Shown piece after piece: positions 1-32,000 of a DNA stretch of 32,000 bases (position 1 is the stretch's first letter; the number at the start of each line of letters is the position of its first letter). The DNA comes from Pseudomonas aeruginosa (GTDB taxonomy: Bacteria; Pseudomonadota; Gammaproteobacteria; Pseudomonadales; Pseudomonadaceae), in contig NZ_LN831024.1 in assembly GCF_001457615.1 (NCBI RefSeq), positions 3,570,001-3,602,000 on the forward strand, written 5' to 3'. A program made the translations under genes and the position numbers. Under the pieces are notes generated by a model. The model made no database searches and was not told the DNA's origin. It saw nothing but the letters and a program-made list of their open reading frames with translations.

Positions 1-28
1 AAGCGCCCCGCGGGGCGCTTTCTTGTTT
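1..28. terminator. GC-rich hairpin plus T-rich tract; intrinsic terminator 3' of miaE and probably of an unseen + strand gene to the left
   Basis: aaGCGCCC-cgcg-GGGCGCtt stem-loop at 1-20, followed by tcttgttt. It lies 14 nt beyond the miaE stop codon (34-36 on the minus strand). Confidence 0.55.
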
Positions 29-33
29 CCGGC

Positions 34-645
34 TCAGGCCACCAGGTCCACCGGGAGGCCGCTATGGAAGCGGAATTCGTTGTCCGGACTGCTGATCAGC
101 TCGGCCTCCTTGGCCCGCACCACCTCGATCGTCCGCTCCACGTCGGCCTCGTCGCCGTACTGGTAGGCCAGCTTCAGGTAGTCCTGGAAATGCCGCGACT
201 CGGACTTCAGCAAACCGCCGTAGAATTTCGCCAGCTCCGCGTCCAGGTGCGGCACCAGGGCGGCGAAGCGCTCGCAGGAACGCGCCTCGATGAAGGCGCC
301 GACCACCAGCGTATCGGTCAGCCGCTGCGGCTCCTGCTTGCGCACCAGGTCGCGCAGCGCCGAGGCGTAGCGGGAGGCGCTGACATTGACCACCGGGATA
401 CCGCGTTTCTTCAGGATCGCCAGCACCTGCTCGAAGTGGCGCAGCTCCTCGCGCGCCAGGCGGCTCATCTTGTTCACCAGGTCCAGGCGGCCGGAGTACT
501 TGCCGATCAGTTGCATCGCCGTCGCCGCGGCCTTCATCTCGCAGGCCTTGTGGTCCAGCAGCATGACGTCCTGGCGCTCCAGGGCCGCCTCGACCCAGGC
601 GGCGGGAGTGGAACAGGCAAGGAATTGGTCGATCTCGGGCAACAT
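34..645 (-). CDS. miaE: tRNA-(ms2io6A)-hydroxylase MiaE, a ferritin-like di-iron enzyme
   Basis: The ORF 34..657 translates to MLPEIDQFLACSTPAAWV...DHKACEMKAA...EELRHFEQV...ESRHFQDY, giving two ExxH di-iron motifs. The N-terminus aligns with my memory of enterobacterial MiaE. ATG at 645 is preferred; the GTG at 657 used by the track adds 4 codons and has no SD. Confidence 0.75.
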   Translation of the reverse strand: MLPEIDQFLACSTPAAWVEAALERQDVMLLDHKACEMKAAATAMQLIGKYSGRLDLVNKMSRLAREELRHFEQVLAILKKRGIPVVNVSASRYASALRDLVRKQEPQRLTDTLVVGAFIEARSCERFAALVPHLDAELAKFYGGLLKSESRHFQDYLKLAYQYGDEADVERTIEVVRAKEAELISSPDNEFRFHSGLPVDLVA

Positions 646-748
646 GGTGCAGGTCACTCATTCTGGAAAGGGCCTGCCATGACGCTGGTCGGGGCAGGAA
701 AGGCGGAGCATTATACGGAAGCTGCGGCGGTCGGGCAGGCCGACCCGT

Positions 749-762
749 TTGATATGCATCAA
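749..762 (+). promoter_or_regulatory. Anr/FNR-type box TTGAT-N4-ATCAA upstream of uspL
   Basis: Perfect palindrome TTGATatgcATCAA, centred about 72 nt upstream of the uspL ATG. That position is compatible with a class II (-41.5) site and a short 5' UTR. P. aeruginosa usp genes are known Anr targets. Confidence 0.7.
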
Positions 763-827
763 GAGCAGCGGCTGGATTGCGTCTAGAGTTGTTTCAGCGA
801 TAACCACAAGCACTCAGGGAGACGATC

Positions 828-1691
828 ATGCAAGCCATTCGCAGCATCCTCGTGGTGATTGAACCGGACCAGCTGGAAGGTCTCGCCCTGAAACGGGCAC
901 AACTGATCGCCGGCGTGACCCAGTCGCACCTGCACCTGCTGGTCTGCGAGAAGCGCCGCGACCACAGCGCCGCTCTCAACGACCTGGCCCAGGAGCTGCG
1001 CGAGGAAGGCTACAGCGTCTCGACCAACCAGGCCTGGAAGGACTCCCTGCACCAGACCATCATCGCCGAGCAACAGGCCGAAGGCTGCGGGCTGATCATC
1101 AAGCAGCACTTTCCCGACAACCCGCTGAAAAAGGCCATCCTCACCCCGGACGACTGGAAGCTGCTGCGCTTCGCGCCCTGTCCGGTACTGATGACCAAGA
1201 CCGCCCGGCCCTGGACGGGCGGAAAGATCCTCGCCGCGGTCGACGTCGGCAACAACGACGGCGAGCACCGCTCCCTGCACGCCGGGATCATCAGCCATGC
1301 CTACGACATCGCCGGCCTGGCCAAGGCCACGCTGCACGTGATCAGCGCCCACCCCTCGCCGATGCTCTCCTCCGCCGACCCGACCTTCCAGCTCAGCGAA
1401 ACCATCGAGGCCCGCTATCGCGAGGCCTGCCGCACCTTCCAGGCCGAGTACGGTTTCAGCGACGAACAATTGCACATCGAGGAAGGTCCGGCCGACGTGC
1501 TGATCCCGCGCACCGCGCAGAAGCTCGACGCGGTGGTCACCGTGATCGGCACCGTGGCGCGCACCGGGTTGTCCGGCGCGCTGATCGGCAATACCGCGGA
1601 AGTGGTGCTGGATACCCTGGAAAGCGACGTGCTGGTGTTGAAGCCGGACGACATCATCGCCCACCTGGAGGAGCTGGCCAGCAAGGAGTGA
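828..1691 (+). CDS. uspL: tandem universal stress protein (UspE-type, two Usp domains)
   Basis: 287-aa ORF with ATG preceded by GGGAGA. It has two Usp-like halves (ILVVIEP... and ILAAVDVG...GNTAEVVLDTLESDVLVLKP). The symbol is recalled from the P. aeruginosa literature (PA1789). Confidence 0.8.
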   Translation: MQAIRSILVVIEPDQLEGLALKRAQLIAGVTQSHLHLLVCEKRRDHSAALNDLAQELREEGYSVSTNQAWKDSLHQTIIAEQQAEGCGLIIKQHFPDNPLKKAILTPDDWKLLRFAPCPVLMTKTARPWTGGKILAAVDVGNNDGEHRSLHAGIISHAYDIAGLAKATLHVISAHPSPMLSSADPTFQLSETIEARYREACRTFQAEYGFSDEQLHIEEGPADVLIPRTAQKLDAVVTVIGTVARTGLSGALIGNTAEVVLDTLESDVLVLKPDDIIAHLEELASKE

Positions 1692-1710
1692 CCGCTGGTC
1701 GGACGAAAAC

Positions 1711-1731
1711 GCCGCCCAAGGGCGGCTTTTT
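1711..1731. terminator. bidirectional intrinsic terminator between uspL and the DUF1289 gene
   Basis: GCCGCC-caag-GGCGGC hairpin flanked by gaaaac on the left and ttttt on the right. It sits between two convergent stop codons (1691 and 1747). Confidence 0.75.
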
Positions 1732-1746
1732 CGCTGGAGACACCGC

Positions 1747-2214
1747 CTATCTGTCGATCGCCTGCAGGAACGAGGGCGCGATGTAGCGCTGGTAATGCGC
1801 TTCCGACAGCAGGAAGAATTCCCGGTCGATGGCATCGCGCAGGTCCGGCAGGCTCCAGTCGCGGAATTCCGGCAGCAGTGCCACGCCGTAGGCTTCGATC
1901 TGGTTGATCAGCCGGGAACCGCGGGCGATCAACTGGTAGGCCCAGCAATAGGGAGACTGCTCGGGGACGAAACGGATCTGCCGCTGCTCCAGTTGCAGGC
2001 GCAGGCGCGCGGCGTCGAAGACTTCCAGCTTGGCGGCCATCACCTGGGCCAGCAACTGCTCAAGGCGACTCCAGACAGCCCGCTTTTCCTCGGCGTCGTA
2101 GAGGTTCCAGTTGACCACCTCATGGTGGAAACGCTTGCAGCCACGGCATACCAGGTCGCCGTATACCGTGGAGCAAAGCCCTACGCAGGGGGTTTTGATT
2201 CTTTGCGAAGACAT
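1747..2214 (-). CDS. DUF1289-family small Cys-rich protein (putative Fe-S/metal-binding), function unknown
   Basis: 155-aa ORF with an ATG start. The N-terminal TPCVGLCSTVYGDLVCRGCKRFHHEVVNW matches the DUF1289 CxGxC...CxGC pattern. Confidence 0.7.
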   Translation of the reverse strand: MSSQRIKTPCVGLCSTVYGDLVCRGCKRFHHEVVNWNLYDAEEKRAVWSRLEQLLAQVMAAKLEVFDAARLRLQLEQRQIRFVPEQSPYCWAYQLIARGSRLINQIEAYGVALLPEFRDWSLPDLRDAIDREFFLLSEAHYQRYIAPSFLQAIDR

Positions 2215-2353
2215 GGCCGGGACAACGAAAACAAAGCGGCATCTTAGCCCTTTGTCTAATCAAGTTCACCCCGTGGTTCCTAGGGTTTCCGACTTAACTT
2301 TGCGTCGAGTTTCCAGTAACATTGGCCCGCCTTTTTAGGCGCCAATGTCCGTT

Positions 2354-2476
2354 AGAAGCTGTTTTCAAAGCGTCACGAGCACAGTTTCCGGCAGGTACGC
2401 TGGCGACGGCGCCTCCCTCAAGCGTCTCGCCAGCCCCACCCCAGCCCGCCGGCGTAAAACTTTGAAAACAGCTTCT
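2354..2476. repeat. 123-nt element bounded by a perfect 17-bp inverted repeat with nested internal helices
   Basis: AGAAGCTGTTTTCAAAG (2354-2370) is the exact reverse complement of CTTTGAAAACAGCTTCT (2460-2476). Inside it, CCGGC (2388-2392) pairs with GCCGG (2448-2452), and GCTGGCGA (2399-2406) pairs with TCGCCAGC (2427-2434). Confidence 0.8.
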
Positions 2477-2595
2477 GTCTGGAACCTGCCGATGCCCTCG
2501 TAGGTTGGTGGATTACCGTCCACCTGGGCCTGACGAGCGGATCTGCGTCGGTTCCTGGATACGTGTCCCCCGGGACCACTGATGAGGGAAATACT

Positions 2596-5204
2596 GTGCT
2601 TGAAGCCTACCGCAAACACGTAGAAGAGCGTGCCGCCCAGGGTGTCGTGCCCCAACCGCTGAACGCCGAACAGACCGCAGGCCTGGTCGAGCTGCTGAAG
2701 AACCCGCCGGCCGGCGAAGAAGAATTCCTCCTTGACCTGATCACCAACCGCGTACCGCCGGGCGTCGACGAAGCCGCCTACGTCAAGGCCGGTTTCCTTT
2801 CCGCCATCGTCAAGGGCGAAGCCACCTCCCCCCTTATCGACAAGCAACGTGCCGCCGAGCTGCTGGGCACCATGCAGGGCGGCTACAACATCGCCACCTT
2901 GGTCGAGCTGCTGGACGACGCCGAACTGGCCAACACCGCCGCCGAACAGCTGAAGCACACCCTGCTGATGTTCGACGCCTTCCACGACGTCGCCGAGCGC
3001 GCCAAGAAGGGCAATGCCGCGGCCAAGTCCGTGCTGCAATCCTGGGCCGATGGCGAGTGGTTCAAGGCCAAGCCGGAAGTCCCGGAAAAGCTGACTCTCA
3101 CCGTATTCAAGGTCCCCGGCGAAACCAACACCGACGACCTCTCCCCGGCCCCGACGCCTGGTCGCGCCCGGACATCCCGCTGCACGCCCTGGCCATGCTG
3201 AAGATGGCCCGCGACGGCATCGAGCCGGTCCAGCCGGGTTCGGTCGGTCCGCTGAAGCAGATCGAAGCGGTCAAGGCCAAGGGCTTCCCGGTCGCCTACG
3301 TCGGCGACGTGGTCGGCACCGGTTCCTCGCGCAAATCCGCCACCAACTCGGTGCTGTGGTTCTTCGGCGACGACATTCCGTTCGTGCCGAACAAGCGTGC
3401 CGGCGGCTTCTGCTTCGGCACCAAGATCGCACCGATCTTCTACAACACCATGGAAGATGCCGGCGCCCTGCCGATCGAGTTCGACTGCACCAACCTGGCC
3501 ATGGGCGACGTCATCGACGTATACCCCTATGAAGGCAAGGTCGTTCGCCACGACAGCGGCGAAGTGGTCACCACCTTCGAGCTGAAGACCCCGGTCCTGC
3601 TCGACGAAGTCCGCGCCGGCGGCCGTATCCCGCTGATCGTCGGCCGTGGCCTGACCGAGAAGGCCCGCGCCGAGCTGGGCCTGGGCGCCTCCGACCTGTT
3701 CCGCAAGCCGGAAGCACCGGCCGATAGCGGCAAGGGCTTCACCCTGGCGCAGAAAATGGTCGGCCGCGCCTGCGGTCTGCCGGAAGGCCAGGGCGTGCGC
3801 CCGGGCACCTACTGCGAACCGAAGATGACCACCGTCGGTTCCCAGGACACCACCGGCCCGATGACCCGCGACGAACTGAAGGACCTCGCCTGCCTCGGCT
3901 TCTCCGCCGACCTGGTGATGCAGTCCTTCTGCCACACCGCGGCCTATCCGAAGCCGATCGACGTCAAGACCCACCACACCCTGCCCGACTTCATCATGAC
4001 CCGTGGCGGCGTGTCGCTGCGTCCGGGCGACGGCATCATCCACAGCTGGCTGAACCGCATGCTGCTGCCCGATACCGTTGGTACCGGCGGCGACTCGCAC
4101 ACCCGCTTCCCGATCGGCATCTCGTTCCCGGCCGGCTCCGGCCTGGTGGCCTTCGCCGCCGCCACCGGCGTGATGCCGCTGGACATGCCGGAGTCGGTGC
4201 TGGTGCGCTTCAAGGGCAAGCTGCAACCGGGCATCACCCTGCGTGACCTGGTCCATGCGATCCCTTACTACGCGATCCAGCAGGGCCTGCTGACCGTCGA
4301 GAAGAAAGGCAAGAAGAACATCTTCTCCGGCCGCATCCTCGAGATCGAAGGCCTCAACGACCTGACCGTGGAGCAGGCCTTCGAGCTGTCCGACGCCTCG
4401 GCCGAGCGTTCCGCCGCCGGCTGCACCATCAAGCTGCCGGAACAGGCGATCGCCGAGTACCTGAAGTCCAACATCACCCTGCTGCGCTGGATGATCGGCG
4501 AAGGCTACGGCGACCCGCGCACCCTGGAGCGTCGCGCCCAGGCGATGGAAGCCTGGCTGGCCAAGCCGGAGCTGCTGAAAGCCGACAAGGACGCCGAGTA
4601 CGCCGCGGTGATCGAGATCGACCTGGCCGACGTCAAGGAGCCGGTGCTCTGCGCGCCGAACGATCCGGACGACGCGCGTCTGCTGTCGAGCGTACAGGGC
4701 CGCAAGATCGATGAAGTGTTCATCGGCTCCTGCATGACCAACATCGGTCACTTCCGCGCCGCCGGCAAGCTGCTGGACAAGGTCAAGGGCGGTATCCCGA
4801 CCCGTCTGTGGCTGGCTCCGCCGACCAAGATGGACGCCCACCAGCTGACCGAGGAAGGCTACTACGGCATCTACGGCAAGGCTGGCGCGCGCATGGAAAT
4901 GCCGGGCTGCTCGCTGTGCATGGGCAACCAGGCTCGCGTCCAGACCGGTTCCACCGTGGTCTCCACTTCGACCCGTAACTTCCCGAACCGTCTGGGCGAT
5001 GCCACCGATGTGTTCCTGGCATCGGCCGAGCTGGCGGCGGTCTCCTCGATCCTCGGCAAACTGCCGACCGTGGAGGAGTACATGGCCTACGCGAAGGACA
5101 TCGACAGCATGGCTGCCGACGTCTACCGCTACCTCAGCTTCGACCAGATCGCCGAGTTCCGCGAAGCGGCTGCGAACGCCAAGATCCCGGTCGTCCAGGC
5201 CTGA
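2596..5204 (+). pseudogene. acnB: aconitate hydratase B / 2-methylisocitrate dehydratase (AcnB), reading frame broken by a 1-nt deletion at 3153/3154
   Basis: GTG 2596 (GAGGGA SD 6 nt upstream) starts VLEAYRKHVEERAAQG...[16 protein letters not shown]. The frame then runs into a stop at 3201. The -1 frame continues [17 protein letters not shown]...[14 protein letters not shown]... to 5204. The span is 2609 nt, not a multiple of 3; adding 1 nt gives 869 aa, the expected AcnB size. Confidence 0.9.
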
Positions 5205-5223
5205 TCCAGCGACGCGTCGAACA

Positions 5224-5250
5224 AGCCCCGCCCCGTGCGGGGCTTTTTCT
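5224..5250 (+). terminator. intrinsic terminator of acnB
   Basis: AGCCCCGC-cccgt-GCGGGGCT hairpin followed by tttttctt, 20 nt after the acnB stop. Confidence 0.85.
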
Positions 5251-5276
5251 TGCCCGGCGAAAACCCCCGCGCCGCC

Positions 5277-5292
5277 TGGCATAGCGCTTGCT
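5277..5292 (+). promoter_or_regulatory. sigma54 (RpoN) -24/-12 promoter upstream of nasS
   Basis: TGGCAT-agcgc-TTGCT, with GG-N10-GC spacing matching the TGGCAC-N5-TTGCW consensus. It lies about 90 nt upstream of the nasS ATG. Confidence 0.6.
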
Positions 5293-5381
5293 GTGGCAGC
5301 TATGGAAAAGCGCGCCGACGACGGCGCCGGCGCACTGGAAAACGGGACGGCCCGCGCCGCCCTCCCGCACTCGAGGTGGTG

Positions 5382-6590
5382 ATGACAGACAGAGCGATAC
5401 GCAGCCAGGCCTGGGCCGGCGGTTCCGACGCACCGGAAAAGAGCGCCCTGGACATCGGTTTCATGGCGCTGACCGATTCGGCCTCGCTGATCGTGGCCGC
5501 CACCCAGGGCTTCGCCCAGCCCTACGGCCTCACGCTCAATCTCAGGCGCCAACCGTCCTGGGCCGCCTTGCGCGACAAGCTGCTCAGCGGCGAGCTGGAT
5601 GCCGCGCAGTGCCTGTACGGGCTGGTCTACGGCGTCCAGCTCGGCCTCGGCGGCAGCGCGGCAAGCGAGATGGCGGTGCTCATGGGACTGTGCCAGAACG
5701 GCCAGGCGATCAATCTTTCCGAACCGCTGAAGCAGGCTGGCGTGACCAGTGCGGAGGCACTGCTCCGGCATCGGCGCCAGAATGGTGCACGCCTGACCCT
5801 GGCGCAGACCTTTCCCACCGGTACCCACGCGCTCTGGCTGAACTACTGGCTGGCGAGCATCGGTCTGCATCCGCTGCACGACGTGCACAGCGTGGTGGTT
5901 CCACCGGCGCAGATGGTCGGCCATCTCCAGGCCGGGCGCATCGACGGGTTCTGCGCCGGCGGTCCCTGGGGCGCCCTGGCCGTGGACCAGGGCCAGGGCT
6001 TCACCATCGCCACCAGCCAGGCGATCTGGCCGGACCACCCGGAAAAGGTCCTCGGCACTACCCGCGCCTTCGTCGACGCCTACCCGAACACCGCCCGCGC
6101 GCTGGTCATGGCGGTCCTCGACGCCAGCCGCTTCATCGAACAGAACGCCGAGAACCGCCTGGGCACCGCGCAACTGATCAGCGGCCGCGACTATGTCGAC
6201 GCTCCGCTCGGCGCGATCCAGCCGCGCTTCTTCGGCCGCTACCAGGACGGCCTCGGCAACGCCTGGCAGGACCCGCATCCGCTGCGTTTCTATGCCGACG
6301 GCGAAGTCAACCGGCCCTGGCTCTCGGATGGCATGTGGTTCATGACCCAATTCCGCCGCTGGGGCCTGCTGCGCGAAGACCCGGACTACCTGGGCATCGC
6401 CCGCAGGGTCCAGCAGACCGCGCTGTACCGCGATGCCGCGACGGCCCTTGGCCTGTGCCTGGACGGCGCCGACATGCGCCGCTCGACACTGATCGACGGG
6501 CGCACCTGGGACGGCAGCGACCCCGCCGGCTACGCCCGCAGCTTCCCGATCCACGCCCTGGCCGAAACCGGCCAGGGCATCGACCTCTGA
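5382..6590 (+). CDS. nasS: nitrate/nitrite-sensing NrtA-like protein NasS (partner/inhibitor of NasT)
   Basis: ATG 5382 is preceded by GAGGTGG. The 402-aa product (DIGFMALTDSASLIVAATQGF...) has a periplasmic-binding-protein/NMT1-like fold with no signal peptide. It sits immediately upstream of the ANTAR regulator gene. Confidence 0.85.
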   Translation: MTDRAIRSQAWAGGSDAPEKSALDIGFMALTDSASLIVAATQGFAQPYGLTLNLRRQPSWAALRDKLLSGELDAAQCLYGLVYGVQLGLGGSAASEMAVLMGLCQNGQAINLSEPLKQAGVTSAEALLRHRRQNGARLTLAQTFPTGTHALWLNYWLASIGLHPLHDVHSVVVPPAQMVGHLQAGRIDGFCAGGPWGALAVDQGQGFTIATSQAIWPDHPEKVLGTTRAFVDAYPNTARALVMAVLDASRFIEQNAENRLGTAQLISGRDYVDAPLGAIQPRFFGRYQDGLGNAWQDPHPLRFYADGEVNRPWLSDGMWFMTQFRRWGLLREDPDYLGIARRVQQTALYRDAATALGLCLDGADMRRSTLIDGRTWDGSDPAGYARSFPIHALAETGQGIDL

Positions 6591-6606
6591 CCCTGGTGCG
6601 CCCGCC

Positions 6607-7185
6607 ATGCTGCGTATCCTGCTGATCGACGACACGCCGAAGAAAGTCGGACGCCTCAGGGCCGCCCTGCTCGAGAGCGGTTTCGAAGTGGTGGACGAGT
6701 CGGGGTTGACCATCGACCTGCCGGCGCGCGTCGAAGCGCTGCGTCCCGACGTGATCCTGATCGACACGGAGTCTCCCGGCCGCGACGTGATGGAGCAGGT
6801 CTGCCTGGTCAGCCGCGACCAGCCGCGCCCGATCGTGATGTTCACCGACGAGCACGATCCGGGAGTGATGCGCCGCGCCATCCAGTCCGGGGTCAGCGCC
6901 TACATCGTCGAAGGCATCCAGGCCAGCCGCCTGCAACCGATCCTCGACGTCGCCATGGCGCGCTTCGAGAGCGACCAGGCGCTGCGCGCTCAACTGCAGG
7001 CGCGCGAGGCGCAGCTGGCCGAGCGCAAGCGCATCGAGCTGGCCAAGGGCCTGCTGATGAAGATGAAGCATTGCGGCGAGGAGGAGGCCTACACGCTGAT
7101 GCGACGCCAGGCCATGAGCCGCCAGCAGAAGCTGATCCAGGTCGCCGAGCAGATCATCGCCATGCACGACATGCTCGGCGGCTGA
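6607..7185 (+). CDS. nasT: response-regulator receiver + ANTAR RNA-binding antiterminator NasT
   Basis: 192 aa. The N-terminus is a receiver domain (MLRILLIDD...). The C-terminus has the ANTAR signature (ERKRIELAKGLLMKMKHCGEEEAYTLMRRQAMSRQQKL). Confidence 0.9.
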   Translation: MLRILLIDDTPKKVGRLRAALLESGFEVVDESGLTIDLPARVEALRPDVILIDTESPGRDVMEQVCLVSRDQPRPIVMFTDEHDPGVMRRAIQSGVSAYIVEGIQASRLQPILDVAMARFESDQALRAQLQAREAQLAERKRIELAKGLLMKMKHCGEEEAYTLMRRQAMSRQQKLIQVAEQIIAMHDMLGG

Positions 7186-7414
7186 ATCCGGCTGGGCAGC
7201 TGGCGATCATATCGCCAGCCACCCTGCTGGCCCCCGGCGCAGAGCGGCGCGGCTATGCTCGTGCGCCCGGAACGGCCCTATCCGTTCTGGGAGCTACCCC
7301 CTCGCCACCCTCGACTAGCATGACCAGGGAGGCCCGCAGTGGACGCCCAGGGCTAGGAGCCGCAGGCGTCCGCCCGAACCGCACCGCCGACTCAGCGGTC
7401 AGGAGATGCTCAGC

Positions 7415-8110
7415 ATGATCGATCTCAGCACCTGGAACCTTACCATTCCCACCGAACCCACCCCGCAGGTGATCACCACCCAGCAACTCAACAACGGCTA
7501 CCAGAGCCGGTACTTCCAGCAAGGCAACGATGGCGGCCTGGTCTTCTGGGTGCCCATCGACGGCTCGCACACCGAGGACAGCACCTATCCTCGCACCGAA
7601 CTGCGCGAAACCCAGGCCGACGGCAGCCTCGACAACTGGTACTACTGGCAGGCCGACAACGAACTGCGGGTGACCATGAGCGTCGAGAAGGTCCCCTCGA
7701 AGAACAAGGTGATCATCGGCCAGATCCACAGCAAGTCGCCACAGACCGACGACGGCGAACCTCTGGTGAAGCTGCAGTACTACTACAAGCCCGAGGAAGG
7801 CCTCGGCCGGGTCGAGGCGCTGGTACGCAACCACCCGGACGATTCCTATAGCCGCAACGTGTCGATCCTCGAGCAGGTACGCCTGGGCGAGCGTTTCAAC
7901 TACAGCCTGCGCGTCACCTCCAGCGGCGAGTTGGCGGTGCGCGCACGCAGCCAGGACGGCGAAGAGGACGCTTACTACCAGACCCTCGGCAGCGCCTGGA
8001 ACGACCAGTTGCTCTATTTCAAGGCCGGCGCCTACGTGAACGACAACGCCGGCGACAGCGGCGAAGGCAGCCGCGTGACCATCTACCACCTGAACACCGC
8101 CCATCGCTGA
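7415..8110 (+). CDS. polysaccharide lyase family 7 (alginate-lyase-like) protein, no signal peptide
   Basis: Carries the PL7 hallmark motifs RTELRE, IIGQIHS and YFKAGAYVN. AGGAG sits 9 nt upstream of ATG 7415; the in-frame ATG 7406 used by the track directly abuts the SD. Confidence 0.75.
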   Translation: MIDLSTWNLTIPTEPTPQVITTQQLNNGYQSRYFQQGNDGGLVFWVPIDGSHTEDSTYPRTELRETQADGSLDNWYYWQADNELRVTMSVEKVPSKNKVIIGQIHSKSPQTDDGEPLVKLQYYYKPEEGLGRVEALVRNHPDDSYSRNVSILEQVRLGERFNYSLRVTSSGELAVRARSQDGEEDAYYQTLGSAWNDQLLYFKAGAYVNDNAGDSGEGSRVTIYHLNTAHR

Positions 8111-8234
8111 AGCGCCGACGGCGCACGGACGCGCCGCCCCAGCCCTGTGCAAGCCCCCGACGCCTGCCACCGCGGCGTGCACGCCGACGCCATGGTTGTC
8201 CCTGCAACCGCTCTACGCCGCGCTTTCGACAACT

Positions 8235-8250
8235 TGGCAAAGAGCTTGCT
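8235..8250 (+). promoter_or_regulatory. sigma54 -24/-12 promoter of the nasA operon
   Basis: TGGCAA-agagc-TTGCT with correct GG-N10-GC spacing. The predicted TSS is near 8261, just before the leader hairpins. Confidence 0.65.
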
Positions 8251-8265
8251 ACGTCCTGCCTGACG

Positions 8266-8304
8266 GTAGCCAACGGCGGTTACCCATCCCCGACAAAGAC
8301 GTCG
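8266..8304 (+). promoter_or_regulatory. two tandem hexaloop hairpins (ANTAR/NasT-type RNA target) in the nasA leader
   Basis: Hairpin 1 (8266-8283): GTAGCC-AACGGC-GGTTAC. Hairpin 2 (8291-8304): CGAC-AAAGAC-GTCG. Both loops are 6 nt with A at position 1 and G at position 4. Hairpin 2 overlaps the 5' arm of the downstream terminator. Confidence 0.55.
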
Positions 8305-8350
8305 CGCGGCCTCTCCTTCCCGGCAGAGGCCCGTGGCGTCTTCGTCGTTT
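8296..8350 (+). terminator. leader terminator/attenuator upstream of nasA
   Basis: About 18 bp of imperfect stem (8296-8314 pairs with 8325-8342, one bulge, two G-U pairs, 10-nt loop). It is followed by the interrupted U-tract ttcgtcgtttc and lies 113 nt before the nasA ATG. Confidence 0.5.
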
Positions 8351-8462
8351 CGCCCCAGCGTCGGGGCGGGTGGGTGGTCCGCTGTCGGACGCTCACCTTG
8401 TAGCGATGCAACTTCCGCCGGGCGGCCGTTCCGCCCCGATTCCGCTGGATACGAGGTGTTCG

Positions 8463-9674
8463 ATGAACAACAGCTTCTGGAAGGCCGGCCATGCGCCGAC
8501 CCTGTTCGCGGCGTTTCTCTATTTCGACCTGAGCTTCATGGTCTGGTACGTGCTCGGCCCGCTGGGGGTGCAGATTGCCGGCGACCTGCAACTGAGCACC
8601 CAACAGCGCGCGATGATGGTCGCCACGCCGATCCTCGCCGGCGCCGTACTGCGCTTCCTGCTCGGCCTGCTGGCCGATCGCTGGTCGCCGAAGAGCGCCG
8701 GCATCCTCGCCCAGGTCATCGTCATCGCCGCCCTGGCGGCCGCCTGGCTGCTGGGCGTGAACAGCTATGCGCAGGCACTGCTGCTGGGGTTGTTCCTCGG
8801 CTTCGCCGGGGCATCCTTCGCCGTGGCCCTGCCGCTCGCATCGCAATGGTACCCGCCGCAACACCAGGGCAAGGCCATGGGCATCGCCGGCGCGGGCAAC
8901 TCCGGCACCGTGCTCGCCGCCCTCTTCGCCCCCGGCCTGGCCGCCGCGTTCGGCTGGAACAATGTGTTCGGCTTCGCCCTGCTGCCGCTCGTCCTGACCC
9001 TCCTGGTGTTCGCCATGGTCGCGCGCAACGCCCCGCAGCGGCCGGCGCCCAAGGCCATGGGCGATTACCTGAAAGCCCTCGGCGACCGCGACAGCTGGTG
9101 GTTCATGTTCTTCTACAGCGTCACCTTCGGCGGCTTCCTCGGCCTGGCCAGCACCCTGCCCGGCTATTTCCACGACCAGTACGGCCTGAACCCGGTGACC
9201 GCCGGCTACTACACCGCCGCCTGCGTCTTCGCCGGCAGCCTGATGCGCCCGCTCGGTGGCGCCCTCGCCGATCGCATCGGCGGCATCCGCAGCCTGCTGA
9301 TGGTATACACCCTGGCCGCCATCTGCATCGCCGCGGTCGGTTTCCACTTGCCCAGCGCGATGGCCGCCCTCGGCCTGTTCGTGGTCGCCATGCTCAGTCT
9401 CGGTGCCGGCAATGGCGCGGTGTTCCAGTTGGTACCGCAGCGCTTCCACAAGGAAATCGGCGTGATGACCGGGCTGATCGGCATGGCCGGCGGCATCGGC
9501 GGCTTCTGCCTGACTGCCGGCCTCGGCGCGATCAAGCAAAGCACCGGCGACTACCAGCTCGGCCTGTGGCTGTTCGCCAGTCTCGGCGTGCTGGCCTGGT
9601 TCGGCCTCCACGGGGTGAAGCGGCGCTGGCGCACCACCTGGGGCTCGGCCGCGGTCACCGCCGCGCGGGTCTGA
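8463..9674 (+). CDS. nasA: MFS nitrate/nitrite transporter (NarK/NasA family)
   Basis: ATG 8463 is preceded by GAGGTG. The 403-aa polytopic membrane protein (MNNSFWKAGHAPTLFAAFLYFDLSFMVWYVLGPLG...) is typical of NNP-family MFS transporters. The upstream part of track ORF 8196.. is leader RNA. Confidence 0.9.
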   Translation: MNNSFWKAGHAPTLFAAFLYFDLSFMVWYVLGPLGVQIAGDLQLSTQQRAMMVATPILAGAVLRFLLGLLADRWSPKSAGILAQVIVIAALAAAWLLGVNSYAQALLLGLFLGFAGASFAVALPLASQWYPPQHQGKAMGIAGAGNSGTVLAALFAPGLAAAFGWNNVFGFALLPLVLTLLVFAMVARNAPQRPAPKAMGDYLKALGDRDSWWFMFFYSVTFGGFLGLASTLPGYFHDQYGLNPVTAGYYTAACVFAGSLMRPLGGALADRIGGIRSLLMVYTLAAICIAAVGFHLPSAMAALGLFVVAMLSLGAGNGAVFQLVPQRFHKEIGVMTGLIGMAGGIGGFCLTAGLGAIKQSTGDYQLGLWLFASLGVLAWFGLHGVKRRWRTTWGSAAVTAARV

Positions 9675-9676
9675 GC

Positions 9677-11344
9677 GTGGGGCTGCGACTGAGCATCGGC
9701 GAGGCCAGCGCCTGCGGGCCTCGCACGGAAAACCAGGACGCGCTGCGGGTGGTCACCCCGGCGCCGGCCCTGGCCGCCAGCAAGGGACACCTGCTGGCCA
9801 TCGCCGACGGTGTCAGCCAGTGCGCCGATGGCGGCCTGGCGGCGCGCAGCAGCCTGCAAGCGCTGGCCCTGGATTACTATGCGACTCCGGAAACCTGGGC
9901 CATCGTGCAGTCCCTGGACCGCCTGCTGCTGGCGCAGAACCGCTGGCTACAGGCCAACGGCGGCGGCCAGCCGCTGCTCACCACCCTCACCGCCCTGGTG
10001 CTGCGCGGCACCCGCTACACCCTGGCCCATGTCGGCGATTGCCGGGCCTACCTGTGGCGCGACGGCGAGTTGCTCCGGCAGACCAGCGACCACGTCTGGG
10101 AACAGCCGCACATGCAACACGTGCTGACCCGCGCCCTGGGACTGGACCAGCATCTGGTGGTCGACTATCTGGAAGGCGATCTGGAGCCCGGCAGCCAGTG
10201 GCTACTGGTCAGCGACGGCGTCTGGGCGACGCTGGGCGACAGCGGCATCCGCAGCATCCTGCGCAACGCCGAAGAGCCGCAGCGCAGCGCCGAGGCTCTG
10301 GTTCGCGCCGCCCACCTGGCAGGCAGCCAGGACAACGCCAGCGCCCTGCTGGTGCGCGTTGAAGCCGTGCCCGCAGGCAGCCTCGGCGACGCCCTCGCGC
10401 AACTGGGCCACTGGCCACTGCCGCCACCGCTGAAGCCCGACCAGCTCTTCGAAGGCTGGCGGGTCCGGCAGTTGCTCGGCGAATCCCGCCAGTCCCTGCT
10501 CTACCGGGTCGAGGATGGCCAGGGCCAACCCTGGCTGCTGAAGACCCTTCCCGCCGCACGTGCCGACGATCCGCTGGCAACCCAGGCCCTGCTGCTCGAG
10601 GAATGGTTCCTGCGCCGCGTCCAGGGCCGGCATTTCCCCGAGTTGCACGGATTGGTGCAGCGCCAGCATCTGTATTACCTGATGCGCGAGCACCCCGGAG
10701 AGACTCTCGCCGAGCGCTTGCGCAACCATGGCCCGCTGTCGCTGCCGGAGTGGCTGGGGCTGGCCAACCAGCTGCTGCACGGGCTTGGCCAGTTGCATCG
10801 ACGCAACCTGCTGCACCGCGACCTCAAGCCGGAAAATCTCCACCTCGGCCGCGACGGCGAGCTGCGCCTGCTGGATTTCGGCCTGGCCTGGTGTCCGGGA
10901 TTGTCGCGCGAAGACCCCCATCTGCTACCGGGTACGCCCAGCTACCTGGCGCCGGAGTGCTTCTCCGGCACCTCGCCCTCGGTGCGCCAGGATCTCTACG
11001 CCACCGGCGTCTGCCTCTACCAGGCGCTGACCGGGCGCTATCCCTATGGCGAGATCGAAGCCTTCCAGCACCCGCGCTTCGGTCGCCCCGTCCCGCCCAG
11101 CCGCTATCGCCCCGACCTGCCGGCCTGGATCGACGACCTGCTGCTGCGCGCCGTCGCCTGCGACCCCGCACAGCGCTTCGAGACCGCCGAGGAATGGCTG
11201 CTCTCGCTGCAACAGGGAGAAGCGTTGCCGGTCGCGGCGCCCCGCCCATTGCTGGAGCGCGAACCGCTGCAGACCTGGCGCGCCATCGCCCTGCTGTCCC
11301 TGGCCGCCAACCTGGCGCTACTCCTGGTCTGGCTGAAGGGCTGA
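9677..11344 (+). CDS. PP2C-type phosphatase / Hanks-type Ser/Thr kinase fusion with a C-terminal membrane anchor
   Basis: GTG 9677 lies 2 nt after the nasA stop. N-terminal PP2C motifs: RTENQD, IADGVS, VSDGVW, QDNASALLV. Kinase motifs: WLLKTL (Lys), HRDLKPENL, DFG, GTPSYLAPE, DPAQRF. The C-terminus is hydrophobic (WRAIALLSLAANLALLLVWL). 555 aa. Confidence 0.85.
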   Translation: MGLRLSIGEASACGPRTENQDALRVVTPAPALAASKGHLLAIADGVSQCADGGLAARSSLQALALDYYATPETWAIVQSLDRLLLAQNRWLQANGGGQPLLTTLTALVLRGTRYTLAHVGDCRAYLWRDGELLRQTSDHVWEQPHMQHVLTRALGLDQHLVVDYLEGDLEPGSQWLLVSDGVWATLGDSGIRSILRNAEEPQRSAEALVRAAHLAGSQDNASALLVRVEAVPAGSLGDALAQLGHWPLPPPLKPDQLFEGWRVRQLLGESRQSLLYRVEDGQGQPWLLKTLPAARADDPLATQALLLEEWFLRRVQGRHFPELHGLVQRQHLYYLMREHPGETLAERLRNHGPLSLPEWLGLANQLLHGLGQLHRRNLLHRDLKPENLHLGRDGELRLLDFGLAWCPGLSREDPHLLPGTPSYLAPECFSGTSPSVRQDLYATGVCLYQALTGRYPYGEIEAFQHPRFGRPVPPSRYRPDLPAWIDDLLLRAVACDPAQRFETAEEWLLSLQQGEALPVAAPRPLLEREPLQTWRAIALLSLAANLALLLVWLKG

Positions 11345-11346
11345 GT

Positions 11347-11363
11347 GGCACCAGCCCGGTGCG
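11347..11363 (+). promoter_or_regulatory. NtrC-type enhancer site (UAS)
   Basis: GGCACC-agccc-GGTGCG against the consensus TGCACC-N5-GGTGCA (5/6 + 5/6). It is centred about 95 bp upstream of the sigma54 promoter at 11448. Confidence 0.55.
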
Positions 11364-11447
11364 ACACGCCCCGGCACGGAGCAGAAAGACCGTGGGGAGC
11401 CCCCGCGTTATCCCTGCAAGGCCATGGAGATAGGCAATAGCGCAAGT

Positions 11448-11463
11448 TGGCACGGCGCCTGCT
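11448..11463 (+). promoter_or_regulatory. sigma54 -24/-12 promoter of the nirB leader/operon
   Basis: TGGCAC-ggcgc-CTGCT with GG-N10-GC spacing. It is known from the literature as the RpoN/NtrC-dependent promoter of the nirBD-nasC-cobA operon. Confidence 0.8.
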
Positions 11464-11496
11464 TTGGTTCTCCCGACAATCGACAACAAAGCGCCT

Positions 11497-11551
11497 GCCT
11501 CAACGACGAGGCGGCGTTTCCCGACCGAACGGGACCTGGACAAAGGCGTCC
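11497..11551 (+). promoter_or_regulatory. three tandem A..G hexaloop hairpins (ANTAR/NasT target candidates)
   Basis: 11497-11512: GCCTC-AACGAC-GAGGC. 11519-11534: TCCCG-ACCGAA-CGGGA. 11538-11551: GGAC-AAAGGC-GTCC. The last one overlaps the terminator 5' arm. Confidence 0.6.
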
Positions 11552-11583
11552 TGCTGGCAACAGCGGGACGCCTTTTTTGTTTG
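11542..11583 (+). terminator. intrinsic terminator in the nirB leader (antitermination target)
   Basis: aaaGGCGTCCTGCTG-gcaa-CAGCGGGACGCCttt gives a 12-bp GC-rich stem with one G-U pair, followed by TTTTTTGTTTG. It ends about 30 nt before the nirB ATG. Confidence 0.9.
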
Positions 11584-11611
11584 CGCCAACCTTATGCAGG
11601 AGCTCCTCCGC

Positions 11612-14062
11612 ATGAAGAAGATCAAGCTGGTGATGGTCGGCAACGGCATGGCCGGGGTCCGTACCCTGGAAGAACTGCTCAAGCTCAACTCGGACTTCTA
11701 CGACATCACGGTGTTCGGCGCCGAGCCCCATCCCAACTACAACCGCATCCTGCTGTCCCCGGTGCTGGCCGGCGAGCAGACCTTCGAGGAAATCGTCCTC
11801 AACGACCTCAACTGGTATGCGGAAAACGGCATCAAGCTCCTCCTCGACCGCAAGGTGGTGCAGATCGACCGGCTTCGCCGCAGGGTGGTCGCCGCGGACG
11901 GCAGCGAGGCCGAGTACGACCGCCTGCTGCTGGCCACCGGCTCGCTCCCCTTCATCCTGCCGATACCCGGCAATCGCCTGCAGGGCGTGATCGGCTACCG
12001 CGACATCGCCGACACCCAGGCCATGATCGACTGCGCCCGGACCCACAGCCACGCGGTGGTGATCGGCGGCGGCCTGCTCGGCCTGGAGGCGGCCAACGGC
12101 CTCAAGCAACGCGGCATGGACGTGACCGTCGTGCACCTCTCCGACTGGCTGCTGGAACGCCAACTGGACCGCACCGCCGGCAAACTCCTGCAAGGCGCGC
12201 TGGAAGCCCGCGGCATCCGCTTCCGCCTGAACACCCAGACCCAGGAACTGATGGACAACGGCAGCGGCCGGGTCTGTGCCGTGCAGTTCAACGACGGCGA
12301 CGTGATTCCCGCCGACCTGGTGGTAATGGCCGCCGGCATCCGCCCCAATACCGAGCTGGCCGAAAGCGCGGGCATCCCCTGCAACCGCGGCATCCTGGTC
12401 AACGACACCCTGCAGACCTACGACCCACGCATCTATGCGGTCGGCGAATGCGCCAACCACCGTGGCATCGCCTACGGCCTGGTTGCGCCGCTGTTCGAGC
12501 AGGCCAAGGTCTGCGCCAACCACCTGGCTCATCTCGGCTACGCCCGCTACCAGGGCTCGGTGACCTCGACCAAGCTCAAGGTGACCGGTATCGACCTGTT
12601 CTCCGCCGGCGACTTCATCGGCGGCGAAGGCAGCGAGACCATCACCCTTTCCGACCCCATCGGCGGCGTCTACAAGAAACTGGTGATCAAGGACGATGTA
12701 CTGGTCGGCGCCTGTCTCTACGGCGACACCGCCGACGGCGGCTGGTACTTCCGGCAGATCCGCGAGAACCACAACGTCGCGCAGATCCGCGACCACCTGA
12801 TGTTCGGCGAGAACGCCCTCGGCGATGTCGGCCACCAGGGCCAGAACAGCGCCGCGAGCATGCCCGACACGGCCGAAGTATGCGGCTGCAACGGCGTCTG
12901 CAAGGGCACCATCGTCAAGGCCATACAAGAACACGGCCTGTTCAGCGTCGACGAAGTCAAGAAACACACCAAGGCCGCCAGCTCCTGCGGCTCCTGCGCG
13001 GGATTGGTGGAACAGATCCTGATCAGCACCGTCGGCGGCGCCGCCGACGTCAAGCCGAAGAGCGAGAAGGCCATCTGCGGCTGCAGCGACCTCAACCACG
13101 GGCAGATCCGCAAGGCCATTCGCGAACACCGGCTGACCAGTCTCGACGCCGCCATGCGCTTCATGGACTGGAAGACCCCGAACGGCTGTGCCACCTGCCG
13201 CCCGGCCCTGAACTACTACCTGATCTCGACCTGGCCGGGAGAAGCCAAGGACGATCCGCAGTCGCGCCTGATCAACGAACGCGCCCACGCCAACATCCAG
13301 AAGGACGGCACCTACTCGGTGGTACCGCGGATGTGGGGCGGCGTGACCAACGCCGCCGAGTTGCGGCGCATCGCCGACGTCGCCGACAAGTACCAGGTGC
13401 CGATGGTCAAGGTCACCGGTGGCCAGCGCATCGACCTGCTGGGGGTGAAGAAGGACGACCTGCCGGCCATCTGGAAAGACCTCGACATGCCCTCCGGACA
13501 TGCCTACGGCAAATCCATCCGCACCGTGAAGACCTGCGTCGGCAGCGAATTCTGCCGCTTCGGTACGCAGAACTCGACGCAGCTGGGCATTGATCTGGAA
13601 CACGACCTGTTCAACATGTGGTCGCCGCACAAGGTCAAGCTGGCGGTCTCCGGCTGCCCGCGCAATTGCGCCGAGGCCGGGATCAAGGACGTCGGCATCA
13701 TCGGCGTGGACTCCGGCTGGGAGATGTACATCGGCGGCAACGGCGGGATCAAGACCGAGGTCGCGGAGTTCTTCGTCAAGCTCAAGACCGCCGAAGAAGT
13801 GCGCGAATACAACGGCGCCTTCCTCCAGCTCTACCGCGAGGAAGCCTTCTACCTGGAGCGCACGGTGCATTACCTGCAGCGGGTCGGCATGGAGCACATC
13901 CGCAAGGCGGTGGTCGAGGACGCGGAAAACCGCAAGGCGCTCAACGACCGCCTGCAATTCGCCCTGTCCTTCGAGCAGGACCCATGGAAGCAGCGCATCG
14001 AACAGCCGCAATTGAAGAAGGAGTTCGAACGGATTCCGCTCAAGCAACTGGAAAACGTCTGA
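11612..14062 (+). CDS. nirB: assimilatory NAD(P)H-nitrite reductase large subunit
   Basis: ATG 11612 with AGGAG 9 nt upstream. 816 aa: MKKIKLVMVGNGMAGV (FAD/NAD Rossmann), a BFD-like 2Fe-2S domain (CGCNGVCKGTIV...), and the sirohaem/4Fe-4S region (TCVGSEFCRFG...SGCPRNCAEA). Confidence 0.95.
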   Translation: MKKIKLVMVGNGMAGVRTLEELLKLNSDFYDITVFGAEPHPNYNRILLSPVLAGEQTFEEIVLNDLNWYAENGIKLLLDRKVVQIDRLRRRVVAADGSEAEYDRLLLATGSLPFILPIPGNRLQGVIGYRDIADTQAMIDCARTHSHAVVIGGGLLGLEAANGLKQRGMDVTVVHLSDWLLERQLDRTAGKLLQGALEARGIRFRLNTQTQELMDNGSGRVCAVQFNDGDVIPADLVVMAAGIRPNTELAESAGIPCNRGILVNDTLQTYDPRIYAVGECANHRGIAYGLVAPLFEQAKVCANHLAHLGYARYQGSVTSTKLKVTGIDLFSAGDFIGGEGSETITLSDPIGGVYKKLVIKDDVLVGACLYGDTADGGWYFRQIRENHNVAQIRDHLMFGENALGDVGHQGQNSAASMPDTAEVCGCNGVCKGTIVKAIQEHGLFSVDEVKKHTKAASSCGSCAGLVEQILISTVGGAADVKPKSEKAICGCSDLNHGQIRKAIREHRLTSLDAAMRFMDWKTPNGCATCRPALNYYLISTWPGEAKDDPQSRLINERAHANIQKDGTYSVVPRMWGGVTNAAELRRIADVADKYQVPMVKVTGGQRIDLLGVKKDDLPAIWKDLDMPSGHAYGKSIRTVKTCVGSEFCRFGTQNSTQLGIDLEHDLFNMWSPHKVKLAVSGCPRNCAEAGIKDVGIIGVDSGWEMYIGGNGGIKTEVAEFFVKLKTAEEVREYNGAFLQLYREEAFYLERTVHYLQRVGMEHIRKAVVEDAENRKALNDRLQFALSFEQDPWKQRIEQPQLKKEFERIPLKQLENV

Positions 14063-14114
14063 ATCCCTTGTCCGGGCCGTCCCACGGCGGCCCTCCCCCT
14101 ACCGGAGTGAACCG

Positions 14115-14441
14115 ATGAACTGGCTGGATATCTGCGCCCTCGATGAAATCAACCCGCTGGGCTCGCGCGTGGTCGCCGGCCCGAAAGGCGACATCGCCAT
14201 CTTCCGCGCCGCCGACGACCAGGTCTTCGCCCTCGATGACCGCTGCCCGCACAAGGGCGGCCCGCTGTCCCAGGGCCTGATCTACGGCAAGCGAGTGGCC
14301 TGTCCGTTGCACAACTGGCAGATCGAACTGGAGAGCGGCGAAGCCGTGGCCCCGGACCAGGGCTGCGCCCATCGCCACCCGGTGCGGGTGGAGAACGGAC
14401 GGGTGCTGCTCGGCCTGGACAGCGTGGCGCTGTGCGCCTGA
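14115..14441 (+). CDS. nirD: nitrite reductase small subunit (Rieske-like)
   Basis: 108 aa with GGAG as the SD. Sequence: MNWLDICALDEI...DDRCPHKGGPLSQG...CPLHNW. Confidence 0.9.
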   Translation: MNWLDICALDEINPLGSRVVAGPKGDIAIFRAADDQVFALDDRCPHKGGPLSQGLIYGKRVACPLHNWQIELESGEAVAPDQGCAHRHPVRVENGRVLLGLDSVALCA

Positions 14442-14467
14442 TCTCTCGCCGATAACAGGAGCCGAGC

Positions 14468-17215
14468 ATGTCGACAGATTCCCCGCTGCGCACCACCGCT
14501 TCGACCTGCTGCTACTGCGGCGTGGGTTGTGGCGTCCTGATCAAACACGACGGCGAACGCATCCTCGGCGTGCAAGGCGACCCGCGGCACCCGGCCAACT
14601 TCGGCAGACTCTGCAGCAAAGGCGCCAGCCTGCACCTGACCGGCGACCTCCAGGCCCGCGCGCTGTACCCCCAACTGCGTCTCGGCAAGCAACTGGCGCG
14701 GGCTCGCAGCGACTGGGAGAGTGCCCTGGAACATGCCGCCGGGCGTTTCGCCGAGACCATTCGCGAACACGGGCCGGACAGCGTGGCCTTCTATATATCC
14801 GGCCAGTTGCTGACCGAGGACTACTACGCCTTCAACAAGCTGGCGCGGGCCCTGGTCGGCACCAACAACATCGACAGCAATTCGCGCCTGTGCATGTCCT
14901 CGGCGGTGGTTGGCTACAAGCGCAGCCTGGGCGCCGACGCACCGCCCTGCTGCTACGAAGACCTCGACTGCGCCGATTGCGTGCTGATCGCCGGCAGCAA
15001 CATGGCCTTCGCCCACCCGGTCCTGTTCCGTCGCCTGGAGGCCGCCAAGGCCGCTCGCCCGGAGATGCGCATCGTCGTGATCGACCCGCGGCGCACCGAC
15101 ACCTGCGAGCTGGCCGACCTGCACCTGGCGCTGCTGCCCGGCACCGACGTCGCACTGTTCCACGGCATCCTGCATATCCTGCTCTGGGAGGACTGGATCG
15201 ACCGTTCGTTCATCGCCGAGCATACCGAAGGTTTCGCCGACCTGAAGGAACTGGTGCGCGACTACACCCCGGCCGCCGTCGCCGACATCTGCGGCATCGA
15301 CCGCGCCGACCTGCAGCGCTGCGCCGAATGGATCGGCCGTTCGCCGCGCTTCCTTTCGCTCTGGTGCATGGGGCTCAACCAGTCCAGCGCCGGCAGCGCC
15401 AAGAACAGCGCACTGATCAACCTGCACCTGGCCACCGGCAAGATCGGCCGCGCCGGATGCGGGCCGTTTTCCCTCACCGGCCAGCCGAATGCCATGGGCG
15501 GTCGCGAGACCGGCAGCCTGGCCAACCTGCTGCCCGGCCACCGCGAAGCCGCCGATCCCGGCCATCGCGCCGAGGTGGCGCACTACTGGGGTGTGGAACA
15601 GTTGCCCACGTCCCCCGGTCTCAGCGCCATCGAGCTGTTCGATGCGGTCCACGACGGCCGGATCAAGGCGCTCTGGATCGCCTGTACCAACCCCGCGCAA
15701 TCGCTGCCGGACCAGCGCAAGATCCACGAGGCCCTTGCCCGCTGTCCCTTCGTGGTGGTCCAGGAAGCCTTCGCCGGCACGGAAACCTGCCAATACGCCG
15801 ACCTTTTGCTTCCAGCCGCATCCTGGGGAGAAAAGGAAGGCTCCGTGACCAATTCGGAACGGCGGGTCAGTCATGTCCGTCGGGCCGTTCCGCCCCCCGG
15901 GGAAGCACGCCAGGACTGGAACATCGTCTGCGACTTCGCTCGCCGCCTGGAAGGGCACCTGCGGCCCGCTAAACCCGGCCTGTTCGCCTTTGCCGACAGC
16001 CGCAGCCTGTTCGACGAATACAAGCTGCTCACCGCCGGGCGCGACCTCGATCTTTCCGGCCTCAGCTACGCACTGCTCGACCGCCTGGGGCCGCAGCAAT
16101 GGCCATTTCCCACTGGCGCGGAGCAAGGCACCGCACGGCTCTATGCAGACGGCCGCTTCCCTACCGCCTCGGGACGCGCGCAACTGGTCGCCGAACCCTA
16201 CCGCGCCGCCCAGGAAAAACGCGACGCGCGCTACCCGCTGACCCTCAATACCGGACGCTTGCGCGACCAGTGGCACGGCATGAGCCGGACCGGCACCTGC
16301 GCACGCCTGTTCGGCCATGAAGAGGAGGCCCTGGTGCACCTGCATCCCGAGGAACTGCGCCGCCGCCAACTGCGGGACGGGCAGCTCGTGCGCCTGAAGA
16401 GCCGGCGTGGCGCCCTGGTCCTGCCGGTGAGCGCAGACGACTCGGTGCGCCCCGGCCAGGCCTTCCTGCCGATGCACTGGGGCGATCGCTTCCTCAAGGG
16501 CCTGGGCTGCAATGTCCTGACCCTGCCGGCGTTCGACCCCCTGTCGAAACAACCCGAACTCAAGCACGCCGGGGTTCAGGTCGAGTCCGTCGAACTGCCC
16601 TGGCGCCTGTTCGCGCTGGTGGAAACCGATATCCAGGCGCGTTTCGAGGCCCTCCGTGCGCTGTGCGAAGTCTTCGACCACGCCAGCTTCAGTCTCGCCG
16701 GACGCGAGCGCCCCGCCCTGCTGGTCAGCGCCGCACACCATGAGGCACCTGGCGCAGACCTGCTGGAGCGGATAGATCGCCAACTCGAATTGCTCGACGG
16801 GCCGATCCTCGCCTACGACGACCCACGGCGGGCCATCGGCAAGCGCGTGCGCCTCGAAGACGGGCGCATCGTCGCCGTCCGGCTCGCCGGCGAAACCCTC
16901 GCCCGTGACTGGTTGAAAGAGCTCTGGCTTACCGGCCGGGCCGATAGCGAGCTACGCCGCTGGCTGCTCGCCCCACTCGGCGCGGCACCGGGACGACCCA
17001 GCCAGGGTGCGGGCGGCAAGACCCTGTGCAGTTGCCAGAACGTCAGCCAGCAAACGGTGCTCGGCGGCATCGCCCGCGGATTGGACCTGGACGGATTGAA
17101 GCGCGAGTTCGGCTGCGGCACCGGCTGCGGCTCCTGCGTACCGGAAATCAAGAGACTGCTGGCGGCCCCCGGCCCATGGCAGCGAATGCCTGAGGAGAAC
17201 GACGATGAGCGGTAA
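14468..17215 (+). CDS. nasC: assimilatory nitrate reductase, molybdopterin catalytic subunit with a C-terminal BFD-like 2Fe-2S extension
   Basis: 915 aa. The N-terminus has a 4Fe-4S motif (CCYCGVGCGVLI...C). The MopB domain follows, and the C-terminus reads CSCQNVSQQ...CGTGCGSCVPEI. AGGAG is the SD. Confidence 0.9.
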   Translation: MSTDSPLRTTASTCCYCGVGCGVLIKHDGERILGVQGDPRHPANFGRLCSKGASLHLTGDLQARALYPQLRLGKQLARARSDWESALEHAAGRFAETIREHGPDSVAFYISGQLLTEDYYAFNKLARALVGTNNIDSNSRLCMSSAVVGYKRSLGADAPPCCYEDLDCADCVLIAGSNMAFAHPVLFRRLEAAKAARPEMRIVVIDPRRTDTCELADLHLALLPGTDVALFHGILHILLWEDWIDRSFIAEHTEGFADLKELVRDYTPAAVADICGIDRADLQRCAEWIGRSPRFLSLWCMGLNQSSAGSAKNSALINLHLATGKIGRAGCGPFSLTGQPNAMGGRETGSLANLLPGHREAADPGHRAEVAHYWGVEQLPTSPGLSAIELFDAVHDGRIKALWIACTNPAQSLPDQRKIHEALARCPFVVVQEAFAGTETCQYADLLLPAASWGEKEGSVTNSERRVSHVRRAVPPPGEARQDWNIVCDFARRLEGHLRPAKPGLFAFADSRSLFDEYKLLTAGRDLDLSGLSYALLDRLGPQQWPFPTGAEQGTARLYADGRFPTASGRAQLVAEPYRAAQEKRDARYPLTLNTGRLRDQWHGMSRTGTCARLFGHEEEALVHLHPEELRRRQLRDGQLVRLKSRRGALVLPVSADDSVRPGQAFLPMHWGDRFLKGLGCNVLTLPAFDPLSKQPELKHAGVQVESVELPWRLFALVETDIQARFEALRALCEVFDHASFSLAGRERPALLVSAAHHEAPGADLLERIDRQLELLDGPILAYDDPRRAIGKRVRLEDGRIVAVRLAGETLARDWLKELWLTGRADSELRRWLLAPLGAAPGRPSQGAGGKTLCSCQNVSQQTVLGGIARGLDLDGLKREFGCGTGCGSCVPEIKRLLAAPGPWQRMPEENDDER

Positions 17216-17942
17216 GGTCTGGCTGGTGGGTGCGGGTCCCGGCGATCCGGAACTGTTGACCCTGAAGGCAGTTCGCGCCCTGCAGGACGCGGATGTGGTG
17301 ATGGTCGACGATCTGGTCAACCCGAGCATACTGGAGCACTGTCCGTCCGCCCGGCTGGTCCGGGTCGGCAAACGCGGCGGCTGCCGCTCCACACCGCAGG
17401 ACTTCATCCAGCGCCTGATGCTGCGGCATGCCCGCCAGGGACGCAGCGTGGTGCGCCTGAAAGGCGGCGATCCATGCATCTTCGGCCGCGCCGGCGAAGA
17501 AGCCGAATGGCTGGCCCGGCACGGGATAGACAGCGAGATAGTGAACGGCATCACCGCCGGGCTGGCTGGCGCCACTGCCTGCGGCATACCGCTGACCTAC
17601 CGCGGCATCAGCCGCGGCGTGACCCTGGTGACCGCGCATACCCAGGACGACAGCCCGCTGGCCTGGGAAGCCCTGGCACGCAGCGGTACCACGCTGGTGG
17701 TCTACATGGGCGTCGCCCGTCTCGCAGAGATCCAGGCCGGGCTGCTGGCTGGAGGTATGGCCGAGGATACGCCGCTGGCGATGATCGAGAACGCCACCCT
17801 GGGCAACCAGCGCGAATGCCGCAGCAACCTCGGCGAGCTACTGCGGGACGCCGGACGTTTCGCCTTGAAAAGCCCGGCGATCCTGGTGATCGGCGAAGTA
17901 ACCCGCGACATCGTGTCGCAACCGATTTCCCTGAGCGCCTGA
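17205..17942 (+). CDS. cobA: uroporphyrinogen-III C-methyltransferase (sirohaem precursor synthesis)
   Basis: 245 aa: VWLVGAGPGDPELLTLKA...VVRLKGGDPCIFGR, a SAM-dependent tetrapyrrole methylase. Its start overlaps the nasC 3' end by 11 nt. Confidence 0.9.
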   Translation: MSGKVWLVGAGPGDPELLTLKAVRALQDADVVMVDDLVNPSILEHCPSARLVRVGKRGGCRSTPQDFIQRLMLRHARQGRSVVRLKGGDPCIFGRAGEEAEWLARHGIDSEIVNGITAGLAGATACGIPLTYRGISRGVTLVTAHTQDDSPLAWEALARSGTTLVVYMGVARLAEIQAGLLAGGMAEDTPLAMIENATLGNQRECRSNLGELLRDAGRFALKSPAILVIGEVTRDIVSQPISLSA

Positions 17943-17965
17943 CGAGCGGTCTTTTTCCAGGCAAA

Positions 17966-17992
17966 GAAAAACCCGGCCTGGGCCGGGTTTTT
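17966..17992. terminator. bidirectional intrinsic terminator between cobA and oprF
   Basis: gaaaaaCCCGGC-ctgg-GCCGGGttttt, with an A-tract on one side and a T-tract on the other, between convergent stops (17942 and 18011). Confidence 0.9.
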
Positions 17993-18010
17993 CCTTAGAG
18001 GCTCAGCCGA

Positions 18011-19063
18011 TTACTTGGCTTCAGCTTCTACTTCGGCTTCAACGCGACGGTTGATAGCGCGGCCTTCAGCGGTGGCGTTGTCGGCAACCGGGCGGGACTC
18101 GCCGTAACCAACAGCGTTCACGCGACCACCTTCTACACCGTACTCGTTGACCAGTACGTCACGAACGGCGTTGGCACGACGCTCGGACAGCTTCTGGTTG
18201 TAAGCGTCGGTGCCGACGGAGTCGGTGTGCCCTTCAACGGTGGTGGAAGTGGACGGGTACTGCTTCATGAAGTCAGCCAGGTTCTTGATGTCAGCGTAGC
18301 TGTTCTCTTTGACCTTGGACTTGTCGAAGTCGAACTTCACGTCCAGCTGTACGCGTACGACTTCGGCGACAGCCGGGCAGCCGTTGGCGTCAACGGTGAC
18401 GTTGGCCGGGGTATCCGGGCACTTGTCGACGTTGTCGCAAACGCCGTCGTTGTCGGAGTCGGAGCAAACGTCGGCAACCGGTTCCGGAGCCGGAGCGGCT
18501 TTCGAACCACCGAAGTTGAAGCCGACGCCCAGGCCAGCCATCCACTCGCCCTGGTGACCGTTGTCACGCTTCTCCAGACCATACTGGCCGTCGAGGCTGG
18601 CCTTGGCGAAGAAGTTCTCGGTGAAGTAGTACTTCAGACCAGCGCCGATGTTGGCCATGGTCATCTGCTGACGGCCTTGGCTGTCGCTGTTGATGTTGGT
18701 GATGTTCTGGTGAGCCAGACCAGCCGACACGTACGGACGCAGACCTACGCCCGGGGTACCGAAGTGGTAGATGGCGTCCAGAGAGGTCAGGTTGCCGTGG
18801 ACCTTCTTGTTGCCGGTTTCGTAGGTGCCACGAACGTCATGGTACTCACCGTAGGACAGCGCCAGCTCGACGTCGTCGGTCAGGAAGTAACCGATCGAGC
18901 CGCCGTACAGGTCCGCGTTCTTCATGTTGCGAACGCTGTCGGTGAAGTAGCGCTTGCCGAAGGCTTCGATCTCTACCGAGTTCTGGCCCTGGGCAAAGGC
19001 GTTCATTGCCGAAGCGGCAACCAGCGAGCCGATGACAACGCCTAAGGTGTTCTTCAGTTTCAT
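18011..19063 (-). CDS. oprF: major outer-membrane porin OprF (OmpA family)
   Basis: 350 aa: MKLKNTLGVVIGSLVAASAMNAFAQGQNSVEIEAFGKRYF... It has a Cys-containing linker (CSDSDNDGVCDNVDKCPDTPANVTVDANGC) and a C-terminal OmpA peptidoglycan-binding domain. I recognise it as P. aeruginosa OprF. Confidence 0.98.
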   Translation of the reverse strand: MKLKNTLGVVIGSLVAASAMNAFAQGQNSVEIEAFGKRYFTDSVRNMKNADLYGGSIGYFLTDDVELALSYGEYHDVRGTYETGNKKVHGNLTSLDAIYHFGTPGVGLRPYVSAGLAHQNITNINSDSQGRQQMTMANIGAGLKYYFTENFFAKASLDGQYGLEKRDNGHQGEWMAGLGVGFNFGGSKAAPAPEPVADVCSDSDNDGVCDNVDKCPDTPANVTVDANGCPAVAEVVRVQLDVKFDFDKSKVKENSYADIKNLADFMKQYPSTSTTVEGHTDSVGTDAYNQKLSERRANAVRDVLVNEYGVEGGRVNAVGYGESRPVADNATAEGRAINRRVEAEVEAEAK

Positions 19064-19105
19064 CCGTTAAATCCCCATCTTGATGGTCAGTTAGTTGTCC
19101 AACAA

Positions 19106-19133
19106 TCAGCCGCACAACTTGGGTGGCAAGTTT
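19106..19133 (-). promoter_or_regulatory. candidate ECF (AlgU-type) promoter for oprF
   Basis: The minus strand reads AAACTT-N17-GCTGA against the AlgU consensus GAACTT-N16/17-TCTGA. It lies in the sigX-oprF spacer about 45 nt upstream of the oprF ATG. This rests on pattern match only. Confidence 0.3.
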
Positions 19134-19171
19134 ATCAGAACTTCCCGCATAGAGAGACAATATTTACCCAA

Positions 19172-19762
19172 CTATGTTTCGGTCGCATCTGAAAACTTTT
19201 CGCGCAGGCGGTCCAGTGCCCGCTTGTAGCGCATTTTCGTCGCACTCAGACCCATGTGCATGATATCCGCTATCTCCTGAAACTCCAGTTCCGCGACGAA
19301 GCGAAGAACCAGAATCTCCCGATCTATCGGATTGACATGGACGAGCCAACGATCCAATCCGCCCCGCTCCTCAACCTTCGGCGACTTCTCCTCGGAAGCC
19401 TCCTCCAGCGGGTCGAGGCTGAGCGCATCCATCAATCGGCGCTTGCGGCGCTCCTTGCGGTACTGCGTGATGCACTCGTTGTACGTGATGCTATATAGCC
19501 ATGTTTTGAACTTCGACTTGCCCTCAAAGTTCTTCAACCCGTACAAAACTTTCAGCATCACCTCCTGGCACACGTCGTCCGCGTCGCGGTCGTTGCCCAG
19601 GTAGCGGGCACAGACGTTGAACAGCGTGCGCTGGTAACGCCGCATCAATTCTTCATAGGCGCGCGTCACGTGGAACAGCTCCGAGTGCGCACGCTCGACC
19701 AGCTCTTCATCGGAAAGCTGGCGGGGGTCATACCGCTGTGACAGGGGGTGAGGCTTATTCAA
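19172..19762 (-). CDS. sigX: ECF sigma factor SigX
   Basis: 196 aa with sigma-70 regions 2 and 4 (FKTWLYSITYNECI..., EFQEIADIMHMGLSATKMRYKRAL). It sits immediately upstream of oprF. The start codon at 19762 is TTG, and the next in-frame ATG is codon 40. Confidence 0.9.
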   Translation of the reverse strand: MNKPHPLSQRYDPRQLSDEELVERAHSELFHVTRAYEELMRRYQRTLFNVCARYLGNDRDADDVCQEVMLKVLYGLKNFEGKSKFKTWLYSITYNECITQYRKERRKRRLMDALSLDPLEEASEEKSPKVEERGGLDRWLVHVNPIDREILVLRFVAELEFQEIADIMHMGLSATKMRYKRALDRLREKFSDATET

Positions 19763-19833
19763 GTGAGATCAGGCCAGTCATATCGTAAGCCGGGCCGCCC
19801 TGCAGAGCAGCCACGTCCATTATCTCTCCCGGA

Positions 19834-20664
19834 TCAGCGGCTGGTAACTCGCTGATCGAGCAGTAGACGGTTGGCCAGCGACACAAGCTCTCCCTCTTCC
19901 GTCAGCAGGATGGTCTTGACCGTACCTATCTCTTCAATAGTGCCTTCAACGTCACCCACTTTCACCTGTTGTCCGACCTGATACAGCTCGCGGACGTAGA
20001 TTCCTGCAATGATCTGCCCGGCGACCTCGCGGCTGCCCAGGCCCAGGGCCAGCGCAGCGGCCAGGCCGACGGTGATCAGGACGATGGCGATGATGTAGTT
20101 GAGCAGGTCGGTCTTGACCTCGAGCTGCCCCACCGCCACCGAGATGCTGATGATGATGACCAGCCACTGGGCGATCCGCCCCAGGCCGTTCGCGTATTCG
20201 AGGCCGACGCCGTCCGCCGCGCCGCGCACGACGCTGTTCACCAGTTGCGCCAGGAGCACGCCGACGATCAGCACCAGGGCCGCGCCGAACACCTTGGGCA
20301 GGTACAGGGCGAGGACGTCCAGCGTGGCGGATACCCGCTGCAGGCCGAGCGACTCGGCGGCGGATACGAGGAAGACGAGCAGCACGAACCAGTAGACGAT
20401 CTTGCCGACCAGCGTCGAGACCGGAACCTGGATGCCGACCCGGGCCAGCAGCTTGGTCAGGCCGGTGCCACCCATCAGCCGGTCCAGGCCCAGCTTGGCC
20501 AGCAGCTTGGAAAGCAGCGCATCGAGCAGCTTGGCGATGACGAAGCCGAGCAGAACGACCACCAGGGCGCCGAGCAGGTTGGGAATGAAGCCTGCCAGCT
20601 TGCCCCACAGGGTGTTCATCGCGGTCAGCAAGCTCTGGGTCCAGATATCGAATTGCATGTTCAC
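19834..20664 (-). CDS. cmpX: MscS-family small-conductance mechanosensitive channel CmpX
   Basis: 276-aa multi-TM protein with a C-terminal beta-domain (VKVGDVEGTIEEIGTVKTILLTEEGELVSLANRLL). GTG 20664 overlaps the cfrX stop as GTGA. ATG 20658 is the alternative start. Confidence 0.85.
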   Translation of the reverse strand: MNMQFDIWTQSLLTAMNTLWGKLAGFIPNLLGALVVVLLGFVIAKLLDALLSKLLAKLGLDRLMGGTGLTKLLARVGIQVPVSTLVGKIVYWFVLLVFLVSAAESLGLQRVSATLDVLALYLPKVFGAALVLIVGVLLAQLVNSVVRGAADGVGLEYANGLGRIAQWLVIIISISVAVGQLEVKTDLLNYIIAIVLITVGLAAALALGLGSREVAGQIIAGIYVRELYQVGQQVKVGDVEGTIEEIGTVKTILLTEEGELVSLANRLLLDQRVTSR

Positions 20665-20909
20665 TCAGCCTTGTCAGCAGAAGATGCGTTTTTCGCGGAA
20701 ATACGGGAAACCGGCGCCAGATGCGGCGAACCGTTGTTGATGCCGATCATCAGCGCCTGCAGCCAGTGCCCCATGAGGCTGAACAGGTCACCGGCGCCAA
20801 CCTGGCGATTGGCGGTCTTCAGCACCCGTCCCAGACGCGCGTCGTCGTCCGGCTGGGGAGCCGAAGCCTTGAGCAGGTCCCGCAGGGACTCTTCGAACGG
20901 ATCGTGCAT
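20661..20909 (-). CDS. cfrX: small protein CfrX (function unknown, cmaX-cfrX-cmpX operon)
   Basis: ATG 20909 with GAGG 5 nt upstream gives 82 aa (MHDPFEESLRDLL...). The assignment rests on position between cmaX and cmpX. The track start, GTG 20915, adds 2 codons. Confidence 0.7.
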   Translation of the reverse strand: MHDPFEESLRDLLKASAPQPDDDARLGRVLKTANRQVGAGDLFSLMGHWLQALMIGINNGSPHLAPVSRISAKNASSADKAE

Positions 20910-20963
20910 GCACACCTCATGTCTGTACGAGGGAGTGACGCCCTCTCCTCACCCCAGGTCACG

Positions 20964-21962
20964 TCAGAGCCAGCGCAGCCGACGAAATACCCACCACTGG
21001 AAGGTGGCGACCCCGCCGATCAGCAGGCAGGCCAGCCAGAACCCATGCGGTGCATCCGCCCCCGGAATGCCGCCGACATTGATTCCCAGCAGGCCGGTGA
21101 CGAAGCTCATCGGCAGGAAAAAGCCGGTGATTATACCAAGGAGATACATGGTGCGGTTCATCCGTTCGGTGATTCGCCGCGACTCGGCTTCCTGCAGGAC
21201 GCTGATGCGCTCCCGTATCAACTCGAGTTCTTCGAGATTCCGCGTCAGCCGGTTGTTCAGCTCGTTCCAGTAATCGGCGTCGTCCTCGACGAACCAGGAC
21301 AGCTTGTAGCGCGCCAGTTGCGAGTAGATGTCCCGCTGCGGCGCCAGGTAGCGCCGCAACCCCGCCGACCGGCGGCGCAGGGTACGCAACTGGTGCTGGT
21401 CGGGACTGGCACGCTCGTCCGCCTCGACCAGCTCCTCGACAGCATCGAGCTGGTCGGCTATCCCGCTGATCAGCGTGTCGACGCGATCGGTCAGGTAGTG
21501 CGCGAGGTAGTACACGACCTCGGATGCTGTCTTCGGCCCTTTCCCCGCCTCCAGGTCCTCGAGCAGATCGGCCACCGCCTTCAGCGGCCGCAGGCGCAGC
21601 GAGATCACCCGGCGCGCGTCGGCGAATACCCGCAGCGAAACCATGTCTTCCGGCTCCGCGCCCGGATTCAGGTTCACTCCACGGAGGAACACCAGCAGGC
21701 TTTCGGCCCCGAGATCGAGCAAACGGGGGCGGGTCGCCTCCTCCAGCAGCAGATCGCAGGCGAACTCGCTGAGCCCCGCGGAATCCCGCAGCCAGGCCTG
21801 TGCCTCCGGTACGCCGCGGTCCCAGTGCAGCCAAAGACTTTCCTCCGGCAGCAGGTCGAGCACCGCTATCTGGTTGCGTCCGACACGGCGTCCGCCGCCG
21901 CGCCCGTTGAGGACGTAGCCATAGATCAGGCCGCGCTCGTCACCCGACTCGTACGCTTGCAT
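20964..21962 (-). CDS. cmaX: CorA/ZntB-like divalent-cation channel CmaX
   Basis: 332 aa from ATG 21962 (AAGGGA SD). There are two C-terminal TM helices, with GINVGG in place of the CorA GMN motif. The 15-codon N-terminal extension in the track lacks an SD. Confidence 0.85.
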   Translation of the reverse strand: MQAYESGDERGLIYGYVLNGRGGGRRVGRNQIAVLDLLPEESLWLHWDRGVPEAQAWLRDSAGLSEFACDLLLEEATRPRLLDLGAESLLVFLRGVNLNPGAEPEDMVSLRVFADARRVISLRLRPLKAVADLLEDLEAGKGPKTASEVVYYLAHYLTDRVDTLISGIADQLDAVEELVEADERASPDQHQLRTLRRRSAGLRRYLAPQRDIYSQLARYKLSWFVEDDADYWNELNNRLTRNLEELELIRERISVLQEAESRRITERMNRTMYLLGIITGFFLPMSFVTGLLGINVGGIPGADAPHGFWLACLLIGGVATFQWWVFRRLRWL

Positions 21963-22093
21963 TGCGCTTCCCTTGGTAAAACGACCATTTCGACAGTAAA
22001 AACACAAGTCCGGTACCAGTCAATTCATGGACTTGCGGCACAACCTTAAAGCCAGTCCTGAGACCCGTATGCGCACCCCGGGTTCATTCCAGC

Positions 22094-22128
22094 AAAAAGC
22101 CCCGGGACGCTGCCTGCGTCACCGGGGC
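22094..22128 (-). terminator. intrinsic terminator of the RraA-like gene
   Basis: On the minus strand, GCCCCGG(t)GACGC-aggca-GCGTCCCGGGGC is followed by TTTTTGCTGG. It lies 22 nt after the stop at 22150. Confidence 0.8.
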
Positions 22129-22149
22129 CGGAACGGCTGTTAAAAAGCC

Positions 22150-22638
22150 CTATTCGGGCATCTTCAAGGCCTGCGGAGAAACGATGATGCCGTTGTTGTC
22201 GGCATACACGAACTCGCCGGGGCGGAAGGTGACGCCGCCGAAGGTCACGGCGACGTTCAGATCGCCGATGCCGCGCTTGTCGGTCTTCAGCGGATGACTG
22301 GCCAGGGCCTGGACGCCAAGGTCGGTCTGGGCGATCACGTCGACGTCACGGATGCAGCCATATACGACGATCCCTTCCCAGCCGTTCTTCGCCGCTTTCT
22401 CGGCCAGCATGTCGCCCAGCAGGGCGCGGCGCAGCGAACCACCGCCATCGACGACCAGGACCTTGCCCTTGCCGTCCTTGTCGACCTGCTCCTTGACCAA
22501 CGAGTTGTCTTCGAAGCACTTGATGGTGACGATCTCGCCGCCGAAGGAGTCGCGGCCGCCGAAGTTGCTGAACATGGGTTCGACGACCTGGACCAGCTCA
22601 GGATAGGCATCGCACAGATCGGGAGTGACGTAATGCAT
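22150..22638 (-). CDS. RraA-family protein (RNase E regulator-like / HMG-CHA aldolase-oxaloacetate decarboxylase fold)
   Basis: 162 aa from ATG 22638 (AGGAG 6 nt upstream): [46 protein letters not shown]...[15 protein letters not shown], typical of the RraA/MenG family. Confidence 0.85.
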
Positions 22639-22744
22639 GGGAAGCTCCTGTGGGTGAAGGGATCGGCTCGGGCAGCTCCGGAGGAACATCGGCCGCCCGC
22701 CCCGGCGGCGCCGGCGTGACCGGAGCCGCCATTTGCGTCACATG

Positions 22745-23755
22745 TTAGCCGCTGATTCCGGCTTCCGATACGTCTAGCGCCTCGCTCCACGCGGATTCGT
22801 CGCCCGCCGGCGATCGCTGGCGCAGCCAGCGCTCCACCAAGGGCCAGACCTCTAGCTGGGCCGCCTTGCCGATCAGCATCTCGATATGCCCGTAGTCCTC
22901 GGCGTAGCCAGCCTCGCGTCCGAGCAACAGGTATTCGCGCTCGGACGAGGCGAACTGCTCGAACAACTTGCGACAGGCCCAGGACGGGTCCTGCCGGTCC
23001 CCAGCCCCGGCGACCGCCAATAGCGGTACGTCGACTGCGGCGAGCCCCTTCCACCAGTCGTTGCCCGGCTCGCCGAAGCGGCCGAACAGCCCATGCCAAC
23101 GCAGGACCTCCAGCGCCAGGCCGACCGGCTCGTCTTCCGGCCCCTGCCGCCAACGGCTTCCGGACAGCGCATCGACGCGGCGCAGCAGCAGGCGCGCGAG
23201 GATGCCTGCCATGGGCAACCTGAACAGCCAGTGCGCGGTGCTGACCTGGCTACCGAACAACGCCACGGAAGCGATCCGCGCCTGATCCAGGTAACCCCCG
23301 CCCAGTCCCGCCGCCAGCACCACCCCACCGAGGGAGTGGCCAATCCAGTGCGCCGGCTGCCCGCACTGCTCGTGGATGAAGGAGGCCAGCGCCGGCAGGT
23401 CGTAGCGCGCGTAGTCGGCGACCCGGTTGTCCCGGTAACCATCGTTGCGAATCGACAGGCCATGGCCGCGCATTTCCGGCAGCCAGACATCGAACCCCGC
23501 CCGCGCCAGGTAAGGACCTAGTCCGAGCGCACGCGGCGAGTACCAGAAGCGGCGGTTGGAAAAACTCCCGTGCAGGAGGATCACAGGCGGTCCGCGCCGC
23601 TCGCCGGCGGCCTGCTGTCCAAGCCGGGTTACGACCAGCTCGACGCTGGCATCGGGGCTGTTGCCGGGCTTCAGGCGATAGATGTCTTCGGTAAGGTCGG
23701 CGCGCAACTCGGCGCTGACCAGGGCGACAGGAAAGAGGCGACTACTGCTTTGCAT
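22745..23755 (-). CDS. estX: alpha/beta-hydrolase fold esterase/lipase
   Basis: 336 aa with the HG oxyanion motif (VILLHGSFSN) and the nucleophile elbow GHSLGG. The symbol is recalled for PA1771 with moderate certainty. Confidence 0.75.
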   Translation of the reverse strand: MQSSSRLFPVALVSAELRADLTEDIYRLKPGNSPDASVELVVTRLGQQAAGERRGPPVILLHGSFSNRRFWYSPRALGLGPYLARAGFDVWLPEMRGHGLSIRNDGYRDNRVADYARYDLPALASFIHEQCGQPAHWIGHSLGGVVLAAGLGGGYLDQARIASVALFGSQVSTAHWLFRLPMAGILARLLLRRVDALSGSRWRQGPEDEPVGLALEVLRWHGLFGRFGEPGNDWWKGLAAVDVPLLAVAGAGDRQDPSWACRKLFEQFASSEREYLLLGREAGYAEDYGHIEMLIGKAAQLEVWPLVERWLRQRSPAGDESAWSEALDVSEAGISG

Positions 23756-23776
23756 GCTTGTCTTGTACAGGAGGCA

Positions 23777-23804
23777 CGAAAAAGGGCGGTGTTACCCGCC
23801 CTTT
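23777..23804 (-). terminator. intrinsic terminator of ppsA
   Basis: The minus strand reads AAAGGGCGG-gtaaca-CCGCCCTTT followed by TTCG (overall T-run TTTTT). It lies 21 nt after the ppsA stop. Confidence 0.85.
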
Positions 23805-23824
23805 CCGGATACAGCGAGGACCGA

Positions 23825-26200
23825 TCAGGCCTGGTCTTGCCCCTCGGCAAGGAAGAACCAGGTATCCAGCACCGAGTCGGGGTTCAGCGAGACGCTCTCG
23901 ATGCCCTGCTCCATCAGCCAGCGGGCCAGGTCCGGGTGGTCCGACGGACCCTGGCCGCAGATGCCGATGTACTTGCCGGCCTTGTTGCAGGCAGCGATGG
24001 CGTTGGCCAGCAGCTTCTTCACCGCCGGATTGCGCTCGTCGAACAGGTGGGCAACGATGCCGGAATCGCGATCCAGGCCCAGGGTCAGCTGGGTCAGGTC
24101 GTTGGAACCGATGGAGAAGCCATCGAAGAACTCGAGGAACTCGTCGGCCAGCAGGGCGTTCGACGGCAGTTCGCACATCATGATGACCTTAAGGCCGTTC
24201 TCGCCGCGCTTCAGGCCGTTCCCGGCCAGCAGCTCGACCACCTGGCTCGCCTCGCCCAGGGTGCGCACGAAGGGCACCATGATCTCGACGTTGGTCAGGC
24301 CCATTTCGTTGCGGACCTTCTTCAGCGCACGGCACTCCAGCTCGAAGCAGTCGCGGAACGACTCGCTGATGTAGCGCGAGGCACCACGGAAGCCGAGCAT
24401 CGGATTCTCTTCTTCCGGCTCGTAGAGCTTGCCGCCGATCAGGTTGGCGTACTCATTGGACTTGAAGTCGGACAGGCGCACGATGACCTTCTTCGGCCAG
24501 AACGCCGCGGCCAGGGTGCTGATGCCCTCCACCAGCTTCTCGACGTAGAAGCCGACCGGATCGGGATAGCCGGCGATGCGCTTCTCCACGCTTTCCTTGA
24601 TGTCCGCCGGCAGGCCGGCGAAGTTCAGCAACGCCTTGGGGTGCACGCCGATCATGCGGTTGATGATGAATTCGAGGCGGGCCAGGCCCACGCCTTCGTT
24701 CGGCAACTGGGCGAAATCGAAAGCGCGATCGGGATTGCCGACGTTCATCATGATCTTGAACGGAAGGTCGGGCATGGCGTCGACCGAGTTCTTGCGCACA
24801 TCGAAACCGAGTTCGCCTTCGAAGATGAAGCCGGTATCGCCTTCGGCACAGGAAACGGTCACCCCCTGCCCATCCTGCAGGATCTGGGTGGCGTTGCCGC
24901 AACCGACCACCGCCGGGATGCCCAGTTCGCGAGCGATGATCGCCGCGTGGCAGGTACGCCCGCCGCGGTTGGTGACGATGGCGCTGGCGCGCTTCATCAC
25001 CGGCTCCCAGTCCGGGTCGGTCATGTCGGAGACCAGGACGTCACCCGGTTGGACCTTGTCCATTTCCGACACGTCGTTGATCACCTTGACCGGACCGGCA
25101 CCGATGCGCTGGCCGATGGCACGTCCTTCCACCAGGACGGTCCCCTTCTCTTTCAGCAGGTAGCGCTCCATGACCGTGGCGCTGGCGCGGCTCTTCACGG
25201 TTTCCGGGCGTGCCTGGACGATGTACAGCTTGCCGTCGTCACCGTCCTTGGCCCATTCGATGTCCATCGGGCGGCCATAGTGCTTCTCGATGATCATGGC
25301 CTGCTTGGCCAGCTCGGTGACCTCGGCGTCGCTCAGGGCGAAGCGGGCGCGATCGGCGCGATCGACGTCCACTACCTTGACCGAGCGACCGGCCTTGGCT
25401 TCGTCGCCGTAGATCATCTTGATCGCCTTGCTACCCAGGTTGCGGCGCAGGATGGCCGGACGCCCGGCTTCCAGGGTCGGCTTGTGGACGTAGAACTCGT
25501 CGGGGTTCACCGCGCCCTGAACCACGGTCTCGCCCAGGCCGTAGGCACCGGTGATGAAGACCACGTCGCGGAAGCCGGATTCGGTGTCCAGGGTGAACAT
25601 CACCCCGGCGGTGCCGGTTTCCGAGCGGACCATGCGCTGCACGCCGGCGGACAAGGCGACCAGCTTGTGATCGAAGCCCTGGTGCACGCGGTAGGCGATG
25701 GCGCGGTCGTTGAACAGGGAGGCGAAGACCTCTTTTGCTGCGCGGATCACATTGTCCACGCCGCGGATATTGAGGAAGGTTTCCTGCTGGCCGGCGAACG
25801 AGGCGTCCGGAAGGTCTTCGGCGGTAGCGGAGGAACGCACTGCCACGGCGAGGTTGTCGTTGCCGTTGGCCAGGGCGGCGAAGGCCTGGCGGATCTCGCT
25901 GTCGAGACGGGCCGGGAACTCGGCTTCCATCACCCACTGGCGGATCTGCGCGCCGGTCTTGGCCAGGGCGTTGACGTCGTCGACGTCCAGGGCGTCCAGG
26001 GCCGCGTGGATACGGTCGTTGAGGCCACTCTGCTCGAGGAAGTCACGGTAGGCCTGGGCGGTGGTGGCAAATCCGCCGGGTACGGAAACGCCGGCACCGG
26101 CCAGGTTGCTGATCATCTCGCCGAGGGATGCGTTCTTGCCCCCCACATGCTCTACATCATGGACGCCGAGCTTATCGAGGGAAACTACGTACTCTACCAA
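23825..26200 (-). CDS. ppsA: phosphoenolpyruvate synthase
   Basis: 791 aa: (M)[28 protein letters not shown]...[21 protein letters not shown]...CGQGPSD. The start codon at 26200 is TTG, with GGAGA 7 nt upstream. Confidence 0.97.
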
Positions 26201-26365
26201 GGTGATCTCTCCACTATTGAATTGGAAAAGCTCAAGCGGGGCCAGGAGCAGCTCCGCTGGATTCTGGCCTGGCCCTTAGAAATAAGTGACAATGCTGCGA
26301 CAGAAAGGCCTCTGACAACGCGCGGCCTATCATAGCCAAGAATCGTTCCTACCTTAAGGCTTTCG

Positions 26366-27190
26366 GTGCAAATGAAACGAACCGCATTCTTCATCTCGGA
26401 CGGCACCGGTATCACCGCCGAAACCCTGGGCCAAAGCCTTCTGGCACAGTTCGAGAACATCAGCTTCGTCAAACTGACGAGACCGTACATCGATACCGAA
26501 GAAAAAGCGCGCGCCATGGTACAGCAAATCAATAATGCTGCCGAGTCGGACGGGGCCCGCCCGATCATCTTCGATACCATCGTGAACCGCGACATCCGGG
26601 CGGTCCTGGCGCAATCCAACGGTTTCATGATCGATATCTTCGCCACCTTTCTTTCGCCTCTGGAACAGGAGCTTTCGGCCGACTCGTCCTATTCGGTCGG
26701 CAAGTCCCACTCCATCGGCCACAACTCCCACTACATGGATCGCATCGAGGCGGTGAACTTCGCCCTCGACAACGACGACGGCGCCCGCACCCACTACTAC
26801 GACAAGGCCGACCTGATCCTGGTCGGCGTCTCGCGCTGCGGCAAGACGCCCACCTGCCTGTACATGGCCCTGCAGTATGGCATCCGCGCCGCCAACTACC
26901 CGTTGACGGAAGAGGACATGGAGCGCCTGCAACTGCCGAACGCCCTCAAGCAGTACAAGCACAAGCTGTTCGGCCTGACCATCGACCCCGATCGCCTCAC
27001 CGCGATCCGCAACGAGCGCAAGCCCAACAGTCGCTACGCCAGCTTCGCCCAGTGCGAATTCGAGGTACGCGAGGTCGAAAGCCTGTTCCGCCGCGAAAAC
27101 ATCGCCTACATCAACTCCACGCATTTCTCGGTGGAGGAGATTTCCGCAAAGATCCTCGTCGAAAAAGGCGTGGAACGGCGCTTCAAATAA
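26366..27190 (+). CDS. ppsR: PEP synthase regulatory protein (bifunctional kinase/pyrophosphorylase, DUF299)
   Basis: [16 protein letters not shown]...[28 protein letters not shown]...[17 protein letters not shown] aligns with E. coli PpsR/YdiA. It is divergent from ppsA. The start is GTG 26366 (AAGG 7 nt upstream) or ATG 26372. Confidence 0.9.
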
Positions 27191-27336
27191 CCGCTCCGGG
27201 GCCAGCGGCTCGGCACCGCCAAGGTCCCTTGCCCGCTTCCGGTAACGCTTCGAGCCCCAGGATGGAATTTCGTTTCATCCCAGGGGCAAAACCCCGACCA
27301 AGTGGTATAAGCGGCTGTCGCTGCCGAAAAACCGCG

Positions 27337-27345
27337 TGATAGAAT
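27337..27345 (+). promoter_or_regulatory. candidate extended -10 promoter element for the three-gene module
   Basis: TGaTAGAAT (TGn + TAGAAT) lies in the 290-nt non-coding gap about 135 nt upstream of ATG 27481. The -35 (gtcgct) is poor. This rests on pattern only. Confidence 0.3.
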
Positions 27346-27480
27346 GCGGCCCGCATGCGCCTGGCGGGGCGCCCGGCATGCCCGGCCTGCCGAGCGCAGG
27401 TCGATGACGCAGGGTTTTCCGTCACGGACTGGACAGCGATCGCAAGATCGACCCGCCGAACGCGACACCAACCAGGACTT

Positions 27481-28020
27481 ATGAAACTCAAGCCCTTAGC
27501 TCCCCTGCTCTGCCTATTCATCGCCGTACCAGGCCTGAGCGTAGCCGCCGAAAAGACGGTCTACGGCCTGAACGAATACGCGCGCATCAACGACCCGGAC
27601 ATCCAGCTGGCCGCCAAGCTCGACACCGGCGCCAAGACCGCCTCCCTCAGCGCCCGCGACATCAAGCGTTTCAAGCGCGACGGCGAAACCTGGGTGCGCT
27701 TCTACCTGGCCACCGACAACGCCGACGACACCCCGATCGAGAAGCCCCTGGCGCGGATCAGCAAGATCAAGCGCCGCCATGGCGACTTCAACCCCGACGA
27801 GGGCAAGGCCTATACCGCCCGTCCGGTGATCGAGCTGCAGGTCTGCATGGGCAAGGCGATTCGCACCATCGAAGTGAACCTGACCGACCGAAGTGCATTC
27901 CAATACCCGCTTTTGATCGGCTCGGAGGCCTTGAAGAAATTCGACGCACTGGTCGATCCGAGCTTGAAATACTCGGCCGGGAAACCCGGCTGCAAACCTG
28001 ATGCAAAACCTGCTGAGTAA
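27481..28020 (+). CDS. secreted retropepsin-like aspartic peptidase (legacy family name: putative ATP-dependent zinc protease; RimB-like)
   Basis: ATG 27481 (AGGA SD) gives 179 aa. It has a Sec-type signal peptide (MKLKPLAPLLCLFIAVPGLSVAAE), the aspartic-protease signature LDTGA (DTG at 27622-27630), and the flap-like motif LLIGSEAL. Confidence 0.75.
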   Translation: MKLKPLAPLLCLFIAVPGLSVAAEKTVYGLNEYARINDPDIQLAAKLDTGAKTASLSARDIKRFKRDGETWVRFYLATDNADDTPIEKPLARISKIKRRHGDFNPDEGKAYTARPVIELQVCMGKAIRTIEVNLTDRSAFQYPLLIGSEALKKFDALVDPSLKYSAGKPGCKPDAKPAE

Positions 28021-28025
28021 ACGAC

Positions 28026-29552
28026 ATGCGCTCTCTCAACCTGCATCTGAAAGTCCTGATCGCCATCCTGCTGACCCTGGGTGTGGCGATCACCGCCTAT
28101 CAGATTTTCGTCCAGGGTATTCCCGTTACCGAAGCCGAAACCGATGACCTCTGGAACATCGATGCCAAGGTCGACTTCGTCGCCACGCCGAAAACCCCGG
28201 TCAAGGTGCAGATGTTCGTTCCGCCGTTGAGCCAGGACTACGTCAGCCTCAACGAAAGCTTCGTCTCCAACAATTACGGCGTCAGCATCAATCGCGCCGA
28301 CGGCAATCGCAAGGTGACCTGGTCCGCCCGCCGCGCCAACGGCAAGCAGACCCTGTACTACCGCCTGGTGCTGACCAAGCGCTACACCGGCGAGAAGACC
28401 AAGGAGAAAGGCCCGATCTTCCGCGACAGCCTGCCCCTGGAAGGCCCGGAGAAGATCGCCGCAGAAGCCCTGCTGGCCCCCATTCGCCAGCACTCGGCCG
28501 ACGTCGAGACCTTCGTCAGCGAAGCCATCAAGCGCGCCAACAACGGCAACGACGACAACGTCAAGCTGCTGATGGCCGGCGACACCAGCCTGGAAAAGAA
28601 AGCGCATATCGTCGAGACCCTGCTGTCCATCGCCCACGTGCCGATGGAGCGGGTCCACACCATCCGTCTGGTCGCCGACCTGCAACAGAGCCCGGAACTG
28701 TGGCTGCGCAGCTTCAACGGCGAGAACTGGCTGTATTTCAACGTGGTCACCGGCGAACAGGGCCTGCCCTCCGATCGCCTGATCTGGTGGCTTGGCGATG
28801 AGCCGCTGATGACCATCGACGGCGGCAAGAAGGCCCAGGTCAGCTTCAGCCTGAACAGCAGCGAGATGAACGCCATCCGCCTGGCCAAGCTGTCCGACGA
28901 GAACACCGAGGCGGCCTTCCTCGAGTACTCCCTGTACGGCCTGCCGCTGTCCACCCAGCAGACCTTCCAGATCATGATCATGATCCCGATCGGCGTGCTG
29001 GTGATCCTGATCCTGCGCAACCTGATCGGCCTGCAGACTCTCGGCACCTTCACCCCGGTGCTGATCGCCCTGGCCTTCCGCGAGACCGGCCTGCAATGGG
29101 GTATCGCCCTGTTCACCGTGATCACCGCCCTGGGCCTGTCGCTGCGCTCCTATCTCGAGCACCTGAAGCTGCAGATGCTGCCGCGCCTCTCGGTGGTGCT
29201 GACCTTCGTGGTGGTGATGATCGCGGTGATCAGCCTGTTCAGCCACAAGCTCGGCTTCGAGAGCGGCCTGTCGATCGCCCTGTTCCCGATGGTGATCCTG
29301 ACCATGACCATCGAACGCCTGTCGATCACCTGGGAAGAGCGCGGCGGCGGCCATGCGATGAAGGTGGCCATCGGCACCCTGTTCGCGGCATCGCTGGCGC
29401 ACATCCTCATGCGCATCCCGGAACTGGTGTACTTCATCTTCACCTTCCCGGCCGTGCTGCTGATCCTGGTCGCCTTCATGCTCGCCATGGGCCGCTACCG
29501 CGGCTACCGCCTGACCGAGCTGTTCCGCTTCAAGGCCCTGCTCAAGGACTGA
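28026..29552 (+). CDS. membrane protein: N-terminal TM + about 290-aa periplasmic inactive-transglutaminase-like domain + C-terminal 7TM bundle
   Basis: 508 aa, starting 5 nt after the preceding stop. TM1 is KVLIAILLTLGVAITAYQIF. Seven hydrophobic helices run from about residue 320 (FQIMIMIPIGVLVILIL ... LVYFIFTFPAVLLILVAFMLAM). There is no cysteine anywhere in the protein. Confidence 0.75.
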   Translation: MRSLNLHLKVLIAILLTLGVAITAYQIFVQGIPVTEAETDDLWNIDAKVDFVATPKTPVKVQMFVPPLSQDYVSLNESFVSNNYGVSINRADGNRKVTWSARRANGKQTLYYRLVLTKRYTGEKTKEKGPIFRDSLPLEGPEKIAAEALLAPIRQHSADVETFVSEAIKRANNGNDDNVKLLMAGDTSLEKKAHIVETLLSIAHVPMERVHTIRLVADLQQSPELWLRSFNGENWLYFNVVTGEQGLPSDRLIWWLGDEPLMTIDGGKKAQVSFSLNSSEMNAIRLAKLSDENTEAAFLEYSLYGLPLSTQQTFQIMIMIPIGVLVILILRNLIGLQTLGTFTPVLIALAFRETGLQWGIALFTVITALGLSLRSYLEHLKLQMLPRLSVVLTFVVVMIAVISLFSHKLGFESGLSIALFPMVILTMTIERLSITWEERGGGHAMKVAIGTLFAASLAHILMRIPELVYFIFTFPAVLLILVAFMLAMGRYRGYRLTELFRFKALLKD

Positions 29553-29555
29553 ACC

Positions 29556-30539
29556 ATGTCGATCTGGAAGACCTGGAAAGACCTGACCGCGAAAGGCGTG
29601 ATGGGCATCAACCGACGCAATGCCGATTACGTCCTGAAGTACAACAAGCGGCACCTGTATCCGGTGGTGGACGACAAGATCATCACCAAGGAACGCGCGC
29701 TCGAGGCCGGCATCCACGTGCCGGAGATGTACGGCATCATCGAGACCGAGAAAGGCATCGACAAGCTCAACGAGATCATCGGCGAGCACAACGATTTCGT
29801 CATCAAGCCGGCGCAGGGCGCCGGCGGCGACGGCATCATGGTGATCGCCGACCGCTTCGAGGGCCGCTACAAGACCGTGTCGGGGAAGATCGTCAGCCAC
29901 GAGGAGATCGAGCACCACATCTCGAGCATCCTCTCCGGCCTCTACTCCCTCGGCGGCCATCGCGACCGCGTACTGATCGAGTACCGGGTGACCCCCGACC
30001 AGATCTTCAAGAGCATCAGCTACGAAGGTGTGCCGGACATCCGCATCATCGTACTGATGGGCTACCCGGTGATGGCCATGCTGCGCCTGCCGACCCGGCA
30101 GTCGGGCGGCAAGGCCAACCTGCATCAGGGCGCCATCGGCGTGGGCGTCGACCTGGCCACCGGTGTCACCCTGCGCGGCACCTGGCTGAACAACAAGATC
30201 GCCAAGCACCCGGACACCACCAACGCGGTGGACGGCGTGCAACTGCCGAACTGGGACGGCTTCATGAAGCTGGCGGCCGGTTGCTACGAGTTGTCGGGCC
30301 TCGGCTACATCGGCGTGGACATGGTTCTCGACCAGGAGAAAGGCCCGCTGATCCTCGAACTCAACGCCCGCCCGGGCCTGAACATCCAGATCGCCAACGA
30401 CAGCGGCCTGGTGCACCGCTGCCACGCCGTCGAGGCGCGACTGGAAGAACTCAAGGCGAAAGGCATCGAAGAGTCCGCGGAAGAGCGCGTACGCTTCTCC
30501 CAGCAGCTGTTCGGCCACGTCCAGCAGCACCAGGGCTGA
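29556..30539 (+). CDS. RimK-related ATP-grasp ligase (alpha-L-glutamate-ligase-like protein)
   Basis: 327 aa, starting 3 nt after the preceding stop. ATP-grasp motifs: VIKPAQGAGGDGI, GKANLHQGA, and GVDMVLDQEKGPLILELNARPGL (the E-x-N Mg site). Confidence 0.8.
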   Translation: MSIWKTWKDLTAKGVMGINRRNADYVLKYNKRHLYPVVDDKIITKERALEAGIHVPEMYGIIETEKGIDKLNEIIGEHNDFVIKPAQGAGGDGIMVIADRFEGRYKTVSGKIVSHEEIEHHISSILSGLYSLGGHRDRVLIEYRVTPDQIFKSISYEGVPDIRIIVLMGYPVMAMLRLPTRQSGGKANLHQGAIGVGVDLATGVTLRGTWLNNKIAKHPDTTNAVDGVQLPNWDGFMKLAAGCYELSGLGYIGVDMVLDQEKGPLILELNARPGLNIQIANDSGLVHRCHAVEARLEELKAKGIEESAEERVRFSQQLFGHVQQHQG

Positions 30540-30553
30540 CGTGCTTCCGGTAT

Positions 30554-30583
30554 GAAGAAGCCCGGCTCCGGCCGGGCTTTTTC
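30554..30583. terminator. bidirectional intrinsic terminator between the ATP-grasp gene and the convergent envelope operon
   Basis: gaagaAGCCCGGC-tccg-GCCGGGCTtttt lies between convergent stops 30539 and 30596. Confidence 0.9.
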
Positions 30584-30595
30584 ATGTCTCGGATT

Positions 30596-31786
30596 TCAAC
30601 GCACCACGGCCAGCTCGAAGCCGCCCTGCCGGGCGTGCTCATGCACCTGCATACCCGCCTCGTTCACCGCCAGGTCCTGCAGCGGACGCTTGAACGGCTT
30701 GTTGTCGAGGGTTTGCAGCGAGCGGTCCTCGTCGGTGGTCAGCAGCAGCACGTAGCGCTCGCCGCGATTGGCTCGCACCGGCACCGTACCCTCGATGAAA
30801 GCGTAGCGATACCAGGTTTCCGGGTTCAGCTTGTACACCGCGTCGCTGACCAGCCGGGTCGGCCGCTTGTGCTCGTCGAGGAACAGCAGCGACGGGTAGA
30901 CCACCTGGCGGTTGGCGAAACTGCGGATGCGCAGGCCGTAGACACCCTGGGAGCGCGGCAGCCGGATCGCCGCGTAGAAGCTCCTGCCCATGGGAAAGTC
31001 GAAGCTCGGCGAGAAGCGGTTCAACTCCTCGTAGCGCGGTTCGTCGGCATCCAGTTCGGTGAAGTCGCTCTCGGCGATCTGCTCGCAGCAGCGCCGTTGC
31101 AGGTCCTGGTAGAGATCGTCGATGGTCATCTCGGTGCCCTTGAGCAAAGCCTTCAGCGCATCGCTCTGCTGGCCGGCGCCATCCAGCCCGGGCAACGCCG
31201 TCGGACGTTGCTTGAACTCGATCTGCCGGCCCTCGGTGAAGGCGATCTGCGACGAAGGCGCGGCCTCCCGCTTGAAGCGCGCCGCGCGCTCCTCGGGCGG
31301 GATCTGCGAGTTGTGCATGCGGCCCTTCTCGTCCACCCAGGTGTAGTAGGGACTGCCGTTCTCGCTGCGAACGAAACCCTTGCCCTCGAAGGCCTCGGCG
31401 TCGATGTATTCGGCGGAGTGCTCGCCGTTGGGCAGGACGTAGTCGGCGCGCTGGCCGGCGACCTGGGCGCCGGCATAGAAGCTGTTCTGCACGTTGCCGT
31501 TGGCATCGATCCAGGTGTAGTAGCGACGCTTGCTCTCCCCTCCGCTGCTGTTCCCCGGCCACTGCGTGGCGTTGTCCGCCTTGTTCAGCACCCGCGCCTG
31601 GTCGCTCTGGCCGATGCGCTGCCGCGCCTGGCGCTGCTGGCGGTCGAACTGGCCGTCGACGAAGGTGTTGTGCACCCCGCCATTGTCGTCCACCCAGGTC
31701 AGGTAGCGCCCGCCGGAGGCCCAGCCCGGCGAAGATGCCGGCAGCGCCAGGGAGAAGACGCAAAGTACGATGGATGCGCGCATCAT
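30596..31786 (-). CDS. exported protein with three YTW(V/I)D..G..(H/Q)N repeats (DUF4124-like) and a C-terminal domain I tentatively assign as MalM-like
   Basis: 396 aa with signal peptide MMRASIVLCVFSLALPASSPGWA. Repeats: RYLTWVDDNGGVHNTF, RYYTWIDANGNVQNSF, PYYTWVDEKGRMHNSQ. The MalM assignment is from memory of the family annotation. Confidence 0.7.
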   Translation of the reverse strand: MMRASIVLCVFSLALPASSPGWASGGRYLTWVDDNGGVHNTFVDGQFDRQQRQARQRIGQSDQARVLNKADNATQWPGNSSGGESKRRYYTWIDANGNVQNSFYAGAQVAGQRADYVLPNGEHSAEYIDAEAFEGKGFVRSENGSPYYTWVDEKGRMHNSQIPPEERAARFKREAAPSSQIAFTEGRQIEFKQRPTALPGLDGAGQQSDALKALLKGTEMTIDDLYQDLQRRCCEQIAESDFTELDADEPRYEELNRFSPSFDFPMGRSFYAAIRLPRSQGVYGLRIRSFANRQVVYPSLLFLDEHKRPTRLVSDAVYKLNPETWYRYAFIEGTVPVRANRGERYVLLLTTDEDRSLQTLDNKPFKRPLQDLAVNEAGMQVHEHARQGGFELAVVR

Positions 31787-31796
31787 GCTCCAGCCC

Positions 31797-32000
31797 TCAG
31801 AAGGTCGTACGGTAGGTCATGGCGAAAATATAGGCCTTCACCGTGGTGTCCACGTCCAGTCCCGCGTAGGGGTTGTACACCAGGTTGTCGAGCCCGGTGC
31901 AGTTCAGGTTGCAGCTGTTATCGGCCTTGACGCTCTGCTTGGTGACGAAGTAGTTGAAACCGACATCGATCACCGTGTCCTTGTCCCACTGGTAGCCCAG
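31797..32000 (-). CDS. 3' end of an outer-membrane beta-barrel protein gene (partial, continues beyond the window)
   Basis: My manual translation of the minus strand gives ...VIDVGFNYFVTKQSVKADNSCNLNCTGLDNLVYNPYAGLDVDTTVKAYIFAMTYRTTF*. It shows alternating hydrophobic residues and a terminal Phe, typical of an OMP beta-signal. The stop lies 10 nt before the next gene's ATG. This ORF is not in the supplied track because it is open-ended. Confidence 0.5.
   Translation of the reverse strand: MGYQWDKDTVIDVGFNYFVTKQSVKADNSCNLNCTGLDNLVYNPYAGLDVDTTVKAYIFAMTYRTTF

Follow-up and report, generated by a model that had tools for sequence, protein, structure and literature searches.

Poly-gamma-glutamate is synthesised, exported and depolymerised in Bacillus by PgsBCA/CapBCA together with PgdS/CapD. 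Gene neighbourhoods combining an ATP-grasp protein, an inactive transglutaminase-like protein with seven transmembrane (7TM) helices and a pepsin-like peptidase were reportedly predicted, without experiments, by Iyer, Abhiman, Burroughs and Aravind (Mol Biosyst, 2009), and the Pfam families PF14397, PF14400/PF14402 and PF05618, the same three families that occur in rlo, are said to have been defined from that work. The rimABK system, responsible for RimK-RimB poly-glutamylation of ribosomal protein S6, resembles rlo in pairing an ATP-grasp ligase with a retropepsin-like poly-Glu endopeptidase (PMC11957791, PMC4741518). RimK and RimB make free poly-alpha-L-glutamate of up to 28-36 residues, both in vitro and in vivo (PMC11957791).

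The rloABC genes were named and genetically characterised by Lormand et al., mBio 2025 (PMC12239564), and their published phenotypes concern hypo-osmotic survival, biofilm, beta-lactam tolerance and cell shape. Three redundant secreted RloA proteases are needed for hypo-osmotic survival; the delta-rloA1-3 mutant is unable to grow in salt-free LB, and removal of rloB, rloC or both rescues it fully (PMC12239564). No genetic interaction between rlo and rimB was found (PMC12239564).

The window, a stretch of 32,000 nucleotides of Pseudomonas aeruginosa DNA, contains what is almost certainly the rloA-rloB-rloC operon of this species, PA1768-PA1767-PA1766 (Table 1), because the curated NCBIfam cut-offs are passed, exact P. 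aeruginosa matches exist and the published residue numbering fits. RloA, RloB and RloC are each identical to common P. aeruginosa proteins, and at the sequence level the locus shows no difference from the rloABC of PMC12239564, with the same gene order, curated families and residue numbering. The preliminary description of this DNA knew of no experimental function for the three genes. That statement is outdated, since NCBIfam NF052262 and NF052267 and PMC12239564 describe a named, genetically characterised system, and on the description's own terms the discovery of such a system in databases and literature overturns it. As a discovery the operon carries small weight, its name, curated families, RloA orthologue crystal structures and phenotypes having been published. 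New in this study are the rloB-rloC linkage, the rloBC loci devoid of rloA, the conservation of the cytoplasmic side of RloB and a 7TM domain with no solved relative.

Table 1. Features of the rlo locus (positions in the window)
Feature	Position	Strand	Basis or remark
Leader, presumed promoter region	27191..27480	+	290 nt, ppsR to rloA
rloA (PA1768), secreted retropepsin-like aspartic peptidase, 179 aa	27481..28020	+	NF052262, PF05618
RloA signal peptide, aa 1-23, MKLKPLAPLLCLFIAVPGLSVAA then EK	27481..27549	+	Hydrophobic core aa 5-23, then V-A-A
RloA catalytic motif D48-T-G-A (residues 48-51)	27622..27633	+	Motif search and residue check
rloB (PA1767), inner-membrane protein, inactive transglutaminase-like domain and 7 TM, 508 aa	28026..29552	+	NF052267, PF14400, PF14402
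RloB N-terminal TM helix, aa 10-28	28053..28109	+	Hydropathy peak 2.27; AF2 helix 2-29
RloB periplasmic domain, aa 29-307, beta-sandwich and transglutaminase-like core	28110..28946	+	Foldseek, PF14400
RloB 7TM domain, aa 308-488	28947..29489	+	PF14402; AF2 domain model
RloB cytoplasmic juxtamembrane motif G-R-Y-R-G-Y-R-L-T-E-L-F-R-F, aa 489-502	29490..29531	+	Family conservation
rloC (PA1766), cytoplasmic ATP-grasp amide ligase, 327 aa	29556..30539	+	TIGR02291, PF14397
Bidirectional intrinsic terminator hairpin	30549..30588	both	Common to rloC and convergent MalM-like gene

RloA matched NF052262 with 334 bits (cut-off 280) over its full length (1-179) and PF05618 at 9.4e-50, and an identical P. 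aeruginosa protein is present on at least 1000 contigs. By a count from the alignment, about 82% of its residues are identical in the P. fluorescens RloA of crystal structure 9g58. Its score against the RimB family NF052261 was only 78.8 bits (cut-off 200), which, together with its signal peptide, places it outside that family. The features taken from PMC12239564 as those of periplasmic orthologues are all present, namely D-T-G-A, an N-terminal signal peptide and the cysteine pair C122 and C171; in addition to this pair, residues K46, D48, R92, K95, K97, R99, K109, R114 and R137 match the published numbering. Cleavage of the signal peptide probably occurs after residue 23, and the purified and crystallised constructs begin at residue 23 (PMC12239564). 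Work with the identical P. aeruginosa protein showed that RloA acts on runs of eight or more alpha-glutamates, cutting 8E and 10E and leaving 6E or shorter intact, and that it cleaves the RimB substrate RpsF-8E in vitro; D48A and D48N are inactive, while R114A and R137A lose activity and do not complement in vivo (PMC12239564). A genome-encoded periplasmic poly-E substrate does not exist in P. aeruginosa (PMC12239564).

Judged by its sequence, RloC is a member of TIGR02291 (alpha-L-glutamate ligase-like protein), an ATP-grasp family sister to RimK, with 562.3 bits (cut-off 314.2) over residues 4-323; it also matched PF14397 at 6.6e-99, and RimK partially. The Pfam name of PF14397 is 'sugar-transfer associated' ATP-grasp. 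The motifs K84 with G88/G90/G91, D255, E268 and N270 align with those of RimK, which assigns RloC to the superfamily, and do not vary among orthologues with 55-88% identity, the distant ones at 55-58% included; the nucleotide and Mg motifs first reported as intact are indeed so. The label 'RimK-type' was, however, too strong: RloC scored 50 bits against the RimK family TIGR00768 (cut-off 143.4) and 15.7 against PRK10446, the S6-glutamate ligase (cut-off 331), and its nearest solved relatives, although they are RimK structures, were found at only E ~4e-4. No match to Rimk_N (PF18030) was detected in RloC, where only 38 residues precede the central domain, and this short N-terminus fits a partner that supplies the substrate site. 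The identity of RloC and RimK is only about 24% (PMC12239564), and with a score below the RimK cut-off the amino-acid specificity of RloC is therefore a guess by analogy. The parallel to RimB and RimK drawn initially is nevertheless supported, with these differences: the rim components are all cytoplasmic, whereas RloA carries a signal peptide and a disulfide pair; RloC departs from RimK as above; and in rlo a membrane protein gene is placed between those of the protease and the ligase.

That membrane protein, RloB, matched NF052267 with 1055.6 bits (cut-off 900) over residues 1-508, with PF14400 at 25-184 and PF14402 at 260-505. The predicted organisation, one TM helix followed by a periplasmic domain and seven TM helices, was borne out by hydropathy, Pfam and a fold match, and the protein contains no cysteine. 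The full-length AF2 model is of moderate quality (pLDDT 74.8, pTM 0.52). Within it the periplasmic domain of about 280 residues matched 3isr, a transglutaminase-like putative cysteine protease, by Foldseek (E 7e-9), and with zero cysteines this is a transglutaminase-like fold lacking the catalytic residue. The 7TM domain was modelled separately (pLDDT 78.4, pTM 0.72) and has no structural relative in the PDB by Foldseek (best E = 1.3), making it a structurally uncharted fold.

Conservation in the RloB family, expressed as mean major-residue frequency, is strongly uneven. Among the large regions it is lowest in the periplasmic domain (0.38), and values of 0.31-0.43 for periplasmic loops stand against 0.65-0.79 for cytoplasm-facing loops and the juxtamembrane motif. 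TM3 (0.87) and TM6 (0.71) show very high conservation, which extends to polar and glycine/proline residues, and the invariant positions of the 7TM domain include R331, N332, G340, T341, F342, P344, R352, R374, R387, E430, R431, W436 and E438. The juxtamembrane motif, with the family form G-R-Y-x-G-Y-R-L-x-E-L-x-R-F, occurs in 130 of the 134 representatives examined and shows the highest conservation outside the membrane (0.79). The cytoplasmic face of RloB, rather than its C-terminal end, is the place to seek a contact with the ligase.

Gene order was surveyed in the genomes of 80 Pseudomonadaceae species and at 84 further loci, whose flanks are unrelated. The triad recurs across both sets, confirming that its arrangement is more than chance. 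The order rloA-rloB-rloC was found in 78 of the 80 Pseudomonadaceae loci, rloC being cut or missing at a contig end in the other two, and in all four loci from distant MAGs; overlaps of 4 nt and 1 nt between rlo genes occur in distant loci. Wherever there was room for it, rloC lies directly 3' of rloB (161 of 161 loci; 78 of 78 in Pseudomonadaceae and 83 of 83 in the further loci), and this linkage persists down to 42% RloB identity (42-44% at the lower end). It is obligatory, and the pair RloB-RloC forms the system's invariant core. The protease gene precedes rloB in 71 of 77 wider-set loci with room, the remaining six having rloBC alone, which matches the redundancy of RloA with RloA2 and RloA3.

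Our leading reading, held tentatively and at somewhat less than an even chance, is that the three parts produce, export and trim poly-alpha-L-glutamate. Of the two products first suggested for the ligase, this keeps the polymer crossing the membrane at or through the 7TM bundle and discards modification of RloB's own tail. RloC would dock on the conserved arginine-rich cytoplasmic face of RloB and spend ATP adding L-glutamate head-to-tail onto a chain growing there, the 7TM bundle would conduct the chain over the inner membrane, and the cysteine-free transglutaminase-like domain would serve as a non-catalytic periplasmic binding module. The secreted RloA dimer and its unlinked paralogues RloA2 and RloA3 would cut glutamate runs of at least eight residues, limiting the length and amount of the polymer. 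If the proteases were lost, long polyanionic chains would build up in the periplasm and may kill the cell in low-salt medium by osmotic or Donnan load, divalent-cation chelation or jamming of RloB, while loss of RloB or RloC would halt production and rescue it. Published work supplies the phenotypes, the epistasis and the preference of RloA for poly-Glu, and the present analysis supplies the identity of the locus, the fixed pairing of rloB with rloC and the pattern of conservation. Here we infer the product of RloC, its contact with RloB and the export through RloB; the fold gives export no support, since no transporter or channel of known structure is similar to the 7TM domain. The absence of a natural RloB-RloC fusion among the best 150 family representatives and the moderate full-length AF2 model also count against the proposal.

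Such a system would share its logic with Pgs/Cap, which likewise combines a cytoplasmic ATP-dependent ligase, export-coupling membrane parts and an extracytoplasmic trimming hydrolase, although the families are unrelated (PgsB is of Mur-ligase type, not ATP-grasp), the linkage is gamma, the hosts are Gram-positive and the rlo polymer is only proposed. A bolder form of the reading, possible but on balance doubtful, makes RloB-RloC a new kind of synthase-coupled exporter that threads poly-alpha-L-glutamate into the Gram-negative periplasm. The ligase, having no acceptor domain of its own, would bind to a 7TM protein whose fold lacks any solved relative, and in the periplasm the polymer would serve as a regulated polyanion, for osmotic/Donnan buffering or cation binding, at a level set by the secreted retropepsin-like proteases. 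If true, this would be the first secretion pathway for an alpha-linked amino-acid polymer and would give the 7TM_transglut family its first function; confirmed export would mean a new Gram-negative envelope polymer and a drug-relevant pathway of P. aeruginosa.

Two further points that count against polymer export, the 'sugar-transfer associated' label of the RloC family and the cell-shape and beta-lactam phenotypes (PMC12239564), could turn attention to a peptidoglycan-related substrate. RloC may ligate an amino acid onto peptidoglycan or another lipid-linked envelope precursor that RloB flips or presents and RloA removes or edits in the periplasm, the in vitro cleavage of poly-Glu merely approximating the true substrate. 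[quoted passage not shown] A Shewanella rloB mutant overproduces membrane vesicles, and a pseudomurein endoisopeptidase, one of the transglutaminase-fold relatives, appeared at rank 19 of the fold search with RloB, with a prob of 0.9 but an E of 0.38. We nevertheless consider this explanation unlikely, because RloA requires at least eight consecutive glutamates and its poly-E-binding arginines are needed in vivo too (PMC12239564), and no envelope precursor is known to contain a stretch of this kind. No linked glycosyltransferase or Mur-type gene was seen in the 164 loci, of which about seven had their flanks viewed in detail.

An extracytoplasmic domain followed by seven TM helices is a common layout of bacterial receptors, and RloB might be a sensor whose periplasmic domain detects an envelope or osmotic signal and which then activates RloC on the cytoplasmic side. 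RloC would then glutamylate a cytoplasmic target or make cytoplasmic poly-Glu, and the RloA proteases would clear an activating periplasmic ligand, so that their loss would leave the system locked on and toxic. The strong conservation of the cytoplasmic face and a 7TM fold unlike any known transporter suit this scheme, and it accounts equally well for the rescue of protease loss by loss of rloB or rloC. It is quite improbable, however, since it needs a periplasmic ligand containing poly-Glu, none of which is encoded in the P. aeruginosa proteome (PMC12239564), the periplasmic domain is less conserved than expected of a specific ligand sensor, and the conservation of TM3 and TM6 is more like that of a conduit or active site than of a signal relay. 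Poly-glutamylation by RloC of RloB's own acidic-ending C-terminal tail, put forward earlier by analogy with RimK and S6, has very little probability: the tail is here predicted cytoplasmic with Asp last, and RimK does extend a C-terminal acidic end (PMC11957791), but Asp or Glu is the last residue in just 18% of the 130 motif-bearing representatives and only five end in two acidic residues, the tail varies from 3 to 53 residues past the motif, the six present here are unconserved (0.36), and a cytoplasmic tail is out of reach of periplasmic RloA, leaving the epistasis of protease and ligase unexplained.

The gene layout agrees with the compact same-strand trio and self-contained operon originally outlined. 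The mechanical ORF of rloA opens at an ATG at 27355, upstream of the signal-peptide start MKLKPLAPLL. The gaps are 5 nt between rloA and rloB (TAA ACGAC ATG) and 3 nt between rloB and rloC (TGA ACC ATG), and a Shine-Dalgarno sequence, AAGGA, lies within the 3' end of the rloB coding sequence. Co-transcription is predicted from this spacing, the internal Shine-Dalgarno sequence and the single terminator, and the term 'predicted' operon is also used in PMC12239564. The length of the leader follows from the upstream ppsR, which stops at 27190; a consensus scan found no sigma-70-like site in it and Rfam gave no match even at E<=1, therefore the rlo promoter was not located. Between the convergent stop codons at 30539 and 30596 the terminator forms an 18-bp stem with the loop UCCG, stable on both strands (-30.4 kcal/mol on the plus strand, z = -6.5; -27 kcal/mol on the minus strand, z = -4.9), and none of 200 shuffles was equally stable. 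A shorter core of this hairpin had been listed by a pattern scan.

The proteins RloA, RloB and RloC and that of a convergent MalM-like neighbour were found, by exact-sequence look-up, as identical proteins on at least 1000 contigs, nearly all named Pseudomonas aeruginosa. The rest of the window encodes aconitase B, assimilatory nitrate/nitrite reductase genes, cobA, oprF, an MscS-type channel, ppsA and ppsR, and its content fits the P. aeruginosa PA1765-PA1787 region. The exact protein matches and the fitting window content therefore identify the genes as PA1768, PA1767 and PA1766, which earlier screens had already given as a single operon.

A full-text search revealed that exactly these three genes were named rloABC by Lormand et al. 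(mBio 2025, PMC12239564). [quoted passage not shown] RloA cuts runs of 8 or 10 glutamates, leaving those of 6 or fewer uncut; its poly-Glu-binding arginines R114 and R137 are required in vivo, and no periplasmic poly-Glu substrate is encoded in the genome (PMC12239564). All residues named in that paper are present at the published positions in RloA of the window. The feature is real and was well described in the preliminary description, but what it recovers is an operon already known and named: in view of the published genetics the statement that no experimental function was known is outdated, and the pathway is characterised at the genetic level. A literature search found no later paper settling the activities of RloB and RloC, and the remaining interest of rloABC lies in its biochemical mechanism and in an uncharted 7TM fold.

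The three genes are separated by gaps of 5 nt and 3 nt, the ribosome-binding site of rloC (AAGGA) lying within the 3' end of rloB. Between the end of ppsR and rloA there is a 290-nt leader, in which searches found neither a sigma-70-like promoter nor an Rfam family. The mechanical ORF of rloA begins at an upstream ATG at 27355; the start chosen in the preliminary description gives the signal peptide (MKLKPLAPLL...) and is borne out. A hairpin flanked by convergent stop codons follows rloC. With the ORFs, gaps, leader and hairpin as found here, every element of that description (three plus-strand genes, tiny gaps, a leader and a terminator hairpin) is correct.

The hairpin is common to rloC and the convergent MalM-like gene, a homologue of which occupies the same position in about one third of 80 Pseudomonadaceae loci. 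The genes rloB and rloC share a reading frame with only TGA ACC between them, and read-through or mutation of the rloB stop would yield an RloB-Thr-RloC fusion; no natural fusion was found among the 150 best family representatives, which are uniformly about 510 aa or fragments.

Features of the rlo operon, of the rest of the window and of related loci (window positions, except for loci L082 to L162, surveyed rlo loci with their own coordinates)
Feature	Position	Strand	Length	Assignment or remark
narK RNA motif	8236-8305	+		Rfam, 71 bits
ORF (mechanical)	8333-11344	+	1003 aa	preceded by narK RNA motif
P11 Pseudomonas sRNA	11436-11572	+		Rfam, 112.7 bits, E 4.6e-24
nirB-type nitrite reductase ORF (mechanical)	11447-14062
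oprF	18011-19063	-		OprF + OmpA domains
MscS-type mechanosensitive channel gene	19834-20664	-
ppsR, end	27190
rloA	27481-28020	+	179 aa	PF05618; NCBIfam RloA, retropepsin-like aspartic peptidase, 334 bits (cut-off 280)
rloB	28026-29552	+	508 aa	PF14400 + PF14402; NCBIfam RloB, osmotic stress tolerance membrane protein, 1055.6 bits (cut-off 900)
rloC	29556-30539	+	327 aa	PF14397 + partial RimK; TIGR02291, alpha-L-glutamate ligase-like protein, 562 bits (cut-off 314)
rloB + rloC, same reading frame	28026-30539	+
Terminator hairpin	30549-30588		18-bp stem	-30.4 kcal/mol on + (z = -6.5), -27 kcal/mol on -
MalM-like gene	30596-31786	-	396 aa	DUF4124 + C-terminal MalM domain (PF07148, 2.9e-33)
RimK and AstE/AspA-family hydrolase genes, L082	1-1859			same strand as rloABC
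rloC, L083	6546-7506			two overlapping called genes (219 + 115 aa)
rloB of rloBC without adjacent rloA, L130, L131, L134, L136, L143, L162	4001-5527 or 1930-3432

The gene-order survey suggested in the preliminary description showed that the triad recurs in 80 Pseudomonadaceae and in distant and metagenomic loci. In the 80 Pseudomonadaceae species genomes rloA was always directly upstream of rloB, and rloC immediately followed rloB in each of the 78 genomes with room for it (in the other two a contig end truncated rloC or left it out); ppsA and ppsR were retained as neighbours only in the closest species. A scan of genome contigs with a single RloB protein found nothing beyond Pseudomonadaceae, and distant relatives were reached via a representative library, profile search, exact-protein look-ups and a metagenome scan. 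Four homologues of 42-44% identity (from Deltaproteobacteria, Nitrospirales and other assemblies) had the same triad within unrelated flanks, the genes overlapping by 4 nt and 1 nt in two of the four loci. When these were taken together with 80 metagenomic loci (n = 84), rloC was directly 3' of rloB in 83/83 cases with room, and rloA directly 5' in 71/77. In the six other loci, all metagenomic, rloBC followed an unrelated gene (GntR/FCD regulator, BipA or FAD monooxygenase), with no RloA-type protease gene adjoining or within about 4 kb. Since rloC directly followed rloB wherever there was room and rloA did not always adjoin them, RloB and RloC form the invariant core of the system, and the protease can be unlinked from it, in keeping with RloA2 and RloA3 being redundant.

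On one Nitrospirales-type contig (L082) the triad is preceded, at a distance of about 3-4 kb, by a genuine RimK gene (Rimk_N + RimK) and a gene for an AstE/AspA-family hydrolase, so that this organism has its two glutamate-ligase systems clustered. The split rloC of the distant locus L083 represents a frameshift or pseudogene, or an assembly error.

The designation of RloC as a RimK-type ligase holds for its motifs but not for family membership. In a profile search with RloC orthologues the nearest solved relatives were the RimK structures 5zct, 4iwx, 7qys and 7qyr, matched only weakly (E ~4e-4), with which RloC aligns collinearly through the ATP-grasp motifs (D-K, Lys/Gly-rich loop, D-I-R, N-L-H-x-G, D...E-x-N). 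Against the RimK family model RloC reaches 50 bits, where the cut-off is 143.4; it has no Rimk_N domain, and has only 38 residues, conserved and including G-x-x-G-x-N-R-R-N-A, before its central domain; judging from these sequence features it represents a sister family rather than RimK proper. A homologue search with RloC returned relatives of at least 84% identity alone and no fusion proteins. The missing acceptor-binding domain would fit a partner that supplies this function to RloC.

The RloB family comprises 2002 clusters at 50% identity, nearly all of about 510 aa. RloB has no cysteines, and hydropathy and an AlphaFold2 model (pLDDT 74.8, pTM 0.52) indicate an N-terminal helix, a domain at residues ~29-307 (beta-rich domain and transglutaminase-like core), seven helices and a short amphipathic C-terminal helix. 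In Foldseek the full-length model was matched in its periplasmic domain alone, to the transglutaminase-like putative cysteine protease 3isr (E = 7e-9), and the 7TM domain alone had no PDB match; it is a structurally uncharted fold. Solved structures of RloB or RloC were sought by sequence and none was found. Conservation along RloB is uneven: with loop sidedness assigned by the positive-inside rule, mean major-residue frequency is 0.38 in the periplasmic domain, 0.31-0.43 in periplasmic loops, 0.65-0.72 in predicted cytoplasmic loops, 0.87 in TM3, 0.71 in TM6 and 0.79 in the juxtamembrane motif G-R-Y-x-G-Y-R-L-x-E-L-x-R-F.

These observations suggest, with a little less than even confidence, a joint model in which RloC would polymerise alpha-glutamate at RloB, RloB would take the chain across the inner membrane into the periplasm, where RloA1-3 would trim it, its unlimited build-up being lethal at low ionic strength. 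It draws on the published epistasis, whereby something made by RloB and RloC does harm if RloA does not act on it, on the requirement of RloA for at least eight alpha-glutamates, on the lack of an encoded poly-Glu substrate, and on the obligatory rloB-rloC linkage and conserved cytoplasmic face of RloB. It also draws on the paralogous RimK, which with RimB yields free poly-alpha-L-glutamate whose length reaches 28-36 residues (PMC11957791). The idea had been put forward before, free poly-alpha-glutamate being raised as one possibility in PMC12239564. That RloB-RloC is specifically a synthase-coupled poly-alpha-glutamate exporter is a tentative proposal. Modification of a precursor, either of peptidoglycan or lipid-linked, to which the cell-shape, beta-lactam and VxrB links point, seems unlikely, and RloB acting as a 7TM receptor that controls RloC is slightly less probable again; what likelihood is left falls to something of a kind so far unconceived. 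Self-glutamylation of the RloB tail by RloC, the acceptor proposed in the preliminary description, is very improbable and was rejected on conservation grounds: beyond the juxtamembrane motif, present in 130 of 134 family representatives, the tail is unconserved (0.36) and varies from 3 to 53 residues, D or E is the last residue in 18% of the 130 (two acidic last residues in five). A cytoplasmic tail would also be inaccessible to a protease in the periplasm.

Several other features of the window were observed. The genes for OprF and the MscS-type channel, related to the envelope and the hypo-osmotic response, lie 7-9 kb upstream of an operon required for hypo-osmotic survival; this proximity is probably coincidental, the linkage not being kept beyond the closest species. 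In the 1003-aa ORF, the C-terminal 540 residues comprise PP2C phosphatase and Ser/Thr protein-kinase domains and the first ~460 have no Pfam match at 1e-5, so that it may be one gene or two. The P11 RNA stands directly before the nirB-type ORF, whose true start is probably 3' of it, and is presumably a nitrogen-assimilation leader RNA.
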